64,000 bases of DNA. Origin: Escherichia coli (GTDB lineage: Bacteria > Pseudomonadota > Gammaproteobacteria > Enterobacterales > Enterobacteriaceae). How positions within the stretch are numbered: the first letter of the stretch is position 1; each line of letters begins with the position of its first letter. Below are positions 1 through 64,000 of this stretch, piece by piece. The stretch lies in NCBI RefSeq assembly GCF_022846255.1, contig NZ_AP025682.1, one strand, 5' to 3'. The translations under genes and the position numbers were made by a program. The notes under the pieces were generated by a model. It did not search any database. It saw only the letters and a list, made by a program, of their open reading frames with translations, and was not told the origin of the DNA.

Positions 1-592
1 TCTATACTTCCACAAAGCGCCGAACGCTAAAGAGTTGCATGAAGAGACGGTGCGTAAACTGCTGGCCCTGCATATGTATGACTGCGCGCGTGCCAACAAA
101 GCGATGTCAGCCTGGGGCGTGGAAGCACGCGTTCCGTTCCTCGACAAAAAATTCCTTGATGTGGCGATGCGTATTAACCCACAGGATAAAATGTGCGGTA
201 ACGGCAAAATGGAAAAACACATCCTGCGTGAATGTTTTGAAGCGTATCTGCCCGCAAGCGTGGCCTGGCGGCAGAAAGAGCAGTTCTCCGATGGCGTCGG
301 TTACAGTTGGATCGACACCCTGAAAGAAGTAGCAGCGCAGCAGGTTTCTGATCAACAGCTGGAAACTGCCCGCTTCCGCTTCCCGTACAACACGCCGACG
401 TCCAAAGAAGCGTATCTGTACCGGGAGATCTTTGAAGAACTGTTCCCGCTTCCGAGCGCCGCTGAGTGCGTGCCGGGCGGTCCTTCCGTCGCGTGTTCTT
501 CCGCTAAAGCGATCGAGTGGGATGAGGCGTTCAAGAAAATGGACGATCCGTCTGGTCGTGCGGTTGGTGTTCACCAGTCGGCGTATAAGTAA
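1..592 (+). CDS. asnB: asparagine synthetase B, C-terminal part (5' end upstream of window)
   Basis: Frame of ORF 35..592 is open to the window edge; translation (...VRKLLALHMYDCARANKAMSAWGVEARVPFLDKKF...) recognised as AsnB C-terminus; followed by hairpin plus T-run. Confidence 0.9.
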   Translation, partial: LYFHKAPNAKELHEETVRKLLALHMYDCARANKAMSAWGVEARVPFLDKKFLDVAMRINPQDKMCGNGKMEKHILRECFEAYLPASVAWRQKEQFSDGVGYSWIDTLKEVAAQQVSDQQLETARFRFPYNTPTSKEAYLYREIFEELFPLPSAAECVPGGPSVACSSAKAIEWDEAFKKMDDPSGRAVGVHQSAYK

Positions 593-602
593 GAAATGCG
601 AA

Positions 603-632
603 ACAGCCCCGGTAAAATCCGGGGCTGTTTTA
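603..632 (+). terminator. rho-independent terminator after asnB
   Basis: acagccccgg-taaaat-ccggggctgt followed by ttt, 11 nt after the asnB stop. Confidence 0.7.
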
Positions 633-903
633 GTTATTGAGCTGCTTGTTGATTCTGATATGCAGTAAGGAAATGTTCCGGGTTTGCCACATCGCTGTTT
701 GACAACTCATTACTGTAGGCCAGTATTTCATAGATTAATTTCCCACCACTATTGTTGAATTCCGAATTTCATCCTGTATGACAAAAGAATGGCTGTAGGG
801 TGGGGAGAAAACACAAAGTAAACAATAATTGACGAATATAGCGCCATGCTGTTCGCAACCTAACCAAACAGTCACTTTCGAGCAATTTTCCTTGAAAAAG
901 AGG

Positions 904-932
904 TTGACGCTGCAAGGCTCTATACGCATAAT
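904..932 (+). promoter_or_regulatory. candidate sigma70 promoter of the tRNA operon (TTGACG-17 nt-CATAAT) with GC-rich discriminator
   Basis: TTGACG at 904-909, 17-nt spacer, CATAAT at 927-932, then gcgcccc discriminator typical of stringently controlled stable-RNA promoters; about 40 nt upstream of metT. Confidence 0.5.
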
Positions 933-972
933 GCGCCCCGCAACGCCGATAAGGTATCGCGAAAAAAAAGAT

Positions 973-1049
973 GGCTACGTAGCTCAGTTGGTTAGAGCAC
1001 ATCACTCATAATGATGGGGTCACAGGTTCGAATCCCGTCGTAGCCACCA
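973..1049 (+). tRNA. metT: tRNA-Met (elongator, anticodon CAU)
   Basis: 77-nt sequence GGCTACGTAGCTCAGTTGGTTAGAGCACATCACTCATAATGATGGGGTCACAGGTTCGAATCCCGTCGTAGCCACCA read directly; cloverleaf and CCA end. Confidence 0.95.
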
Positions 1050-1059
1050 TCTTTTTTTT

Positions 1060-1144
1060 GCGGGAGTGGCGAAATTGGTAGACGCACCAGATTTAGGTTC
1101 TGGCGCCGCAAGGTGTGCGAGTTCAAGTCTCGCCTCCCGCACCA
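1060..1144 (+). tRNA. leuW: tRNA-Leu (anticodon UAG), long variable arm
   Basis: 85-nt sequence GCGGGAGTGGCGAAATTGGTAGACGCACCAGATTTAGGTTCTGG...CGCCTCCCGCACCA read directly. Confidence 0.95.
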
Positions 1145-1167
1145 TTCACCAGAAAGCGTTGTACGGA

Positions 1168-1242
1168 TGGGGTATCGCCAAGCGGTAAGGCACCGGTTTT
1201 TGATACCGGCATTCCCTGGTTCGAATCCAGGTACCCCAGCCA
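1168..1242 (+). tRNA. glnU: tRNA-Gln (anticodon UUG)
   Basis: 75-nt TGGGGTATCGCCAAGCGGTAAGGCACCGGTTTTTGATACCGGCATTCCCTGGTTCGAATCCAGGTACCCCAGCCA. Confidence 0.95.
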
Positions 1243-1276
1243 TATTCTTCGAGTAAGCGGTTCACCGCCCGGTTAT

Positions 1277-1351
1277 TGGGGTATCGCCAAGCGGTAAGGC
1301 ACCGGTTTTTGATACCGGCATTCCCTGGTTCGAATCCAGGTACCCCAGCCA
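1277..1351 (+). tRNA. glnW: tRNA-Gln (anticodon UUG), tandem duplicate
   Basis: Identical 75-nt copy of the glnU sequence. Confidence 0.95.
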
Positions 1352-1366
1352 TCGAAGAAACAATCT

Positions 1367-1443
1367 GGCTACGTAGCTCAGTTGGTTAGAGCACATCACT
1401 CATAATGATGGGGTCACAGGTTCGAATCCCGTCGTAGCCACCA
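1367..1443 (+). tRNA. metU: tRNA-Met (elongator, anticodon CAU), second copy
   Basis: Identical 77-nt copy of the metT sequence. Confidence 0.95.
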
Positions 1444-1491
1444 AATTCTGAATGTGTCGAATACGTTCGGCAAATTCAAAAACCAATTTGT

Positions 1492-1566
1492 TGGGGTATC
1501 GCCAAGCGGTAAGGCACCGGATTCTGATTCCGGCATTCCGAGGTTCGAATCCTCGTACCCCAGCCA
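1492..1566 (+). tRNA. glnV: tRNA-Gln (anticodon CUG)
   Basis: 75-nt TGGGGTATCGCCAAGCGGTAAGGCACCGGATTCTGATTCCGGCATTCCGAGGTTCGAATCCTCGTACCCCAGCCA. Confidence 0.95.
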
Positions 1567-1603
1567 ATTTATTCAAGACGCTTACCTTGTAAGTGCACCC
1601 AGT

Positions 1604-1678
1604 TGGGGTATCGCCAAGCGGTAAGGCACCGGATTCTGATTCCGGCATTCCGAGGTTCGAATCCTCGTACCCCAGCCA
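1604..1678 (+). tRNA. glnX: tRNA-Gln (anticodon CUG), tandem duplicate
   Basis: Identical 75-nt copy of the glnV sequence. Confidence 0.95.
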
Positions 1679-1687
1679 CATTTGAAA

Positions 1688-1715
1688 AGCTCGCTTCGGC
1701 GGGCTTTTTGCTTTT
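1688..1715 (+). terminator. rho-independent terminator of the tRNA operon
   Basis: agctcgc-ttcg-gcgggct stem (one U.G pair) with UUCG loop, followed by ttttgctttt. Confidence 0.65.
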
Positions 1716-1894
1716 CTGCGTATATTCAATGTCGAATGCGATGTTGATACAGCTAATTTGAATTTGGCCCACGGTTCAGGGCAAACCAGCCTGGAAGCAC
1801 ACTCAGGCGCGGTTTTCCCGCTCACCCTAACCCTCTCCCCAAGGGGCGAGGGGACCGTCCGCACGCTTTTGTAGCTTTGGTATCAACCGTTACG

Positions 1895-3070
1895 CTACAA
1901 CCCTAACGCATATTTCAGCGCCTGACGTTTCAACACGCCAGCACGCTCAGCCGCCATTAATCCGAGATTACGCATAAAACGCAGTGGTGGCAGATTATTG
2001 CTGAATCCGGCATAAAACAGATCCATACCACTTTGCATAATGAAGTTATCCGCCATGCGCCGCATCTGGTAACGCTTGAGGACAGGATAACTGGCCCACG
2101 CTTCGCCATAGCTGCGGGCGTTCACCAGAACATCAATCAGGGCATCGACATCACGATAACCAAGATTCACCCCCTGCCCCGCCAGCGGATGGATGGTATG
2201 CGCGGCATCGCCCACCAGTGCAAGCCCTGGTTGCACATACTGCAACGCATGGCGACGTGTCAGCGGAAACGCACCAGCGGCAAGCGGTGTCACGTAACCC
2301 AGACGCGACGGGAAATGCTTCGCGATTTCCGCCTGGAGCTGCGCCATATTCATATTCTGCAACTGGCGAATGCGCGCCGGAGAGTCATACCACACCAGCG
2401 ATGCCCAGTTATCAAACAACGGCAGAAACGCACGCGGTCCGTCCGGGGTAAATTGCTGCCAGGTGCTATCGCCGGGATCGTTCTCGCACTGTACGCTAAT
2501 CAACATACACGACTGTGCATACTGCCAGGCATGAACGCCAATTCCCGCCATCTGCCGCACCTGCGAATTTGCGCCGTCGGCACCAATCACCAGCTTCGCG
2601 CGGATCGTTTCACCGCCCTTCAGTTCCAGCTCCTGAAGATCATTATGGCGATGCAGCGCAATCAGCGAGCCTGGCACACGTAACGTTACTTTCGGATGCG
2701 CTTCCAGCGCCTGCCACAGCGCCTGTTGCAGGACAGTGTTTTCCACCATGTAGCCAAGCAACGGTAGCTTAAGTTCAGCGGCGTCAAACACCACATGCGC
2801 CGTTTCCCACTCCCACGTTTCCAGTCTGCGGTAAGGATGGCAACGCATAGCCTGTACTGCATCCCAGACCCCTAACCCTTTAAGCAATGATACCGAAGCC
2901 GCACTAATCGCCGAGATCCGCACGTCCGGCTGGCTGTCAGCGACAAACGGTGCAGGTTGGGCATGTTCGATAACCGTTACCGAAAATCCGTGCTGAGCCA
3001 GTCCCAGCGCCAGTGCGCCGCCGACCATTCCTCCGCCGACAATGGCAATTTCCGTTGGTTGATTTGTCAT
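1895..3070 (-). CDS. ubiF: 2-octaprenyl-3-methyl-6-methoxy-1,4-benzoquinol hydroxylase (FAD monooxygenase)
   Basis: ORF 1895..3076 translation MTMTNQPTEIAIVGGGMVGGALALG... (Rossmann GxGxxG); start placed at the second Met to match UbiF (MTNQPTEIAIVGGG...). Confidence 0.9.
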   Translation of the reverse strand: MTNQPTEIAIVGGGMVGGALALGLAQHGFSVTVIEHAQPAPFVADSQPDVRISAISAASVSLLKGLGVWDAVQAMRCHPYRRLETWEWETAHVVFDAAELKLPLLGYMVENTVLQQALWQALEAHPKVTLRVPGSLIALHRHNDLQELELKGGETIRAKLVIGADGANSQVRQMAGIGVHAWQYAQSCMLISVQCENDPGDSTWQQFTPDGPRAFLPLFDNWASLVWYDSPARIRQLQNMNMAQLQAEIAKHFPSRLGYVTPLAAGAFPLTRRHALQYVQPGLALVGDAAHTIHPLAGQGVNLGYRDVDALIDVLVNARSYGEAWASYPVLKRYQMRRMADNFIMQSGMDLFYAGFSNNLPPLRFMRNLGLMAAERAGVLKRQALKYALGL

Positions 3071-3215
3071 GGTCAATCATCCTGTTAGCAATATGCTTTA
3101 AGTTTACAGGATTTTTACCCCCAAGGGCTGATAACGCTCATACTGGTCACAACGGCAGCAAAGCATTACACTATGCGCCCTGCATTCCTGGCTACTATTT
3201 CGCAAGAGCAAGTCG

Positions 3216-4640
3216 ATGACCAAAAAACTCCATATTAAAACCTGGGGCTGTCAGATGAACGAGTACGATTCATCGAAGATGGCCGATCTGCTGGATGCCA
3301 CCCACGGCTATCAACTGACCGACGTGGCGGAAGAAGCGGATGTGCTGCTGCTGAACACCTGCTCAATCCGCGAGAAGGCTCAGGAAAAAGTCTTCCATCA
3401 GTTGGGTCGCTGGAAACTGTTAAAAGAGAAGAATCCAGACCTGATTATCGGCGTCGGCGGCTGCGTGGCATCGCAAGAAGGCGAGCACATTCGCCAGCGC
3501 GCCCACTATGTCGATATTATTTTTGGGCCGCAAACGCTGCACCGTCTGCCGGAGATGATCAACTCCGTGCGCGGCGACCGCAGCCCGGTTGTAGATATCA
3601 GCTTCCCGGAAATCGAGAAGTTTGACCGTCTGCCGGAACCGCGTGCCGAAGGGCCGACCGCGTTTGTCTCCATCATGGAAGGCTGCAATAAATATTGCAC
3701 CTACTGCGTGGTGCCTTACACCCGTGGTGAAGAGGTAAGCCGTCCGTCCGACGATATTCTGTTTGAAATTGCCCAGCTTGCGGCTCAGGGCGTGCGTGAA
3801 GTCAACCTGCTCGGTCAGAACGTGAACGCCTGGCGTGGTGAAAACTACGACGGCACCACCGGATCGTTTGCCGATCTGCTGCGTCTGGTTGCGGCGATCG
3901 ACGGGATCGATCGTATTCGCTTTACCACCAGCCATCCGATCGAATTCACCGACGATATCATCGAAGTGTATCGCGACACGCCGGAGCTGGTGAGTTTCCT
4001 GCATCTGCCGGTACAGAGCGGTTCCGATCGCATTCTGAACCTGATGGGACGTACCCATACAGCGCTGGAGTACAAAGCGATCATCCGTAAACTGCGTGCG
4101 GCGCGTCCGGATATTCAGATCAGTTCTGACTTCATCGTTGGCTTCCCTGGCGAAACCACCGAAGACTTCGAGAAAACGATGAAGCTGATTGCCGACGTCA
4201 ATTTCGACATGAGCTACAGCTTTATCTTCTCTGCACGTCCGGGTACGCCAGCCGCCGATATGGTTGATGATGTTCCGGAAGAAGAGAAGAAGCAGCGTCT
4301 GTATATTCTGCAAGAACGTATTAATCAGCAAGCGATGGCATGGAGCCGCCGGATGCTCGGCACCACCCAGCGTATTCTGGTAGAAGGTACATCGCGTAAG
4401 AGCATCATGGAGCTTTCCGGTCGCACTGAAAATAACCGCGTGGTCAACTTTGAAGGCACGCCAGATATGATCGGTAAATTCGTCGATGTAGAAATTACCG
4501 ACGTCTACCCGAACTCTCTGCGCGGTAAAGTGGTGCGTACTGAAGATGAAATGGGTCTGCGCGTGGCAGAAACGCCGGAATCGGTGATTGCCCGTACCCG
4601 CAAAGAAAACGACCTTGGCGTGGGTTATTATCAGCCGTAA
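3216..4640 (+). CDS. miaB: tRNA-i6A37 methylthiotransferase (radical SAM)
   Basis: 474-aa translation [26 protein letters not shown]... with CNKYCTYC radical-SAM cysteine motif. Confidence 0.95.
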
Positions 4641-4645
4641 TTCTC

Positions 4646-4678
4646 AGGCCCGCCGTTCCGGTGGGCCTTGTTTTTTCT
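4646..4678 (+). terminator. rho-independent terminator after miaB
   Basis: aggcccgcc-gttcc-ggtgggcct stem (9 bp, one G.U) followed by tgtttttt. Confidence 0.7.
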
Positions 4679-4792
4679 CTCTTTATCCCCATCTTTATCG
4701 CAATGCTTGCGCCTTTTTCCTGTGGCGTGAATAATTTCCTTATAGGCCGGTGAATGTTCAGCTTCCGGCGGCATACAGATAAGAGGAACGGT

Positions 4793-5833
4793 TTGAACAT
4801 AGACACTCGCGAAATCACCCTGGAGCCAGCAGACAATGCGCGTCTGTTGAGCCTGTGCGGCCCGTTTGATGACAACATCAAGCAGCTCGAACGCCGTCTC
4901 GGCATCGAGATCAATCGCCGCGATAACCACTTTAAACTGACCGGCCGTCCGATTTGCGTCACCGCTGCGGCAGACATTCTGCGTAGCCTGTATGTCGATA
5001 CTGCCCCGATGCGTGGTCAGATTCAGGATATCGAACCGGAACAGATCCACCTTGCGATTAAAGAAGCGCGGGTACTGGAGCAAAGCGCGGAGAGCGTGCC
5101 GGAGTACGGCAAAGCGGTCAATATCAAAACCAAACGCGGCGTAATCAAGCCGCGTACGCCAAACCAGGCGCAGTACATCGCCAATATTCTCGACCATGAC
5201 ATCACCTTCGGCGTTGGCCCGGCGGGTACGGGTAAAACCTACCTGGCAGTGGCTGCGGCAGTTGATGCCCTGGAGCGTCAGGAAATTCGCCGTATTCTGC
5301 TGACTCGTCCGGCGGTAGAAGCCGGTGAGAAACTGGGCTTCCTGCCTGGCGATTTAAGCCAGAAAGTAGACCCGTATTTGCGCCCACTGTACGACGCGCT
5401 GTTTGAAATGCTGGGCTTTGAGAAAGTCGAGAAACTGATTGAGCGCAACGTTATTGAAGTCGCGCCGCTGGCCTATATGCGTGGTCGTACGCTGAACGAC
5501 GCGTTTATCATTCTTGATGAGAGCCAGAACACCACCATCGAACAGATGAAGATGTTCCTGACCCGTATCGGTTTTAACTCAAAAGCGGTTATCACCGGCG
5601 ACGTCACACAGATCGACCTGCCGCGTAATACCAAGTCAGGCTTGCGTCACGCCATCGAAGTGCTGGCCGATGTTGAAGAGATCAGCTTTAACTTCTTCCA
5701 CAGCGAAGACGTGGTTCGTCACCCGGTGGTGGCGCGTATCGTTAACGCTTATGAAGCCTGGGAAGAAGCCGAACAAAAACGTAAAGCGGCGCTGGCAGCA
5801 GAACGCAAGCGCGAAGAACAGGAACAAAAATGA
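4793..5833 (+). CDS. ybeZ: PhoH-like ATPase
   Basis: ORF 4754..5833; Walker A GPAGTGKT; probable native start is the TTG at 4793 ([19 protein letters not shown]...) preceded by aagaggaa SD; ATG at 4754 is the alternative. Confidence 0.9.
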
Positions 5834-6297
5834 GTCAGGTGATCCTCGATTTACAACTGGCATGTGAAGATAATTCCGGGTTACCGGAAGAGAGCCAGTT
5901 TCAAACATGGCTGAATGCGGTGATCCCGCAGTTTCAGGAAGAGTCGGAAGTGACTATTCGCGTGGTCGATACCGCCGAAAGCCACAGTCTGAATCTGACC
6001 TATCGCGGTAAGGATAAGCCGACCAACGTGCTCTCCTTCCCGTTTGAAGTGCCGCCTGGCATGGAAATGTCGCTACTGGGCGATCTGGTTATCTGCCGTC
6101 AGGTGGTTGAGAAGGAAGCTCAGGAGCAAGGCAAACCACTGGAGGCGCACTGGGCGCATATGGTGGTGCACGGCAGTCTGCATTTGTTAGGTTACGATCA
6201 CATCGAAGATGACGAAGCAGAAGAAATGGAAGCCCTCGAAACAGAGATTATGCTTGCTCTGGGCTATGAGGATCCGTACATTGCCGAGAAAGAATAA
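5830..6297 (+). CDS. ybeY: endoribonuclease YbeY (16S rRNA 3'-end maturation)
   Basis: 155-aa translation with [11 protein letters not shown] metal-binding motif; ATGA overlap with ybeZ stop. Confidence 0.95.
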
Positions 6298-6327
6298 TTT
6301 GCCAGGCATTTGACTGGCAGACGTCCC

Positions 6328-6356
6328 CGCCGTTGGTGATTAACGACGGCGTTTTG
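6328..6356 (+). terminator. intra-operon hairpin plus T-run between ybeY and corC (possible attenuator)
   Basis: cgccgttg-gtgattaa-cgacggcg (8-bp stem, one U.G) followed by ttttgatt. Confidence 0.45.
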
Positions 6357-6386
6357 ATTAACTAACATGAGAACCCATACGACGCC

Positions 6387-7265
6387 ATGAGCGACGACAA
6401 TTCACACAGTAGTGACACGATAAGCAACAAGAAGGGATTTTTCTCCCTGTTACTCAGCCAACTTTTCCACGGTGAACCGAAAAACCGTGACGAACTGCTG
6501 GCGCTGATCCGTGATTCCGGGCAGAACGACCTTATCGACGAAGATACGCGCGATATGCTCGAAGGGGTGATGGACATCGCAGACCAACGCGTCCGCGACA
6601 TCATGATCCCCCGCTCCCAGATGATTACCCTGAAACGCAACCAGACACTGGACGAATGCCTTGATGTCATCATCGAGTCCGCCCACTCACGTTTCCCGGT
6701 GATTAGCGAAGACAAAGATCACATTGAAGGGATTCTGATGGCGAAAGACTTGCTGCCGTTTATGCGCAGCGATGCTGAAGCCTTCAGCATGGACAAAGTG
6801 TTACGTCAGGCGGTTGTCGTTCCTGAAAGTAAGCGCGTAGACCGGATGCTGAAAGAGTTTCGCTCTCAGCGTTACCACATGGCGATCGTCATTGACGAAT
6901 TCGGTGGGGTTTCCGGTCTGGTGACCATTGAAGACATCCTGGAACTGATTGTTGGTGAGATTGAAGACGAGTATGACGAAGAAGATGATATCGACTTCCG
7001 TCAGTTGAGTCGTCATACCTGGACCGTGCGCGCACTGGCTTCCATTGAAGACTTCAACGAAGCGTTCGGTACCCACTTTAGCGATGAAGAGGTTGACACT
7101 ATCGGTGGTCTGGTGATGCAGGCATTTGGGCATCTTCCGGCGCGTGGCGAAACCATCGACATCGACGGTTACCAGTTCAAAGTGGCGATGGCCGACAGTC
7201 GGCGTATTATTCAGGTTCATGTCAAAATCCCGGATGACTCACCCCAGCCGAAGCTGGATGAATAA
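6387..7265 (+). CDS. corC: Mg2+/Co2+ efflux protein (CBS-pair plus CorC_HlyC domain)
   Basis: 292-aa translation [38 protein letters not shown]... recognised as CorC/YbeX. Confidence 0.95.
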
Positions 7266-7289
7266 AACCGAAACTGGATAGATAACTAC

Positions 7290-8831
7290 ATGGCTTTTGC
7301 CTCATTAATTGAACGCCAGCGCATTCGCCTGCTGCTGGCGTTATTATTCGGTGCCTGCGGAACGCTGGCCTTCTCTCCTTACGATGTCTGGCCTGCGGCG
7401 ATTATTTCGCTGATGGGGCTTCAGGCGCTGACCTTTAACCGCCGTCCACTCCAGTCTGCCGCTATTGGCTTTTGCTGGGGATTTGGTCTCTTTGGCAGCG
7501 GTATTAACTGGGTCTATGTCAGCATCGCGACCTTTGGCGGAATGCCTGGCCCGGTTAACATCTTCCTGGTGGTACTGCTGGCGGCGTATTTGTCGCTGTA
7601 TACCGGACTGTTTGCTGGCGTGCTGTCGCGTCTGTGGCCGAAAACCACCTGGCTGCGCGTGGCGATTGCCGCTCCTGCTCTCTGGCAAGTGACCGAGTTT
7701 CTGCGCGGTTGGGTGCTGACTGGCTTCCCGTGGTTACAGTTCGGCTATAGCCAGATTGATGGCCCGTTAAAAGGGCTGGCACCGCTAATGGGCGTGGAAG
7801 CCATTAACTTCCTGCTTATGATGGTTAGCGGCCTGCTGGCACTGGCGTTAGTCAAACGCAACTGGCGTCCGCTGGTGGTGGCCGTCGTGCTGTTTGCCCT
7901 ACCCTTCCCGCTGCGTTACATCCAGTGGTTTACCCCGCAACCGGAGAAAACCATTCAGGTTTCGATGGTTCAGGGCGATATTCCGCAATCGCTGAAATGG
8001 GACGAAGGCCAGCTTCTTAATACGCTGAAGATTTACTACAACGCAACGGCACCGCTGATGGGCAAATCATCGTTGATTATCTGGCCGGAGTCGGCGATAA
8101 CCGATCTGGAAATTAATCAGCAACCGTTCCTCAAAGCTCTGGACGGTGAGTTGCGCGATAAAGGTAGCTCGCTGGTCACCGGGATTGTCGACGCGCGTCT
8201 CAATAAGCAGAACCGCTACGATACCTACAACACCATCATCACACTGGGTAAAGGTGCACCGTACAGCTACGAATCAGCCGATCGCTATAACAAAAACCAT
8301 CTGGTGCCGTTTGGCGAGTTTGTCCCGCTCGAGTCGATTCTGCGTCCGTTAGCACCGTTCTTTGATCTGCCGATGTCGTCGTTCAGCCGTGGGCCATATA
8401 TCCAGCCGCCGCTGTCGGTAAATGGTATTGAGCTTACTGCGGCTATTTGCTACGAGATCATTCTCGGCGAGCAAGTGCGCGATAACTTCCGCCCGGATAC
8501 CGACTATCTGCTGACTATCTCCAACGATGCGTGGTTTGGTAAGTCTATTGGTCCATGGCAGCACTTCCAGATGGCGCGAATGCGTGCGTTGGAGCTGGCG
8601 CGCCCATTGCTGCGTAGCACCAACAACGGTATTACGGCGGTGATTGGCCCGCAGGGTGAGATTCAGGCAATGATCCCGCAGTTCACCCGCGAAGTGTTGA
8701 CCACTAACGTGACGCCGACCACCGGACTCACACCGTACGCACGTACCGGCAACTGGCCGCTGTGGGTACTGACGGCATTGTTTGGTTTTGCCGCCGTGTT
8801 GATGAGTCTGCGTCAACGACGTAAACGTTGA
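7290..8831 (+). CDS. lnt: apolipoprotein N-acyltransferase
   Basis: 513-aa translation, N-terminal multi-TM region plus C-terminal CN-hydrolase domain; recognised as Lnt. Confidence 0.95.
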
Positions 8832-8935
8832 TGTGAATGATGCGCTGGCCTGCATAATTGCATCAATTTTGCAGGCCAGATAAACCGTTAACACCGCATC
8901 CGGTATCAACAAAACGTACTTTCTCATTGAGCTGT

Positions 8936-8963
8936 GGGGCGTGATTATCATGCCCCTTTTTTC
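8936..8963 (+). terminator. candidate terminator after lnt
   Basis: ggggc-gtgattatcat-gcccc followed by tttttt; the minus-strand 625-aa gene stop codon (8964-8966) abuts the T-run. Confidence 0.45.
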
Positions 8964-10841
8964 TTACGGTTCAGGGATACAAGCCACATTGCCATATTGG
9001 GGATGCCGAATAATTGCCTGCGGATCAAGCGAGCGCGTCCTGTCCAGTTGGATTAACCCGTTCTTCGCCATAACAAATATCTTTCTACCATCCGCTGAAA
9101 AACGAAGGTGATTAACGTAGCTGGCAGGATAAACGCCAATAATCTGCCCGGCATTAATATTGAGCAGGATGACATAACCTTGCAGGCCATATGACACCAA
9201 CGCTAAATATTGACCGTCCGGGCTAATACCCTCAACGGAATAAACGCTCCTGCTACACCATTGCGTCATAATGCTGGCTTGTTGATCCCCTACGCTTATA
9301 CGTGAAATCCCCTGGCTATCGGCAAAAATAATCTCGCCATTTTTTGGTCGGAATCCCATCGCAGAAACGACACCACGCGCATCACCTGTGGGAAAGTCTT
9401 CTTTCTGATGCGTGATGGTATTGATGCGTACAATGTCGCCTCTGACCATACCGGGTATCAACAATGTTTTTTCATCCGGGGAAAGTGCCATAACCCAGGC
9501 GCCTGGTTTACCGCTCGTCCCCGTCCCGTCGTATTTCTCCAGCGGGATATCCGCCACATGCTGATAAGTCACCAGATCAATGGCTGACACACTATTACTG
9601 GTGCGATTCATCACCCAGGCTTTTGTGCCATCACGCGAGAGGATAAGACTGTCAGGATGTGCACCGGTGGTAATCGACTGAATAATCTCCCCCGTCGCCA
9701 CGTTAATGACCGATAACGCATTCGCTTCAAATGAAGTTGCATAAAGCAACGTTTCATCCGGGCTTAACGCCAGCGATCTGACGCCCTGATCTTTACAGCC
9801 ACCACAATGTTTGAGTGACTTTTCTTTCGCTATGGGCGCTGTAAAGGTATGCAGGATTTTCTTTTGTCCGAGGTCGAAAACAACAATACTGTTGGTGTTT
9901 TCAATTGCGGCATATAACGTATTACCATCCCGATTGATCGCCATATCATGGATATCGGCAATCTCAGCGAGTAAATCACCACTGGCCTGCTCACGACTTA
10001 CCGGAGCGGATAATGTTTCCGTGAGGGCGTTGCGCTCCTCCACTAACTGCTGCTTTTTTTGTCGTCGCTCTTGTTCAATCTCCTGCGGATAAAACTCTTC
10101 ACGCAGGCTTTGCCTGACCTGTAAAACTGATTCATCAATCTGCTGCTGCACAAGCCAGATAGCCCCGGTCAGAAGAAGAGTGACCGCAACAATAATTCCG
10201 CCTTCCGTAACGAATCGGTTTTGCCCAACTAAACGCGCGCTCAGCCAACCCAACGCACCACCCGCAATCAGGCCGCCAATGTGGCAAGCGTTATCTATTC
10301 CTGTTTGCCGGGCACCGTACAACAGTGTCAGCGCCACCATACCCAACAGAGGAAATACTCGCCGCTGGTTTTTATGGTGTGTGCCCGCACCTAAAGCAAG
10401 CTGTGTTGCTATCGCAGCGCCAGCTATTCCCATAATCGCCCCGGATGCCCCAACGCTGATGACTATCTGCTCACTTTCGCGTAACGCATAACAGGCACTG
10501 ATTAGCCCACCAAAGACGCCAGAGAATAGCCAGACAATCAGGAGTCGCCATTTCCCCAGTATCCGCTCCGCCACTGCCCCCACCACCAGAAGTGCAAACA
10601 TATTCATCAGCAAATGGGGAAAACTACTGTGCAGAAAGACACTGCTCAATAAGCGCCAGGATTCATCCGACAACGTGAGAGAAGCAACGTTAGCGCCGAG
10701 ATGGATGAGTGCGGATTGATCGACTTCTTCGTAACTCATCCATTGTGCGAGGTAACAAAATATCCCAACACAGAACGCAAAAAGGATCAGGGTTATTGCG
10801 GGTAATTGAACATTTAACGGCTTAACCGAAGATGCAGACAT
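8964..10841 (-). CDS. rhomboid-family intramembrane serine protease (6+1 TM) fused to a C-terminal seven-bladed YVTN-type beta-propeller
   Basis: 625-aa ORF. Rhomboid motifs read in the translation: L1 WR (WRLLSSVF), TM2 LHSSFPHLLMNMF, catalytic GASG (VGASGAIMG), catalytic His (ACHIGGLIAGG), extra 7th helix GGIIVAVTLLLTGAIWLV, charged linker EQERRQKKQQLVEERNAL, then seven SPDG/SRDG-like blade repeats. Confidence 0.8.
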   Translation of the reverse strand: MSASSVKPLNVQLPAITLILFAFCVGIFCYLAQWMSYEEVDQSALIHLGANVASLTLSDESWRLLSSVFLHSSFPHLLMNMFALLVVGAVAERILGKWRLLIVWLFSGVFGGLISACYALRESEQIVISVGASGAIMGIAGAAIATQLALGAGTHHKNQRRVFPLLGMVALTLLYGARQTGIDNACHIGGLIAGGALGWLSARLVGQNRFVTEGGIIVAVTLLLTGAIWLVQQQIDESVLQVRQSLREEFYPQEIEQERRQKKQQLVEERNALTETLSAPVSREQASGDLLAEIADIHDMAINRDGNTLYAAIENTNSIVVFDLGQKKILHTFTAPIAKEKSLKHCGGCKDQGVRSLALSPDETLLYATSFEANALSVINVATGEIIQSITTGAHPDSLILSRDGTKAWVMNRTSNSVSAIDLVTYQHVADIPLEKYDGTGTSGKPGAWVMALSPDEKTLLIPGMVRGDIVRINTITHQKEDFPTGDARGVVSAMGFRPKNGEIIFADSQGISRISVGDQQASIMTQWCSRSVYSVEGISPDGQYLALVSYGLQGYVILLNINAGQIIGVYPASYVNHLRFSADGRKIFVMAKNGLIQLDRTRSLDPQAIIRHPQYGNVACIPEP

Positions 10842-10998
10842 AAGGTGTTTCTTCCTTGAAAAGACAGGTAAAAAGCATTTTTCCCGTGTGCAGTTATCAT
10901 CCCGGCAAACGTCCCATGCCGAAAAGATAACTCTGTCCGAAATATGACTTTTTCAGCCTAAAATTACAATCGTAATTAATTCACCCCTAAGTATTTTT

Positions 10999-11014
10999 TG
11001 GCATGTAAGTTGCT
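10999..11014 (+). promoter_or_regulatory. candidate sigma54 (-24/-12) promoter upstream of gltI
   Basis: TGGCAT-gtaag-TTGCT; GG at 11000-11001 and GC at 11012-11013 with exact 10-nt spacing; about 280 nt upstream of the gltI start. Confidence 0.35.
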
Positions 11015-11295
11015 TTATTTACTGTGTAAGCAATGAAATCAGCCGCAACGCAACCGGGTTGCACCACCACAAATCAGCGGTAGCACCAAAAAGGTGCGGT
11101 TTAAGAATTTTGCTTCGGAATGGTGCGGCGCATCTCGCAAAAACAAACAATAAAACAGCAATATCTTTACATTTAGTCAAACTAAATGTTACCTAACAGG
11201 CACAACACTGCACAATAAAGTTGCAGACGATAACAACACAAACACTCACAACGGGTATCCATGCGTTCTTAACGCAGAAGATAAAGGAGTTGGAT

Positions 11296-12204
11296 ATGCA
11301 ATTACGTAAACCTGCCACAGCAATCCTGGCCCTGGCGCTTTCCGCAGGACTGGCACAGGCAGATGACGCCGCCCCGGCAGCAGGCAGCACGCTGGACAAA
11401 ATCGCCAAAAACGGCGTGATTGTCGTCGGTCACCGTGAATCTTCAGTACCTTTCTCTTATTACGACAATCAGCAAAAAGTGGTGGGCTACTCGCAGGATT
11501 ACTCCAACGCCATTGTTGAAGCAGTGAAAAAGAAACTCAACAAACCAGACTTACAGGTGAAATTGATTCCGATCACCTCACAAAACCGTATTCCACTGCT
11601 GCAAAACGGCACTTTCGATTTTGAATGCGGTTCTACCACCAACAATGCCGAACGCCAAAAACAGGCGGCTTTCTCTGACACTATTTTCGTGGTCGGTACG
11701 CGCCTGTTGACCAAAAAGGGTGGCGATATCAAAGATTTCGCCGATCTGAAAGGCAAAGCCGTAGTCGTCACTTCCGGCACTACCTCTGAAGTTTTGCTCA
11801 ACAAACTGAATGAAGAGCAAAAAATGAATATGCGAATTATCAGCGCCAAAGATCACGGTGACTCTTTCCGTACCCTGGAAAGCGGTCGTGCCGTTGCCTT
11901 TATGATGGATGATGCTCTGCTGGCTGGTGAACGTGCGAAAGCGAAGAAACCAGACAACTGGGAAATCGTCGGCAAGCCGCAGTCTCAGGAAGCCTACGGT
12001 TGCATGTTGCGTAAAGACGATCCGCAGTTCAAAAAGCTGATGGATGACACTATCGCTCAGGTGCAGACCTCCGGTGAAGCGGAAAAATGGTTTGATAAGT
12101 GGTTCAAAAATCCAATTCCGCCGAAAAACCTGAACATGAATTTCGAACTGTCGTACGAAATGAAAGCACTGTTCAAAGAACCGAATGACAAGGCACTGAA
12201 CTAA
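11296..12204 (+). CDS. gltI: glutamate/aspartate ABC transporter periplasmic binding protein
   Basis: ORF 11221..12204; start set at the Met of the signal peptide MQLRKPATAILALALSAGLAQA (ATG 11296, aaggag SD 7 nt upstream). Confidence 0.95.
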   Translation: MQLRKPATAILALALSAGLAQADDAAPAAGSTLDKIAKNGVIVVGHRESSVPFSYYDNQQKVVGYSQDYSNAIVEAVKKKLNKPDLQVKLIPITSQNRIPLLQNGTFDFECGSTTNNAERQKQAAFSDTIFVVGTRLLTKKGGDIKDFADLKGKAVVVTSGTTSEVLLNKLNEEQKMNMRIISAKDHGDSFRTLESGRAVAFMMDDALLAGERAKAKKPDNWEIVGKPQSQEAYGCMLRKDDPQFKKLMDDTIAQVQTSGEAEKWFDKWFKNPIPPKNLNMNFELSYEMKALFKEPNDKALN

Positions 12205-12205
12205 T

Positions 12206-12360
12206 TACAAGAACCAGGGGCGGAAATTCCAGCCCTCTCGATTGTTACGTAGCACGGACAGACTATACGCCTGGTGGTCGTTCCCCATCGGGCCTGAAAA
12301 CCGCAATACGCTGGGTAACAATCTTCGAGGGTAGCAGTTAACGCTGCTACCCTCTTTTTT
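12206..12360 (+). ncRNA. sroC: SroC sRNA (GcvB sponge) from the gltI-gltJ spacer
   Basis: Position between gltI stop and gltJ start; ends in hairpin gagggtagcag-ttaacg-ctgctaccctc plus tttttt (12327-12360); identity assigned from locus knowledge, not alignment. Confidence 0.5.
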
Positions 12361-12373
12361 CTGGAGTAGATTT

Positions 12374-13114
12374 ATGTCTATAGACTGGAACTGGGGTATT
12401 TTTTTACAACAAGCCCCGTTCGGCAACACCACCTATCTTGGTTGGATCTGGAGTGGTTTTCAGGTGACGATCGCTTTGTCGATCTGCGCCTGGATTATCG
12501 CTTTCCTCGTCGGTTCATTTTTCGGCATTTTACGTACCGTTCCAAACCGTTTTCTCTCCGGTCTGGGTACGTTGTATGTCGAACTGTTCCGCAACGTGCC
12601 GTTGATTGTGCAATTCTTTACCTGGTATCTGGTGATCCCGGAGTTGCTGCCAGAGAAAATCGGCATGTGGTTTAAGGCGGAACTGGACCCTAATATTCAA
12701 TTTTTCCTTTCATCCATGCTCTGCCTGGGGTTGTTTACCGCCGCCCGTGTTTGCGAACAGGTACGCGCCGCTATTCAGTCGCTGCCGCGTGGGCAAAAAA
12801 ATGCCGCGCTGGCGATGGGTCTGACGCTACCGCAGGCTTACCGCTACGTACTGTTGCCTAACGCTTATCGCGTTATCGTCCCGCCGATGACCTCCGAGAT
12901 GATGAACCTGGTGAAAAACTCCGCCATCGCCTCGACTATCGGTCTGGTAGATATGGCGGCGCAGGCGGGTAAATTACTCGATTACTCCGCTCACGCCTGG
13001 GAGTCGTTTACCGCCATTACGCTTGCGTATGTGTTGATTAACGCTTTTATCATGCTGGTGATGACGCTGGTTGAACGTAAAGTTCGCCTGCCCGGCAACA
13101 TGGGGGGCAAATAA
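12374..13114 (+). CDS. gltJ: glutamate/aspartate ABC transporter permease
   Basis: 246-aa multi-TM translation recognised as GltJ. Confidence 0.95.
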
Positions 13115-13788
13115 TGTACGAGTTTGACTGGAGTTCCATTGTCCCTTCCCTGCCATATCTGCTCGACGGGCTGGTGATCACGCTGAAAATCACCGTCACG
13201 GCAGTCGTGATTGGTATTTTGTGGGGCACCATGCTGGCGGTGATGCGCTTGTCCAGCTTTGCGCCCGTAGCGTGGTTTGCCAAAGCCTACGTTAACGTAT
13301 TCCGCTCGATTCCTTTAGTTATGGTTTTGCTGTGGTTTTACCTGATTGTGCCGGGATTTCTGCAAAACGTGCTGGGATTATCGCCAAAAAATGATATCCG
13401 TTTAATTTCGGCAATGGTGGCGTTTTCGATGTTTGAAGCGGCCTACTATTCAGAGATTATCCGTGCCGGTATTCAAAGTATTTCCCGTGGTCAGTCGAGC
13501 GCCGCGCTGGCGTTGGGGATGACTCACTGGCAGTCGATGAAACTGATTATTCTGCCGCAGGCGTTCCGCGCGATGGTGCCGCTGCTGCTCACTCAGGGCA
13601 TCGTACTGTTCCAGGATACCTCACTGGTGTATGTGTTATCTCTGGCCGATTTCTTCCGTACCGCCTCAACCATTGGTGAGCGTGATGGTACGCAGGTTGA
13701 GATGATCCTGTTTGCCGGATTTGTTTATTTCGTTATTAGCCTTAGCGCGTCGTTGTTGGTCAGCTACTTGAAAAGAAGGACAGCATAA
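13114..13788 (+). CDS. gltK: glutamate/aspartate ABC transporter permease
   Basis: 224-aa multi-TM translation; start overlaps gltJ stop. Confidence 0.95.
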
Positions 13789-14513
13789 TGATTACCCTGA
13801 AAAATGTTTCAAAATGGTATGGTCACTTTCAGGTGCTGACCGACTGCTCAACCGAAGTGAAAAAAGGCGAAGTGGTGGTGGTTTGCGGCCCGTCTGGTTC
13901 CGGCAAATCAACGCTGATTAAAACCGTCAACGGCCTCGAACCGGTGCAGCAAGGTGAAATCACCGTCGATGGCATCGTGGTTAACGACAAGAAAACCGAT
14001 CTGGCAAAGCTGCGTTCCCGCGTCGGGATGGTATTCCAGCATTTCGAGCTGTTCCCTCATCTGTCGATTATCGAAAACCTGACCCTGGCGCAGGTGAAAG
14101 TGCTTAAACGCGATAAAGCACCCGCTCGTGAAAAAGCATTGAAATTGCTGGAGCGCGTGGGACTTTCCGCACATGCCAATAAATTTCCGGCACAGCTTTC
14201 CGGCGGTCAGCAGCAGCGTGTGGCGATCGCTCGCGCATTGTGTATGGATCCTATTGCGATGCTGTTTGACGAACCGACATCGGCGCTGGATCCGGAGATG
14301 ATCAACGAAGTGCTGGACGTAATGGTCGAACTGGCGAATGAAGGAATGACCATGATGGTGGTGACCCACGAAATGGGCTTTGCCCGTAAAGTGGCGAATC
14401 GGGTGATCTTTATGGACGAGGGTAAAATTGTCGAAGACTCGCCGAAAGACGCTTTCTTCGATGATCCGAAATCGGACCGCGCAAAAGACTTCCTCGCGAA
14501 AATCCTGCATTAA
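13788..14513 (+). CDS. gltL: glutamate/aspartate ABC transporter ATPase
   Basis: 241 aa; Walker [13 protein letters not shown] signature [15 protein letters not shown]. Confidence 0.95.
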
Positions 14514-14630
14514 TCACTCTGGCGCGCATACCCAAGTGCGCGCCATCTCACGCTTTATCGTTTCGCTCCTCGTATCTGTTACATCCTGGCGGTACCCTTG
14601 TCGCAAAGAAGCACACAACAAGGAGCAACA

Positions 14631-15566
14631 ATGGCACTGCCAATTCTGTTAGATTGCGACCCAGGTCATGATGACGCTATCGCAATAGTTCTCGCCCTCG
14701 CCTCACCAGAGCTTGATGTCAAAGCAATTACGTCTTCCGCCGGAAACCAGACTCCAGAAAAAACCTTACGCAATGTTCTGCGTATGCTGACCTTGCTTAA
14801 TCGCACCGATATTCCGGTAGCAGGCGGCGCGGTAAAACCATTAATGCGTGATTTGATTATCGCGGACAATGTGCACGGCGAAAGCGGTCTCGACGGCCCT
14901 GCATTACCGGAACCGACGTTCGCACCGCAAAACTGTACGGCGGTGGAGCTGATGGCGAAAACGCTGCGTGAAAGTGCGGAACCCGTCACCATTGTTTCTA
15001 CCGGACCGCAAACGAACGTTGCCTTGCTGCTCAATAGCCACCCGGAACTGCATAGCAAAATTGCCCGTATCGTTATTATGGGCGGCGCAATGGGGCTTGG
15101 TAACTGGACGCCTGCGGCTGAATTTAATATTTACGTTGACCCGGAAGCGGCAGAAATTGTCTTCCAGTCAGGAATTCCGGTGGTGATGGCCGGTCTGGAT
15201 GTTACTCACAAAGCACAAATCCACGTTGAAGACACTGAGCGTTTCCGCGCGATTGGCAACCCTGTTTCAACCATTGTTGCCGAACTGCTGGATTTCTTCC
15301 TCGAATATCATAAAGACGAAAAATGGGGCTTTGTCGGCGCACCGCTGCATGACCCATGCACCATCGCCTGGCTGTTAAAACCGGAGTTGTTTACCACTGT
15401 TGAGCGCTGGGTTGGCGTGGAAACACAAGGGAAATATACCCAGGGTATGACGGTTGTTGATTATTATTATCTGACCGGCAATAAACCGAATGCTACTGTA
15501 ATGGTCGATGTTGATCGTCAGGGCTTTGTTGATTTACTGGCTGATCGTCTGAAATTTTACGCTTAA
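14631..15566 (+). CDS. rihA: pyrimidine-specific ribonucleoside hydrolase
   Basis: ORF 14598..15566; start set at [23 protein letters not shown] (DxDxxxDD nucleoside hydrolase motif), aaggag SD upstream. Confidence 0.9.
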
Positions 15567-15649
15567 CACACGTCATTGATTAAGATCACCACGCGTTACC
15601 TGGGTGGTCTTAATCTGTTTATCTCTTTTTCCTTTAAGATATAAATGCA

Positions 15650-17320
15650 ATGGATAATGCAGAACTCGCCATTGGTATCGATCTCGGTACTACCAATAGT
15701 TTAATTGCCGTCTGGAAAGACGGTGCCGCGCAATTAATTCCAAATAAGTTCGGTGAATATTTAACACCATCCATAATTAGCATGGATGAAAATAATCATA
15801 TTTTAGTCGGAAAACCCGCTGTATCACGGCGCACTTCGCATCCGGATAAAACGGCAGCGTTATTTAAACGTGCAATGGGCAGTAATACCAACTGGCGGTT
15901 AGGCAGCGACACATTTAACGCGCCAGAACTGTCCTCTTTGGTATTACGCTCATTAAAAGAAGATGCCGAAGAATTTCTGCAACGTCCGATTAAAGATGTG
16001 GTGATCTCCGTTCCGGCTTATTTCAGCGATGAACAACGCAAGCATACCCGTTTAGCAGCGGAGTTAGCCGGGTTAAATGCGGTACGCTTAATTAATGAAC
16101 CCACAGCAGCTGCGATGGCATATGGCCTGCATACGCAACAAAATACCCGCTCGCTGGTTTTTGATCTCGGTGGCGGCACGTTTGACGTCACGGTGCTCGA
16201 ATACGCCACGCCGGTGATTGAAGTTCACGCCTCCGCTGGCGACAACTTTCTTGGCGGCGAAGATTTTACTCATATGCTGGTGGATGAAGTTTTAAAACGC
16301 GCCGCAGTGGCTAAAAACATGCTCAACGAAAGTGAGCTGGCAGCCCTGTACACCAGCGTGGAAGCGGCAAAATGCAGCAATCAATTACCGCTGCAAATTA
16401 GCTGGCAGTATCAGGAAGAAACGCGTGAGTGCGAATTTTACGAGAACGAACTGGAAGATTTGTGGTTGCCGCTGCTCAATCGCTTGCGAGTGCCGATTGA
16501 ACAGGCGTTGCGCGATGCACGTCTGAAGCCAAGTCAAATCGACAGTCTGGTGCTGGTTGGCGGCGCATCACAAATGCCGCTGGTGCAGCGAATCGCCGTG
16601 CGTCTGTTTGGCAAATTACCGTATCAAAGTTACGACCCGAGTACTATTGTCGCGCTGGGCGCAGCGATCCAGGCCGCCTGCCGCTTACGCAGCGAAGACA
16701 TTGAAGAAGTGATCCTCACCGATATTTGCCCCTACTCCTTAGGTGTTGAAGTTAACCGCCAGGGCGTTTCCGGCATTTTCTCGCCGATTATTGAACGAAA
16801 CACCACTGTACCGGTGTCGCGTGTAGAAACTTACTCGACCATGCACCCGGAACAGGATTCAATTACGGTTAACGTCTATCAGGGAGAAAACCACAAAGTT
16901 AAAAATAACATTCTGGTGGAATCCTTCGATGTGCCGTTGAAGAAAACCGGGGCTTATCAGTCGATTGATATTCGCTTTAGTTATGATATCAACGGGTTGC
17001 TTGAAGTTGACGTGCTTCTGGAAGACGGCAGCGTTAAGTCCAGAGTCATTAATCACAGTCCTGTAACATTGAGCGCGCAGCAGATTGAAGAGAGTCGGAC
17101 GCGGTTATCCGCATTGAAAATTTATCCGCGCGATATGCTCATCAACCGCACCTTTAAGGCCAAACTGGAAGAGTTGTGGGCGCGGGCGCTGGGTGACGAG
17201 CGAGAAGAGATCGGCCGGGTGATCACCGATTTTGATGCGGCGTTGCAGTCAAACGATATGGCCCGCGTCGATGAAGTTCGGCGACGGGCGAGCGATTATT
17301 TGGCTATTGAGCTCCCTTAA
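15650..17320 (+). CDS. hscC: Hsp70-family chaperone HscC (Hsc62)
   Basis: 556 aa; N-terminal IGIDLGTTNSLIAVW actin-like ATPase motif. Confidence 0.95.
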   Translation: MDNAELAIGIDLGTTNSLIAVWKDGAAQLIPNKFGEYLTPSIISMDENNHILVGKPAVSRRTSHPDKTAALFKRAMGSNTNWRLGSDTFNAPELSSLVLRSLKEDAEEFLQRPIKDVVISVPAYFSDEQRKHTRLAAELAGLNAVRLINEPTAAAMAYGLHTQQNTRSLVFDLGGGTFDVTVLEYATPVIEVHASAGDNFLGGEDFTHMLVDEVLKRAAVAKNMLNESELAALYTSVEAAKCSNQLPLQISWQYQEETRECEFYENELEDLWLPLLNRLRVPIEQALRDARLKPSQIDSLVLVGGASQMPLVQRIAVRLFGKLPYQSYDPSTIVALGAAIQAACRLRSEDIEEVILTDICPYSLGVEVNRQGVSGIFSPIIERNTTVPVSRVETYSTMHPEQDSITVNVYQGENHKVKNNILVESFDVPLKKTGAYQSIDIRFSYDINGLLEVDVLLEDGSVKSRVINHSPVTLSAQQIEESRTRLSALKIYPRDMLINRTFKAKLEELWARALGDEREEIGRVITDFDAALQSNDMARVDEVRRRASDYLAIELP

Positions 17321-17326
17321 ACACGG

Positions 17327-17366
17327 CTGCCGGATGCGGCATAAACGCTGCATCCGGCATCGGCGC
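17327..17366. repeat. REP-like palindromic element between convergent hscC and djlC
   Basis: gctgccggatgcggcataaacgctgcatccggcatcggcgc contains the GCCGGATGCGGC REP core as an inverted pair. Confidence 0.5.
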
Positions 17367-17379
17367 AAAAAACACATCC

Positions 17380-18831
17380 TCAGCTAAACAACATCGCGAT
17401 TTTTCCGAGAGCATAACCTATCACCAGCACCGTTAAGCTGATTTTGATAATGCTGGTAATGCTCTGTGGTTTTTCATCCTCATCATTTTTTTCTTCGTGG
17501 TTTTCAGGTGTTGGCTCATCGACATCTTCATCCTCCGGCTCGAGTTTCACTTTCGTCAACAGCATCCGCGTGATAATGGCCTCTAATGGATGAGCATCTC
17601 CACCTTCCAGCCTTGTATTAAGACGGGCCAGCATCTCTTGTTTCGGGAACGCTTCCAGCACAACCTGTTCCGCTACCCGATACAAATCCAGTAACGGTGA
17701 ATCTTGTTCTGTCTCGCTACCGACTCTCGATTTCCACCATGCCCATGCTTTGCGCTTGAAGAATAACGACTCAATAAACGATTGACCTAACGGCGATAAT
17801 TTTCCGCTATGTAAAATTTCCGCCCATAACAGCCGCGTCCGGGCGCTCTCACCAGGAACATATTTCAACGGTTGACCTTGCGCATCTATCATGCTTCGCG
17901 CTTCGATAACCATCACTAATAACGCGAAATAATCCGGGCAATGACGCTTGCTCCACTGCAACAACAAATTATCAGCTTGTGTAGATGGGTAACTCTCCCG
18001 GTATGCGCAGAGATCGGCAAGCAGGCTTTCCCCCTCGCCACAGTACAACCGTTGCGCACACTGGTAATAACGGGCATCTTCGCTTTCTGGATTTTCTGCT
18101 TGCCACTGTTGGGCAACAGGAATAAGTTCCGCCATACCTGTTTTCACCGAGCTGTACCAGCGCAACAGTTTGCGATGTAACTTGACATCATCAGGAATGA
18201 ACCACGGACCTTCCATTGCCATAAACGCAGTGACATAGTCAGGATGGTAACGGCAGCAGCGTTCCAGCGCGAAGTAATACTCAACAGTCTGGTTCTGCAA
18301 CGCGACGGGATATTCCAGAAGGCTAAGGAAATCGAAACAATCACCAGCCTGAATGGCCTCAAGAAAAGCCTCCCTTTCTTCCTCATCCATTCCTTCGCTG
18401 TCATTAAACGAATGCCAGTTCAAACGCTCTGCTAGCAAAGAAGCACAATTTAATGAAAGATATCGCGCTTCTATAGCGACTGCACACAGCGGCCAGCGTA
18501 ATTGATCGACATCCTCCATGTTCCAGGTATTTAATTGCTGAATAAATTTCTGCCAGGCGGAGGGCTGAAAACGATCACTTTCAGAATCCAGTAATGCCCT
18601 GAATGCACGTAGTATTTCATGTTCAGCGGCGGCATCTTTTTCTTCATCATCTGCTTCCTCGACAGGATTTACCGCCAGTCGCAGCGCCTCTTCATAGGCC
18701 TGGCGTAATGCTTTAAACCCCTGCGGATCGGTTTCGGGATGACACAACGGTAAGCGAGCAAGATAAGCCTGGCGGATAATGTCTATTTGCGTCGTGCTTT
18801 CAATTTCGAGGATTTGCCAACATGTTTTCAT
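17380..18831 (-). CDS. djlC: J-domain co-chaperone of HscC, C-terminal membrane anchor
   Basis: 483 aa; N-terminal J-like region CWQILEIE...[20 protein letters not shown] (HPE rather than canonical HPD); C-terminal hydrophobic helix. Confidence 0.9.
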
Positions 18832-19535
18832 AGGTCGCTCACATCCTTAAGCGTTACCGGGCATTCAGGCTGGACAGTTAATGGCTGCCAGGGAAGCGTG
18901 GCATAGAAACGGTCGCTTCCCGCTGCCAGCTCTTCGAACATCCGACTCCCGGCGCTATCGTATTTGTACAGGGTTAGCGCCTCGCGTAGCGAAGCGTTGT
19001 CTTCGCACTGAGAAGATTGCCAGTAGAGACGCCCTAACGAATAGGCGGAAAAATAGTGCATCCAGCTGTGATAGTAATGGTGTGCTCGTATATAGACGCG
19101 CGATTGCAGCCATAAACTCTCGTCTTCCGTCAGCCACTTGTTGAGCACACCAACCCGTGATAAAAACCCCATCCGCACATAATCCCAGGCTTTGATTCCC
19201 CCTTCCCCACAACACATAGCGGTTTGGGCAACGAATTGGGTATAAATCAACCCTCTCTCCGAGCCGCCAGCAATTAATGCTTTCCACTCTTCAGGGGAAG
19301 AGCGATGCCATGTCAGATATAAGCCAGCTAAATCATTAGCATGACCATCATCGGTCATCTGATAAATAGTCTGAATTAAATCATCACGATTATTTATTCC
19401 CCAGGATGATGAGAGATCGAATTCTTTTATCCCGGTATACATTTTTGGCGAGTCATGCGCGGGCTTGCAACCCTGATTAAGTATTTCCATGGGCGTAGAA
19501 AGCGCAAAAAGAAGATATTGTTCTTCCTTATTCAT
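18828..19535 (-). CDS. ybeU: DUF1266-family protein
   Basis: 235 aa; paralogous to ybeR product; 4-nt ATGA overlap with djlC start. Confidence 0.85.
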
Positions 19536-19636
19536 TTGTTAATAATCCCTTATGTGCATTAACTGACTACTTTTTTATTATTGATGAGTATAAACTTGAC
19601 GCTTTCAAAATAAAAAGAAAATCGAAGCATTCACTC

Positions 19637-20191
19637 ATGAATAAAAAATTAATGTATATATTCGCAATATTTATAGTTGCAGCAATAACCTGTATTAGCC
19701 AACCCAAGAAAACGACGTTGCGTGATAAAGCCATGGCGAATTATGCCTTTGATTATTTAAGCTCACCGGGCAGTCTTCCATTCACCACGGCAGCCACGGA
19801 GCTTTCCGCGATTCATGGTCACTCAACGTCGCAATATCGCCTTGGAGAATTTTATCTTCATGGTAGCGACGGTAAACCACTGGATTATACACAGGCGAGA
19901 TACTGGTATGAGCAATCAGCGGAACAGGAAAATCCACGCGCGCAAAGTAAACTGGGGTGGATCTACCTCAAAGGTCTGGGGGTCAAACCCGATACCCGTA
20001 AAGCAATTCTCTGGTATAAGGAAGCAGCTGAACAAGGGTATGCTCATGCTCAATATACTTTAGGTTTGATCTACAGAAACGGCTCAGGTATTAATGTTAA
20101 CCATTATGAATCTCAAAAATGGTTAAAACTGGCCGCCAAACAACATTACAAAAACGCGGAAAGATTACTTGCCGGGCTTCCCGCACATTAA
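19637..20191 (+). CDS. ybeT: Sel1-like repeat protein with N-terminal signal/TM segment
   Basis: 184 aa; Sel1/TPR-like repeats (e.g. [39 protein letters not shown]). Confidence 0.85.
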
Positions 20192-20200
20192 CGTCGACTG

Positions 20201-21628
20201 TCACCCGAACAGATGGAGTATTTTCCCTATCAAACCGGCAAAGATAAAAATGTAGAAAATAATTTTGATGACGCCCAGGCAGCCCGGCCCACCATCGTCA
20301 ACGGGCATCGACTGCGGTTGCGGCTCCGGTTCGACGGTTTGCTTCTCGGTAAAATTTGCCGCCTGAATTAATAATCGACGAATCATTAATGCTTCCAGTG
20401 GACAACGATCTTCTGCATCAAGGCGGCTGACGATCGGCATTAATGATTCTTCTGTCGGTTGGCTGGCCTGAACTAATTGTTTAGCAACTAAATATAATGG
20501 CCATAAGGGATGTTCTGTATCACGCGTGAGTGAGATCCGCGGCTTACGTCCTTTGTGCAAAACCATCTCGACCAGAGAACGCCCCAGCGCAGAGAGTTTT
20601 TCATCACTGAGTATTTCGTATAAATGAAAACGCGTACGAGCGCTGTCACCAGGGACATAAAGTAGCGGTTTTCCCTGATCGTTAACCAGATCACGCGCTT
20701 CAATCATCATCACCACTAACGGGTAATAATCGACCCGATGCTGACGGCACCATTGCAACATTAAAGCATCCGCCTGGGTGGAGGGATACTCGCGCCAGTA
20801 GTCACAAAGTTCTGCCAGCAGGCTTTCGCCTTCTCCACAATAGACGCGTTGCGCGTATTCATAATAACGCGCATCTTCATTATCAGGTTCAGCTTCCTGC
20901 CACGACCGGGCGTAATCCAGAAGTTCGGGGATATCCAGACGGCTTGTGCTATACCAGCGGAGTAAATTTCTGTGCAAATTTGCATCATCGGGGATAATCA
21001 CTGCGCGATGTTGCGCTAAATACAATGTCAGCCATTCTGGATGCGATGACCAAATCCGAGCGAACATTTGGTAAAAATCAATGGTGTCATTTTGTACGGC
21101 AACGGGCAGATGCAGAATGGTCTGGAAGTTAAAAACATTCCCCTTCGCAATGGCATATAAAAAGGATTCCAGTTCTTCTTCGTCTATTTCCCCGACGTTT
21201 TCCTCCTGCAACCACCGCAATCTTTCTGCTAATAACACCACGCACTCGAAGGATAAATGGGCAGTGTTCATGGCTATTGTGCACAGCGACCAGCGTAATT
21301 CATCAATATCTTCCATCGAGCAATAATTTAATTGCTGAATGAATCGCTGCCAGGCAGAGGGCAGAAAACGTTCGCTATCAGAGGCGAGTAACGCACGAAA
21401 GGCGAGCAGAATTTCATGTTCTGCAACTTCATGTTCTTCTGGTTGCCAAACAGATTTAGCAGGCGACTGCGCAATCCGTAGCGCGTCCTCATACGCCTGA
21501 CGAAGTTGTTTAAAACCCTGCGGATCGGTTTCTGGATGAAAGGACGGTAACAGCGCCAGATAAGCGCGGCGGATAATATCGACGTCAGTCGTTTCCTCTA
21601 TTTCGAGAATCTTCCAGCAATTTTTCAT
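20201..21628 (-). CDS. djlB: J-domain protein, paralogue of DjlC
   Basis: 475 aa; N-terminus [39 protein letters not shown] parallels DjlC; C-terminal hydrophobic anchor. Confidence 0.9.
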
Positions 21629-22359
21629 AGGTCGCTCATATCCTTAAGCGTTTCCGGGCATGTGGGGTAGTCAGCCAGTGGTTGCCAGGGTAAGGTCGCG
21701 TAATATGCATCGTCACTGGCAAATAATTGATAAAACATATCATTGCCGGAATCGTCGTATTCTTTACGCGCTAAGAATTCACGTAATAAAGGCAGATCAT
21801 CATCCTCGGGAGACTGCCAATATTGCCGACCAAAGGTATAACCGGCAAAGTATTGCCGCCAGTTACTATAATAACGTAGAGCCCGTAGATGAATGCGCGA
21901 CTGGATCCACAGGCTTTCTTCTTCACTCAACCAGTTATTAAGTACGCCCATTCGGCTTAAAAAACCCATCCGGACATAATCCCAGGCTTTAATTCCTCCC
22001 TCACCACAGCATTCGGCGGTGCTGGCGACAAATTGCGCATAAGCCTGACCTTGCTCATTTAATTCAGCAAGATAGTCACGCCATTCACATGGCGAATAAC
22101 GAAACCAGCAGTGATAAAACCCTGCCAACCGCGCGGCATGACCGTTATCAATCATTCGGTAAATTGTGCGCAGCAGGTCATCACGGTCATCAATTCCCCA
22201 GGAGGAAGAAAGGTCAAAAAAGCGTGTACCTAAATACATTTTGGGGGACGAATGCGAAGGTAAACAGCATTCATTGCGTATTTCCATCGGAGTGGAAAGT
22301 GCAAACAATATTTTTTGCGACTCCATGTCCATATAATTCATCCTTAAATATTCATTCAA
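21625..22359 (-). CDS. ybeR: DUF1266-family protein
   Basis: 244 aa; paralogous to ybeU product; 4-nt overlap with djlB start. Confidence 0.85.
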
Positions 22360-22489
22360 TGAATATTAACCACGTTGCGAGGCTCATTTATTTATACTTT
22401 TCTGACGCAACATAATACGCATAAAATAAGGCTTACGCAAAAATGGAACACATAAAAATATAATATGTTTTATATGCAACCATAAGGAA

Positions 22490-23473
22490 ATGATAATGAT
22501 TTTTACGTCAAGTTGCTGCGATAATTTATCAATAGAAAAGATTGTTAAACGTGCTGAAAAAGGCGATAGCGAGGCTCAATATATTGTTGGGTTTTATTAT
22601 AATCGCGATAGCGCAATTGACTCTCCGGACGACGAAAAAGCCTTCTACTGGCTGAAGCTTGCCGCTGAACAAGGCCATTGTGAAGCACAATATTCCTTAG
22701 GGCGGAAATACTCCGAGGATAAAAGCCGTCATAAAGATAATGAGCAAGCTATCTTTTGGCTGAAAAAAGCTGCCCTACAAGGCCATACTTTCGCTTCCAA
22801 CGCCCTTGGCTGGATACTGGATCGTGGAGAAGACCCCAACTATAAAGAAGCGGTTGCCTGGTATCAGATAGCCGCGGAGAGCGGAATGCCTTATGCGCAA
22901 AATAATCTTGGATGGATGTACAGAAATGGCAACGGAGTCGCACAAGACTATGCGCTGGCATTTTTCTGGTACAAACAAGCTGCATTACAAGGCCATAGTT
23001 ACGCGCAAGACAACCTGGCCGATCTCTATAAAGACGGAGAAGGCGTTGCTCAAAACAAGACACTCGCCGCATTCTGGTATTTGAAAAGCGCACAGCAGGG
23101 TAATCGGCATGCCCAGTTTCAAATTGCATGGGATTATAACGCTGGCGAAGGGGTGGACCAGGACTATAAGCAAGCGATGTACTGGTATCTGAAGGCTGCC
23201 GCTCAGGAAAGCGTCGGCGCTTACGTCAACATCGGTTATATGTATAAACATGGACAAGGCGTTGAGAAAGATTATCAGGCCGCCTTTGAATGGTTTACGA
23301 AAGCCGCTGAATGCGATAATGCCACTGCCTGGTATAACCTTGCCATTATGTATCATTACGGAGAAGGAAGACCTGTCGATCTCCGACAGGCTCTCGATCT
23401 GTATCGTAAAGCTCAGTCATCCGGTACCAGGGATGTCAGTCAAAAAATCCGTGAGATTGAAGATTTACTGTAA
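22490..23473 (+). CDS. ybeQ: Sel1-like repeat protein
   Basis: 327 aa; about 8 tandem Sel1 repeats (AQYxLGxxYxxGxGVxQD pattern). Confidence 0.85.
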   Translation: MIMIFTSSCCDNLSIEKIVKRAEKGDSEAQYIVGFYYNRDSAIDSPDDEKAFYWLKLAAEQGHCEAQYSLGRKYSEDKSRHKDNEQAIFWLKKAALQGHTFASNALGWILDRGEDPNYKEAVAWYQIAAESGMPYAQNNLGWMYRNGNGVAQDYALAFFWYKQAALQGHSYAQDNLADLYKDGEGVAQNKTLAAFWYLKSAQQGNRHAQFQIAWDYNAGEGVDQDYKQAMYWYLKAAAQESVGAYVNIGYMYKHGQGVEKDYQAAFEWFTKAAECDNATAWYNLAIMYHYGEGRPVDLRQALDLYRKAQSSGTRDVSQKIREIEDLL

Positions 23474-23542
23474 GAGATAAAAACAAGGGCCGGGGAATTT
23501 TATTCGGCCCATATCTCTTTATTGCTGTGCGAAATCAGACCA

Positions 23543-24025
23543 TTAAGGCTCGAACGGGCGTCTCTGGAACTGGTCATGACCACATTTCGGGCATAGCGTC
23601 AGCACTTCCGGTGTGTAGATCGGGAGATGGAAGTGACATTTCTCGCAGACCAGATTTCCCAGCCCTACCACTTCTCCGCTGTGATAAACCCCGTGATGAT
23701 TGAGGTCCTGGAAAACTTCTCGCCATTCAAGCTGCGTTTTATCGGTGATGTCTGCCAGCTCCTGCCACAAGCTTTCTTTAATCACCCGCATAAAGACGCT
23801 GTCAGACTCTTCTTTCAGGCTCTCTTCATAGCTCATGGCGAACTCTTCCAGGTCACGTCTGACAGCTCGCGTCAGCTCATCGACCTCGGTTCGCGTTAAC
23901 TCCCCTGTTTTTATTACGCGCTCGCGCGCCTGTTCCACCAGTGCGTCGATATCACGTTCGCCATTGCGCAGGCGTTCGCTCAGTGACGCGACCAGTTCAC
24001 GGTAATATTGAGCAACCTTGTTCAT
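23543..24025 (-). CDS. ybeL: DUF1451 zinc-ribbon protein
   Basis: 160 aa; C-terminal CEKCHFH...CPKCGHDQF zinc-ribbon cysteines. Confidence 0.85.
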   Translation of the reverse strand: MNKVAQYYRELVASLSERLRNGERDIDALVEQARERVIKTGELTRTEVDELTRAVRRDLEEFAMSYEESLKEESDSVFMRVIKESLWQELADITDKTQLEWREVFQDLNHHGVYHSGEVVGLGNLVCEKCHFHLPIYTPEVLTLCPKCGHDQFQRRPFEP

Positions 24026-24259
24026 CGTTTCATCTCCCGGGTCGTTAACTGACTATAATAATAGACGTTCTTTGTTCCTTGCTTTGCTAATACGCCCACA
24101 AACTCTGTAAATTAATGTATGAATAATCCGGGCATCATTTCAACGTCGAGTGCGCGAAAGGCTGTTTTGACGCGGACGTTTGGGCTATGCTATGCGGATC
24201 TGAAAAACCACCTCAACGCTACATTTGTAGCCGTATTGAAAACAGGACCACTGGCTGCC

Positions 24260-26842
24260 ATGCAAGAGCAATACCGCCCGGAAGAGATAGAATCCAAAGT
24301 ACAGCTTCATTGGGATGAGAAGCGCACATTTGAAGTAACCGAAGACGAGAGCAAAGAGAAGTATTACTGCCTGTCTATGCTTCCCTATCCTTCTGGTCGA
24401 CTACACATGGGCCACGTACGTAACTACACCATCGGTGACGTGATCGCCCGCTACCAGCGTATGCTGGGCAAAAACGTCCTGCAGCCGATCGGCTGGGACG
24501 CGTTTGGTCTGCCTGCGGAAGGCGCGGCGGTGAAAAACAACACCGCGCCAGCACCGTGGACGTACGACAACATCGCGTACATGAAAAACCAGCTCAAAAT
24601 GCTGGGCTTTGGTTATGACTGGAGCCGCGAGCTGGCAACCTGTACGCCGGAATACTACCGTTGGGAACAGAAATTCTTCACCGAGCTGTATAAAAAAGGC
24701 CTGGTATATAAGAAGACTTCTGCGGTCAACTGGTGCCCGAACGACCAGACCGTACTGGCGAACGAACAAGTTATCGACGGCTGCTGCTGGCGCTGCGATA
24801 CCAAAGTTGAACGTAAAGAGATCCCGCAGTGGTTTATCAAAATCACCGCTTACGCTGACGAGCTGCTTAACGATCTGGATAAACTGGATCACTGGCCAGA
24901 CACCGTTAAAACCATGCAGCGTAACTGGATCGGTCGTTCCGAAGGCGTGGAAATCACCTTCAACGTTAACGACTATGACAACACGCTGACCGTTTACACT
25001 ACCCGTCCGGACACCTTTATGGGTTGTACCTACCTGGCGGTAGCGGCGGGTCATCCGCTGGCGCAGAAAGCGGCGGAAAATAATCCTGAACTGGCGGCCT
25101 TTATTGACGAATGCCGTAACACCAAAGTTGCCGAAGCTGAAATGGCAACGATGGAGAAAAAAGGCGTCGATACTGGCTTTAAAGCGGTTCACCCATTAAC
25201 GGGCGAAGAAATTCCCGTTTGGGCAGCAAACTTCGTATTGATGGAATACGGCACGGGCGCAGTTATGGCGGTTCCGGGTCACGACCAGCGCGACTACGAG
25301 TTTGCCTCTAAATACGGCCTGAACATCAAACCGGTTATCCTGGCAGCTGACGGCTCTGTGCCAGATCTTTCTCAGCAAGCCCTGACTGAAAAAGGCGTTC
25401 TGTTCAACTCTGGCGAGTTCAACGGTCTTGACCATGAAGCGGCCTTCAACGCCATCGCCGATAAACTGACTGCGATGGGCGTTGGCGAGCGTAAAGTGAA
25501 CTACCGCCTGCGCGACTGGGGTGTTTCCCGTCAACGTTACTGGGGCGCGCCGATTCCGATGGTGACGCTGGAAGACGGTACCGTAATGCCGACCCCGGAC
25601 GACCAGCTGCCGGTGATCCTGCCGGAAGATGTGGTGATGGACGGTATTACCAGCCCGATTAAAGCAGATCCGGAGTGGGCAAAAACTACCGTTAACGGTA
25701 TGCCAGCGCTGCGTGAAACCGACACTTTCGACACCTTTATGGAGTCCTCCTGGTACTATGCGCGCTACACTTGCCCGGAGTACAAAGAAGGTATGCTGGA
25801 TTCCAAAGCGGCTAACTACTGGCTGCCGGTGGATATTTACATTGGTGGTATCGAACACGCCATTATGCACCTGCTCTACTTCCGCTTCTTCCACAAACTG
25901 ATGCGTGATGCAGGCATGGTGAACTCTGACGAACCAGCGAAACAGTTGCTGTGTCAGGGTATGGTGCTGGCAGATGCCTTCTACTATGTTGGTGAAAACG
26001 GCGAACGTAACTGGGTTTCCCCGGTTGATGCTATCGTTGAACGTGACGAGAAAGGCCGTATCGTGAAAGCGAAAGATGCGGCAGGCCATGAACTGGTTTA
26101 TACCGGCATGAGCAAAATGTCCAAGTCGAAGAACAACGGTATCGACCCGCAGGTGATGGTTGAACGTTACGGCGCGGACACCGTTCGTCTGTTTATGATG
26201 TTTGCTTCTCCGGCTGATATGACTCTCGAATGGCAGGAATCCGGCGTGGAAGGGGCTAACCGCTTCCTGAAACGTGTCTGGAAACTGGTTTACGAGCACA
26301 CAGCGAAAGGTGATGTTGCGGCACTGAACGTTGATGCGCTGACTGAAGATCAGAAAGCGCTGCGTCGCGATGTGCATAAAACAATCGCTAAAGTGACCGA
26401 TGATATCGGCCGTCGTCAGACCTTCAACACCGCAATTGCAGCGATTATGGAGCTGATGAACAAACTGGCGAAAGCACCGACCGATGGCGAGCAGGACCGC
26501 GCCCTGATGCAGGAAGCGCTGCTGGCGGTAGTCCGTATGCTTAACCCGTTCACCCCGCACATCTGCTTCACGCTGTGGCAGGAACTGAAAGGCGAAGGCG
26601 ATATCGACAACGCGCCGTGGCCGGTTGCTGACGAAAAAGCGATGGTGGAAGACTCCACGCTGGTCGTGGTGCAGGTTAACGGTAAAGTCCGTGCAAAAAT
26701 CACCGTTCCGGTGGACGCAACGGAAGAACAGGTTCGCGAACGTGCTGGCCAGGAACATCTGGTAGCAAAATATCTTGATGGCGTTACTGTACGTAAAGTG
26801 ATTTACGTACCAGGTAAACTCCTCAATCTGGTCGTTGGCTAA
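24260..26842 (+). CDS. leuS: leucyl-tRNA synthetase
   Basis: ORF 24119..26842; start set at [18 protein letters not shown]...; class I motifs HMGHVRNY (HIGH) and KMSKS present. Confidence 0.95.
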
Positions 26843-26856
26843 GCGCGGGAGGAAGC

Positions 26857-27438
26857 GTGCGATATCTGGCAACATTGTTGTTATCTCTGGCGGTGTTAAT
26901 CACCGCCGGGTGTGGCTGGCATCTGCGTGATACCACGCAGGTTCCTTCCACTATGAAGGTCATGATCCTGGACTCAGGCGATCCGAACGGGCCATTAAGC
27001 CGTGCGGTGCGTAATCAGTTACGTCTGAATGGTGTCGAGTTGCTTGATAAAGAAACCACGCGTAAGGACGTTCCATCCCTGCGTTTGGGTAAAGTGAGCA
27101 TCGCGAAAGATACCGCATCGGTATTCCGTAACGGTCAAACAGCAGAGTATCAGATGATCATGACGGTGAATGCGACCGTGTTGATCCCCGGCCGTGATAT
27201 CTACCCGATTAGCGCCAAAGTCTTCCGTTCGTTCTTCGATAACCCGCAAATGGCGTTAGCGAAAGATAACGAACAAGACATGATCGTAAAAGAGATGTAC
27301 GACCGTGCTGCCGAACAGCTGATTCGTAAGCTGCCAAGCATCCGTGCTGCGGATATTCGTTCCGACGAAGAACAGACGTCGACCACAACGGATACTCTGG
27401 CAACGCCTGCACGCGTCTCCACCACGCTGGGTAACTGA
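26857..27438 (+). CDS. lptE: LPS assembly lipoprotein LptE
   Basis: 193 aa; lipobox LITAGC after signal peptide; GTG start. Confidence 0.9.
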
Positions 27439-28469
27439 TGATTCGGTTGTACCCGGAACAACTCCGCGCGCAGCTCAATGAAGGGCTGCGCGCGGCGTAT
27501 CTTTTACTTGGTAACGATCCTCTGTTATTGCAGGAAAGCCAGGACGCTGTTCGTCAGGTAGCTGCGGCACAAGGATTCGAAGAACACCACACTTTTTCCA
27601 TTGATCCCAACACTGACTGGAATGCGATCTTTTCGTTATGCCAGGCTATGAGTCTGTTTGCCAGTAGACAAACGCTATTGCTGTTGTTACCAGAAAACGG
27701 ACCGAATGCGGCGATCAATGAACAACTTCTCACACTCACCGGACTTCTCCATGACGACCTGCTGTTGATCGTCCGCGGTAATAAATTAAGCAAAGCGCAA
27801 GAAAATGCCGCCTGGTTTACTGCTCTTGCGAATCGCAGCGTGCAGGTGACCTGTCAGACACCGGAGCAGGCTCAGCTTCCCCGCTGGGTTGCTGCGCGCG
27901 CAAAACAGCTCAACTTAGAACTGGATGACGCTGCAAATCAGGTGCTCTGCTACTGTTATGAAGGTAACCTGCTGGCGCTGGCCCAGGCACTGGAGCGTTT
28001 ATCGCTACTCTGGCCGGACGGCAAACTGACATTACCGCGCGTTGAACAGGCGGTGAATGATGCCGCGCATTTCACCCCTTTTCATTGGGTTGATGCTTTG
28101 TTGATGGGAAAAAGTAAGCGCGCGTTGCATATTCTTCAGCAGCTGCGTCTGGAAGGCAGCGAACCGGTTATTTTGTTGCGCACATTACAACGTGAACTGT
28201 TGTTACTGGTTAACCTGAAACGCCAGTCTGCCCATACGCCACTGCGTGCGTTGTTTGATAAGCATCGGGTATGGCAGAACCGCAGGGGCATGATGAGCGA
28301 GGCGTTAAATCGCTTAAGCCAGCCGCAGTTACGTCAGGCCGTGCAACTCCTGACACGAACGGAACTCACCCTCAAACAAGATTACGGTCAGTCAGTGTGG
28401 GCAGAGCTGGAAGGGTTATCTCTTCTGTTGTGCCATAAACCCCTGGCGGACGTATTTATCGACGGTTGA
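27438..28469 (+). CDS. holA: DNA polymerase III delta subunit
   Basis: 343 aa [30 protein letters not shown]... recognised as HolA. Confidence 0.9.
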
Positions 28470-28470
28470 T

Positions 28471-29112
28471 ATGAAATCTTTACAGGCTCTGTTTGGCGGC
28501 ACCTTTGATCCGGTGCACTATGGTCATCTTAAACCCGTGGAAACGCTGGCGAATTTGATTGGTCTGACGCGGGTCACAATCATCCCTAATAATGTTCCTC
28601 CGCATCGTCCCCAGCCGGAAGCGAACAGCGCGCAGCGTAAACACATGCTTGAACTGGCGATAGCTGACAAGCCACTGTTTACCCTTGATGAACGCGAGCT
28701 AAAGCGCAATGCCCCCTCTTACACTGCGCAAACACTGAAAGAGTGGCGGCAGGAGCAAGGACCGGACGTGCCGCTGGCGTTTATTATTGGTCAGGATTCA
28801 TTGCTGACCTTTCCGACCTGGTACGAATACGAAACGATACTCGACAATGCACATTTGATCGTCTGTCGGCGTCCTGGTTACCCACTTGAAATGGCGCAAC
28901 CGCAATACCAGCAATGGCTGGAGGATCATTTGACACATAACCCGGAAGATCTTCACCTTCAGCCTGCCGGTAAAATTTATCTGGCTGAAACGCCGTGGTT
29001 TAACATCTCGGCGACCATCATCCGCGAACGTTTGCAAAATGGTGAATCGTGTGAGGATTTATTACCGGAACCGGTACTGACTTACATTAACCAACAAGGC
29101 TTGTATCGCTGA
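28471..29112 (+). CDS. nadD: nicotinate-mononucleotide adenylyltransferase
   Basis: 213 aa; [12 protein letters not shown] nucleotidyltransferase motif. Confidence 0.95.
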
Positions 29113-29135
29113 TACCTGTCGTTACGGAGGGCATG

Positions 29136-29747
29136 ATGCGACTGTGGTTAATTCGTCATGGTGAAACGCAAGCGAATGTCGATGGTCTGTACAGCGGTCA
29201 TGCGCCCACACCCCTGACCGCGCGCGGTATTGAGCAAGCGCAAAATCTGCATACGCTGCTACATGATGTTTCCTTTGACCTGGTTTTATGCAGTGAACTG
29301 GAACGGGCACAGCATACCGCGCGACTGGTTCTTAGTGACCGCCAGCACCCCGTTCATATCATCCCTGAACTCAATGAAATGTTTTTTGGCGACTGGGAGA
29401 TGCGACATCATCGTGACCTCATGCAAGAAGATGCCGAAAACTATAGCGCGTGGTGCAATGACTGGCAGCATGCTATCCCCACGAACGGTGAAGGATTTCA
29501 GGCATTTTCGCAACGTGTGGAACGATTTATCGCAAGGCTTAGTGAATATCAGCACTATCAGAATATTTTAGTCGTCAGCCATCAGGGCGTACTGAGTCTG
29601 TTAATTGCTCGTTTAATTGGCATGCCTGCCGAGTCTATGTGGCATTTCCGCGTTGACCAGGGGTGTTGGAGCGCCATTGATATCAACCAAAAATTCGCGA
29701 CGCTACGCGTCCTCAATAGCCGTGCCATCGGGGTCGAGAATGCATGA
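29136..29747 (+). CDS. cobC: alpha-ribazole phosphatase (histidine phosphatase family)
   Basis: ORF 29133..29747 (MMRLW...); LIRHGETQAN catalytic RHG motif; start placed at the second Met. Confidence 0.9.
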   Translation: MRLWLIRHGETQANVDGLYSGHAPTPLTARGIEQAQNLHTLLHDVSFDLVLCSELERAQHTARLVLSDRQHPVHIIPELNEMFFGDWEMRHHRDLMQEDAENYSAWCNDWQHAIPTNGEGFQAFSQRVERFIARLSEYQHYQNILVVSHQGVLSLLIARLIGMPAESMWHFRVDQGCWSAIDINQKFATLRVLNSRAIGVENA

Positions 29748-29988
29748 CTTTTCTGTTTTTTTACGGGTAAGCCGCAACGACCATTGACAGCCCCGGGCAG
29801 GCTGATATTCTCCGCAGCCAGACTTTTTCCGCCAGACACGACTTTGTAGAAATTGTTTTACAAAAATGGCGATGCAATCTGCGGCGCGGGGTGGGATGAT
29901 AGCCCACTTTCGAAAGCCGATTCGGCGACAATTGTCCCTAAATCGCCTCTGGTTCAGGTATACTGACAGACCATTTTTATCTATTTGA

Positions 29989-30324
<336 letters not shown>

Positions 30325-30327
30325 TGC

Positions 30328-30795
30328 GTGAAGCTGCAACTTGTCGCCGTGGGAACGAAAATGCCGGACTGGGTACAAACCGGTTTTACCGAGTACCTGC
30401 GTCGTTTTCCGAAAGATATGCCCTTCGAGCTGATTGAAATTCCGGCCGGAAAACGCGGCAAGAATGCGGACATCAAGCGCATACTCGACAAAGAGGGTGA
30501 GCAGATGTTGGCGGCCGCAGGCAAAAACCGCATTGTCACCCTCGATATTCCAGGCAAGCCCTGGGATACGCCGCAGTTAGCCGCTGAGCTGGAACGCTGG
30601 AAGCTGGATGGTCGCGACGTCAGTCTACTTATTGGCGGGCCTGAAGGGTTGTCGCCTGCCTGTAAAGCGGCGGCGGAGCAGAGCTGGTCGCTGTCGGCAC
30701 TTACCCTTCCCCATCCGCTGGTTCGCGTGCTGGTCGCAGAGAGTCTGTACCGGGCGTGGAGCATCACCACCAACCATCCTTATCACCGTGAGTGA
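30328..30795 (+). CDS. rlmH: 23S rRNA (pseudouridine1915-N3)-methyltransferase
   Basis: 155 aa, GTG start; SPOUT-fold methyltransferase recognised as RlmH. Confidence 0.9.
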
Positions 30796-30825
30796 TAAGT
30801 GAGCTTTGAGTAGAAAACGCAGCGG

Positions 30826-42473: not shown

Positions 42474-43859
42474 ATGCTGACATTCATTGAACTCCTTATT
42501 GGGGTTGTGGTTATTGTGGGTGTAGCTCGCTACATCATTAAAGGGTATTCCGCCACTGGCGTGTTATTTGTCGGTGGCCTGTTATTGCTGATTATCAGTG
42601 CCATTATGGGGCACAAAGTGTTACCGTCCAGCCAGGCTTCAACAGGCTACAGCGCCACGGATATCGTTGAATACGTTAAAATATTGCTAATGAGCCGCGG
42701 CGGCGACCTCGGCATGATGATTATGATGCTGTGTGGCTTTGCCGCTTACATGACCCATATCGGCGCGAATGATATGGTGGTCAAGCTGGCGTCAAAACCA
42801 TTGCAGTATATTAACTCCCCTTACCTGCTGATGATTGCCGCCTATTTTGTTGCCTGTCTGATGTCACTGGCCGTCTCTTCCGCAACCGGTCTGGGTGTTT
42901 TGCTGATGGCAACCCTGTTTCCGGTGATGGTAAACGTTGGTATCAGTCGTGGCGCAGCTGCTGCCATTTGTGCCTCCCCGGCGGCGATTATTCTCGCACC
43001 GACTTCAGGGGATGTGGTGCTGGCGGCGCAGGCTTCCGAAATGTCGCTGATTGACTTCGCCTTCAAAACGACGCTGCCTATCTCAATTGCTGCAATTATC
43101 GGCATGGCGATCGCCCACTTCTTCTGGCAACGTTATCTGGATAAAAAAGAGCACATCTCTCATGAAATGTTAGATGTCAGTGAAATCACCACCACTGCTC
43201 CTGCGTTTTATGCCATTTTGCCGTTCACGCCGATCATCGGAGTGCTGATTTTTGACGGCAAATGGGGTCCGCAATTACACATCATCACTATTCTGGTGAT
43301 TTGTATGCTGATTGCCTCCATTCTGGAGTTCATCCGCAGCTTTAATACCCAGAAAGTTTTCTCTGGTCTGGAAGTGGCTTATCGCGGGATGGCCGATGCG
43401 TTTGCTAACGTGGTGATGCTGCTGGTTGCCGCTGGGGTATTCGCTCAGGGGCTTAGCACCATCGGCTTTATTCAAAGTCTGATTTCTATCGCCACCTCGT
43501 TTGGTTCGGCGAGTATCATCCTGATGCTGGTATTAGTGATCCTGACAATGCTGGCGGCAGTCACGACCGGTTCAGGCAATGCGCCGTTTTATGCGTTTGT
43601 TGAGATGATCCCGAAACTGGCGCACTCTTCCGGCATTAACCCGGCGTATTTGACTATCCCAATGCTGCAGGCGTCAAACCTCGGCCGTACCCTGTCACCC
43701 GTTTCTGGCGTAGTCGTTGCGGTTGCCGGGATGGCGAAGATCTCACCATTTGAAGTCGTAAAACGCACCTCGGTGCCGGTGCTTGTTGGTTTGGTGATTG
43801 TTATCGTTGCTACAGAGCTGATGGTGCCAGGAACGGCAGCAGCGGTCACAGGCAAGTAA
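42474..43859 (+). CDS. dcuC: anaerobic C4-dicarboxylate transporter
   Basis: 461-aa polytopic translation recognised as DcuC. Confidence 0.9.
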   Translation: MLTFIELLIGVVVIVGVARYIIKGYSATGVLFVGGLLLLIISAIMGHKVLPSSQASTGYSATDIVEYVKILLMSRGGDLGMMIMMLCGFAAYMTHIGANDMVVKLASKPLQYINSPYLLMIAAYFVACLMSLAVSSATGLGVLLMATLFPVMVNVGISRGAAAAICASPAAIILAPTSGDVVLAAQASEMSLIDFAFKTTLPISIAAIIGMAIAHFFWQRYLDKKEHISHEMLDVSEITTTAPAFYAILPFTPIIGVLIFDGKWGPQLHIITILVICMLIASILEFIRSFNTQKVFSGLEVAYRGMADAFANVVMLLVAAGVFAQGLSTIGFIQSLISIATSFGSASIILMLVLVILTMLAAVTTGSGNAPFYAFVEMIPKLAHSSGINPAYLTIPMLQASNLGRTLSPVSGVVVAVAGMAKISPFEVVKRTSVPVLVGLVIVIVATELMVPGTAAAVTGK

Positions 43860-43867
43860 ATAGTCAT

Positions 43868-43893
43868 GCCGGAGGCAAGTTTCCTCCGGCTTT
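43868..43893. terminator. bidirectional terminator between dcuC and dpiA
   Basis: gccggagg-caagttt-cctccggc followed by ttta; sits between convergent stops. Confidence 0.6.
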
Positions 43894-43899
43894 ATCATG

Positions 43900-44580
43900 T
43901 CACCCACTGTGGTATATGCGTTGCGGTCTGCCAACTTTGCCATGAACAATTTCAGCAATAATCAGATGGCGGCTGGCGCAATATTCAAGATAACGCCTGG
44001 CAGTGGTGCGGCTGATGGTCAGTGCCTGCGCCACCGTTTCTGCCGTATGTTGCACACCAGGCTCTTTGAACAGTTTTCGCACCGCGTTTAGCGTCAAGGG
44101 GTCAATGCCGGTCGGCAGTTCGTCTTTGGGTTCACCGCGAGCATAGGCATTAAACATCTCATCAATTTGCTTCTGGCTGGCGCTATCAATACTTTCCAGC
44201 ATATGTTTACGCTGGCGGAAACGGGTTAGCGTTTGCCCCAACCGTTCATAGGCAATGGGCTTAATGAGATAATCAAATACACCACAACGTACGGCTTCAG
44301 ACACCGTTTCCATATCGCTGGCTGCAGTGGTAAACACCACGTCGCCGGGATAATGCGCCTGCACCAGTTCATGCAGTAAATTAATCCCTCTACCGTCAGG
44401 AAGATAGTTATCGAGCAAGATTAGCCCCGGCTTAAAACGCTCGATCATCATTCGGGCCTGCGCCAGGTTTCCCGCCAGTAATATCTGACTGAATCCGGGA
44501 ATGTGACGAATATATTCCGCATGCATCTCTGCCAGCGGCGTTTCGTCCTCAACGATCAATAGGGTTAATGGAGCTGTCAT
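43900..44580 (-). CDS. dpiA: two-component response regulator DpiA (CitB)
   Basis: 226 aa; receiver domain (LIVEDETPL, D in LILLDNYLPDG) plus C-terminal HTH. Confidence 0.9.
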   Translation of the reverse strand: MTAPLTLLIVEDETPLAEMHAEYIRHIPGFSQILLAGNLAQARMMIERFKPGLILLDNYLPDGRGINLLHELVQAHYPGDVVFTTAASDMETVSEAVRCGVFDYLIKPIAYERLGQTLTRFRQRKHMLESIDSASQKQIDEMFNAYARGEPKDELPTGIDPLTLNAVRKLFKEPGVQHTAETVAQALTISRTTARRYLEYCASRHLIIAEIVHGKVGRPQRIYHSG

Positions 44581-46207
44581 TAGGTTTCACTTTCGGAATA
44601 TAGATTGAAAATAAGGTACCGCAGGGATCATTATCTTCGAGAGTGATAACACCACCGCAGCGCGTTACGTAGCTGGCAATCAAGTACAACCCAATGCCAT
44701 GTTCACCGGGCTCGTCAGCACGCGTACTGACACCCTGCTCAAATATTTTGTCTCGTAGAGACTCTGGAACGCCGCAGCCCTGATCGGCGACTTCAATCAC
44801 CACATCATCGCCTTCATCGCTGAGGAATAATTCAACGCTCTTGTTTCCTTCATCGCTACGCAGGCTTGCTTCGAAGGCGTTATCAAGTAAATTGCCAACA
44901 ATGGCTGCAAACTCGGTGCTGTCCAGTCCTGGCGGCAGTTGCGAAAGCTGGCTACCGGGGACGATGACCATTTTTAGCCCCAGTTCGCGGGCGCGCTGCA
45001 CTTTACCAAAAAGCAGCCCCGCCACCTGGCGATCGGCAAACGCCTCACGCAGGCTGTCAATAAGCTGTTGCTGGGCCTGAGACTCCCCCTGCACCATCAC
45101 CAGCACGCGATCATACTCTTTCATCTGCAACAGACCATTGAGCGTCGACATCCAATTGAGATGCTCGTGTCGCAATGTACGAAGGCTCTCGACGTATTGT
45201 TTAATTTGCGTCAGTTGCGCATTGAGGGTGGAAATTTCGTCTTTACTACGAAAGCTAATAATGGCCCCCAGTAAATCATCGCCAGAACGAATAGCTTCCC
45301 GGTTGGCAATAACACTCAGACCGTTAAAGTTCGCCACCACATCCTGACGTTTTTCATCAATCTGTTCGGTAAAGAAATCGGCGGGCCTGACCACTTCAGC
45401 AATGGGTTTACCCAACCATTGCCGTCCGGGGGAGCTCAGCCCCAGCATCTTTCTTGCGTTACGATTGATGGCGGTAATGTACCCGTGCGGATCCACCGCA
45501 ATCAGCCCTTCATAAACCGAACTAAACAGCGCCTCTTGCTGACGGACCACGCGAGCGATTTGCTTTGGCTCCATGCCCATCATCTGCCGACGGATATGCG
45601 CGGCCAGGAACCACGACAGCAACATCAAAATCCCTAACAGCACGACAAACACGCCTGCCATCGGTAATAAAAACTCAGCCCGCCAGCTATCGATTTTACT
45701 CACCAGATAGCCAATCGACACCACGCCGATGACTTTTCCATCGTCATCAAAGATTGGCGTTTTGGCACGCATCGCCATGCCAATTGACCCTTTCCCGGTG
45801 ATGAAGTAGCTCTCCCCTTTCTCCAGCGCGCCCGGTTTGGTGAACTGCATAGGATAACCAATTTTCTCCGGATTAGGATGGTAAAGACGAATCGAGTGCC
45901 GATCGCCAATCACCACATAATCGAAATCAGTATCTCTTTGTAATTTGTCAGCGATGGTCGCCAGCCTCTTGTAGTCACGCGTTTTCACTGCACTGATGAT
46001 ACTGTCATTAGAAGCAATAATTTTTGCCTGATTCATTGCCATGTCGCGCACATGAAGCGTTAAATAGTCCTCAAAACTGGCTGTAAAATATTGCGCCAGG
46101 GCTGCAATGACAAATATTGAGAACACCAGAATCAGCAAAAAGATACGCAGCGGAAATGCCAGTCTTTGGAAAAATGCAAACTGTTTATTCTCTTTAAGCT
46201 GCAACAT
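44549..46207 (-). CDS. dpiB: citrate-sensing histidine kinase DpiB (CitA)
   Basis: ORF 44549..46267; start set at MLQLKENKQFAFF...; periplasmic PAS-like sensor between two TM helices; H-box and ATPase motifs. Confidence 0.9.
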   Translation of the reverse strand: MLQLKENKQFAFFQRLAFPLRIFLLILVFSIFVIAALAQYFTASFEDYLTLHVRDMAMNQAKIIASNDSIISAVKTRDYKRLATIADKLQRDTDFDYVVIGDRHSIRLYHPNPEKIGYPMQFTKPGALEKGESYFITGKGSIGMAMRAKTPIFDDDGKVIGVVSIGYLVSKIDSWRAEFLLPMAGVFVVLLGILMLLSWFLAAHIRRQMMGMEPKQIARVVRQQEALFSSVYEGLIAVDPHGYITAINRNARKMLGLSSPGRQWLGKPIAEVVRPADFFTEQIDEKRQDVVANFNGLSVIANREAIRSGDDLLGAIISFRSKDEISTLNAQLTQIKQYVESLRTLRHEHLNWMSTLNGLLQMKEYDRVLVMVQGESQAQQQLIDSLREAFADRQVAGLLFGKVQRARELGLKMVIVPGSQLSQLPPGLDSTEFAAIVGNLLDNAFEASLRSDEGNKSVELFLSDEGDDVVIEVADQGCGVPESLRDKIFEQGVSTRADEPGEHGIGLYLIASYVTRCGGVITLEDNDPCGTLFSIYIPKVKPNDSSINPIDR

Positions 46208-46585
46208 TGTTTTCCTTGCGGGTTGTCCCGAGCCTCTTTGACGGATGTAATTAAAATGTTGAATCAAAATACATAGATATTAAATATGATCGTGGCAAAT
46301 TTTATTCATTAAATCAATTAAATCACTTAAACCTGCGGGTTATTTCGTAATTACATTAGTTAAAAAACTTAAAACCATTAAATAAATAAAAAACCACTAA
46401 CTCTATGTGAAATAAATCAAAATTTCACGCCGAAATACTCCTTAGGATGTATAGCGAAAGGAGAAAAAGATATACCTCGATCGCCCCCTTTCTCCCAAGT
46501 GAAAATAAAAGGTTATCAATTTGCAACATTGAACAACATTCGTTGCAAATCGATAACAACATGCACCTTCAGGATACTATTTATT

Positions 46586-47644
46586 ATGTTCGGCAATGAT
46601 ATTTTCACCCGCGTAAAACGTTCAGAAAATAAAAAAATGGCGGAAATCGCCCAATTCCTGCATGAAAATGATTTGAGCGTTGACACCACAGTCGAAGTAT
46701 TTATTACCGTAACCCGCGATGAAAAGCTTATCGCGTGCGGTGGAATTGCCGGAAATATTATTAAATGCGTTGCTATCAGTGAATCCGTTCGCGGTGAAGG
46801 ACTGGCGCTGACATTAGCCACTGAACTGATAAACCTCGCCTATGAGCGGCATAGCACGCATCTGTTTATTTATACCAAAACCGAATACGAGGCGCTGTTC
46901 CGCCAGTGCGGTTTTTCCACGCTGACCAGCGTACCCGGCGTGATGGTGCTGATGGAAAACAGCGCCACGCGACTGAAACGCTATGCCGAATCGCTGAAAA
47001 AATTTCGTCATCCAGGGAACAAGATTGGCTGCATTGTGATGAACGCCAATCCCTTTACGAATGGTCACCGTTATCTGATTCAACAGGCTGCGGCACAGTG
47101 CGACTGGTTGCATCTGTTTTTAGTCAAAGAAGATTCTTCACGCTTCCCCTATGAAGACCGGCTGGATCTGGTGTTAAAAGGCACCGCCGATATTCCACGC
47201 CTGACCGTGCATCGCGGCTCCGAATACATCATCTCCCGCGCTACGTTCCCTTGCTACTTCATTAAAGAACAGAGCGTCATTAACCATTGTTACACCGAAA
47301 TTGATCTGAAGATTTTCCGTCAGTACCTCGCTCCCGCGCTGGGTGTAACTCACCGCTTTGTCGGTACTGAACCCTTTTGTCGCGTTACCGCCCAGTACAA
47401 CCAGGATATGCGCTACTGGCTGGAAACGCCGACTATCTCCGCACCGCCCATCGAACTGGTTGAAATTGAGCGGCTGCGTTACCAGGAGATGCCGATATCC
47501 GCTTCCCGGGTACGTCAACTGCTGGCGAAAAACGATCTCACGGCTATCGCGCCGCTGGTCCCTGCAGTCACGCTGCATTATTTGCAGAACCTGCTTGAGC
47601 ACTCCCGCCAGGACGCGGCAGCTCGTCAAAAGACCCCCGCATGA
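46586..47644 (+). CDS. citC: [citrate (pro-3S)-lyase] ligase
   Basis: ORF 46499..47644; start set at MFGNDIFTRVKRSENKK... Confidence 0.9.
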   Translation: MFGNDIFTRVKRSENKKMAEIAQFLHENDLSVDTTVEVFITVTRDEKLIACGGIAGNIIKCVAISESVRGEGLALTLATELINLAYERHSTHLFIYTKTEYEALFRQCGFSTLTSVPGVMVLMENSATRLKRYAESLKKFRHPGNKIGCIVMNANPFTNGHRYLIQQAAAQCDWLHLFLVKEDSSRFPYEDRLDLVLKGTADIPRLTVHRGSEYIISRATFPCYFIKEQSVINHCYTEIDLKIFRQYLAPALGVTHRFVGTEPFCRVTAQYNQDMRYWLETPTISAPPIELVEIERLRYQEMPISASRVRQLLAKNDLTAIAPLVPAVTLHYLQNLLEHSRQDAAARQKTPA

Positions 47645-47658
47645 GAAACAGGTGAAAA

Positions 47659-47955
47659 ATGAAAATAAACCAGCCCGCCGTTGCAGGCACCCTTGAGTCT
47701 GGGGATGTGATGATACGCATCGCCCCACTCGATACGCAGGATATCGACCTGCAAATCAACAGCAGCGTTGAGAAACAGTTTGGCGATGCAATTCGCACCA
47801 CCATTCTGGACGTTCTCGCCCGCTACAACGTGCGCGGCGTACAGCTGAATGTCGATGACAAAGGCGCACTGGACTGCATTTTACGTGCACGACTGGAAGC
47901 CCTGCTGGCACGCGCCAGCGGTATCCCGGCTCTGCCATGGGAGGATTGCCAATGA
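47659..47955 (+). CDS. citD: citrate lyase acyl carrier protein (gamma subunit)
   Basis: 98-aa translation recognised as CitD. Confidence 0.9.
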
Positions 47956-48860
47956 TTTCCGCTTCGCTGCAACAACGTAAAACTCGCACCCGCCGCAGTA
48001 TGTTGTTTGTGCCTGGTGCTAATGCCGCGATGGTCAGCAACTCCTTTATCTACCCGGCTGATGCCCTGATGTTTGACCTCGAAGACTCCGTTGCATTGCG
48101 TGAAAAAGACACCGCCCGCCGCATGGTTTACCACGCGCTGCAACATCCGCTTTATCGCGATATTGAAACCATTGTGCGTGTAAACGCGCTGGATTCCGAA
48201 TGGGGTGTTAACGACCTGGAAGCCGTCGTTCGCGGTGGTGCGGACGTTGTGCGTCTGCCGAAAACCGATACCGCTCAGGATGTTCTGGATATCGAAAAAG
48301 AGATCCTGCGTATCGAAAAAGCCTGTGGTCGTGAACCCGGCAGTACCGGCCTGCTGGCGGCGATTGAATCTCCGCTGGGCATTACCCGCGCGGTAGAAAT
48401 CGCTCACGCTTCCGAGCGTTTGATCGGTATCGCCCTCGGTGCAGAAGACTATGTGCGCAACCTGCGTACAGAACGCTCCCCGGAAGGAACTGAACTGCTG
48501 TTCGCTCGCTGCTCCATTTTGCAGGCCGCGCGCTCTGCAGGTATTCAGGCGTTCGATACCGTCTATTCCGACGCTAACAACGAAGCCGGATTCCTGCAAG
48601 AAGCCGCCCACATCAAACAGCTGGGCTTTGACGGCAAATCGCTGATCAACCCGCGTCAGATTGATCTGCTGCACAACCTCTACGCACCGACCCAGAAAGA
48701 AGTGGATCACGCCCGCCGCGTCGTAGAAGCCGCTGAAGCCGCCGCTCGCGAAGGCCTCGGCGTGGTTTCCCTGAACGGCAAGATGGTGGACGGTCCGGTT
48801 ATCGATCGCGCCCGTCTGGTGCTCTCCCGTGCAGAACTTTCCGGCATCCGCGAAGAATAA
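47952..48860 (+). CDS. citE: citrate lyase beta subunit (citryl-ACP lyase)
   Basis: ORF 47937..48860; start set at [32 protein letters not shown] overlap with citD. Confidence 0.9.
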
Positions 48861-48870
48861 GGCAATCAAA

Positions 48871-50403
48871 ATGACGCAGAAAATTGAACAATCTCAACGA
48901 CAAGAACGGGTAGCGGCCTGGAATCGTCGCGCTGAATGCGATCTTGCCGCTTTCCAGAACTCGCCAAAGCAAACCTACCAGGCTGAAAAAGCGCGCGATC
49001 GCAAACTGTGCGCCAACCTGGAAGAAGCGATTCGTCGCTCTGGTTTACAGGACGGCATGACGGTTTCCTTCCATCACGCTTTCCGTGGCGGTGACCTGAC
49101 CGTCAATATGGTGATGGACGTCATCGCGAAGATGGGCTTTAAAAACCTGACTCTGGCCTCCAGCTCCCTGAGTGATTGCCATGCGCCGCTGGTAGAACAC
49201 ATTCGCCAGGGCGTGGTTACCCGCATTTATACCTCTGGCCTGCGCGGTCCACTGGCGGAAGAAATCTCCCGTGGTCTGCTGGCGGAACCGGTGCAAATCC
49301 ACTCTCACGGCGGACGTGTGCATCTGGTACAGAGCGGCGAACTGAATATCGATGTGGCTTTCCTCGGCGTCCCGTCCTGTGATGAATTCGGTAATGCCAA
49401 CGGCTACTCCGGTAAAGCCTGCTGCGGCTCCCTCGGCTATGCAATGGTTGATGCCGACAACGCAAAACAGGTCGTGATGCTTACCGAAGAACTGCTGCCT
49501 TATCCGCATAATCCGGCAAGCATTGAGCAAGATCAGGTTGATCTGATCGTCAAAGTTGATCGCGTTGGCGATGCTGCAAAAATCGGCGCTGGTGCTACCC
49601 GTATGACCACTAACCCGCGCGAACTGCTTATTGCCCGTAGCGCTGCGGATGTGATTGTTAACTCTGGCTACTTCAAAGAAGGTTTCTCCATGCAGACCGG
49701 CACCGGCGGCGCTTCGCTGGCGGTAACCCGTTTCCTGGAAGACAAAATGCGTAGCCGCGATATTCGCGCCGACTTCGCCCTCGGCGGTATTACCGCAACG
49801 ATGGTTGATCTGCACGAAAAAGGTCTGATCCGCAAACTGCTGGATGTGCAGAGCTTTGACAGCCATGCTGCGCAATCGCTGGCCCGTAACCCCAATCACA
49901 TCGAAATCAGCGCCAACCAGTACGCTAACTGGGGGTCGAAAGGCGCAGCGGTTGATCGTCTCGACGTGGTGGTACTGAGCGCGCTGGAAATTGACACCCA
50001 GTTCAACGTTAACGTGCTGACCGGCTCTGACGGCGTACTGCGTGGTGCTTCCGGTGGTCACTGCGATACCGCGATTGCTTCTGCGCTTTCCATCATCGTC
50101 GCGCCGCTGGTACGCGGTCGTATTCCGACGCTGGTGGATAACGTGCTGACCTGCATCACCCCGGGCTCCAGTGTCGATATTCTGGTCACAGACCACGGCA
50201 TCGCTGTTAACCCGGCACGTCCGGAGCTGGCAGAACGTCTGCAGGAAGCGGGGATCAAAGTGGTTTCTATTGAGTGGCTGCGTGAACGTGCGCGTCTGCT
50301 GACCGGTGAACCACAGCCGATTGAATTCACCGACCGCGTCGTTGCCGTTGTGCGTTACCGCGATGGCTCGGTGATCGATGTTGTGCATCAGGTGAAGGAA
50401 TAA
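48871..50403 (+). CDS. citF: citrate lyase alpha subunit (citrate CoA-transferase)
   Basis: ORF 48829..50403; start set at MTQKIEQSQRQERVAAW... Confidence 0.9.
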   Translation: MTQKIEQSQRQERVAAWNRRAECDLAAFQNSPKQTYQAEKARDRKLCANLEEAIRRSGLQDGMTVSFHHAFRGGDLTVNMVMDVIAKMGFKNLTLASSSLSDCHAPLVEHIRQGVVTRIYTSGLRGPLAEEISRGLLAEPVQIHSHGGRVHLVQSGELNIDVAFLGVPSCDEFGNANGYSGKACCGSLGYAMVDADNAKQVVMLTEELLPYPHNPASIEQDQVDLIVKVDRVGDAAKIGAGATRMTTNPRELLIARSAADVIVNSGYFKEGFSMQTGTGGASLAVTRFLEDKMRSRDIRADFALGGITATMVDLHEKGLIRKLLDVQSFDSHAAQSLARNPNHIEISANQYANWGSKGAAVDRLDVVVLSALEIDTQFNVNVLTGSDGVLRGASGGHCDTAIASALSIIVAPLVRGRIPTLVDNVLTCITPGSSVDILVTDHGIAVNPARPELAERLQEAGIKVVSIEWLRERARLLTGEPQPIEFTDRVVAVVRYRDGSVIDVVHQVKE

Positions 50404-50406
50404 GCC

Positions 50407-51811
<1,405 letters not shown>

Positions 51812-51861
51812 TTATTTAAGCACTTGATAAATTTGGAAATATTAATTTTCGGAGAACCCGT

Positions 51862-53325
51862 ATGTCTTTAGCAAAAGATAATATATGGAAATTATTGGCG
51901 CCCCTGGTGGTGATGGGTGTCATGTTTCTTATCCCTGTACCTGACGGTATGCCGCCGCAGGCGTGGCATTACTTTGCAGTGTTTGTGGCAATGATTGTCG
52001 GCATGATCCTCGAGCCAATTCCGGCAACGGCGATCAGTTTTATTGCGGTTACTATTTGCGTTATTGGCAGTAATTACCTGCTCTTTGATGCCAAAGAATT
52101 AGCTGACCCAGCGTTTAATGCGCAAAAACAGGCGCTGAAATGGGGTCTGGCTGGTTTTTCCAGCACCACGGTATGGCTGGTATTTGGCGCATTTATTTTT
52201 GCATTAGGGTATGAAGTTTCCGGGTTAGGCCGTCGTATTGCCCTTTTCCTGGTGAAATTCATGGGCAAACGCACGCTGACGTTGGGTTATGCGATTGTCA
52301 TTATCGACATTCTGCTGGCACCGTTTACACCGTCCAACACCGCGCGTACCGGGGGTACGGTTTTTCCGGTCATTAAAAACCTGCCGCCGCTGTTTAAATC
52401 ATTCCCGAACGATCCGTCCGCGCGTCGTATTGGCGGCTATTTGATGTGGATGATGGTCATTAGTACCAGTCTGAGTTCGTCCATGTTTGTCACCGGTGCG
52501 GCACCAAACGTGCTGGGTCTGGAGTTCGTCAGCAAAATTGCCGGTATCCAGATTAGCTGGTTGCAGTGGTTCCTCTGCTTCCTGCCGGTTGGGGTTATCT
52601 TGCTTATCATTGCGCCGTGGCTTTCCTACGTGCTGTACAAACCGGAAATCACACACAGTGAAGAAGTGGCAACCTGGGCGGGTGATGAACTAAAAACCAT
52701 GGGTGCGCTGACACGCAGAGAGTGGACGCTGATTGGCCTTGTATTGCTCAGCTTAGGCTTGTGGGTATTTGGCAGTGAAGTCATTAATGCTACTGCGGTA
52801 GGTCTGCTGGCAGTTTCGCTGATGCTGGCGCTGCACGTTGTGCCGTGGAAAGACATTACTCGCTATAACAGCGCATGGAACACGCTGGTCAACCTGGCAA
52901 CGCTGGTTGTTATGGCGAATGGCCTGACCCGTTCTGGCTTTATCGACTGGTTCGCCAACACGATGAGTACGCACCTGGAAGGCTTCTCACCAAACGCAAC
53001 GGTGATTGTACTGGTTCTGGTGTTCTACTTTGCCCACTACCTGTTTGCCAGCCTGTCTGCGCACACCGCAACCATGCTGCCGGTTATTCTGGCCGTCGGT
53101 AAAGGGATTCCGGGCGTACCAATGGAACAACTGTGTATCCTGCTGGTGCTGTCTATCGGTATCATGGGCTGTCTGACGCCTTATGCAACCGGTCCTGGGG
53201 TGATTATTTACGGCTGTGGCTATGTGAAATCAAAAGATTACTGGCGTCTTGGCGCAATCTTCGGGGTGATTTACATCTCTATGCTGCTGTTGGTTGGCTG
53301 GCCGATTCTCGCCATGTGGAACTAA
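51862..53325 (+). CDS. citT: citrate:succinate antiporter
   Basis: 487-aa polytopic translation recognised as CitT. Confidence 0.9.
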   Translation: MSLAKDNIWKLLAPLVVMGVMFLIPVPDGMPPQAWHYFAVFVAMIVGMILEPIPATAISFIAVTICVIGSNYLLFDAKELADPAFNAQKQALKWGLAGFSSTTVWLVFGAFIFALGYEVSGLGRRIALFLVKFMGKRTLTLGYAIVIIDILLAPFTPSNTARTGGTVFPVIKNLPPLFKSFPNDPSARRIGGYLMWMMVISTSLSSSMFVTGAAPNVLGLEFVSKIAGIQISWLQWFLCFLPVGVILLIIAPWLSYVLYKPEITHSEEVATWAGDELKTMGALTRREWTLIGLVLLSLGLWVFGSEVINATAVGLLAVSLMLALHVVPWKDITRYNSAWNTLVNLATLVVMANGLTRSGFIDWFANTMSTHLEGFSPNATVIVLVLVFYFAHYLFASLSAHTATMLPVILAVGKGIPGVPMEQLCILLVLSIGIMGCLTPYATGPGVIIYGCGYVKSKDYWRLGAIFGVIYISMLLLVGWPILAMWN

Positions 53326-53438
53326 TACGTTCGCCAAACGCTGAATAAATCATCACGCCCGCCAGGTAAGCCCACCTGGCGGGCTTTTTTATGATTTAAT
53401 AGATAATATTCAGTGTATGTATGAGTTCCACACCCATT

Positions 53439-54245
53439 ATGAAAGCATTCTGGCGTAACGCCGCGTTGCTCGCGGTTTCTCTGCTTCCCTTCTCTTCTGC
53501 CAACGCCGTGGCGTTGCAGGCAAAACAGTATGGCGATTTTGATCGCTATGTCCTGGCCCTCTCCTGGCAAACCGGATTTTGCCAGAGTCAACATGATCGA
53601 AATCGTAACGAACGAGATGAATGTCGCCTGCAAACCGAAACGACCAACAAAGCTGATTTTTTGACCGTACATGGTCTGTGGCCAGGATTGCCTAAATCGG
53701 TTGCTGCCCGTGGTGTTGATGAACGCCGCTGGATGCGCTTCGGTTGCGCTACTCGCCCAATCCCGAATCTGCCAGAAGCACGCGCCAGCCGGATGTGTTC
53801 ATCGCCGGAAACTGGGTTATCACTGGAAACGGCAGCTAAACTAAGTGAAGTCATGCCAGGAGCTGGCGGACGTTCCTGCCTGGAACGCTACGAATATGCC
53901 AAACACGGTGCCTGCTTTGGTTTTGATCCAGACGCATACTTCGGCACGATGGTACGCCTGAATCAAGAAATTAAAGAGAGCGAAGCCGGAAAATTCCTTG
54001 CGGATAACTACGGTAACACAGTGAGCCGCCGTGACTTTGATGCCGCCTTTGCCAAAAGCTGGGGAAAAGAGAACGTGAAAGCAGTTAAGCTAACGTGCCA
54101 GGGTAACCCTGCGTATTTAACTGAAATTCAGATCTCGATCAAAGCTGACGCCATCAACGCTCCGCTTTCTGCAAACTCATTCTTGCCACAACCACACCCA
54201 GGTAACTGTGGCAAAACCTTTGTGATTGATAAAGCAGGTTATTAA
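53439..54245 (+). CDS. rna: ribonuclease I (periplasmic T2-family RNase)
   Basis: ORF 53421..54245; start set at MKAFWRNAALLAVSLLPFSSANA signal peptide; T2 RNase CAS motifs (HGLWP, KHGAC). Confidence 0.9.
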   Translation: MKAFWRNAALLAVSLLPFSSANAVALQAKQYGDFDRYVLALSWQTGFCQSQHDRNRNERDECRLQTETTNKADFLTVHGLWPGLPKSVAARGVDERRWMRFGCATRPIPNLPEARASRMCSSPETGLSLETAAKLSEVMPGAGGRSCLERYEYAKHGACFGFDPDAYFGTMVRLNQEIKESEAGKFLADNYGNTVSRRDFDAAFAKSWGKENVKAVKLTCQGNPAYLTEIQISIKADAINAPLSANSFLPQPHPGNCGKTFVIDKAGY

Positions 54246-54474
54246 TCCTCTGATTTACAAAACACGCTAATTCGTCTCCCATAAACCATGACGATTAAGA
54301 TTTATACATAATGCGCTACATTGAGGAATTCCCTGAATGTGACGCAAATCACTTCAAAGAGTGAGCAACAGTCAGTATCATCATGTGAGTTAAACCCTCG
54401 CCGCCTGACGGTGAGGGTTTTCTTTTGGGTATGTTTATCTGCGACACTCGCAGTACCGACGACATGGAGTAAAA

Positions 54475-54885
54475 ATGTCCAGACCAACTATCATCATTAA
54501 CGACCTTGATGCCGAACGCATCGATATTCTGCTGGAGCAACCCGCCTATGCTGGTTTGCCAATCGCCGACGCGTTAAACGCAGAGTTGGATCGCGCCCAA
54601 ATGTGTTCGCCAGAAGAGATGCCACACGACGTGGTGACAATGAACAGCCGGGTTAAATTCCGCAATCTTAGCGATGGCGAAGTGCGTGTGCGCACGCTGG
54701 TGTATCCGGCAAAAATGACCGACAGCAATACTCAGCTTTCCGTTATGGCTCCGGTAGGTGCCGCACTGCTGGGGCTGCGCGTTGGCGATTCCATTCACTG
54801 GGAACTTCCGGGCGGCGTTGCAACCCACCTTGAAGTGCTGGAACTCGAATACCAGCCAGAAGCTGCTGGCGACTACCTGCTTTAA
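54475..54885 (+). CDS. rnk: regulator of nucleoside diphosphate kinase (GreA/GreB-like C-terminal domain)
   Basis: 136-aa translation recognised as Rnk. Confidence 0.9.
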
Positions 54886-54918
54886 TCCCATCTGCACAAG
54901 CGATAACTCGCTTTGCCC

Positions 54919-54944
54919 AGAGGATGCACTCGCATCCTCTTTCC
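54919..54944 (+). terminator. rho-independent terminator after rnk
   Basis: agaggatgc-actc-gcatcctct followed by ttcc. Confidence 0.55.
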
Positions 54945-55027
54945 GCTCAAATATCAACCAGATTTATCATTTTGCGCTTAAGCGCAGCATTCTAATCTGA
55001 ACTGGTTATTCATCTGCGGAACCTCAT

Positions 55028-55117
55028 ATGAGCGAAGCTCTCGGTATCACTGCATTTTATATATTCATAGCCGCAATTATTGTTGCTGCAGTGCTATACC
55101 TTGAACAACGCTGGTAG
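55028..55117 (+). CDS. candidate small hydrophobic protein (29 aa), unverified
   Basis: ATG 55028 to TAG 55115-55117 read directly: MSEALGITAFYIFIAAIIVAAVLYLEQRW; single predicted TM helix; weak SD; below the ORF-track length cutoff. Confidence 0.3.
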   Translation: MSEALGITAFYIFIAAIIVAAVLYLEQRW

Positions 55118-55240
55118 CGCCTGGTTTTATTTATTTTCCAGCTCAATAGCAAATTCAGATCAAATCAGCCTCGCAAATCATAGATTCATAACCAATAATG
55201 TGCTGTTATGTATACATGCAAAAACAAGGAGAGAATGCTT

Positions 55241-55669
55241 ATGTACAAAACAATCATCATGCCAGTGGATGTTTTCGAAATGGAATTGAGCGACAAAGCG
55301 ATTCGCCACGCTGAATTCCTCGCCCAGGATGACGGAGTTATTCATCTACTTCACGTACTACCGGGGTCAGCCAGCCTGAGCCTGCACCGTTTTGCCGCTG
55401 ATGTACGTCGTTTTGAAGAGCATCTGCAACATGAAGCAGAAGAACGTTTGCAAACGATGGTCAGCCACTTTACCATCGATCCTTCCCGCATTAAGCAACA
55501 TGTCCGTTTTGGTAGTGTGCGGGATGAAGTTAACGAGTTAGCGAAAGAACTTGATGCAGATGTAGTAGTGATTGGTTCGCGTAACCCATCAATTTCAACT
55601 CATCTGTTGGGTTCTAACGCCTCGAGCGTAATCCGCCACGCCAATTTGCCGGTGCTGGTTGTGCGTTAA
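55241..55669 (+). CDS. uspG: universal stress protein G
   Basis: ORF 55208..55669; start set at [26 protein letters not shown] with aaggagag SD; 142 aa. Confidence 0.9.
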
Positions 55670-55703
55670 TTGCCAGAATAAGTATCCCGCCCTGCCCGGA
55701 GCC

Positions 55704-55722
55704 ATCCCTGCAGGGCTTTTTA
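55704..55722 (+). terminator. terminator after uspG
   Basis: ccctg-cagggc followed by ttttt. Confidence 0.5.
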
Positions 55723-55728
55723 ATGCAA

Positions 55729-55760
55729 TAAAAAAGCCGCCAGGTTTGACCCCGGCGGCT
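55729..55760 (-). terminator. rho-independent terminator after ahpF (minus strand)
   Basis: reverse complement agccgccggggtcaaacctggcggctttttt. Confidence 0.65.
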
Positions 55761-55789
55761 AAGCAATTACAGGTGAATCTTACTTCTTC

Positions 55790-57355
55790 TTATGCAGTTT
55801 TGGTGCGAATCAGGTAGTCAAAAGCACTCAGAGAGGCTTTGGCACCTTCGCCAGTGGCGATGATGATCTGCTTGTACGGAACCGTCGTACAGTCACCCGC
55901 TGCGAACACGCCTTTGACGTTGGTTTCGCATTTCGCATCAATGATAATCTCGCCCATGCGATTACGTTCGACTGCGCCTTCCAGCCAGTTGGTGTTCGGC
56001 AGCAGACCAATCTGGACGAAAATACCGGCCAGTTCGATGTTGTGAATATCGCCGCTGACACGATCGCGATATTCCAGACCTACGACTTTGCTACCGTCGC
56101 CTTTCACTTCCGTGGTTTGCGCATTCAGAATAATGTCGACGTTTTTCAGGCTGCGTAGTTTGTCCTGCAGAACCTGGTCGGCTTTCATTTCTGGCGCAAA
56201 TTCCAGCAGCGTTACGTGCTCAACGATACCCGCCAGGTCAATTGCCGCTTCCACGCCGGAGTTACCGCCGCCGATAACCGCTACGCGTTTGCCTTTAAAC
56301 AGCGGGCCGTCGCAGTGCGGGCAATAGGTCACGCCTTTGGTGCGATACTGATCTTCGCCAGGAACGTTCATGTTGCGCCATTTTGCACCAGTCGCCACGA
56401 TAATGCTGCGTGCTTTCAGTACCGCGCCAGAAGCTGTTTCAATCTGATGCAAGCCGCCTTCAACCGCTGCCGGGATCAGTTTGCTCGCGCTCTGGCTGTC
56501 GATCACATCAACGTCGTATTCATCAACATGAACTTTCAGCGCACCTGCCAGTTTCTGGCCTTCGGTCTTCGGTACAGAAATGTAGTTTTCGATATCAACG
56601 GTATCGAGGATCTGACCACCAAAACGTTCGCCCATCAAACCGGTACGGATGCCTTTACGTGCGGAGTAAATTGCTGCCGCTGCACCCGCCGGGCCGGAAC
56701 CAACGATTAATACGTCATAAGCATCACGCTTATTCAGCTCTTCTGCCGCACGTTTTTCCGCACCAGTATCAATTTTGGCAACGATTTCAGTCAACGTCAT
56801 GCGGCCCTGACCAAACTCTTTCCCGTTTACGAACACTGCCGGAACGCCCATCACGTTGCGATCGGTGATTTCGTTCTGGAAGGTGCCGCCGTCAATTGCA
56901 GTGTGCTTGATGCGCGGGTTCAGTACGCTCATCAGGTTCAGCGCCTGCACCACGTCCGGGCAGTTGTGGCAAGAGAGCGAGTAATAGGTTTCGAATTCAA
57001 AATCACCGTCAATATGGCGAATCTGCTCCAGCAGAGACTGCGCTTCTTTCGACGGATGACCACCGGTCCACAGCAACGCCAGTACCAGCGAGGTGAACTC
57101 GTGGCCCAGCGGGGAGCCTGCAAAACGTGGTCCCTGGTTGGAACCTGGGTTGGTGATCAGGAAAGACGGCTTACGCACCGGCAAGCTGTTATCTTCTTTA
57201 AAGGTGACTTTGTCTGACAGTTCTGCGATTTCAGCCAACAGTTCCTTGATTTCTGCCGATTTAGCGCTGTCATCCAGCGTGGCAATTAACTCAACAGGCT
57301 TGGTCAATTTCTCAAGGTAAGCCTTGAGTTGAGTTTTCATATTTGTGTCGAGCAT
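55790..57355 (-). CDS. ahpF: alkyl hydroperoxide reductase subunit F
   Basis: ORF 55790..57385; start set at [16 protein letters not shown]...; two redox CxxC centres (CHNCPD, CPHCDG) and FAD/NAD GxGxxG motifs. Confidence 0.95.
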
Positions 57356-57525
57356 GTTTATCTCCTGGGCTTTAAACATCATCATGCAAGCGGCCTCTGC
57401 GGCTAGCTGGATGCAGCTTGCATCATGGTGCGGGGAAGAAAATCGGGTGCCGCAGCACCCGAAGAATTAGGTGAATTTCCGAAGTATCTCGCGCCGGAGT
57501 TGATAGCGCGAAAGACGAAGGAAAT

Positions 57526-58089
57526 TTAGATTTTACCAACCAGGTCCAGAGACGGAGCCAGAGTTGCTTCACCTTCTTTCCATTTAGCCGGGCAAACTTC
57601 ACCTGGGTGAGAAGCTACGTACTGTGCTGCTTTGATTTTACGCAGCAGGTCTGACGCGTCACGGCCAATGCCTTCAGCGGTAACTTCGATTGCCTGGATG
57701 ATACCCTGCGGGTCAACAACGAAGGTCGCACGGTCAGCCAGACCTTCATCTTCACGCATGTTGTCGAAGTTACGGGTCAGGGCGCCAGTCGGGTCGCCGA
57801 TCATCGCATATTTGATTTTAGCGATGGTTTCAGAGCTGCTGTGCCATGCTTTGTGGGTGAAGTGAGTATCGGTAGATACTGCGTATACGTCTACGCCCAG
57901 TTTCTGCAATTCTTCGTAATGGTCAGCAACGTCACCCAGTTCGGTCGGGCATACGAAAGTAAAGTCAGCCGGGTAGAAGAAGAAGACGCTCCAGCGGCCT
58001 TCGGTATCTTTTTCGGTGATTTCGATGAATTCGCCGTTTTTGAATGCCTGGTTTTTAAAAGGTTTAATTTTGGTGTTAATCAAGGACAT
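57526..58089 (-). CDS. ahpC: alkyl hydroperoxide reductase subunit C (2-Cys peroxiredoxin)
   Basis: 187 aa; peroxidatic FTFVCPTE and resolving VCPAKW cysteine motifs. Confidence 0.95.
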
Positions 58090-58460
58090 CTATACTTCCT
58101 CCGTGTTTTCGATGAGATGTAAGGTAACCAATTTTTGCCGATTCGGCTAATGCGTTTCCATTATCAAATCGATAAGTTTTACCTTACAACCTTCGTAAGA
58201 CAACTTTGTGAACTTTGCACCGCCAGCGGCGATAAAAAGTAAAATGGCCCCCTTTCCAGGTGACCGTGTAATCTGAACTACCCTTTGGTATCTTCAGCGC
58301 CTGCCTGCAGGCTGAGGTGTTGCCCTTACAAATGCAACAACGACATGGATTACAACACCCTCATAAACAAAGGGCAATCACCTGATCTAAGCTCTTACCT
58401 ATGACAGTGATAGGTTATGCCTTTTACTCGACTTTTGCACTGACTGAAAAGGACAAATTA

Positions 58461-59207
58461 ATGTTAAAAAAGATACTTTTACTGGCCCTGCTTCCTGCAA
58501 TCGCCTTCGCAGAGGAACTTCCTGCCCCAGTAAAAGCGATTGAAAAACAGGGTATTACAATCATCAAAACGTTCGATGCCCCTGGAGGAATGAAAGGTTA
58601 TCTCGGTAAGTATCAGGATATGGGCGTCACCATCTACCTGACTCCAGATGGTAAGCACGCTATCTCTGGTTACATGTACAACGAAAAAGGTGAAAACCTG
58701 AGTAACACGCTTATCGAAAAAGAAATTTACGCACCCGCCGGACGTGAAATGTGGCAACGGATGGAACAATCCCACTGGCTCCTCGACGGTAAAAAAGACG
58801 CGCCGGTCATTGTCTACATCTTCGCCGATCCGTTCTGCCCATATTGTAAACAGTTCTGGCAGCAGGCTCGTCCGTGGGTAGATTCTGGCAAAGTGCAATT
58901 GAGAACATTGTTGGTTGGGGTTATCAAGCCAGAAAGCCCGGCGACAGCAGCGGCAATTCTTGCCTCCAAAGATCCCGCAAAAACCTGGCAACAATATGAA
59001 GCCTCTGGTGGCAAGCTTAAGCTAAGCGTGCCTGCAAACGTAAGTACAGAGCAAATGAAAGTGTTAAGCGACAACGAGAAACTCATGGACGATCTGGGGG
59101 CAAATGTCACACCAGCTATCTATTACATGAGTAAGGGAAATACCCTGCAACAGGCCGTCGGATTACCCGATCAGAAAACACTTAATATCATTATGGGGAA
59201 TAAATAG
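58461..59207 (+). CDS. dsbG: periplasmic thiol:disulfide oxidoreductase DsbG
   Basis: ORF 58401..59207; start set at [17 protein letters not shown] signal peptide; CPYC active site. Confidence 0.9.
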
Positions 59208-59414
59208 AATATAATTCATGGGTGGTTGAAATACATCCTTGCTTTTCAACCATCCTAAAAACTCATGAATTGCTCGTAACCCACCTGACAGCTATGCTAT
59301 TTTAGATAAACTTAATCCAAAGTTAAGCAGAAAAACATAATACATATAAATACAACAGCAACACTATTGATCAAGTGAATGATTTCTGGAAGAGACAATA
59401 CAGCGGAGTATGTT

Positions 59415-60317
59415 ATGGCTAATCTTTATGATCTAAAAAAATTTGACCTCAATTTACTGGTCATATTTGAATGTATTTATCAACATCTCAGCATTAGTAA
59501 AGCGGCAGAATCATTATATATAACGCCCTCTGCTGTTAGTCAGTCGTTACAACGTTTACGTGCGCAATTTAATGACCCGTTATTCATTCGCTCTGGGAAA
59601 GGTATCGCGCCGACTACAACAGGGTTAAACCTGCATCACCATCTTGAGAAAAATCTCAGAGGCCTTGAACAAACGATCAATATCGTAAATAAGTCTGAAC
59701 TAAAGAAAAATTTTATTATCTACGGTCCTCAGCTTATTTCTTGTACTAATAACAACATGCTAATCCGCTGTCTTAGACAAGATACTTCAATCGATATAGA
59801 ATGCCATGACATCCTGCTTTCAGCTGAAAATGCCGAAGAACTGTTGGTTCAACGCAAAACTGACCTGGCAATTACGCTGCAACCAGTAATTAGTCGCTCT
59901 GTCATCTGCATGCCGTTACACACTATTCGCAATTCCCTTATATGTAGCAACAAACATCCTCGTATTACTGATACCAGTAACTATGAACAAATTATCGCCG
60001 AAGAATTCACCCTGTTGATATCTAAATCAGCAGGGATTGACGAAATTCAAATGGACATAGATGAACGTTTTATAAACCGTAAAGTTTCATTTCGCAGTTC
60101 TTCTTTGTTGACTATAATTAATAGCATTTCTGTTACTGACTTATTAGGCATTGTGCCCACCGAACTGTACGATTTACATCGTGATTTTTTGAAGTTAAAA
60201 GAAATAAAACTAGAACAACCTCTTCCTGCGGTTAAACTTTATATTTCCTATAACAAGGCTTCGTTGAACAACCTTGTCTTCTCCCGATTCATAGATCGTT
60301 TAAATGATAGCTTCTGA
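59415..60317 (+). CDS. ybdO: LysR-family transcriptional regulator
   Basis: ORF 59379..60317; start set at MANLYDLKKFDLNLLVIFECIYQHLSISKAAESLYITPSAVSQSLQRLR (LysR HTH); AT-rich gene. Confidence 0.85.
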   Translation: MANLYDLKKFDLNLLVIFECIYQHLSISKAAESLYITPSAVSQSLQRLRAQFNDPLFIRSGKGIAPTTTGLNLHHHLEKNLRGLEQTINIVNKSELKKNFIIYGPQLISCTNNNMLIRCLRQDTSIDIECHDILLSAENAEELLVQRKTDLAITLQPVISRSVICMPLHTIRNSLICSNKHPRITDTSNYEQIIAEEFTLLISKSAGIDEIQMDIDERFINRKVSFRSSSLLTIINSISVTDLLGIVPTELYDLHRDFLKLKEIKLEQPLPAVKLYISYNKASLNNLVFSRFIDRLNDSF

Positions 60318-60463
60318 TTCATTACCACTGACAAATAATATATTACGCATCAATTAATTCATTGTGTGAATATAAAATAATGTGCTCTATCTTGCTTCGT
60401 TTATCCTATAATTAGCGGATTCATCTCACGAGTCACCCCGTAACGTTCAGAGAGCGTTTTTAG

Positions 60464-61684
60464 ATGTCTATTTATAAAATCCCGCTTCCACTGAATATTC
60501 TGGAAGCTGCAAAAGAACGTATTACCTGGACACTTAATACCCTACCCCGTATCTGTGTTTCTTTTTCGGGTGGTAAAGATTCCGGATTAATGCTGCATCT
60601 GACAGCCGAAATTGCCCGACAAATGGGCAAAAAAATCTGCGTTTTGTTTATCGACTGGGAAGCGCAGTTCTCATGCACTATTAACTATGTTCAGTCATTA
60701 CGTGAGTTTTACGCCGATGTCATCGAAGAGTTTTACTGGGTTGCGCTCCCGCTTACGACGCAAAATTCCCTTTCTCAATACCAACCCGAATGGCAGTGCT
60801 GGGAACCTGATGTCGAATGGGTACGTCAGCCCCCGCAAGATGCGATAACCGATCCTGACTTTTTCTCCTTTTACCAGCCTGGCATGACCTTCGAACAATT
60901 TGTGCGTGAGTTTGCTGAATGGTTTTCACAAAAACGTCCGGCGGCGATGATGATCGGCATCCGTGCAGATGAGTCCTACAACCGTTTTGTCGCCATCGCC
61001 AGTTTAAATAAACAACGTTTTGCCGATGATAAGCCCTGGACCACCGCCGCACCAGGCGGTCATAGTTGGTACATTTACCCCATCTACGACTGGAAAGTGG
61101 CTGATATCTGGACCTGGTATGCTAACCATCAACAGCTCTGTAACCCACTGTATAATATAATGTATCAGGCAGGCGTTCCTCTGCGTCATATGCGAATTTG
61201 CGAACCTTTTGGCCCGGAGCAACGGCAAGGATTATGGCTCTATCACGTTATCGAACCGGATCGCTGGGCTGCTATGTGCGCACGAGTCAGCGGGGTAAAA
61301 AGTGGCGGCATTTACGCCGGACATGATAATCATTTTTATGGTCATCGGAAAATCCTCAAGCCAGAACATTTAGACTGGCAAGAATATGCATTATTGCTGC
61401 TCAATAGCATGCCGGAAAAAACAGCTGAGCATTACCGCAATAAAATCGCCATTTATTTGCACTGGTATCAGAAAAAAGGCATCGAAGTTCCACAAACCCA
61501 GCAAGGGGACATTGGCGCGAAAGATATCCCCTCCTGGCGGCGAATATGCAAAGTTTTACTCAATAACGATTACTGGTGCCGGGCATTATCATTTAGTCCT
61601 ACGAAAGCGAAGAACTATCAGCGTTATAACGAACGGATAAAAGGAAAACGTCAGGAATGGGGGATACTATGCAACAACGATTAA
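60464..61684 (+). CDS. ybdN: PP-loop ATP pyrophosphatase / PAPS-reductase-like protein (DUF3440)
   Basis: 406 aa; PP-loop SGGKDS in CVSFSGGKDSGLMLHL. Confidence 0.85.
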   Translation: MSIYKIPLPLNILEAAKERITWTLNTLPRICVSFSGGKDSGLMLHLTAEIARQMGKKICVLFIDWEAQFSCTINYVQSLREFYADVIEEFYWVALPLTTQNSLSQYQPEWQCWEPDVEWVRQPPQDAITDPDFFSFYQPGMTFEQFVREFAEWFSQKRPAAMMIGIRADESYNRFVAIASLNKQRFADDKPWTTAAPGGHSWYIYPIYDWKVADIWTWYANHQQLCNPLYNIMYQAGVPLRHMRICEPFGPEQRQGLWLYHVIEPDRWAAMCARVSGVKSGGIYAGHDNHFYGHRKILKPEHLDWQEYALLLLNSMPEKTAEHYRNKIAIYLHWYQKKGIEVPQTQQGDIGAKDIPSWRRICKVLLNNDYWCRALSFSPTKAKNYQRYNERIKGKRQEWGILCNND

Positions 61685-62286
61685 CGCAGGATTTAACCCA
61701 ATTTCTCGCCAGCTTGCCGGAAGATGATCGCATCAAAGCGATTAATGAAATCCGCATGGCGATCCATCAGGTTAGCCCCTTTCGTGAAGAGCCAGTGGAT
61801 TGCGTTCTGTGGGTTAAAAACAGCCAACTTATGCCTAATGATTACAACCCAAACAACGTGGCACCACCCGAAAAAAAACTGCTGAAAAAATCCATTGAAA
61901 TAGATGGTTTTACCCAACCCATTGTGGTCACGCATACGGATAAAAATGCCCTGGAAATCGTGGATGGTTTTCACCGCCATGAAATTGGTAAAGGCTCATC
62001 ATCGTTAAAATTACGCTTAAAAGGTTATTTGCCGGTGACCTGTCTGGAAGGTACGCGTAATCAACGCATCGCCGCGACTATTCGTCATAATCGCGCTCGT
62101 GGACGTCACCAAATCACTGCCATGTCAGAAATCGTCCGTGAACTCAGCCAGTTGGGATGGGACGATAATAAAATTGGCAAAGAGCTGGGAATGGACAGCG
62201 ACGAAGTGTTGCGCCTGAAGCAAATTAACGGCCTGCAAGAGTTGTTTGCCGACCGTCAATTTTCCCGCGCCTGGACGGTTAAATAA
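61657..62286 (+). CDS. ybdM: ParB/sulfiredoxin-fold protein
   Basis: 209 aa; DGxHR-type motif (VDGFHRHEIG); 5' end overlaps ybdN 3' end by 28 nt (16 nt if the second ATG at 61669 is used). Confidence 0.8.
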   Translation: MGDTMQQRLTQDLTQFLASLPEDDRIKAINEIRMAIHQVSPFREEPVDCVLWVKNSQLMPNDYNPNNVAPPEKKLLKKSIEIDGFTQPIVVTHTDKNALEIVDGFHRHEIGKGSSSLKLRLKGYLPVTCLEGTRNQRIAATIRHNRARGRHQITAMSEIVRELSQLGWDDNKIGKELGMDSDEVLRLKQINGLQELFADRQFSRAWTVK

Positions 62287-63447
62287 CTACAGCTGGCGCA
62301 GGCGTTCTGCTGCTGCCAGCAACGTCGATTCCTTTTTGGCAAAACAGAGACGAATCAGTTTATGTGGGAAGGGATCGGCGCAAAACACCGACAGCGGAAT
62401 CGCCGCTACGCCGTGCTCCCGCGTCAGCCACTGGCAAAACTCAACATCATCCATCGTAGATACGGCACTGTAATCCACCAGCAAAAAGTATGTACCTTCG
62501 CACGGTAAAATCTCCAGCCGACTTTCATTTAAGGCATTCACCAGAATATCGCGCTTCTGGCGATAAAAGTCCGGTAACGCAAGATAATGCTCAGGTTCTG
62601 CACGTAGCATATCGGCAAGCGCCAACTGTGCCGGGGTATTCACCGAAAAGGTCAGATACTGATGCACTTTGCGGATCTCGGCGCTGATGGGCGCAGGTGC
62701 AACGCAATACCCCACTTTCCAGCCGGTCATATGATAGGTCTTGCCAAACGATGACACCGCCACCGCTCGCTCACACAATTGCGGATGCGCCAGCACGCTG
62801 GCATGGCCCTGTTGTGAAAAATTGATGTGCTCGTAGACTTCATCGCTAATGACAAAAATCTCGTGCCCGGCAATCGCCTGCCACAGAGCGGAGAAATCAG
62901 CCTGCTGCCAGACAGTTGCACTGGGGTTATGCGGGGTGTTGAGGATCACCAGTCGGGTGCGCTCGCTTAACAATGCGGCAAATTCCTGCCAGTCCACGCG
63001 AAAATGCGGTGGTTGCAGTGCCATACGCTTCACTATTCCCCCAGAAAGCGCGATGGCGGGGGCGTAACTGTCATAGCTGGGATCAAAGCAGATCACTTCA
63101 TCACCATTGCGCACCAATGCGGTAATCGCTGCATATAACGCTTCCGTCGCCCCTGCCGTTACGGTGATATCACTATCGGCATCCGGTTGATAGCCATACA
63201 GACGTTCCGTTTTCTGAGCAATCGCCTCGCGCAAGGCCTGCACGCCAGTCATAGGCGCGTATTGGTTTGCCCCCTGGGCAACGTGGTACGCCAGCCGCTC
63301 TTGTAAATAGCGCGGACCATCAAAATCAGGAAAGCCTTGCGAAAGGTTAATGGCCTGGTGTTGCTGCGCCAGCGCGCTCATCTGGGTGAAAATAGTGGTG
63401 CCAAGTTGTGGAAGTTTGCTTTGTGGAATCAGAGGGTTATTTGTCAT
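62287..63447 (-). CDS. ybdL: PLP-dependent methionine aminotransferase
   Basis: 386 aa; aminotransferase class I fold, PLP-lysine region (SFGKTYHMTGWKVGY). Confidence 0.9.
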   Translation of the reverse strand: MTNNPLIPQSKLPQLGTTIFTQMSALAQQHQAINLSQGFPDFDGPRYLQERLAYHVAQGANQYAPMTGVQALREAIAQKTERLYGYQPDADSDITVTAGATEALYAAITALVRNGDEVICFDPSYDSYAPAIALSGGIVKRMALQPPHFRVDWQEFAALLSERTRLVILNTPHNPSATVWQQADFSALWQAIAGHEIFVISDEVYEHINFSQQGHASVLAHPQLCERAVAVSSFGKTYHMTGWKVGYCVAPAPISAEIRKVHQYLTFSVNTPAQLALADMLRAEPEHYLALPDFYRQKRDILVNALNESRLEILPCEGTYFLLVDYSAVSTMDDVEFCQWLTREHGVAAIPLSVFCADPFPHKLIRLCFAKKESTLLAAAERLRQL

Positions 63448-63555
63448 TTTTATTGTACCTGACGAAGTTGCGTGTTGAAGGCACTATAACACGATGCTAG
63501 TATTTGGCAATCAAGACGTTTAGATGTCTAAATAAAACAATAAGGACAACACAAC

Positions 63556-64000
63556 ATGCCTCACAATCCTATCCGCGTGGTCGTCGGCCCGGCTAACTAC
63601 TTTTCACATCCCGGAAGTTTCAATCACCTGCACGATTTTTTCACTGATGAACAACTTTCTCGCGCAGTGTGGATCTACGGCGAACGCGCCATTGCTGCGG
63701 CACAAACCAAACTGCCGCCTGCGTTTGAACTGCCAGGGGTAAAGCATATTTTGTTTCGTGGTCATTGCAGCGAAAGCGATGTACAACAACTGGCGGCTGA
63801 GTCCGGTGACGATCGCAGCGTGGTGATTGGCGTCGGCGGCGGCGCACTGCTCGACACCGCAAAAGCCCTCGCCCGCCGTCTCGGTCTGCCGTTTGTTGCC
63901 GTTCCGACGATCGCCGCCACCTGCGCCGCCTGGACACCGCTCTCCGTCTGGTATAACGATGCCGGACAGGCGCTGCATTATGAGATTTTCGACGACGCCA
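63556..64000 (+). CDS. ybdH: iron-containing alcohol dehydrogenase family protein (3' end beyond window)
   Basis: ATG at 63556 read directly; translation MPHNPIRVVVGPANYFSHPGSFNHLHDFF... with GVGGGALLDTAK nucleotide-binding motif; open to window edge. Confidence 0.85.
   Translation, partial: MPHNPIRVVVGPANYFSHPGSFNHLHDFFTDEQLSRAVWIYGERAIAAAQTKLPPAFELPGVKHILFRGHCSESDVQQLAAESGDDRSVVIGVGGGALLDTAKALARRLGLPFVAVPTIAATCAAWTPLSVWYNDAGQALHYEIFDDA

Follow-up and report, generated by a model that had tools for sequence, protein, structure and literature searches.

DUF1266 genes accompany the genes of the Hsp70 HscC and its J-protein across many bacteria

Of the three Hsp70s in Escherichia coli, HscC is understood least: its J-proteins were identified in 2002, and its clients have been unknown for more than 20 years. 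In a 64,000-nucleotide stretch of E. coli DNA (the window), the genes at positions 17380 to 23473, beside hscC, raise the question of which of them belong to the HscC machine and what they could contribute to it. The block corresponds to the HscC chaperone locus of E. coli, which is already annotated; the genes carry identical names in RefSeq E. coli genomes (DNA identity, 96 to 99%) and occupy the chromosomal interval between gltL-rihA and ybeL-leuS. HscC (Hsc62), DjlC (YbeV, Hsc56), and DjlB (YbeS), reviewed in PMC8215388, are the same system, with the same genes, chromosomal place, HPE J domains, and tail anchors. [quoted passage not shown] 2002), stimulation by DjlB is an assumption only, and the substrate spectrum of HscC is narrow. 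Published phenotypes comprise sensitivity to Cd2+ and to UV, with Cd2+ sensitivity common to Δ-hscC and Δ-djlB Δ-djlC strains, and membrane proteins and Cd2+ detoxification were put forward as speculation on the purpose of HscC (PMC8215388). A sequence-only reading had proposed that the block encodes a dedicated Hsp70 system, tethered to the membrane, whose clients are unknown, and this agrees with the published view (PMC8215388). HPE, the tail anchor, the pairing of HscC with DjlB and DjlC, and control by H-NS and SlyA are prior published knowledge. Added here are a conserved DUF1266 partner, a long DUF805-containing ancestral J-protein, and the finding that the Sel1 genes are lineage specific.

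The open reading frames (ORFs) of the block, and the peptide strings quoted from them in the sequence-only reading, were found as described there. The hscC ORF (15650 to 17320, + strand, 556 amino acids [aa]; RefSeq "molecular chaperone HscC") is convergent with djlC (17380 to 18831, − strand, 483 aa), which encodes a J-domain cochaperone of HscC. Compared to the NCBIfam DnaK and HscA models, HscC scored 377 to 387 bits, far under the cutoffs of 620 to 822, and is therefore neither DnaK nor HscA. Upstream of djlC lies ybeU (18828 to 19535, − strand, 235 aa), a DUF1266 gene and the first gene of the ybeU-djlC operon. A second such operon consists of ybeR (21625 to 22332, − strand, 235 aa if started at the ATG of position 22332, with an ORF extendable to a TTG at 22359), the DUF1266 paralogue of ybeU, and djlB (20201 to 21628, − strand, 475 aa), the paralogue of djlC. 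Both pairs are handled as operons in the literature, including PMC5797941 and PMC3946193. Two genes with Sel1 repeats are transcribed divergently from them, ybeT (19637 to 20191, + strand, 184 aa) and ybeQ (22490 to 23473, + strand, 327 aa). Paralogy of the two units, previously read from the translations, was borne out by full-length identity of 50% between DjlC and DjlB and by 61% identity between YbeU and YbeR. The observed overlaps of stop and start codons, proposed to couple translation, are a 4-nucleotide ATGA in both operons (ybeU/djlC, 18828 to 18831, − strand; ybeR/djlB, 21625 to 21628, − strand).

The block was also AT-rich relative to its neighbors, as had been noted (46.2% GC versus 51 to 52% in the flanks), and both divergent control regions, ybeU/ybeT (19536 to 19636) and ybeR/ybeQ (22333 to 22489), contained 28% GC. 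Activation by SlyA and membership in the H-NS regulon are reported for ybeT and ybeU-djlC (PMC5797941), and for the ybeR/ybeQ region, RpoD promoters have been described along with an H-NS site (PMC3946193). A consensus scan found 9 promoter-like sites (12.0 expected from shuffled sequence) and 11 terminator-like sites (8.8 expected), counts judged not to exceed the shuffled-sequence level, so the scan was uninformative. In the RRS paper, the djlC site was used as an insertion point only.

DjlC comprises a J domain (approximately aa 1 to 55), an alpha-helical TPR-like body, an acidic linker, and a C-terminal tail anchor. The Pfam DnaJ match was marginal for DjlC (E = 0.036) and for the long Pseudomonas form described below (E = 0.063), and a Vibrio homologue had a precomputed DnaJ match with an E value of at most 1e−5. 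The triad of both J domains was HPE where HPD is canonical, at 18733 to 18741 in djlC and 21530 to 21538 in djlB (both − strand), and HPE was kept in the Djl protein at nearly all of 80 related loci. The triad has already been described (PMC13254874, PMC10410713), and the HPE domain of DjlC and DjlB is accepted as a functional J domain in the literature, including PMC8215388. When C-terminal membrane anchors were looked for, both proteins were found to end in a hydrophobic segment (DjlC, 17383 to 17463; DjlB, 20204 to 20293; both − strand), as had been read from the translations; DjlC is tail-anchored, and its membrane insertion has been demonstrated experimentally (PMC6794478). Homologues at three distant loci (L090, L092, and L093) had non-hydrophobic C-terminal ends and thus apparently no anchor, so a C-terminal anchor is not universal.

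Conservation of linkage was examined at 77 genome loci from other species (Escherichia, Klebsiella, Erwinia, Rahnella, Pectobacterium, Limnobaculum, Gilliamella, Pseudomonas, Marinobacter, and others), scanned with a query from a 7-sequence alignment; a 21-sequence alignment had no stretch that was conserved enough. A DUF1266 gene, an overlapping Djl gene, and an adjacent HscC-type Hsp70 gene were present together at 74 of the 77, and the remaining 3 were interrupted by contig ends. Neighboring genes at related loci matched Pfam HSP70. The overlap of the DUF1266 stop with the Djl start was observed as ATGA in 81 of 84 pairs from other genomes and as TAATG in the other 3, which supports the proposed coupling across genera. 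The triad was also found around DUF1266 proteins only 22 to 32% identical to YbeU, in Vibrio, Aeromonas, Sessilibacter, and a Desulfobacteraceae metagenome-assembled genome, with the order changed at some distant loci to Hsp70, Djl, DUF1266 on a single strand. In Paenibacillaceae, a natural fusion was observed on 30 contigs, in which a J domain (HPE), TPR, and DUF1266 form one 497-aa protein; no Hsp70 gene was found within 8 kb of this fusion.

The Sel1 genes were distributed differently. No Sel1 gene was found within 10 kb of any non-Escherichia genome locus (n = 74), and none adjoined the metagenomic and distant loci. Conserved linkage of Sel1, DUF1266, and J-domain genes with hscC, the check set out in the sequence-only reading, held strongly for DUF1266, the J-protein, and HscC and not for Sel1. 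Given linkage at 74 of 77 loci and Sel1 genes confined to Escherichia and Salmonella, the conserved unit is Hsp70, J-protein, and DUF1266; DUF1266, not Sel1, is the nearly invariable third partner of HscC and its J-protein across many bacteria. The Salmonella loci carry the same duplication, with a ybeQ homologue in place and no ybeT between the modules. What was duplicated in tandem is consequently the two-gene DUF1266-djl operon; the Sel1 member of the duplicated unit that had been proposed does not stand. ybeT is an Escherichia-specific neighbor outside the conserved core, and ybeQ is common to Escherichia and Salmonella and absent elsewhere.

The Sel1 proteins could still be partners or client adaptors within a functional module of Sel1, DUF1266, and J-protein that was duplicated as three genes. 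Each Escherichia DUF1266-djl operon has its divergently transcribed Sel1 gene, the position of ybeQ is maintained in Salmonella, Sel1/TPR proteins are typical interaction scaffolds, and ybeT and ybeU-djlC respond jointly to SlyA and H-NS (PMC5797941). This arrangement is nevertheless improbable. Besides the missing Sel1 genes at the 74 loci and beside the metagenomic and distant loci, and the Salmonella modules without ybeT between them, Klebsiella spallanzanii has a short-form J-protein module with no Sel1 neighbor, and the two Sel1 proteins resemble each other through generic repeats only (approximately 37% identity). YbeT has three Sel1 repeats (Pfam PF08238, E = 1e−11 to 3e−5) and YbeQ has eight. 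An N-terminal hydrophobic, signal-like segment was present in YbeT only, so the two probably reside in different compartments, with YbeT appearing extracytoplasmic and YbeQ, which lacks a signal sequence, cytoplasmic.

The content and composition of the block could also suggest an accessory defense or stress island, for example an antiphage system, with the Hsp70-like ATPase as effector or sensor. In an E. coli pan-genome of 5426 genomes, hscC (4409), djlC-ybeU (4402), and djlB-ybeR (4408) were present or absent together, a pattern that also favors the three-gene core proposed below; approximately 19% of complete E. coli genomes lacked the whole block, with rihA abutting ybeL there, and the block is AT-rich and H-NS-silenced. 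Against such a role, none of the seven proteins had a significant match in PADLOC-DB 2.0: HscC, DjlC, DjlB, YbeU, and YbeR had no matches, and the Sel1 proteins matched a PtuA model weakly, in a repeat-type manner (E = 1e−4 to 2e−3). Mobility genes were not part of the unit, and no direct repeats or attachment site were evident when the block-free rihA-ybeL junction was compared with both block ends. In other genera, the triad lies among housekeeping genes, in neighborhoods that differ by genus but are stable. The published phenotypes (PMC8215388) are not phage related, and a literature search found no link between HscC and phage defense. Membership in a defense system was rejected on the PADLOC result and the literature search, and a defense or stress island is very improbable.

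Domain architectures observed outside the Escherichia/Salmonella lineage bear on the origin of the E. coli J-proteins. Most bacteria have one HscC/J/DUF1266 system, with a J-protein of approximately 890 aa that, besides its J domain and helical TPR-like body, includes an extension of approximately 430 aa and a DUF805 membrane domain that is polytopic. The J-protein of the Escherichia/Salmonella lineage was shortened to approximately 480 aa and has one tail anchor; tandem duplication of the DUF1266-djl operon followed, giving ybeU-djlC and ybeR-djlB, and Sel1 genes were added alongside (ybeQ, and ybeT in Escherichia only). The J-proteins of E. coli are accordingly derived, by truncation and duplication, from a larger DUF805-anchored protein, and this changes the use of E. 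coli as a model. The idea that YbeQ replaces the segment of approximately 430 aa lost from the long form, or is a piece of it that became detached, was rejected: a profile of the segment matched neither YbeQ nor YbeT (hmmsearch E = 0.4 to 0.6; hhalign probability, 0.2%), a result that also speaks against a Sel1 role in the module, and the short J-protein of Klebsiella spallanzanii without Sel1 contradicts a substitution as well.

With Sel1 outside the core, attention falls on the DUF1266 proteins. YbeU matched Pfam PF06889 (DUF1266) over model positions 2 to 175 of 175 (E = 4.4e−45), and its AlphaFold2 (AF2) model was all-alpha and compact (pLDDT, 92.6). No solved structural relative of YbeU was found, and a Foldseek search of AFDB50 with YbeU returned DUF1266 proteins only. 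Residues W45, H65, W117, D118, R121, E139, and W158 (YbeU numbering) were kept across the family, even in secreted multidomain homologues; this retention suggests a binding or catalytic site intrinsic to the domain. A secreted or cell-surface form with no Hsp70 link is found in many members of the family (Cu_amine_oxidN1 domains in 8 of 42 and SLH domains in 4 of 42), and the DUF1266 domain is thus not intrinsically a chaperone part. Among searchable papers, DUF1266 was mentioned in one only, in a row of an expression table, and no published phenotype was found for ybeU or ybeR.

These observations suggest a three-gene core in which DUF1266 is probably a stoichiometric J-protein subunit that confers specificity. 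The core would comprise HscC, an HPE-bearing J-protein of the DjlB/DjlC family, and a DUF1266 protein made from the same mRNA via the overlapping stop and start codons. Each DUF1266 protein would bind the helical body of its own J-protein, with roughly 1:1 stoichiometry, on the cytoplasmic side of the inner membrane, and would supply a specific recognition site formed by the seven conserved residues. The HPE J domain would trigger ATP hydrolysis by HscC, which would then clamp whatever the complex presents, and two J/DUF1266 pairs could feed two specificities into a single Hsp70. In an AF2 model of a YbeU-(GGGGS)5-DjlC fusion (residues 262 to 743, DjlC), pTM was 0.74 and pLDDT was 83, with disorder in the linkers only; the pTM ceiling was estimated at approximately 0.6 if the 235 YbeU residues were unplaced relative to DjlC. 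The fused model is consistent with docking of YbeU on DjlC, judged from pTM alone with a shallow paired alignment (24 paired sequences) and an artificial linker. The DUF1266 proteins with no Hsp70 link and the Paenibacillaceae fusion with no Hsp70 gene within 8 kb count against the proposed subunit role. A further step, that DUF1266 is the missing third subunit of the HscC machine and joins J-body binding to a ligand or peptide pocket, formed by the seven conserved residues and common to secreted cell-surface proteins of Firmicutes, has a chance somewhat short of even. If true, the HscC system would be a membrane-associated device for recognition of a single defined molecule or motif rather than a folding chaperone of general use, and the two J/DUF1266 pairs of E. 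coli would represent two specificities.

The observed synteny would fit an adaptor or a client role of DUF1266 alike and cannot separate them. As a dedicated client, YbeU or YbeR would be held by the J-body and remodeled by HscC, for example to switch a membrane activity. The rigid three-gene linkage recalls the isc operon, which encodes a specialized Hsp70 together with its J-protein and the one client of the pair. The conserved polar site of the DUF1266 family suggests an independent activity, as a client might have, and the narrow substrate spectrum of HscC (PMC8215388) points the same way. A client role is unlikely, however, given that the Paenibacillaceae J-DUF1266 fusion is the usual arrangement for a binding domain of a J-protein and not for its client, and that YbeU is predicted as a compact and very confident helical domain. 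The adaptor role therefore remains the preferred reading of DUF1266. Under either, a small soluble DUF1266 protein accompanies HscC and its J-protein in virtually all genomes that were examined, which turns an open-ended client search into specific work on YbeU and YbeR.

Searchable descriptions present HscC as part of a two-component Hsp70/J system, to which DUF1266 is here added as a third component; this addition appears to be new, the locus itself being known. Among known systems, HscA-HscB-IscU is similar in joining a specialized Hsp70, a dedicated class C J-protein, and a coencoded third protein on which the pair acts, and in its exclusive Hsp70/J pairing. The families differ, with HscC being neither HscA nor DnaK by NCBIfam cutoffs; the J-protein of the HscC system is membrane bound and bears HPE, and its third protein is the all-alpha DUF1266, a putative client or adaptor. 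In DjlA-DnaK, likewise, a J-protein anchored in the inner membrane brings its Hsp70 to the cytoplasmic side. DjlA has an N-terminal transmembrane segment, a C-terminal HPD J domain, and DnaK as its partner, whereas in DjlB and DjlC the J domain is N-terminal and bears HPE and the anchor is C-terminal (or DUF805 in the long form); they work with HscC and are accompanied by a DUF1266 protein.

The window was of E. coli chromosomal origin. Of 5426 complete E. coli genomes, 5424 contained a match to positions 15000-24100, in most cases with 95 to 99% identity, and the genes ran in the order rihA, hscC, djlC, ybeU, ybeT, djlB, ybeR, ybeQ, and ybeL. ORFs called in the window agreed with the coordinates of the sequence-only reading, which had described a duplicated Sel1/DUF1266/J-domain module at 17380-23473 adjoining hscC (15650-17320, + strand). 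The ATGA overlaps were present at 18828-18831 (ybeU stop, djlC start) and 21625-21628 (ybeR stop, djlB start), and paralogy was evident in both the J-proteins (DjlC versus DjlB, 50% identity, aligned end to end) and the DUF1266 proteins (YbeU versus YbeR, 235 aa each, 61% identity). YbeU matched the DUF1266 profile (E 4e-45), both J domains contained HPE, and both J-proteins carried a C-terminal hydrophobic segment. The block was modestly AT rich, as had been claimed (GC content of 46.2% versus 51 to 52% in the flanks), with 28% GC in both of its divergent intergenic regions. The convergent ybeT and djlB genes were separated by 9 bases between stop codons (20192-20200) and hscC and djlC by 59 bases (17321-17379), so transcription from either side must enter the opposing gene.

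YbeU was used as a query against 1.84 billion representative proteins, which returned full-length relatives down to approximately 25% identity, plus many multidomain proteins. A genome scan with an alignment of YbeU-like proteins, covering one genome per species, produced 78 loci from Escherichia, Klebsiella, Rahnella, Erwinia, Pectobacterium, Limnobaculum, Gilliamella, many Pseudomonas, Marinobacter, and Bowmanella, in which ORFs were called and searched with the seven proteins of the window block. A DUF1266 gene followed by an overlapping DjlB/C-like gene and an HscC-type Hsp70 gene was found in 74 of 77 usable loci, the other 3 being interrupted by contig or locus ends. The Hsp70 gene was convergent in 73 loci and codirectional in Marinobacter. 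Of 84 DUF1266-djl pairs, 81 had a stop/start junction containing ATGA and the remaining 3 had TAATG, and virtually all J-proteins of these loci contained HPE. The same triad was present on metagenomic contigs, surrounded by unrelated housekeeping genes, and in Vibrio and Aeromonas in the same order around far more distant DUF1266 proteins. Sessilibacter, a Desulfobacteraceae MAG, and another metagenomic lineage encoded Hsp70, J-protein, and DUF1266 in that order on one strand; this linkage, kept despite changed gene order, is good evidence for a functional unit. HscC, the J-protein, and DUF1266 very probably constitute a functional triad.

YPE replaced HPE in the DjlC orthologue of Escherichia sp. 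E1V33 (L010:10705-12156), the Marinobacter xestospongiae protein (L080) had HPPE, and the J-proteins of more distant lineages contained NPE (Sessilibacter, L092) or canonical HPD (the Desulfobacteraceae MAG); the tripeptide is therefore variable within this J-protein family. In many Pseudomonas loci (e.g., L017, L031, and L045), the 3' ends of the convergent djl and hscC genes overlapped by 4 bases, leaving no space for a terminator in between. One contig from an assembly assigned to Paenibacillus sp. USDA918EY (L012) carried at its end a ybeU sequence 98% identical to that of E. coli, which more likely reflects assembly contamination than gene transfer.

The Sel1 genes showed a different distribution. 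Sel1 repeats were confirmed in YbeT (184 aa, 3 repeats) and YbeQ (327 aa, 8 repeats), and the proposal of a three-gene repeated unit with paralogous Sel1 genes was weakened: the likeness of the two proteins was limited to generic Sel1 repeats (~37%), their lengths differed nearly 2-fold, and only YbeT had a hydrophobic signal-like N-terminal segment. A module centred on Sel1 is poorly supported, as no Sel1 gene was found within 10 kb in any of the scanned non-Escherichia genome loci, and the single short-form module of Klebsiella spallanzanii lacked one; the claim that Sel1 belongs to the conserved module was not upheld. The tandem duplication was also present in Salmonella, in the same chromosomal position and together with a ybeQ homologue, but there the two DUF1266-djl operons directly abutted without ybeT; therefore, the duplicated unit is the two-gene operon. 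With ybeQ common to Escherichia and Salmonella and ybeT a feature of Escherichia, the Sel1 genes appear to be lineage-specific neighbours. Upstream of ybeQ in Escherichia sp. MOD1-EC7003 (L008:3648-5003), a third djl-like gene was broken into two ORFs, one of 93 aa comprising an HPE J domain and one of 344 aa with a hydrophobic tail end; it had no adjoining DUF1266 gene and is probably a decayed extra paralogue. Salmonella enterica had an extra 412-aa gene between hscC and rihA (L095:12951-14189), which was absent from the E. coli window and had no Pfam match.

Among the 5426 complete E. coli genomes, hscC was present in 4409, djlC-ybeU in 4402, and djlB-ybeR in 4408, and rihA directly adjoined ybeL in block-free strains. 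Certain strains had lost djlB-ybeR and part of ybeQ. The block therefore comes or goes as a whole, and no part of it is essential. Such an accessory block could be read as a defence island, which is poorly supported, since the seven window proteins had no significant PADLOC match. Insertions of IS1397, IS5, and IS1A elements within the block or next to it, seen in several strains (GF131, PM4, and CEA106S), would fit a dispensable locus that is still decaying. The short rihA-ybeL spacer of block-free strains, as in JNEC-KY177 (L002:4567-4612), contained a REP-element-like palindrome, GCCGGATG...CATCCGGC, which was not found at either block end in the window.

Outside the Escherichia/Salmonella/Klebsiella group, J-proteins of at least 800 aa were found in 67 cases. 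Residues 1 to 353 of E. coli DjlC aligned with the first ~367 residues of this long form (~890 aa) at ~30% identity, beyond which the long form continued for ~430 more residues, ending in a multipass DUF805 domain (Pfam E 1.8e-7) with, in most, an NRYGPPP-like motif near the C terminus. The enterobacterial J-proteins are thus truncated relative to the long form, with DUF805 replaced by a single tail anchor. Pseudomonas carries one long-form system only and hence has no redundant paralogues. In some distant lineages, the J-protein end was nonhydrophobic, apparently without any membrane segment.

In the AF2 model (pLDDT 92.6, pTM 0.90), YbeU folded into a compact, all-alpha domain with 12 helices. 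Residues W45, H65, W117, D118, R121, E139, W158, and G168 were invariant or nearly so among YbeU-like proteins and were conserved in 42 multidomain DUF1266 proteins, many of which had a hydrophobic signal-peptide-like N terminus and carried Cu_amine_oxidN1, SLH, TPR, or LRR domains. This conservation indicates that DUF1266 is a domain with a putative intrinsic site not dependent on Hsp70. YbeU and DjlC were also modelled as a fusion through a 25-residue Gly-Ser linker, with 24 gene-neighbour-paired sequences supplied (pLDDT 83.4, pTM 0.74), and only three parts had low confidence, namely the Gly-Ser linker itself, an acidic linker following the J domain, and the pre-anchor stretch. YbeU contributed 235 of 743 residues, and by our own estimate pTM would not exceed ~0.6 were it unplaced relative to DjlC; the value obtained, an indirect reading from pTM, therefore suggests confident docking of YbeU on DjlC. 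A physical complex is reasonably likely.

In the most likely mechanism, these components would form a three-part machine in which the DUF1266 protein would be synthesised in step with the J-protein, bind its helical body, and supply a specific recognition site, while the HPE J domain would trigger the HscC ATPase at the membrane; E. coli has two J/DUF1266 pairs and one HscC. An adaptor role for DUF1266, as against a client role, is proposed tentatively. The main rival is that DUF1266 is, by analogy with IscU, a dedicated client, which is made less likely by a 497-aa Paenibacillaceae protein, on 30 contigs, that fuses an N-terminal HPE J domain and TPR repeats in cis to a C-terminal DUF1266 domain.

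[quoted passage not shown] DjlC has been described as a true tail-anchored inner-membrane protein (PMC8215388; PMC6794478), and HPE in DjlB/DjlC as the single tolerated variant of HPD (PMC13254874; PMC10410713). The ybeU-djlC and ybeR-djlB operons and their regulators H-NS, SlyA, and Crl have been described (PMC5797941; PMC3946193), and an H-NS site has been placed between ybeQ and ybeR (PMC3946193). The locus, Hsp70/J pairing, HPE, and anchor are all known, and the finding of the sequence-only reading as written was therefore already known. In the searchable literature, DUF1266 was named nowhere besides a report of strong derepression of one such gene when hns was mutated in strain 042, and no discussion of YbeU or YbeR as chaperone-system members was found. 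Relative to the published HscC system, the lineage-specific status of the Sel1 genes and the descent of the J-protein from a long DUF805-containing form appear new, as does, with respect to the searchable literature, DUF1266 as a conserved third component.

What the first reader, a model, noticed from the sequence alone, without database searches (positions are those of the whole stretch)
55028..55117. Unannotated 29-codon hydrophobic ORF between rnk and uspG
Reading from ATG 55028 gives MSEALGITAFYIFIAAIIVAAVLYLEQRW, a single predicted transmembrane helix with charged termini, sitting just downstream of the rnk terminator. The size and composition resemble small membrane proteins and type I toxins. 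The ribosome-binding site is weak (gga about 6 nt upstream), so it may be poorly translated or spurious.
Basis: seen in the sequence. Interest (0 to 1): 0.35.

Follow-up and report, generated by a model that had tools for sequence, protein, structure and literature searches.

The report
Known small membrane protein gene yldA
The 29-codon ORF is real, but it is the already named and annotated E. coli small membrane protein gene yldA, here in a divergent form carried by about a third of E. coli strains, and its function has not been tested.

Summary
The ORF at 55028-55117 (+) exists and translates exactly as reported. It is not new. RefSeq genomes identical over this region annotate it as "small membrane protein YldA" (WP_001287361.1), and it passes the NCBIfam equivalog model NF041476 (59 bits, cutoff 45). 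The K-12 homologue (b4734) was shown to be synthesized by chromosomal SPA tagging (VanOrsdel 2018).

An ORF of this size is expected by chance; conservation is what shows it is a gene. It is always 29 codons and always lies about 130-150 nt downstream of rnk in Escherichia, Citrobacter and Enterobacter. Substitutions are almost all synonymous: 7 synonymous and 0 non-synonymous versus E. albertii, and 12 versus 2 for the E. marmotae-type allele.

The window allele is only 52% identical in protein to the K-12 allele. It lies in a 276-bp segment that replaces K-12's 1.6-kb ybdR-yldA segment. Complete E. coli genomes carry one allele or the other (1817 versus 3605 of 5426).

The type I toxin idea has no support. 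YldA appears to be a paralogue of YoaI, which binds EnvZ. YoaI's functional Glu31 aligns with the invariant Glu26 of YldA. This suggests, but does not show, that YldA modulates a larger membrane protein. Already known; low interest.

The parts
55028..55117 (+). yldA coding sequence (29 codons plus TAG). This is the 'MSEALG...' allele found in about a third of E. coli and in E. albertii.
   Evidence: ORF and translation. Annotated as yldA in identical RefSeq genomes. NCBIfam NF041476 59 bits against cutoff 45. Synonymous-dominated substitution.
55018..55021 (+). Weak Shine-Dalgarno-like GGAA, 6 nt before the ATG.
   Evidence: Read directly from the sequence. A GGA/GGG/AGG patch sits at the same spacing in K-12, E. 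albertii, Citrobacter and Enterobacter loci even though the rest of the upstream sequence differs.
54919..54945 (+). rnk 3' hairpin (AGAGGATGC-ACTC-GCATCCTCT) followed by TTTCC. Presumed rnk terminator, possibly leaky into yldA.
   Evidence: -15.5 kcal/mol, z -4.0. The stem is invariant and the loop variable across genera. Not called by the terminator scan because the T run is short.
54947..55222 (.). Haplotype-specific segment of 276 bp (yldA plus both flanks). It replaces 1611 bp of K-12 that hold ybdR, the K-12-type yldA and the region upstream of uspG.
   Evidence: blastn against K-12: homology ends at 54946 and resumes at 55223. The global alignment shows no nucleotide similarity outside the ORF.
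54475..54885 (+). rnk, the conserved upstream neighbour of yldA.
   Evidence: rnk lies 130-150 nt upstream of yldA in all loci with enough flank.
55241..55669 (+). uspG, the downstream same-strand neighbour in this haplotype (123-nt gap, no detectable terminator between them).
   Evidence: The fold of 55095-55150 is not different from shuffles.

Best explanation
The ORF is yldA, a real and already annotated gene for a 29-residue single-pass inner-membrane protein.

Shown here:
- The reading frame, its 29-codon length and its position about 140 nt downstream of rnk are conserved across Escherichia, Citrobacter and Enterobacter.
- The frame evolves under strong purifying selection at the protein level.
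- The window carries the 'MSEALG' allele. E. albertii, the E. marmotae-type sequence and a cryptic Escherichia clade share this allele and also lack ybdR, so it is probably the ancestral Escherichia form.
- The K-12-type allele arrives together with ybdR and resembles Citrobacter YldA more closely.

Shown in the literature, for the K-12 allele only: the protein is made in LB culture.

Inferred:
- Residues 5-25 form one transmembrane helix, with a short periplasmic N-terminus (MSEA) and a cytoplasmic tail (EQRW).
- YldA is a paralogue of YoaI.
- Like YoaI, which binds and stimulates the sensor kinase EnvZ through Glu31, YldA most likely modulates a larger inner-membrane protein, possibly a histidine kinase. 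Contacts would be through its helix and the invariant juxtamembrane Glu26, which aligns with YoaI Glu31.
- Transcription is either read-through of the weak rnk terminator or an unmapped promoter in the 142-nt spacer.
For: Identity:
- RefSeq genomes 100% identical over 54880-55250 annotate 'small membrane protein YldA' here.
- The exact protein is in NCBI under that name on at least 1000 contigs.
- NF041476 gives 59 bits against a cutoff of 45.

Expression of the homologue: K-12 YldA is one of 36 chromosomally SPA-tagged small proteins detected by immunoblot (PMC6001520).

Coding signature:
- Versus E. albertii: 7 nt differences, all at third positions and all synonymous.
- Versus the E. marmotae-type allele: 12 synonymous and 2 non-synonymous, dN/dS about 0.03.
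- Versus K-12: 11 of 12 residues in AAIIVxAVLYLE are kept, while 8 of those codons differ synonymously.
- The flanking DNA carries indels and is unalignable between haplotypes.

Family:
- A degenerate DNA pattern for the conserved motif hit 18 metagenome loci. Every one is a 29-codon ORF, and rnk lies upstream wherever the contig holds enough flank.
- A profile search of 1.84 billion representatives found 60 hits. The full-length ones are 29 aa with the consensus MxExxxITLxFLIxAAIIVxAVLYLERHW.

Population: 1817 genomes carry the window type and 3605 the K-12 type, together 5422 of 5426. No genome was counted with both alleles.

YoaI paralogy:
- Every YldA variant hits the YoaI model NF041475 in the same register, E 5.5e-8 to 2.5e-4.
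- hhalign of the YldA profile against YoaI gives probability 93.5% and E 2.4e-7.
- YoaI scores 21 bits on a YldA HMM. The maximum over 5000 composition-matched shuffles is 13 bits, and eight other small hydrophobic E. coli proteins score at most 4.5 bits.
- Cedecea davisae YoaI lies at the syntenic yeaK/yeaL locus, ends in SVLYLERRW and hits the YldA profile.
- YoaI Val27 and Glu31 align with YldA Val22 and Glu26. Glu31 is required for EnvZ binding and activation (PMC11429745 section 12).
Against: - No experiment addresses YldA function, localisation or topology, and the window allele itself has never been tagged.
- The Pfam YldA model scores this allele only 22.9 bits, below its gathering score of 27.
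- The reciprocal hit of YoaI on the NCBIfam YldA model is weak (14 bits, E 0.035).
- Similarity between two 30-residue transmembrane peptides can partly reflect shared constraints on a helix.
- YoaI's invariant Ser26 is Ala in YldA.
- No sigma-70 promoter-like site was found upstream, so how the gene is transcribed is unknown.
- VanOrsdel et al. do not list YldA among the 13 of their proteins that a tetracycline ribosome-profiling screen also detected.
- The C-terminal motif was used as the search pattern, so its invariance in those loci is partly by ascertainment. The comparison with K-12 and the profile search are free of that bias.
Confidence: 0.8

Rival explanations
1. YldA is a type I toxin: a small hydrophobic peptide that damages the inner membrane when made, and is normally silenced by an antisense RNA.
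For: Its size, single hydrophobic helix and weak ribosome-binding site resemble such toxins. In K-12 the convergent ybdR transcript overlaps yldA, so an antisense transcript exists in that haplotype (PMC12288877). Overexpression of the paralogue YoaI delays growth (PMC11429745).
Against: - No match to any toxin family in Pfam or NCBIfam at E up to 1.
- No Rfam sRNA and no promoter-like site on the minus strand in 54300-55900.
- The window haplotype lacks ybdR, so it has no convergent partner.
- The DNA downstream of the ORF is poorly conserved even within Escherichia, so no conserved antisense gene lies there.
- The 5' region has no significant structure (z 0.44).
- The gene is single-copy, present in 5422 of 5426 E. 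coli genomes, and syntenic across genera.
- The tagged protein accumulates in normally growing K-12.
- Conserved acidic residues at both ends are unlike the usually basic tails of known toxins (own knowledge).
Confidence: 0.04
2. The ORF acts in cis: it is an upstream ORF or leader whose translation tunes uspG (123 nt downstream on the same strand in this haplotype) or stabilises the rnk 3' end, and the peptide itself is unimportant.
For: No terminator is detectable between yldA and uspG in the window. The same-strand rnk-yldA-uspG order is also found in E. albertii and Citrobacter.
Against: The peptide sequence, not merely the act of translation, is conserved: dN/dS is about 0-0.1 among close lineages, and an invariant motif is kept through saturated synonymous change. 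In K-12-type E. coli and in Enterobacter, yldA is followed by the convergent ybdR rather than by uspG, yet it is equally conserved. The tagged K-12 product accumulates stably.
Confidence: 0.05
3. The ORF is a chance reading frame in an AT-rich intergenic region and is not a gene.
For: 71% of shuffles of the intergenic region contain an ATG ORF of at least this length. The ribosome-binding site is weak, and no promoter was predicted.
Against: The exact 29-codon frame with the same start and stop positions is kept in every lineage found, through more than 45% nucleotide divergence, and the differences concentrate at third codon positions. Among the 40 window-type matches listed in a spread down the whole ranking, the only one without a yldA annotation is the weakest match, HS-02, which has scattered single-base indels. 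The K-12 homologue gives a protein band.
Confidence: 0.01
4. YldA is a functional small membrane protein, but its partner is not a sensor kinase. It instead stabilises or regulates a transporter or enzyme, as MgtS does for MgtA, or is a subunit of a membrane complex.
For: Known enterobacterial small membrane proteins have varied partners: MgtS acts on MgtA and PitA, and MgrB on PhoQ, as reviewed in PMC11429745. Conserved adjacency to rnk offers no obvious link to a kinase. YoaI's growth effect is independent of EnvZ, so the family may have other partners.
Against: The only functional information for any relative (YoaI) points to a histidine kinase, and the residue responsible is the one conserved in YldA. 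That evidence is weak and indirect.
Confidence: 0.3

Closest known systems
YldA of E. coli K-12 (b4734, YP_009518757.1; NCBIfam NF041476, Pfam PF23689)
   Same: - 29 residues, same start and stop register.
- Lies about 140 nt downstream of rnk on the same strand.
- Shares M1, E3, A4, I7 and the motif AAIIVxAVLYLE.
- Both pass NF041476 (59 and 57.9 bits).
- RefSeq gives both the same name.
   Different: - Only 52% protein and 54% nucleotide identity, far below the usual within-species level.
- The N-terminal half and the last three residues differ (EQRW versus ENHS).
- This allele falls below the Pfam gathering score (22.9 versus 73.6 bits).
- The K-12 allele is followed 3 nt later by the convergent ybdR, whereas here the next gene is uspG on the same strand.
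- Protein synthesis was shown only for the K-12 allele.
YoaI (b1788, 34 aa; NCBIfam NF041475), a PhoB-induced small membrane protein that binds and activates EnvZ
   Same: - One transmembrane helix followed by a 4-residue tail beginning with Glu.
- Alignment in a constant register (YldA residue n with YoaI residue n+5); hhalign probability 93.5%.
- YoaI's invariant Val27 and Glu31 are Val22 and Glu26 here.
- A syntenic Cedecea YoaI has a YldA-like C-terminus.
   Different: - Below the YoaI equivalog cutoff (30 bits against 45).
- Five residues shorter at the N-terminus.
- Different locus (rnk rather than yeaK/yeaL).
- YoaI Ser26 is Ala21 in YldA.
- No evidence of PhoB control, and no partner is known.
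Type I toxins of E. coli (Hok, Ldr, TisB, Ibs, ShoB, DinQ, Zor)
   Same: A short hydrophobic single-helix peptide encoded in an intergenic region.
   Different: - No family match and no antisense RNA.
- No structured leader.
- Single-copy and present in essentially all E. coli genomes, rather than multicopy or patchy.
- The tagged homologue accumulates in growing cells.

Membership tests
YldA (NCBIfam NF041476 equivalog / Pfam PF23689) | Significant full-length match to the family profile | tested here: met
   NF041476: 59 bits, E 3.2e-16, cutoff 45, residues 1-29 on profile positions 1-29. Caveat: the Pfam PF23689 match is significant (E 9e-5) but scores 22.9 bits, below the gathering score of 27. 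That model strongly favours the K-12-type allele, which scores 73.6 bits.
YldA (NCBIfam NF041476 equivalog / Pfam PF23689) | 29-residue product with the motif AAIIVxAVLYLE and an acidic residue at position 3 | tested here: met
   Alignments A2 and A3. M1, A21, L23, L25 and E26 are invariant, and I7, A16, V19 and V22 are kept in at least 90% of 24 diverse sequences. The window protein has all of them.
YldA (NCBIfam NF041476 equivalog / Pfam PF23689) | Position immediately downstream of rnk on the same strand | tested here: met
   The gap from rnk to yldA is 142 nt in the window, 137 in K-12, 140 in E. albertii, and about 130-150 in Citrobacter and Enterobacter loci.
YldA (NCBIfam NF041476 equivalog / Pfam PF23689) | The public annotation pipeline gives the identical sequence this name | tested here: met
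   WP_001287361.1 'small membrane protein YldA' in LF82 and in all listed 100%-identical genomes. Exact-sequence look-up gives the same name.
YldA (NCBIfam NF041476 equivalog / Pfam PF23689) | The protein is actually synthesized and inserted in the membrane | not testable with these tools
   SPA-tag immunoblot exists only for the K-12 allele (PMC6001520). Membrane location is predicted from hydropathy only.
YoaI (NCBIfam NF041475 equivalog) | Score above the equivalog cutoff | tested here: not met
   30 bits against a cutoff of 45. The hit is significant (E 4e-7) but indicates a paralogue, not a YoaI.
YoaI (NCBIfam NF041475 equivalog) | Locus between yeaK and yeaL | tested here: not met
   The window gene lies between rnk and uspG. 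K-12 yoaI lies between yeaK and yeaL.
YoaI (NCBIfam NF041475 equivalog) | Invariant Ser26, Val27 and Glu31 (PMC11429745) | tested here: inconclusive
   In the hhalign register, Val27 aligns with Val22 and Glu31 with Glu26, both kept. Ser26 aligns with Ala21, so it is not kept.
Type I toxin-antitoxin | Cognate antisense or overlapping sRNA | tested here: not met
   No Rfam family other than the rnk leader at E up to 1. No minus-strand promoter-like site in 54300-55900. The downstream DNA is not conserved. An undescribed sRNA cannot be fully excluded without RNA-seq.
Type I toxin-antitoxin | Similarity to a known toxin family | tested here: not met
   No Hok, Ldr, TisB, Ibs, ShoB or DinQ model among the Pfam or NCBIfam hits at E up to 1.
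Type I toxin-antitoxin | Toxicity on expression | not testable with these tools
   No data for YldA. The tagged K-12 protein is tolerated at native levels.

The most novel reading that the evidence does not exclude
YldA is a second member of a YoaI/YldA family of 'connector' peptides. It docks on the cytoplasmic side of a sensor kinase (EnvZ or another) through the invariant Glu26. The two ancient E. coli alleles share the C-terminal half but differ at 14 of 29 positions, mostly in the N-terminal, periplasm-proximal half. They could therefore give strains different partner specificity or signalling strength, which would make this a natural polymorphism in two-component cross-talk.
Probability: 0.2. 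Interest if true: 0.5.

Novelty: already known. Interest (0 to 1): 0.15.

Why it matters
As a discovery it does not matter. The gene has been named since 2018, has NCBIfam and Pfam models, and is annotated in RefSeq at exactly these coordinates in identical genomes.

Its value is as a positive control for the first-stage reader, which picked out a genuine 29-codon gene from sequence alone.

Two by-products may be useful to people who work on small proteins:
- E. coli carries two deeply diverged yldA alleles. They are tied to the presence or absence of ybdR and split the species roughly 1:2.
- YldA appears to be a paralogue of YoaI, and the glutamate that YoaI needs to bind EnvZ is conserved. 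This gives an uncharacterized protein a concrete experiment: two-hybrid tests against histidine kinases, and an E26A or E26Q mutant.

The papers I could search do not mention either point.

Tried and rejected
- The search for related loci on genome contigs chose the variable N-terminal peptides as patterns. I replaced it with my own degenerate DNA pattern on metagenome contigs.
- To pass the 30-aa minimum of the representative search, I used a 33-aa N-terminally extended gene call (P0028) as the first row of the alignment. The extra columns did not become profile positions.
- blastn at word size 11 finds no similarity between the two yldA alleles. Only a global or codon alignment shows it.
- The promoter scan found nothing between rnk and yldA. 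Several -10-like hexamers seen by eye (TCTAAT at 54991-54996, TATCAT at 54966-54971) lack a credible -35 at a proper spacing, so I make no promoter claim.
- There is no terminator after yldA.
- An Rfam hit to snoZ223 on the minus strand at 54940-55022 (24 bits against a gathering score of 45, E 0.16) is a eukaryotic family and was dismissed as chance.
- Supplementary tables of VanOrsdel 2018 and of the YoaI paper are not held. The Weaver 2019 preprint text does not mention yldA. I therefore have no ribosome-profiling evidence for or against translation.
- UniRef names the C. koseri YldA 'Protein MgtR'. I did not compare the two sequences here and did not follow the name up.

Full report
**Observation.** The window has an ATG at 55028 that opens a 29-codon frame ending with TAG at 55115-55117. 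The ORF lies 142 nt after the stop codon of rnk (54475-54885) and 123 nt before the start of uspG (55241-55669), all on the + strand. ahpF is convergent further on.

The hydrophobic core spans roughly residues 5-25. The best 19-residue Kyte-Doolittle window is residues 5-23, with a mean of 2.67. The core is flanked by Glu3 and by Glu26/Arg28.

The rnk 3' hairpin (AGAGGATGC-ACTC-GCATCCTCT, 54919-54940) is stable (-15.5 kcal/mol, z -4.0). It is followed by only three U residues, so the terminator scan did not call it. A GGAA sits at 55018-55021, which leaves 6 nt before the ATG.

On its own the ORF is unremarkable. 71% of shuffles of the 355-nt intergenic region contain an ATG ORF at least this long, and 43 ORFs of 20 or more codons overlap the surrounding 2.5 kb.

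**Identity.** A megablast of 54880-55250 against 5,426 complete E. coli genomes found records that are 100% identical, including LF82 and NRG 857C. All of the listed ones annotate 'yldA: small membrane protein YldA' between rnk and uspG. In LF82 the CDS (WP_001287361.1) maps exactly onto 55028-55117.

The protein scores 59 bits on the NCBIfam equivalog model NF041476 (cutoff 45). On Pfam PF23689 'YldA-like' it scores 22.9 bits, E 9e-5. That is significant but below the gathering score of 27. An exact-sequence look-up finds it in NCBI under the same name on at least 1000 contigs. The title word 'unannotated' therefore does not hold against public annotation.

**Experimental status.** yldA was named by VanOrsdel et al. 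2018 (PMC6001520). They placed an SPA tag on 80 chromosomal short ORFs of MG1655 and detected 36 products by immunoblot in LB culture. YldA (MAEAFYILIGFLIMAAIIVMAVLYLENHS, between ybdR and rnk, 643330-643419) is in their table of detected proteins.

It is not among the 13 proteins they report as also seen in a tetracycline ribosome-profiling screen. Elsewhere in the searchable literature yldA appears only in two gene lists. One is a table of genes affected by NaF (PMC10100675). The other is the list of convergent 'excludons', where ybdR-yldA is one entry (PMC12288877). I found no functional study.

**A divergent allele in a replaced segment.** Against K-12, the window is 98.3% identical up to 54946, just past the rnk hairpin. 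It is 95% identical from 55223 onward, starting 18 nt before the uspG ATG. The 276 bp in between have no blastn match to the 1611 bp that K-12 holds there, which comprise ybdR, yldA and the region upstream of uspG.

The two yldA alleles have the same length but share only 49 of 90 nucleotides and 15 of 29 residues.

Searching each 90-nt allele separately gives 1817 genomes with the window type and 3605 with the K-12 type. Together these make 5422 of 5426 genomes, the same number that match the shared flanks, and every match covers at least 80% of the allele. E. coli is therefore dimorphic at this locus, and essentially no complete genome lacks the gene.

E. albertii, the E. marmotae-type sequence (L009) and a cryptic Escherichia clade (L005) all carry the window-type allele and also lack ybdR. 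This form is therefore probably ancestral in the genus. The K-12-type allele is closest to YldA of Citrobacter amalonaticus and C. farmeri (72-76% identity). That fits acquisition of a ybdR-yldA segment from outside Escherichia, but this is an inference.

**Evidence that it is a coding gene.**
- Between the window and E. albertii the ORF has 7 differences, all at third codon positions and all synonymous. The flanking spacers carry indels and clustered substitutions.
- Versus the E. marmotae-type allele there are 12 synonymous and 2 non-synonymous differences (dN/dS about 0.03). In codons 2-14, which the search pattern did not constrain, the count is 7 synonymous and 0 non-synonymous.
- Between the two E. 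coli alleles, synonymous sites are saturated (pS 0.80). Even so, 11 of the 12 residues of AAIIVxAVLYLE are identical, and 8 of those codons differ at the third position.
- A degenerate DNA pattern for that motif hit 18 metagenome loci. Every hit sits in a 29-codon ORF with the start and stop in the same register.
- Wherever enough flank was available, rnk lies 130-150 nt upstream.
- Exact-sequence look-ups name these proteins YldA of Citrobacter, Enterobacter and 'Enterobacteriaceae'.
- A profile search of 1.84 billion cluster representatives returned 60 hits at E up to 0.001. The full-length hits are 29 residues, with the consensus MxExxxITLxFLIxAAIIVxAVLYLERHW.
- All lineages keep a G-rich patch at about -7 to -11 from the ATG, although the rest of the upstream sequence differs.
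- The only window-type record I saw without a yldA annotation is HS-02, the weakest match, which has several scattered single-base indels.

**Type I toxin hypothesis.**
- No Pfam or NCBIfam toxin family matches at E up to 1.
- An Rfam scan with permissive thresholds finds only the rnk leader (RF01771, 54321-54429) and two chance-level hits.
- There is no promoter-like site on the minus strand.
- The region around the start codon folds no better than shuffles (z 0.44).
- The DNA downstream of the ORF is poorly conserved even within Escherichia.
- The gene is single-copy, near-universal and syntenic across genera.
- The tagged K-12 protein accumulates in growing cells.

None of this tests toxicity directly, but nothing supports the toxin reading.

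**What it most likely does.**
- Every YldA variant tested also hits the NCBIfam model for YoaI (NF041475). The register is always the same (YldA 3-29 on YoaI 8-34), with E from 5.5e-8 to 2.5e-4. YoaI reciprocally hits the YldA model, but weakly.
- hhalign of a 24-sequence YldA alignment against YoaI gives 93.5% probability and E 2.4e-7 in that register.
- On an HMM built from the YldA alignment, YoaI scores 21 bits. The maximum over 5000 composition-matched shuffles is 13 bits, reversed YoaI scores -0.9, and eight other small hydrophobic E. coli proteins score at most 4.5.
- The YldA profile search also recovered P0076 from Cedecea davisae. NCBI names it YoaI and it lies at the syntenic yeaK/yeaL locus. 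It has a YoaI-like N-terminus (MNDPAFFDTLCIT) and a YldA-like C-terminus (SVLYLERRW).

I conclude that YldA and YoaI are paralogues. The papers I could search do not mention this.

YoaI is a PhoB-induced membrane peptide that binds EnvZ and stimulates EnvZ-OmpR. Its invariant residues are Ser26, Val27 and Glu31, and the E31A and E31Q mutants lose both binding and activation (PMC11429745). In the alignment these positions correspond to YldA Ala21, Val22 and Glu26, all conserved within the YldA family.

By analogy, YldA would sit N-out/C-in with Glu26 at the cytoplasmic face, and would modulate a larger inner-membrane protein, possibly a histidine kinase. This is inference only. No partner, phenotype, topology or regulation is known.

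**Transcription.** This remains open. The conserved rnk hairpin with a poor U-tract, together with the fixed spacing, suggests read-through from rnk. No terminator separates yldA from uspG in this haplotype.

**Verdict.** The small-membrane-protein reading is right, the toxin reading is unsupported, and 'spurious' is refuted. Interest is low. The allelic dimorphism and the link to YoaI are modest, testable by-products.

Noticed in passing
window 54919-54945: The rnk 3' hairpin has a 9-bp stem (AGAGGATGC/GCATCCTCT) plus TTTCC that is invariant in Escherichia, Citrobacter and Enterobacter loci, while the 4-5-nt loop varies (ACTC, ACCT, GTCC, AGCC, AGACC, ATACC, GCTC). This is tighter conservation than at synonymous sites of the neighbouring genes. 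It is presumably the rnk terminator, but the U-tract is poor.
   Followed up: partly
window 54947-55222 (versus K-12 641885-643495): E. coli is dimorphic here. In 1817 of 5426 complete genomes a 276-bp segment with this yldA allele replaces a 1611-bp segment carrying ybdR, a 52%-identical yldA and a different sequence upstream of uspG. uspG therefore has a different promoter region in the two haplotypes, and uspG itself is only 95% identical.
   Followed up: partly
L025 2703-2906 (metagenome scaffold ERZ28624427): A 67-codon chimeric ORF (P0039). Codons 1-19 of the window-type yldA are fused to the K-12-type upstream region and a complete K-12-type yldA, followed by a convergent gene at the position ybdR occupies in K-12. 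There is no long shared k-mer at the junction. It is a single contig, so it could be a real recombinant between haplotypes or an assembly artefact. None of the complete genomes shows it.
   Followed up: partly
L026 4001-4138 (Cedecea davisae, GCA_018906695.1): A YoaI orthologue at the yeaK/yeaL locus has a YldA-type C-terminus (SVLYLERRW). It hits Pfam YldA and my YldA profile, and so links the two small-protein families.
   Followed up: yes
window 54321-54429: The Rfam rnk leader (RF01771) matches at 124.9 bits, full length. It includes the attenuator-like hairpin at 54392-54420 that the terminator scan also picked up.
   Followed up: no
protein P0045 (Citrobacter koseri YldA): UniRef names this YldA family member 'Protein MgtR', while NCBI names it YldA. 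The UniRef name is probably an automatic one.
   Followed up: no
L027 (E. coli HS-02, NZ_CP172818.1 630519-630605): This is the only window-type record seen without a yldA annotation. It has several single-base insertions and a divergent 3' end across the ORF and its leader. It is either a pseudogene or a result of long-read indel errors.
   Followed up: partly

Follow-up and report, generated by a model that had tools for sequence, protein, structure and literature searches.

A very likely composite of leaky terminator and RNase III hairpin in the ahpC-ahpF spacer of Escherichia coli

Leaky terminators located inside operons and combined with RNase III processing are found at rpsO-pnp and at rplL-rpoB. 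Intercistronic hairpins of the REP/BIME type, such as that at malE-malF, are derived from repeats and can protect the upstream message, leading to differential expression within an operon; they were reportedly described by Higgins in 1982. A third group relevant to the locus analyzed here is that of the ERIC elements, which reviews describe as 127-bp MITEs that are co-transcribed, form a long hairpin, and have a reported effect on the stability of upstream mRNA.

The ahpC-ahpF operon of E. coli K-12 is itself on record. According to Gordon et al. (2017, mBio, PMC5371410), RNA-seq of the wild type vs. an rnc deletion placed a site of RNase III action within the ahpC-ahpF spacer, at NC_000913.3:639695, where cleavage was verified in vitro with purified RNase III. 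In the same article, the half-life of ahpC mRNA is approximately 14 min in the wild type vs. approximately 6 min in the rnc deletion, the stability of ahpF mRNA is the same with or without RNase III, and the authors propose that cleavage leaves a protective 3' hairpin on ahpC mRNA. The enzyme is described there as an AhpC decamer plus an AhpF dimer (PMC5371410). Moreover, the curated Term-seq 3' ends of K-12 MG1655 (Adams et al. 2021, eLife, PMC7815308, Supplementary file 1) include 639668 (LB, OD 0.4), 639670 (LB, OD 2.0) and 639668 (M63). Within the supplementary files of that study ahpC was listed in a single table, that of 3' ends upstream of ORFs, and ahpF was named in none of them, the table of Rho-termination regions included (PMC7815308).

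In this work, the ahpC-ahpF spacer was analyzed in a stretch of 64,000 nucleotides of an E. coli genome (contig NZ_AP025682.1 of assembly GCF_022846255.1; hereafter, the window). The terminator-like hairpin, the RNase III hairpin and the ERIC element have each been documented already in K-12, and the allele of this region present in the window is a natural and common one.

Organization of the spacer and its alleles

The features of the locus are listed in Table 1. According to the RefSeq annotation of this allele, the spacer comprised 170 nt (57356-57525), and it contained three hairpins on the mRNA (minus) strand, named HP1, HP2 and HP3 from ahpC to ahpF. When the mRNA strand was compared with 200 dinucleotide shuffles, the whole-spacer fold gave z = -4.21, with none of the 200 shuffles folding equally well. 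Considered individually, z values against 200 shuffles were -4.01 for HP1 (-19.2 kcal/mol), -5.79 for HP2 (-16.6 kcal/mol; 0/200 shuffles as good) and -2.58 for HP3 (-23.4 kcal/mol; 3/200 as good). A search of the spacer for promoter-like sites on the minus strand gave no consensus match.

Table 1. Features of the ahpC-ahpF locus in the window, and spacer alleles among complete E. coli genomes
Feature	Position in window	Strand	Description	Basis or occurrence
dsbG	58401-59207	plus		ORF list
ahpC CDS	57526..58089	minus	187 aa; stop TAA 57528..57526	ORF list and RefSeq annotation, identical alleles
HP1	57474..57526	minus	53-nt imperfect hairpin starting in the ahpC stop codon	Inverted repeat, fold, ERIC alignment
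HP2	57443..57462	minus	Stem-loop UCGGGUGC-UGCG-GCACCCGA; 8 bp, 6 G-C pairs	Fold and covariation
HP2 U-tract	57436..57442	minus	UUUUCUU	Sequence; K-12 Term-seq 3' ends
HP3	57377..57430	minus	Imperfect hairpin; long-range pair of the initial annotation	Inverted repeat, fold, published RNase III site
ahpF Shine-Dalgarno	57362..57366	minus	AGGAG	Sequence and conserved purine block in cross-genus alignment
ahpF CDS	55790..57355	minus	521 aa; ATG 57355..57353	ORF list, RefSeq, tblastn starts in 60+ loci
uspG	55208-55669	plus		ORF list
Spacer allele, 244 nt			Full ERIC; K-12-like	1764 genomes, approximately 33% of complete E. coli genomes
Spacer allele, 170 nt			ERIC centre deleted; form of the window	At least 2294 genomes at >=99% identity, approximately 45%
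Spacer allele, 128 nt			Without ERIC; e.g. strain ERL04-3476	Approximately 17% of complete E. coli genomes

An initial annotation of this region had described a spacer of 140 bp holding a long-range inverted pair and a tight hairpin, neither of them followed by a T-run. The tight hairpin, GGGTGC-cgca-GCACCC, was found exactly at 57445-57460 and extended to a perfect 8-bp stem (TCGGGTGC/GCACCCGA, 57443-57462), i.e. HP2. The long-range pair also exists, and its right arm, gcttgcatcatg, lies at 57416-57427 as reported, whereas the left arm, catcatgcaagc, occupies 57380-57391 and not 57379-57390; the complete repeat, corresponding to HP3, was larger than described, with 21-nt arms (57377-57397 and 57410-57430) that are 81% complementary. 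Since ahpC and ahpF are both encoded on the minus strand, the description referred to the antisense strand and missed the T-run, which on the minus strand (TTTTCTT, 57442..57436) is located directly 3' of the tight hairpin. The third hairpin, HP1, beside the ahpC stop codon, had gone unmentioned.

The length of 140 bp resulted from taking the in-frame ATG at 57385 as the start of ahpF, which in the RefSeq annotation of identical alleles starts at 57355 (MLDTNMK). Three consecutive AUGs (57377-57385, minus strand), located in the 3' arm of HP3, share the reading frame of ahpF in E. coli, so that mechanical ORF calling adds 10 codons to the gene (55790..57385) and thus leads to a wrong spacer length. 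In the cross-genus alignment, these upstream ATGs were not kept in frame with ahpF in other genera. The use of AUGAUGAUG as an upstream start or mini-ORF was consequently discarded, as it was in frame with ahpF only in Escherichia and elsewhere ran into a stop or was out of frame.

The spacer region was 100% identical to that of E. coli strain SK1144 over the 301 bases searched, and was matched in 5422 of 5426 complete E. coli genomes. A separate case was observed in E. coli DH5alpha (NZ_CP045741.1, locus position 610-650), where approximately 85-105 nt were missing, in a stretch that begins at the 3' side of the terminator, takes in HP3 and the Shine-Dalgarno sequence, and includes the first codons of ahpF; ahpF of this assembly showed a further small deletion, a different annotated start and a shorter product. 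This deletion could be either a real mutation of a laboratory strain or an assembly error.

HP1 (arms 57474-57494 and 57506-57526) consisted of both ends of an ERIC/IRU repeat, with approximately 74 nt of its centre deleted. Its halves aligned with the ERIC ends present at ahpC-ahpF in K-12, Salmonella, Citrobacter and Superficieibacter, and with the ends of the ERIC copies located after ybiT and between rpsB and tsf, these copies aligning along the whole long hairpin, the outer stem of HP1 included. The ERIC core (sites of the ERIC-PCR primers) was absent across the entire 64 kb of the window at <=3 mismatches, so that the copy at this locus is a truncated derivative and not a full member of the family. 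The extra 74 nt of the K-12 spacer were placed in the loop of HP1 and matched both ERIC-PCR primers (1 and 2 mismatches); an assignment of this insert to the "Box C" repeats was dropped in view of the primer matches and the alignment, which identified it as ERIC. Members of the ERIC family were detectable at a median of 8, and a maximum of 15, places per E. coli genome.

A full ERIC was present at the same site in Salmonella, Citrobacter werkmanii, Enterobacter sp. Bisph1 and Superficieibacter, suggesting from sequence comparison that the long form is probably ancestral and that the form in the window is probably an internal deletion. A deletion junction very similar to that of the window was observed in E. 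albertii, which could reflect either an old polymorphism or its exchange by recombination. As it is missing from the 128-nt allele, HP1 is dispensable; most likely it is external to the core mechanism, either as a passenger or as an element with a minor role in stability. The three coexisting spacer alleles, which differ in whether ERIC is complete, truncated or lacking, could slightly shift the stability of ahpC mRNA.

Between dsbG and ahpC, upstream of the latter, a match to the Rfam model of the enterobacterial small RNA family STnc70 was found (58234-58327, minus strand; 44.1 bits vs. a gathering score of 40; E = 3e-7), and the Salmonella locus matched the full model (188.9 bits, locus position 909-1057). 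Just past ahpF, a strong terminator-like hairpin (55735-55760, minus strand; 10 bp, 8 G-C pairs) was followed by TTTTTATT. In an Hfq-CLASH study of E. coli, the 3' UTR of ahpF is a candidate source of a 3'-UTR-derived small RNA (PMC7213987). Literature reports of a small RNA derived from the ahpC-ahpF spacer were searched as well and none was found, the Hfq-CLASH candidate belonging to the ahpF 3' UTR instead.

The hairpin and U-tract downstream of ahpC

HP2 begins 64 nt past the ahpC stop codon, and together with its tail shows the features that are standard for a terminator, namely a G+C-rich stem-loop on the transcribed strand and a U-rich tract immediately 3' of it. Judging from these features, HP2 and the U-tract are predicted to be a canonical intrinsic terminator on the sense strand. 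The flank printed in the Term-seq table (PMC7815308), ending in TTCGGGTGCTGCGGCACCCGATTTTCTTCCCCGC, was identical to the window. From HP2 to the ahpF ATG the window and K-12 were colinear, with one loop SNP and no indels; given this and the K-12 ahpF start at 639753, the 3' ends at 639668 and 639670 correspond to window positions 57440 and 57438, both inside the U-tract, with Term-seq not telling termination apart from 3'-to-5' trimming that stops at a hairpin.

In order to characterize the conservation of HP2, its stem was compared across 22 Enterobacterales. A total of 93.8% of cells were paired, and six of the eight pairs had changed on both sides, as in the Salmonella stem GGGCGC/GCGCCC, a compensatory change. 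This level of covariation was reached by none of 500 shuffles, and controls in which the arms were slid paired in 26-45% of cells. At a broader scale, a terminator-like hairpin was detected in 40 of 68 proteobacterial ahpC-ahpF spacers vs. 6% of shuffled spacers.

Additional observations were made on the distribution of these elements. In Pantoea sp. Mb-10 (locus position 1793-1826) the terminator, with its UGCG loop and UUUUCUU tail, was nearly base-for-base the same as window positions 57436-57464, and the remainder of that spacer could not be aligned with the E. coli spacer. The GGGUGC/GCACCC stem was also present in Providencia, Brenneria and Arsenophonus, and terminator-like hairpins between ahpC and ahpF were common well outside the enterobacteria. 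The spacers of the 68 proteobacterial loci were never shorter than 68 nt and reached up to 410 nt, and hence ahpC and ahpF are apparently never translationally coupled.

Since Term-seq is blind to the difference between termination and trimming, the mapped 3' ends could also arise if HP2 were only a 3' stabilizer, in which case all transcripts would read through, RNase III would cut HP3, and exonucleases would trim the upstream piece back to HP2. Consistent with such a sequence of events, cleavage by RNase III stabilizes ahpC mRNA and a protective 3' hairpin was put forward by the authors (PMC5371410), and the Term-seq table contains no 63969x entries, i.e. no stable 3' end at the cleavage site (PMC7815308). 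However, a U-rich tract was found directly 3' of the HP2 stem in 20 of the 22 Enterobacterales, including Pantoea, Erwinia, Providencia, Brenneria and Arsenophonus, in which HP3 is absent. As a U-tract would be needless for a pure exonuclease block, the restriction of HP2 to a stabilizing role fits poorly, all the more given the terminator features of hairpin and tail, and it was considered decidedly unlikely in comparison with termination at HP2.

The RNase III hairpin upstream of ahpF

The approximately 20 bp of HP3 fell into six helices, interrupted by internal loops or single mismatches, and amounted to about two helical turns of double-stranded RNA. The K-12 cleavage position 639695 is the C in GCAAGCUGCAUCC, corresponding to position 57413 of the window, in the upper 5' arm of HP3. 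On the basis of this published coordinate (PMC5371410), HP3 is assigned as the RNase III processing site.

HP3 was present at >=95% identity in 5421 of 5426 E. coli genomes, and its range covered Escherichia, Salmonella, Citrobacter, Enterobacter, Leclercia and Superficieibacter. In genera without HP3 (e.g. Pantoea, Erwinia, Providencia, Brenneria and Arsenophonus), the terminator was located only approximately 20 nt from the ahpF start. A dispersed repeat nature similar to that of HP1 was discarded for HP3, as it was single-copy.

The arms of HP3 were invariant at 25 of 32 positions (78%) across 13 taxa, vs. 24 of 156 (15%) four-fold degenerate sites of the flanking genes (Fisher p = 8e-12). 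Invariant positions were distributed as 16 of 18 in the 3' arm and 9 of 14 in the 5' arm, and the 3' arm, GCUUGCAUGAUGAUGUUU, was kept at a fixed distance of 17-19 nt from the ahpF AUG. Compensatory changes were searched among the 13 pairs and none was found, and six uncompensated disruptions were observed; the structure of HP3 is therefore backed by folding energy and experiment, and not by covariation.

This conservation of sequence, far above the requirement of pairing, is a point worth following up. The higher conservation of the 3' arm relative to the 5' arm, together with its fixed distance from the AUG, is one feature that the known facts do not fully explain. It is conceivable, although rather improbable, that HP3 is more than an RNase III substrate and that its 3' arm is read by a sequence-specific partner controlling ahpF translation, because the arms are near-invariant across genera, changes break pairs without compensation, and the distance from 3' arm to AUG is fixed. 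Candidates for this role are a protein, a small RNA, or the ribosome, for which the processed leader could act as a standby or enhancer site; the 5' arm would then be kept only to mask the site of the partner until RNase III cuts.

Other roles for HP3 were evaluated and discarded. The spacing between its arms varied from 24 to 31 nt, which argues against a DNA-level site for a dimeric regulator. In the minimum-energy fold of the window, UCUUC past the terminator paired with GGAGA; across 14 taxa, the accessibility of the ahpF Shine-Dalgarno sequence was alike before and after simulated cleavage (mean approximately 0.52 vs. 0.61, partition function) and its pairing partners differed between taxa, so that an unmasking of this sequence by the RNase III cut was not retained.

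The possibility that the spacer functions as a regulated attenuator, whether of the riboswitch, leader-peptide or antiterminator type, with read-through switched by a signal such as peroxide, was also examined. Its appeal lies in the nature of the operon, which belongs to the oxidative-stress response, and in a 7-nt complementarity between the top of HP2 (CUGCGGC) and the loop of HP3 (GCCGCAG), a possible alternative structure. However, this pairing is not conserved, either as an antiterminator or as a kissing contact, both loops being different in other genera. Moreover, the spacer gave no match in Rfam even at E = 10, the AUGAUGAUG run yielded no conserved mini-ORF, and the mobile repeat upstream of HP2 comes in full or truncated form, or is missing, depending on the E. 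coli strain, so that no conserved sensor resides there. Regulated attenuation was consequently regarded as very improbable. Finally, the notion that the inverted repeats are chance palindromes or repeat debris without effect on expression, to which the origin of HP1 as a remnant of a mobile repeat and its lack from the 128-nt allele might lend some appeal, has next to no probability and is already contradicted for HP2 and HP3 by the fold z-scores (-2.6 to -5.8), the covariation of HP2, the conservation of HP3 far above flanking four-fold degenerate sites, and the published 3' ends and RNase III cleavage located exactly on these two hairpins.

Proposed mechanism and comparison with known systems

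Taken together, it is very likely that the minus strand of the spacer carries a composite intercistronic control, made up of the leaky terminator HP2 and the RNase III hairpin HP3. Transcription initiated at the OxyR-controlled ahpC promoter would run into HP2 and its UUUUCUU tail, where part of the transcripts would stop and yield a stable ahpC-only mRNA. Transcripts that read through would carry HP3, and the RNase III cut would separate ahpC from ahpF. The upstream piece would end at HP2, or presumably be trimmed back to it, and be protected by this hairpin, while the downstream piece would constitute an ahpF mRNA with a short leader. AhpF would be translated from read-through RNA, processed or unprocessed, and the net outcome would be an ahpC message more abundant and longer-lived than that of ahpF, in agreement with the decameric AhpC and dimeric AhpF of the enzyme.

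The interpretation offered by the initial annotation, an attenuator or processing structure, is supported by these results, even though the description behind it was partly wrong with regard to the strand, the T-run and the ahpF start: both kinds of element are present, each with published experiments in E. coli K-12. Likewise, the mapping of 3' ends had been suggested as a check, with the absence of 3' ends in the spacer as an outcome against the proposal, and the K-12 Term-seq data place 3' ends inside it. The further suggestion that the elements of the spacer set the AhpC:AhpF ratio would be in line with the mechanism outlined above. All of the experiments come from K-12, whose 244-nt allele has a complete ERIC ahead of HP2, and their outcome would be expected to carry over to the strain analyzed here, with its 170-nt allele. 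The unequal amounts of the subunits of a very abundant E. coli enzyme may thus come off a single promoter, by the successive action of a leaky terminator and an RNase III cut.

The ahpC-ahpF arrangement represents a textbook case of operon fine-tuning, on record for K-12. Over HP2 with its U-tract, HP3, and the Shine-Dalgarno sequence and start codon of ahpF, the window differed from this very locus in K-12 MG1655 (Gordon et al. 2017; Adams et al. 2021) by a single SNP, in the loop of HP3. The difference resides in the region between the stop codon and HP2, where K-12 has a full-length ERIC (244-nt spacer) and the window has lost its centre (170 nt). With respect to the ERIC/IRU family of 127-bp enterobacterial MITEs, HP1 shares the alignment to both ends, the imperfect palindrome and the membership of a multi-copy family, but the copy in the window lacks the central core, retains 53 nt, and would not be bound by the ERIC primers. 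The REP/BIME hairpins belong to a different sequence family, and the main work at ahpC-ahpF would fall not to the repeat but to a dedicated terminator together with an RNase III hairpin. In the case of pnp, cleavage destabilizes the downstream message, whereas at ahpC-ahpF it stabilizes the upstream message and leaves the stability of the downstream one unchanged. A parallel is found in pflB-pflA, which, as discussed in PMC5371410, likewise combines a hairpin and U-tract past a highly expressed gene with a nearby RNase III cut and unequal expression of the two cistrons.

What the first reader, a model, noticed from the sequence alone, without database searches (positions are those of the whole stretch)
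59415..62286. AT-rich ybdO-ybdN-ybdM block: LysR regulator with a PP-loop ATPase and ParB-like protein pair
ybdN carries a PP-loop (SGGKDS) characteristic of PAPS-reductase and ATP-pyrophosphatase enzymes, and ybdM carries a ParB/sulfiredoxin-type DGxHR motif (DGFHRH). The two genes overlap by 16-28 nt, implying coupled translation. A PP-loop enzyme paired with a ParB-like protein is the core logic of DNA phosphorothioation-type modification modules (DndC-like plus DndB-like), though no cysteine desulfurase or SMC-like partner is present. The block is markedly AT-rich, especially ybdO, consistent with a horizontally acquired and probably H-NS-silenced islet. The function of the pair is, to my knowledge, undetermined.
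Basis: partly seen in the sequence, partly recalled or inferred. Interest (0 to 1): 0.5.

Follow-up and report, generated by a model that had tools for sequence, protein, structure and literature searches.

The report
Silenced phage-type IbrA–IbrB gene pair
This is the annotated E. coli block citR(ybdO)-ybdN-ybdM: a repressor plus a tightly linked enzyme and DNA-binding protein pair (the IbrA/IbrB family) that is carried mainly by phages in many bacterial phyla, is not a DNA-phosphorothioation (Dnd) system or a sulfur-assimilation enzyme, and still has no known biochemical function.

Summary
The three ORFs, the SGGKDS PP-loop, the DGFHRH motif, the 28/16-nt overlap and the AT-richness are all present at the stated coordinates.

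The block is the known citR(ybdO)-ybdN-ybdM locus, found in 5420 of 5426 complete E. coli genomes. CitR is published as the repressor of ybdNM.

YbdN and YbdM belong to the IbrA/IbrB family. In 164 loci picked only by YbdN similarity, 156 have a YbdM-like gene next door, and three of the eight exceptions stop at or within about 240 nt of a contig end. About a quarter of the non-enterobacterial genome loci and of the viral loci add an SNF2-like helicase. In phages the module often sits at the early/late junction, just before the packaging genes.

YbdN has the PAPS-reductase/FMN-adenylyltransferase/CysD fold. It has no conserved cysteine and scores far below the DndC and CysH cut-offs. YbdM resembles ParB/Noc/KorB (N-domain plus HTH), not DndB.

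So [quoted passage not shown] is a reasonable working analogy, but Dnd membership fails and sulfur chemistry is doubtful.

My best guess, an inference, is a phage-derived module that marks or remodels DNA in an ATP-dependent way. Its only reported read-out is activation of silenced foreign genes.

The locus is known; its function is open and testable. Interest is moderate.

The parts
59415..60317 (+). citR (ybdO): a LysR-type repressor of ybdNM. It is very AT-rich (G+C 0.33-0.40). A longer in-frame ATG lies at 59379.
   Evidence: The NCBIfam CitR equivalog NF047710 scores 454 bits against a cut-off of 400. RefSeq names the gene citR. Deleting citR raises ybdN by 5.5 log2 and ybdM by 2.5 log2, and a ChIP-exo peak lies upstream (PMC9068703).
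60318..60463 (+). citR-ybdN spacer. It holds a TATAAT at 60407-60412 that is kept in all three E. coli allele classes, and a palindrome ATCAATTAATTCAT at 60349-60362. This is the putative ybdN promoter/operator region.
   Evidence: Taken from the spacer alignment and the inverted-repeat search. The generic promoter scan found no more sites than in shuffled sequence, so this part is only a lead.
60464..61684 (+). ybdN (IbrA family, 406 aa). Residues ~12-235 form a PAPS-reductase-fold PP-loop ATP-pyrophosphatase domain. Residues ~237-404 form the helical DUF3440 domain.
60566..60583 (+). PP-loop SGGKDS (S35-S40), the site that binds ATP and the pyrophosphate leaving group.
   Evidence: Read directly from the sequence. 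G37, K38 and S40 are invariant, and S35, G36 and D39 are at least 90% conserved, in 41 diverse homologues.
61657..62286 (+). ybdM (IbrB family, 209 aa, or 205 aa from the ATG at 61669). It has an N-terminal helical hairpin (residues 2-39), a ParB/Srx-type nucleotide-binding N-domain (~46-150) and a ParB-type HTH (~153-196). It overlaps the end of ybdN by 28 or 16 nt.
   Evidence: Pfam ParB_N at 2.8e-4. PHROG 2159 at 1e-68. AF2 model with pLDDT 87. Foldseek matches ParB, Noc and KorB at E ~1e-7 over 150-180 columns, with Srx and SbnI weaker. Alignment A2.
61963..61980 (+). DGFHRH (D103-H108). It aligns with ParB Box II (A-G-E-R-R-W in Noc). D103, G104 and R107 are invariant and H106 is at least 90% conserved.
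   Evidence: Sequence. Conservation. Profile alignment to Noc 7ol9 and ParB 4umk.
62083..62109 (+). Family-specific invariant motif RHNRARGxH (R143-H151).
   Evidence: The eight named residues R143, H144, N145, R146, A147, R148, G149 and H151 are invariant in 41 sequences from many phyla; position 150 (x) varies. Its function is unknown. The AF2 model is low-confidence at 149-151.

Best explanation
The block is the chromosomal, normally silent copy of the IbrA-IbrB module, a two-gene unit that lives mainly on phages and prophages.

Shown:
- YbdM is a small ParB/Noc/KorB-like protein. It has a nucleotide-binding ParB/Srx N-domain (DGFHR plus an invariant RHNRARGxH) followed by a ParB-type helix-turn-helix.
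- YbdN is a PAPS-reductase-fold PP-loop ATP pyrophosphatase with an added helical DUF3440 domain. It has no conserved cysteine, and its nearest solved relatives are FMN adenylyltransferase, CysD and APS/PAPS reductase.
- The two genes are almost never found apart, in either order. In about a quarter of loci they are joined by an SNF2-like DNA translocase.
- CitR represses the pair in E. coli (published).

Inferred:
- YbdM binds DNA and brings YbdN to it. The genes are translationally coupled, so the proteins probably form a complex.
- YbdN uses ATP, releasing PPi, to adenylylate an oxygen on the DNA (backbone phosphate or a base carbonyl). That position is then substituted by a non-sulfur or externally supplied nucleophile, leaving a covalent mark.
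- In phages the mark would be laid down around the switch from replication to packaging.
- In enterobacteria the visible consequence is altered expression of silenced foreign genes, as reported for IbrAB and the prophage eib genes.
- The cell keeps the module off through CitR and, according to the literature, H-NS.
For: Fold and motifs of YbdN:
- PAPS_reduct plus DUF3440.
- The invariant SGGKDS, D64/E66, GxRxxES..R and P..DW...D motifs are those of the PAPS-reductase/CysD/FMNAT clade.
- The profile search of PDB sequences ranks CysD first at 8.5e-11.

Fold and motifs of YbdM:
- ParB, Noc and KorB (N-domain plus HTH) at E ~1e-7.
- Box II-equivalent G-x-x-R is retained.
- The ParB-like HTH motif 'LGMDxDExLRLKQ' is conserved.

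Linkage:
- 83 of 84 genome and phage loci have the partner adjacent.
- 73 of 80 viral contigs do too, with 43 in N->M order and 29 in M->N order.
- Intergenic gaps are -48 to +21 nt.

DNA context:
- An SNF2/Helicase_C protein sits directly upstream in 18 genome loci and 22 viral loci.
- Arthrobacter phage Salgado: ParB - PAPS reductase - ParB - methyltransferase - TerS - TerL.
- Mycobacterium phage Morty007: PAPS reductase - ParB - terminase.
- Faecalibacterium phage Taranis: ParB - IbrA - IbrB - two small ORFs - TerS - TerL.
- Clostridium prophage: SNF2 - N - M - 163 aa - TerL.
- The YbdM N-domain also matches ParB-methyltransferase fusions (phrog_498 and PADLOC MTase_II).

Precedents for ParB-like proteins paired with DNA-modifying enzymes: DndB/DndC and DpdB/DpdA (text).

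Expression read-out:
- Records annotate the family as 'co-activator of prophage gene expression IbrA/IbrB'.
- The presence of ibrB enhances Eib expression (Sandt 2002, as cited in PMC7649339).
- Accessory E. coli ibrAB copies sit next to a PerC-family regulator and adhesin operons.

Repression by CitR: PMC9068703.
Against: - No modified nucleotide, DNA binding, ATPase activity or complex has ever been shown for any family member.
- No nucleophile donor and no cognate restriction or reader gene travels with the pair.
- The SNF2 partner is absent from three quarters of loci, including E. coli.
- The position near the terminase is recurrent but not universal. My seed-based search found TerL in only 9 of 80 viral windows. 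In Streptococcus and Lactobacillus phages the pair follows the lysis genes instead.
- The only experimental phenotype (eib activation) is equally well explained by a purely regulatory role.
- The DUF3440 domain found no informative structural match.
Confidence: 0.35

Rival explanations
1. A purely regulatory pair with no DNA chemistry. YbdM/IbrB would act as a nucleotide-switched, ParB-type DNA clamp that counteracts silencing or activates late or prophage promoters, in the manner of VirB or KorB. YbdN/IbrA would adenylylate or otherwise charge YbdM, or make its ligand.
For: - YbdM's closest folds include the CTP-dependent transcription regulator KorB as well as ParB and Noc.
- The family is annotated as a co-activator of prophage gene expression.
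- The presence of ibrB enhances Eib expression (PMC7649339 citing Sandt 2002).
- Accessory E. coli copies are followed by a PerC-family regulator and lie beside fimbrial and YadA-like adhesin genes. ibrB and perC are co-induced on adherence.
- In phages the pair often lies just upstream of the late (packaging) operon.
Against: - A 400-aa enzyme with an invariant active site is an unusual requirement for a transcription factor.
- Phage Taranis also carries a separate RinA-like late activator.
- The SNF2-like translocase partner and neighbouring methyltransferases fit DNA processing better.
- YbdM lacks the C-terminal dimerisation domain of ParB clamps, and Box I 'QPR' is replaced by 'NPN'.
- The family occurs in many phyla, and I did not check whether they have H-NS-type silencers.
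Confidence: 0.22
2. One reading: a Dnd/Ssp-like module that puts sulfur into the DNA backbone (phosphorothioation). YbdN would act as DndC/SspD and YbdM as DndB, drawing sulfur from the housekeeping IscS.
For: - The same broad families are paired (PP-loop PAPS-reductase fold plus ParB superfamily), as in DndC/DndB.
- There are weak partial hits to DndC models (E 8.5e-5 and 2.3e-5) and to BrxP.
- In some Dnd systems IscS substitutes for DndA (PMC11662687), so a missing desulfurase is not fatal.
Against: - DndC TIGR03183 scores 21.6 bits against a cut-off of 290.4, over only 79 residues.
- No cysteine is conserved. The best Cys column is 83% and is Ala in E. coli. The other Cys positions vary in 28 patterns among 41 sequences. 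DndC C280 is indispensable for its [4Fe-4S] cluster.
- There is no DndB, DndD or DndE homologue, no SMC-like ATPase and no restriction partner in the window or in any of the 164 related loci examined.
- YbdN is nearer to the non-redox adenylyltransferases.
Confidence: 0.05
3. An anti-phage or superinfection-exclusion module (abortive infection or nucleotide depletion) carried by prophages. The E. coli chromosomal copy would be a domesticated defence gene pair.
For: - The pair sits in moron-like positions after the lysis genes in Streptococcus and Lactobacillus phages, and in IS-flanked islands and plasmids in E. coli.
- YbdM overexpression costs 10% growth (PMC8764527).
- PP-loop and ParB domains recur in defence systems.
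Against: - No PADLOC v2 model matches beyond weak domain-level hits.
- The pair is also common in virulent phages such as Flavobacterium FCL-2 and mycobacteriophages.
- The E. coli copy is at a fixed core position in 5420 of 5426 genomes, not a variable hotspot.
- There is no effector-like toxin domain.
Confidence: 0.08
4. A genuine sulfur-assimilation enzyme (PAPS/APS reductase, the 'viral cysH' auxiliary metabolic gene), as the RefSeq and PHROG product names say.
For: - Product names in RefSeq and PHROGs.
- PAPS-reductase fold.
- The cys regulon is up 2-3 log2 in the citR deletion strain (PMC9068703).
- A DUF3440 clade is counted among viral CysH (bioRxiv 10.1101/2021.01.05.425418).
Against: - CysH models score 24-35 bits against cut-offs of 154-254.
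- No conserved cysteine exists to play the role of the C-terminal catalytic Cys of PAPS/APS reductases.
- The obligate ParB/HTH partner and the SNF2 helicase have no place in sulfate reduction.
Confidence: 0.02

Closest known systems
IbrA/IbrB ('immunoglobulin-binding regulator', co-activators of prophage eib genes; E. coli ECOR-9 island and phage homologues)
   Same: - Same two families, and the same gene order in the enterobacterial copies and in most other loci.
- RefSeq calls YbdM an 'IbrB-like domain-containing protein'.
- Streptococcus phage IbrA is 36% identical to YbdN over 94% of its length.
- PHROG 2302 and PHROG 2159 match at 3e-76 and 1e-68.
- Accessory E. coli ibrAB copies are about 67% identical at DNA level to the Cedecea pair used as the query.
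   Different: - The ybdNM copy sits at a fixed core position under a dedicated LysR repressor (CitR). It is not on an island with a PerC-family regulator.
- No target genes are known for YbdNM.
- The biochemical activity of IbrAB itself is also unknown.
DndB-DndC of the DNA phosphorothioation system (also SspD, BREX type-4 BrxP)
   Same: A PAPS-reductase-fold PP-loop ATP pyrophosphatase is encoded next to a ParB-superfamily protein. Other members of the family add a DNA-dependent ATPase or translocase.
   Different: - No Fe-S cysteines.
- Scores are far below the model cut-offs.
- The ParB partner is of the ParB_N plus HTH type, not DUF262/DndB.
- No DndA, DndD or DndE and no restriction module.
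- The extra DUF3440 domain is present.
FMN adenylyltransferase / FAD synthase PAPS domain, and CysD (ATP sulfurylase small subunit)
   Different: - YbdN has an extra 170-residue helical domain, several invariant Trp residues and an obligate DNA-binding partner.
- NCBIfam CysD models score only 18-25 bits against cut-offs of 195-413.
ParB / Noc / KorB CTP-dependent DNA clamps (and VirB-type anti-silencers)
   Same: N-terminal ParB/Srx domain followed by an HTH DNA-binding domain. Foldseek gives E ~1e-7 over 150-180 columns. The Gly and last Arg of Box II are retained.
   Different: - No C-terminal dimerisation domain.
- Box I 'QPR' becomes 'NPN'.
- Box II is DGFHR (Srx/'DGxHR'-like) rather than GERRxR.
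- It has its own invariant RHNRARGxH motif.
- Enterobacterial members add an N-terminal helical hairpin.
DpdA-DpdB (7-deazaguanine DNA modification) and phage ParB-methyltransferase fusions
   Same: A ParB-like ATPase or DNA-targeting domain is coupled to an enzyme that modifies DNA (text). The YbdM N-domain hits ParB-MTase families.
   Different: The enzyme partner is a PP-loop adenylyltransferase-type protein, not a transglycosylase or methyltransferase. No 7-deazaguanine synthesis genes are linked.

Membership tests
IbrA/IbrB family | IbrA-type protein: PAPS_reduct PP-loop domain followed by DUF3440 | tested here: met
   Pfam PF01507 at 4.8e-14 (residues 30-234) plus PF11922 at 5.1e-23 (237-344) and 2.2e-06 (352-383). 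PHROG 2302 aligns full length at 3e-76.
IbrA/IbrB family | An adjacent, co-oriented small ParB-like/HTH protein (IbrB) | tested here: met
   ybdM overlaps the end of ybdN. The partner is adjacent in 83/84 and 73/80 related loci. RefSeq names it 'IbrB-like domain-containing protein'.
IbrA/IbrB family | Activates expression of prophage or island genes (eib) | not testable with these tools
   Known only from Sandt et al. 2002, as cited in PMC7649339. The original paper is not in the library. No target is known for YbdNM.
Dnd DNA phosphorothioation (DndABCDE) | DndC: score above the curated DndC model cut-off | tested here: not met
   TIGR03183 scores 21.6 bits against 290.4, over residues 145-223 only. 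PADLOC DndC scores 21.6 bits.
Dnd DNA phosphorothioation (DndABCDE) | DndC: conserved cysteines that ligate a [4Fe-4S] cluster | tested here: not met
   No invariant or co-varying Cys in 41 diverse homologues. The requirement for DndC C280 is stated in PMC11662687.
Dnd DNA phosphorothioation (DndABCDE) | DndB (DUF262-type), DndD (SMC-like ATPase), DndE and DndA/IscS encoded together | tested here: not met
   The neighbours are dsbG and ybdL. YbdM matches no DndB model. None of these families recur in the 164 related loci.
Assimilatory PAPS/APS reductase (CysH) | PAPS-reductase fold with PP-loop | tested here: met
Assimilatory PAPS/APS reductase (CysH) | C-terminal catalytic cysteine (ECGLH-type) and a score above the model cut-offs | tested here: not met
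   No conserved Cys. TIGR02057 scores 35.1 against 254.2; PRK02090 scores 33.9 against 154.
ParB/Noc/KorB CTPase clamps | ParB N-domain followed by an HTH DNA-binding domain | tested here: met
   Foldseek matches 6sdk, 7nfu, 7bnr and 8qa8 at E 1e-7 to 1e-5. Profile hits to Noc and ParB.
ParB/Noc/KorB CTPase clamps | Canonical CTP-binding boxes (Box I QPR, Box II GERRxR) and a C-terminal dimerisation domain | tested here: not met
   Box I is NPN and Box II is DGFHR. The protein ends about 13 residues after the last HTH helix. Nucleotide binding itself cannot be tested here.
Known anti-phage defence systems (PADLOC-DB v2) | A match to a defence-system protein model | tested here: not met
   Only weak domain-level hits: DndC 2.3e-5, BrxP 1.7e-4 and MTase_II 6.5e-4.
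LysR-type regulator CitR | Score above the NCBIfam equivalog cut-off | tested here: met
   NF047710 scores 454 bits against 400. The protein is 89% identical to K-12 CitR, with the first 110 residues identical.

The most novel reading that the evidence does not exclude
IbrA-IbrB (YbdN-YbdM) is an undescribed kind of nucleic-acid modification machine. A ParB-type DNA-loading protein, sometimes with an SNF2 translocase, guides a Cys-less PP-loop adenylyltransferase that puts a new, non-sulfur covalent mark on DNA. Phages of several bacterial phyla would use it. Enterobacteria would have domesticated it as a CitR/H-NS-gated switch for silenced foreign genes. As a corollary, a sizeable share of viral 'cysH' auxiliary metabolic genes would have nothing to do with sulfur.
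Probability: 0.2. Interest if true: 0.8.

Novelty: already known. Interest (0 to 1): 0.4.

Why it matters
- The pair is one of the remaining conserved genes of unknown function in E. coli K-12, and the same module is widespread. The YbdN family has 1691 clusters at 50% identity. It appears in 224 sequenced phages and in hundreds of viral contigs.
- If it marks or remodels DNA, it would add a new enzyme logic (ParB-guided adenylylation) to phage-host conflict and to control of horizontally acquired virulence genes. The accessory ibrAB-perC copies beside adhesin operons point that way.
- It also matters for annotation. RefSeq, PHROGs and viral-ecology surveys label these proteins 'PAPS reductase/cysH'. 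The missing catalytic cysteine and the obligate ParB partner argue against that label.
- E. coli offers a ready test bed, because deleting citR derepresses ybdNM about 45-fold.

Tried and rejected
- PADLOC defence models gave nothing specific.
- The generic sigma-70 promoter and terminator scan of the block found no more sites than in shuffles.
- PDB sequence searches with the single proteins found only marginal hits.
- Full-text searches for ybdN/ybdM, IbrA/IbrB, DUF3440 and 'PAPS reductase + ParB' found no functional study beyond the CitR paper. Many 'IbrA/iBRB' hits were unrelated, for example blood-retinal barrier papers and author names.
- The original IbrAB paper could not be read.
- I looked for Rosetta-stone fusions of the two families among 269 fetched homologues. 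There was one odd 281-aa protein (P0243: ParB N-part plus DUF3440 part), too likely a gene-calling artefact to use.
- I tested whether four partly conserved Cys (112, 246, 362, 372) form a metal site. They do not co-occur, so I rejected the idea.
- I tried to quantify closeness to the terminase in viral contigs with seed-built TerL and portal profiles. Sensitivity was too low (TerL in 9 of 80, portal in 0), so only the annotated phage examples are used.
- PHROG scans of downstream neighbours showed that some genome loci are prophages and many carry no phage signal. 'Always phage-borne' is therefore not claimed.
- The DUF3440 domain found no structural match of its own, because whole-chain searches were dominated by the N-domain.

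Full report
**1. What is there**

The end of the window reads ahpF(-), ahpC(-), dsbG(+), then three co-oriented ORFs, then ybdL(-).

- citR/ybdO runs 59415-60317.
- ybdN runs 60464-61684.
- ybdM runs 61657-62286.

The same order, reverse-complemented, is annotated in E. coli K-12 MG1655 as b0603-b0601. Protein identities to K-12 are 98% for YbdN, 99% for YbdM and 89% for CitR.

SGGKDS is at YbdN residues 35-40, and DGFHRH is at YbdM residues 103-108. The ybdN stop lies 28 nt inside ybdM counted from the ATG at 61657, or 16 nt from the ATG at 61669. The second Met aligns with the start of other enterobacterial homologues.

G+C is 0.33-0.40 over citR and its spacers, 0.44-0.49 over ybdNM, and 0.50-0.56 outside.

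**2. What was already known**

- NCBIfam identifies the first gene as CitR, at 454 bits against a cut-off of 400.
- A 2022 study showed a CitR ChIP-exo peak at the locus. It also found ybdN up 5.5 log2 and ybdM up 2.5 log2 in a citR deletion, and it states that citR is H-NS regulated (PMC9068703).
- RefSeq names YbdN 'phosphoadenosine phosphosulfate reductase' and YbdM 'IbrB-like domain-containing protein'.
- A proteomics study calls YbdM 'completely uncharacterized' (PMC8764527).
- IbrA/IbrB are the 'immunoglobulin-binding regulators'. The presence of ibrB enhances expression of prophage Eib proteins (Sandt 2002, as cited in PMC7649339). The original paper was not available.
- I found no paper that gives a biochemical activity for any family member.

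**3. The pair is a unit, and mostly a phage unit**

The YbdN family is moderately large: 1691 clusters at 50% identity with E<=1e-3, and 221 with E<=1e-30.

I built an alignment of 41 diverse members (A1). With it I fetched 80 loci from species-representative genomes and 80 from viral contigs. The loci were selected on YbdN similarity alone.

- A YbdM-like ORF is adjacent in 83 of 84 genome and phage loci. The one exception ends 2 nt after the YbdN homologue.
- A YbdM-like ORF is adjacent in 73 of 80 viral loci. Two of the seven exceptions stop at or within about 240 nt of a contig end.
- In genomes the partner is almost always immediately downstream, with a gap of -48 to +21 nt.
- In viral contigs both orders occur: 43 N->M and 29 M->N. 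Linkage that survives a change of order argues for function, not just inherited synteny.

The hosts span Proteobacteria, Verrucomicrobia, Firmicutes, Bacteroidetes and others. tblastn finds the family in 224 phage records, including phages of Flavobacterium, Mycobacterium, Streptococcus, Arthrobacter, Bacillus and Lactobacillus.

**4. Recurrent partners and positions**

An SNF2-related/Helicase_C protein of about 415 aa sits directly upstream in several places:

- 18 non-enterobacterial genome loci;
- phages AQ113 and FCL-2;
- 22 of 80 viral loci.

Bacteroidetes instead carry an unassigned protein of about 140 aa. Another ORF of about 140 aa separates M and N in 11 viral contigs.

In annotated phages the module often closes the early region just before packaging:

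- Arthrobacter phage Salgado: ParB - PAPS reductase - ParB - methyltransferase - TerS - TerL.
- Mycobacterium phage Morty007: PAPS reductase - ParB - terminase.
- Faecalibacterium phage Taranis: ParB - IbrA - IbrB - two small ORFs - TerS - TerL.
- Flavobacterium phage FCL-2: SNF2 - ParB - IbrA - a 97-aa ORF - portal.
- A Clostridium prophage: SNF2 - N - M - 163 aa - TerL.

In Streptococcus and Lactobacillus phages the pair instead follows the lysis genes. Many genome loci show no phage neighbours at all. The position is therefore recurrent, not universal.

**5. What the proteins are**

*YbdN*

- Pfam finds PAPS_reduct plus DUF3440.
- The AF2 model is confident (pLDDT 88).
- The family profile's best PDB match is CysD, at 8.5e-11.
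- The invariant residues are the nucleotide and leaving-group motifs of this clade, plus several Trp.
- No cysteine is conserved. The best Cys column is 83% and is Ala in E. coli. Four other Cys positions occur in 28 different combinations among 41 sequences.

That rules out a CysH-type redox mechanism and a DndC-type Fe-S site. It leaves ATP-dependent adenylyl transfer to an oxygen as the conserved chemistry; this last step is an inference from the family.

*YbdM*

- It is strikingly conserved: 41-63% identity to the E. coli protein across phyla in all but one of the 40 aligned homologues (Flavobacterium phage FCL-2, 38%).
- Its model (pLDDT 87) matches ParB, Noc and KorB over both the N-domain and the HTH. 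Sulfiredoxin and SbnI match the N-domain only.
- DGFHR aligns with ParB Box II, A-G-E-R-R in Noc.
- An RHNRARGxH motif is invariant and specific to the family.
- There is no C-terminal dimerisation domain. Enterobacterial and a few other members instead have an N-terminal helical hairpin.

**6.

The general idea holds up. A PP-loop enzyme is coupled to a ParB-like protein and probably acts on nucleic acid, and the SNF2 partner strengthens this.

Membership of the Dnd system fails on every defining feature that I could test:

- model scores (21.6 bits against 290.4);
- Fe-S cysteines (against the requirement);
- the type of DndB;
- the absence of DndA, DndD and DndE.

YbdN is no nearer to DndC than to CysD, FMN adenylyltransferase or CysH.

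'Horizontally acquired islet' needs qualifying. The order dsbG-citR-ybdN-ybdM-ybdL is conserved in Escherichia, Citrobacter and Pseudocitrobacter. Superficieibacter keeps citR-ybdN-ybdM-ybdL, but my ORF clustering did not detect dsbG there. The block is also in 5420 of 5426 complete E. coli genomes. Any acquisition is therefore old.

**7. Most likely mechanism**

I commit, at about 0.35, to a DNA-directed module:

- YbdM loads on DNA.
- YbdN, made in a fixed ratio by translational coupling, uses ATP (releasing PPi) to activate an oxygen on DNA for substitution, leaving a covalent mark.
- SNF2-type translocases assist in some lineages.
- Phages deploy the module around the transition from replication to packaging.
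- In enterobacteria the observable effect is activation of otherwise silent foreign genes.
- The chromosomal copy is kept off by CitR and H-NS.

Shown: the folds, motifs, linkage, partners, genomic positions and CitR repression. Inferred: the complex, DNA as the substrate, the chemistry, and the link to gene activation.

The main rival (about 0.22) is a purely regulatory ParB-type switch in which YbdN acts on YbdM or its ligand. Three observations favour it:

- the KorB-like fold;
- the eib phenotype;
- a new observation that accessory E. coli ibrAB copies are followed by a PerC-family regulator and lie beside F17 or F4 fimbrial operons and a YadA-like adhesin, flanked by IS elements.

Phosphorothioation (0.05), defence (0.08) and true sulfur assimilation (0.02) are less likely. 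The remainder is 'something else', for example a protein, tRNA or small-molecule substrate. PP-loop enzymes such as Cap9 do modify proteins.

**8. Verdict**

The locus is known and annotated, and its regulator is published, so the finding is not new as an object. Its function is still open.

The comparative evidence here adds several points: near-obligate pairing in about 160 independent loci; phage residence; an SNF2 partner; no conserved cysteine; adenylyltransferase-like nearest relatives; and a ParB-plus-HTH architecture. Together these sharpen the question and make it directly testable in K-12 by deleting citR.

Interest is moderate (0.4). The most novel reading not excluded is a new ParB-guided DNA-marking chemistry, at about 0.2 probability.

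Noticed in passing
window 59100-60500 (citR and both flanking spacers): citR is hyper-divergent within E. coli. Window versus K-12 gives pS 0.70 (dS about 2.0, saturated) and dN 0.066. For comparison, dS is 0.26 for ybdN, 0.07 for ybdM, 0.17 for dsbG, 0.21 for ybdL and 0.02 for ahpC. The first 110 residues (HTH) are identical, yet the DNA there is only 78-89% identical. A third allele exists (L006), and over the block E. coli genomes split 1785 (95-99% identity) versus 3348 (80-90%). Citrobacter species share only 64-71% aa identity in CitR. The cause is unresolved: ancient alleles, import by recombination, or an elevated mutation rate in H-NS-bound DNA.
   Followed up: partly
L089:8233-11122 (E. 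coli CFS3292 chromosome); L090:6987-9144 (plasmid pOkiPb01675_1): Many E. coli carry extra, diverged ibrA-ibrB copies: 8003 places in 5420 genomes, up to 5 per genome, 85 on plasmids. In the two loci inspected, the pair is followed by a PerC-family regulator. It is IS-flanked and lies beside F17 or F4(K88) fimbrial operons and a YadA-like adhesin plus an OmpA-family gene.
   Followed up: partly
L023:6739-7983, L054:6736-7992, L002:4824-6002, L005:4145-5356 and others: A compact SNF2-related/Helicase_C protein (~415 aa, phrog_62) is a recurrent third gene directly upstream of the IbrA-like gene, in 18 genome loci and 22 of 80 viral loci. Bacteroidetes have an unassigned ~140-aa protein there instead (12 loci). 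A different ~140-aa ORF lies between the ParB-like and IbrA-like genes in 11 viral contigs.
   Followed up: partly
window 60464-61684; phage records: The product name 'phosphoadenosine phosphosulfate reductase' (RefSeq, PHROGs) and the counting of a DUF3440 clade as viral 'cysH' auxiliary metabolic genes (bioRxiv 10.1101/2021.01.05.425418) look like misnomers for this family. There is no catalytic cysteine, and a ParB partner is obligate.
   Followed up: partly
window 59379/59415, 58401/58461, 61657/61669: Three genes have alternative in-frame starts. The citR ORF opens 36 nt upstream of the annotated start, and the dsbG ORF opens 60 nt upstream. ybdM has a second ATG 12 nt downstream that aligns with the start Met of other enterobacterial homologues and has the better-spaced purine-rich stretch upstream.
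   Followed up: partly
literature on K-12 ybdM and citR (PMC8764527, PMC9068703): YbdM protein rose 29-fold in MG1655 carrying plasmid pUUH239.2 (linked to blaCTX-M-15), and its overexpression cost 10% growth. In the citR deletion strain the whole cys regulon was up 2-3 log2 together with ybdNM. Neither observation is explained.
   Followed up: no
window 58234-58327 (-): An Rfam STnc70 sRNA match lies just above the gathering score (44.1 against 40 bits) in the ahpC-dsbG spacer.
   Followed up: no
window 59220-59255: A 12-bp inverted repeat (GGGTGGTTGAAA / TTTCAACCATCC) lies right after the dsbG stop. It is probably the dsbG terminator and separates dsbG from citR.
   Followed up: no
window 973-1675, 12200-12362, 40895-41343, 54321-54429: Ordinary Rfam features elsewhere in the window: a cluster of seven tRNA genes, sroC, a cspA-type thermoregulator and the rnk leader.
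   Followed up: no
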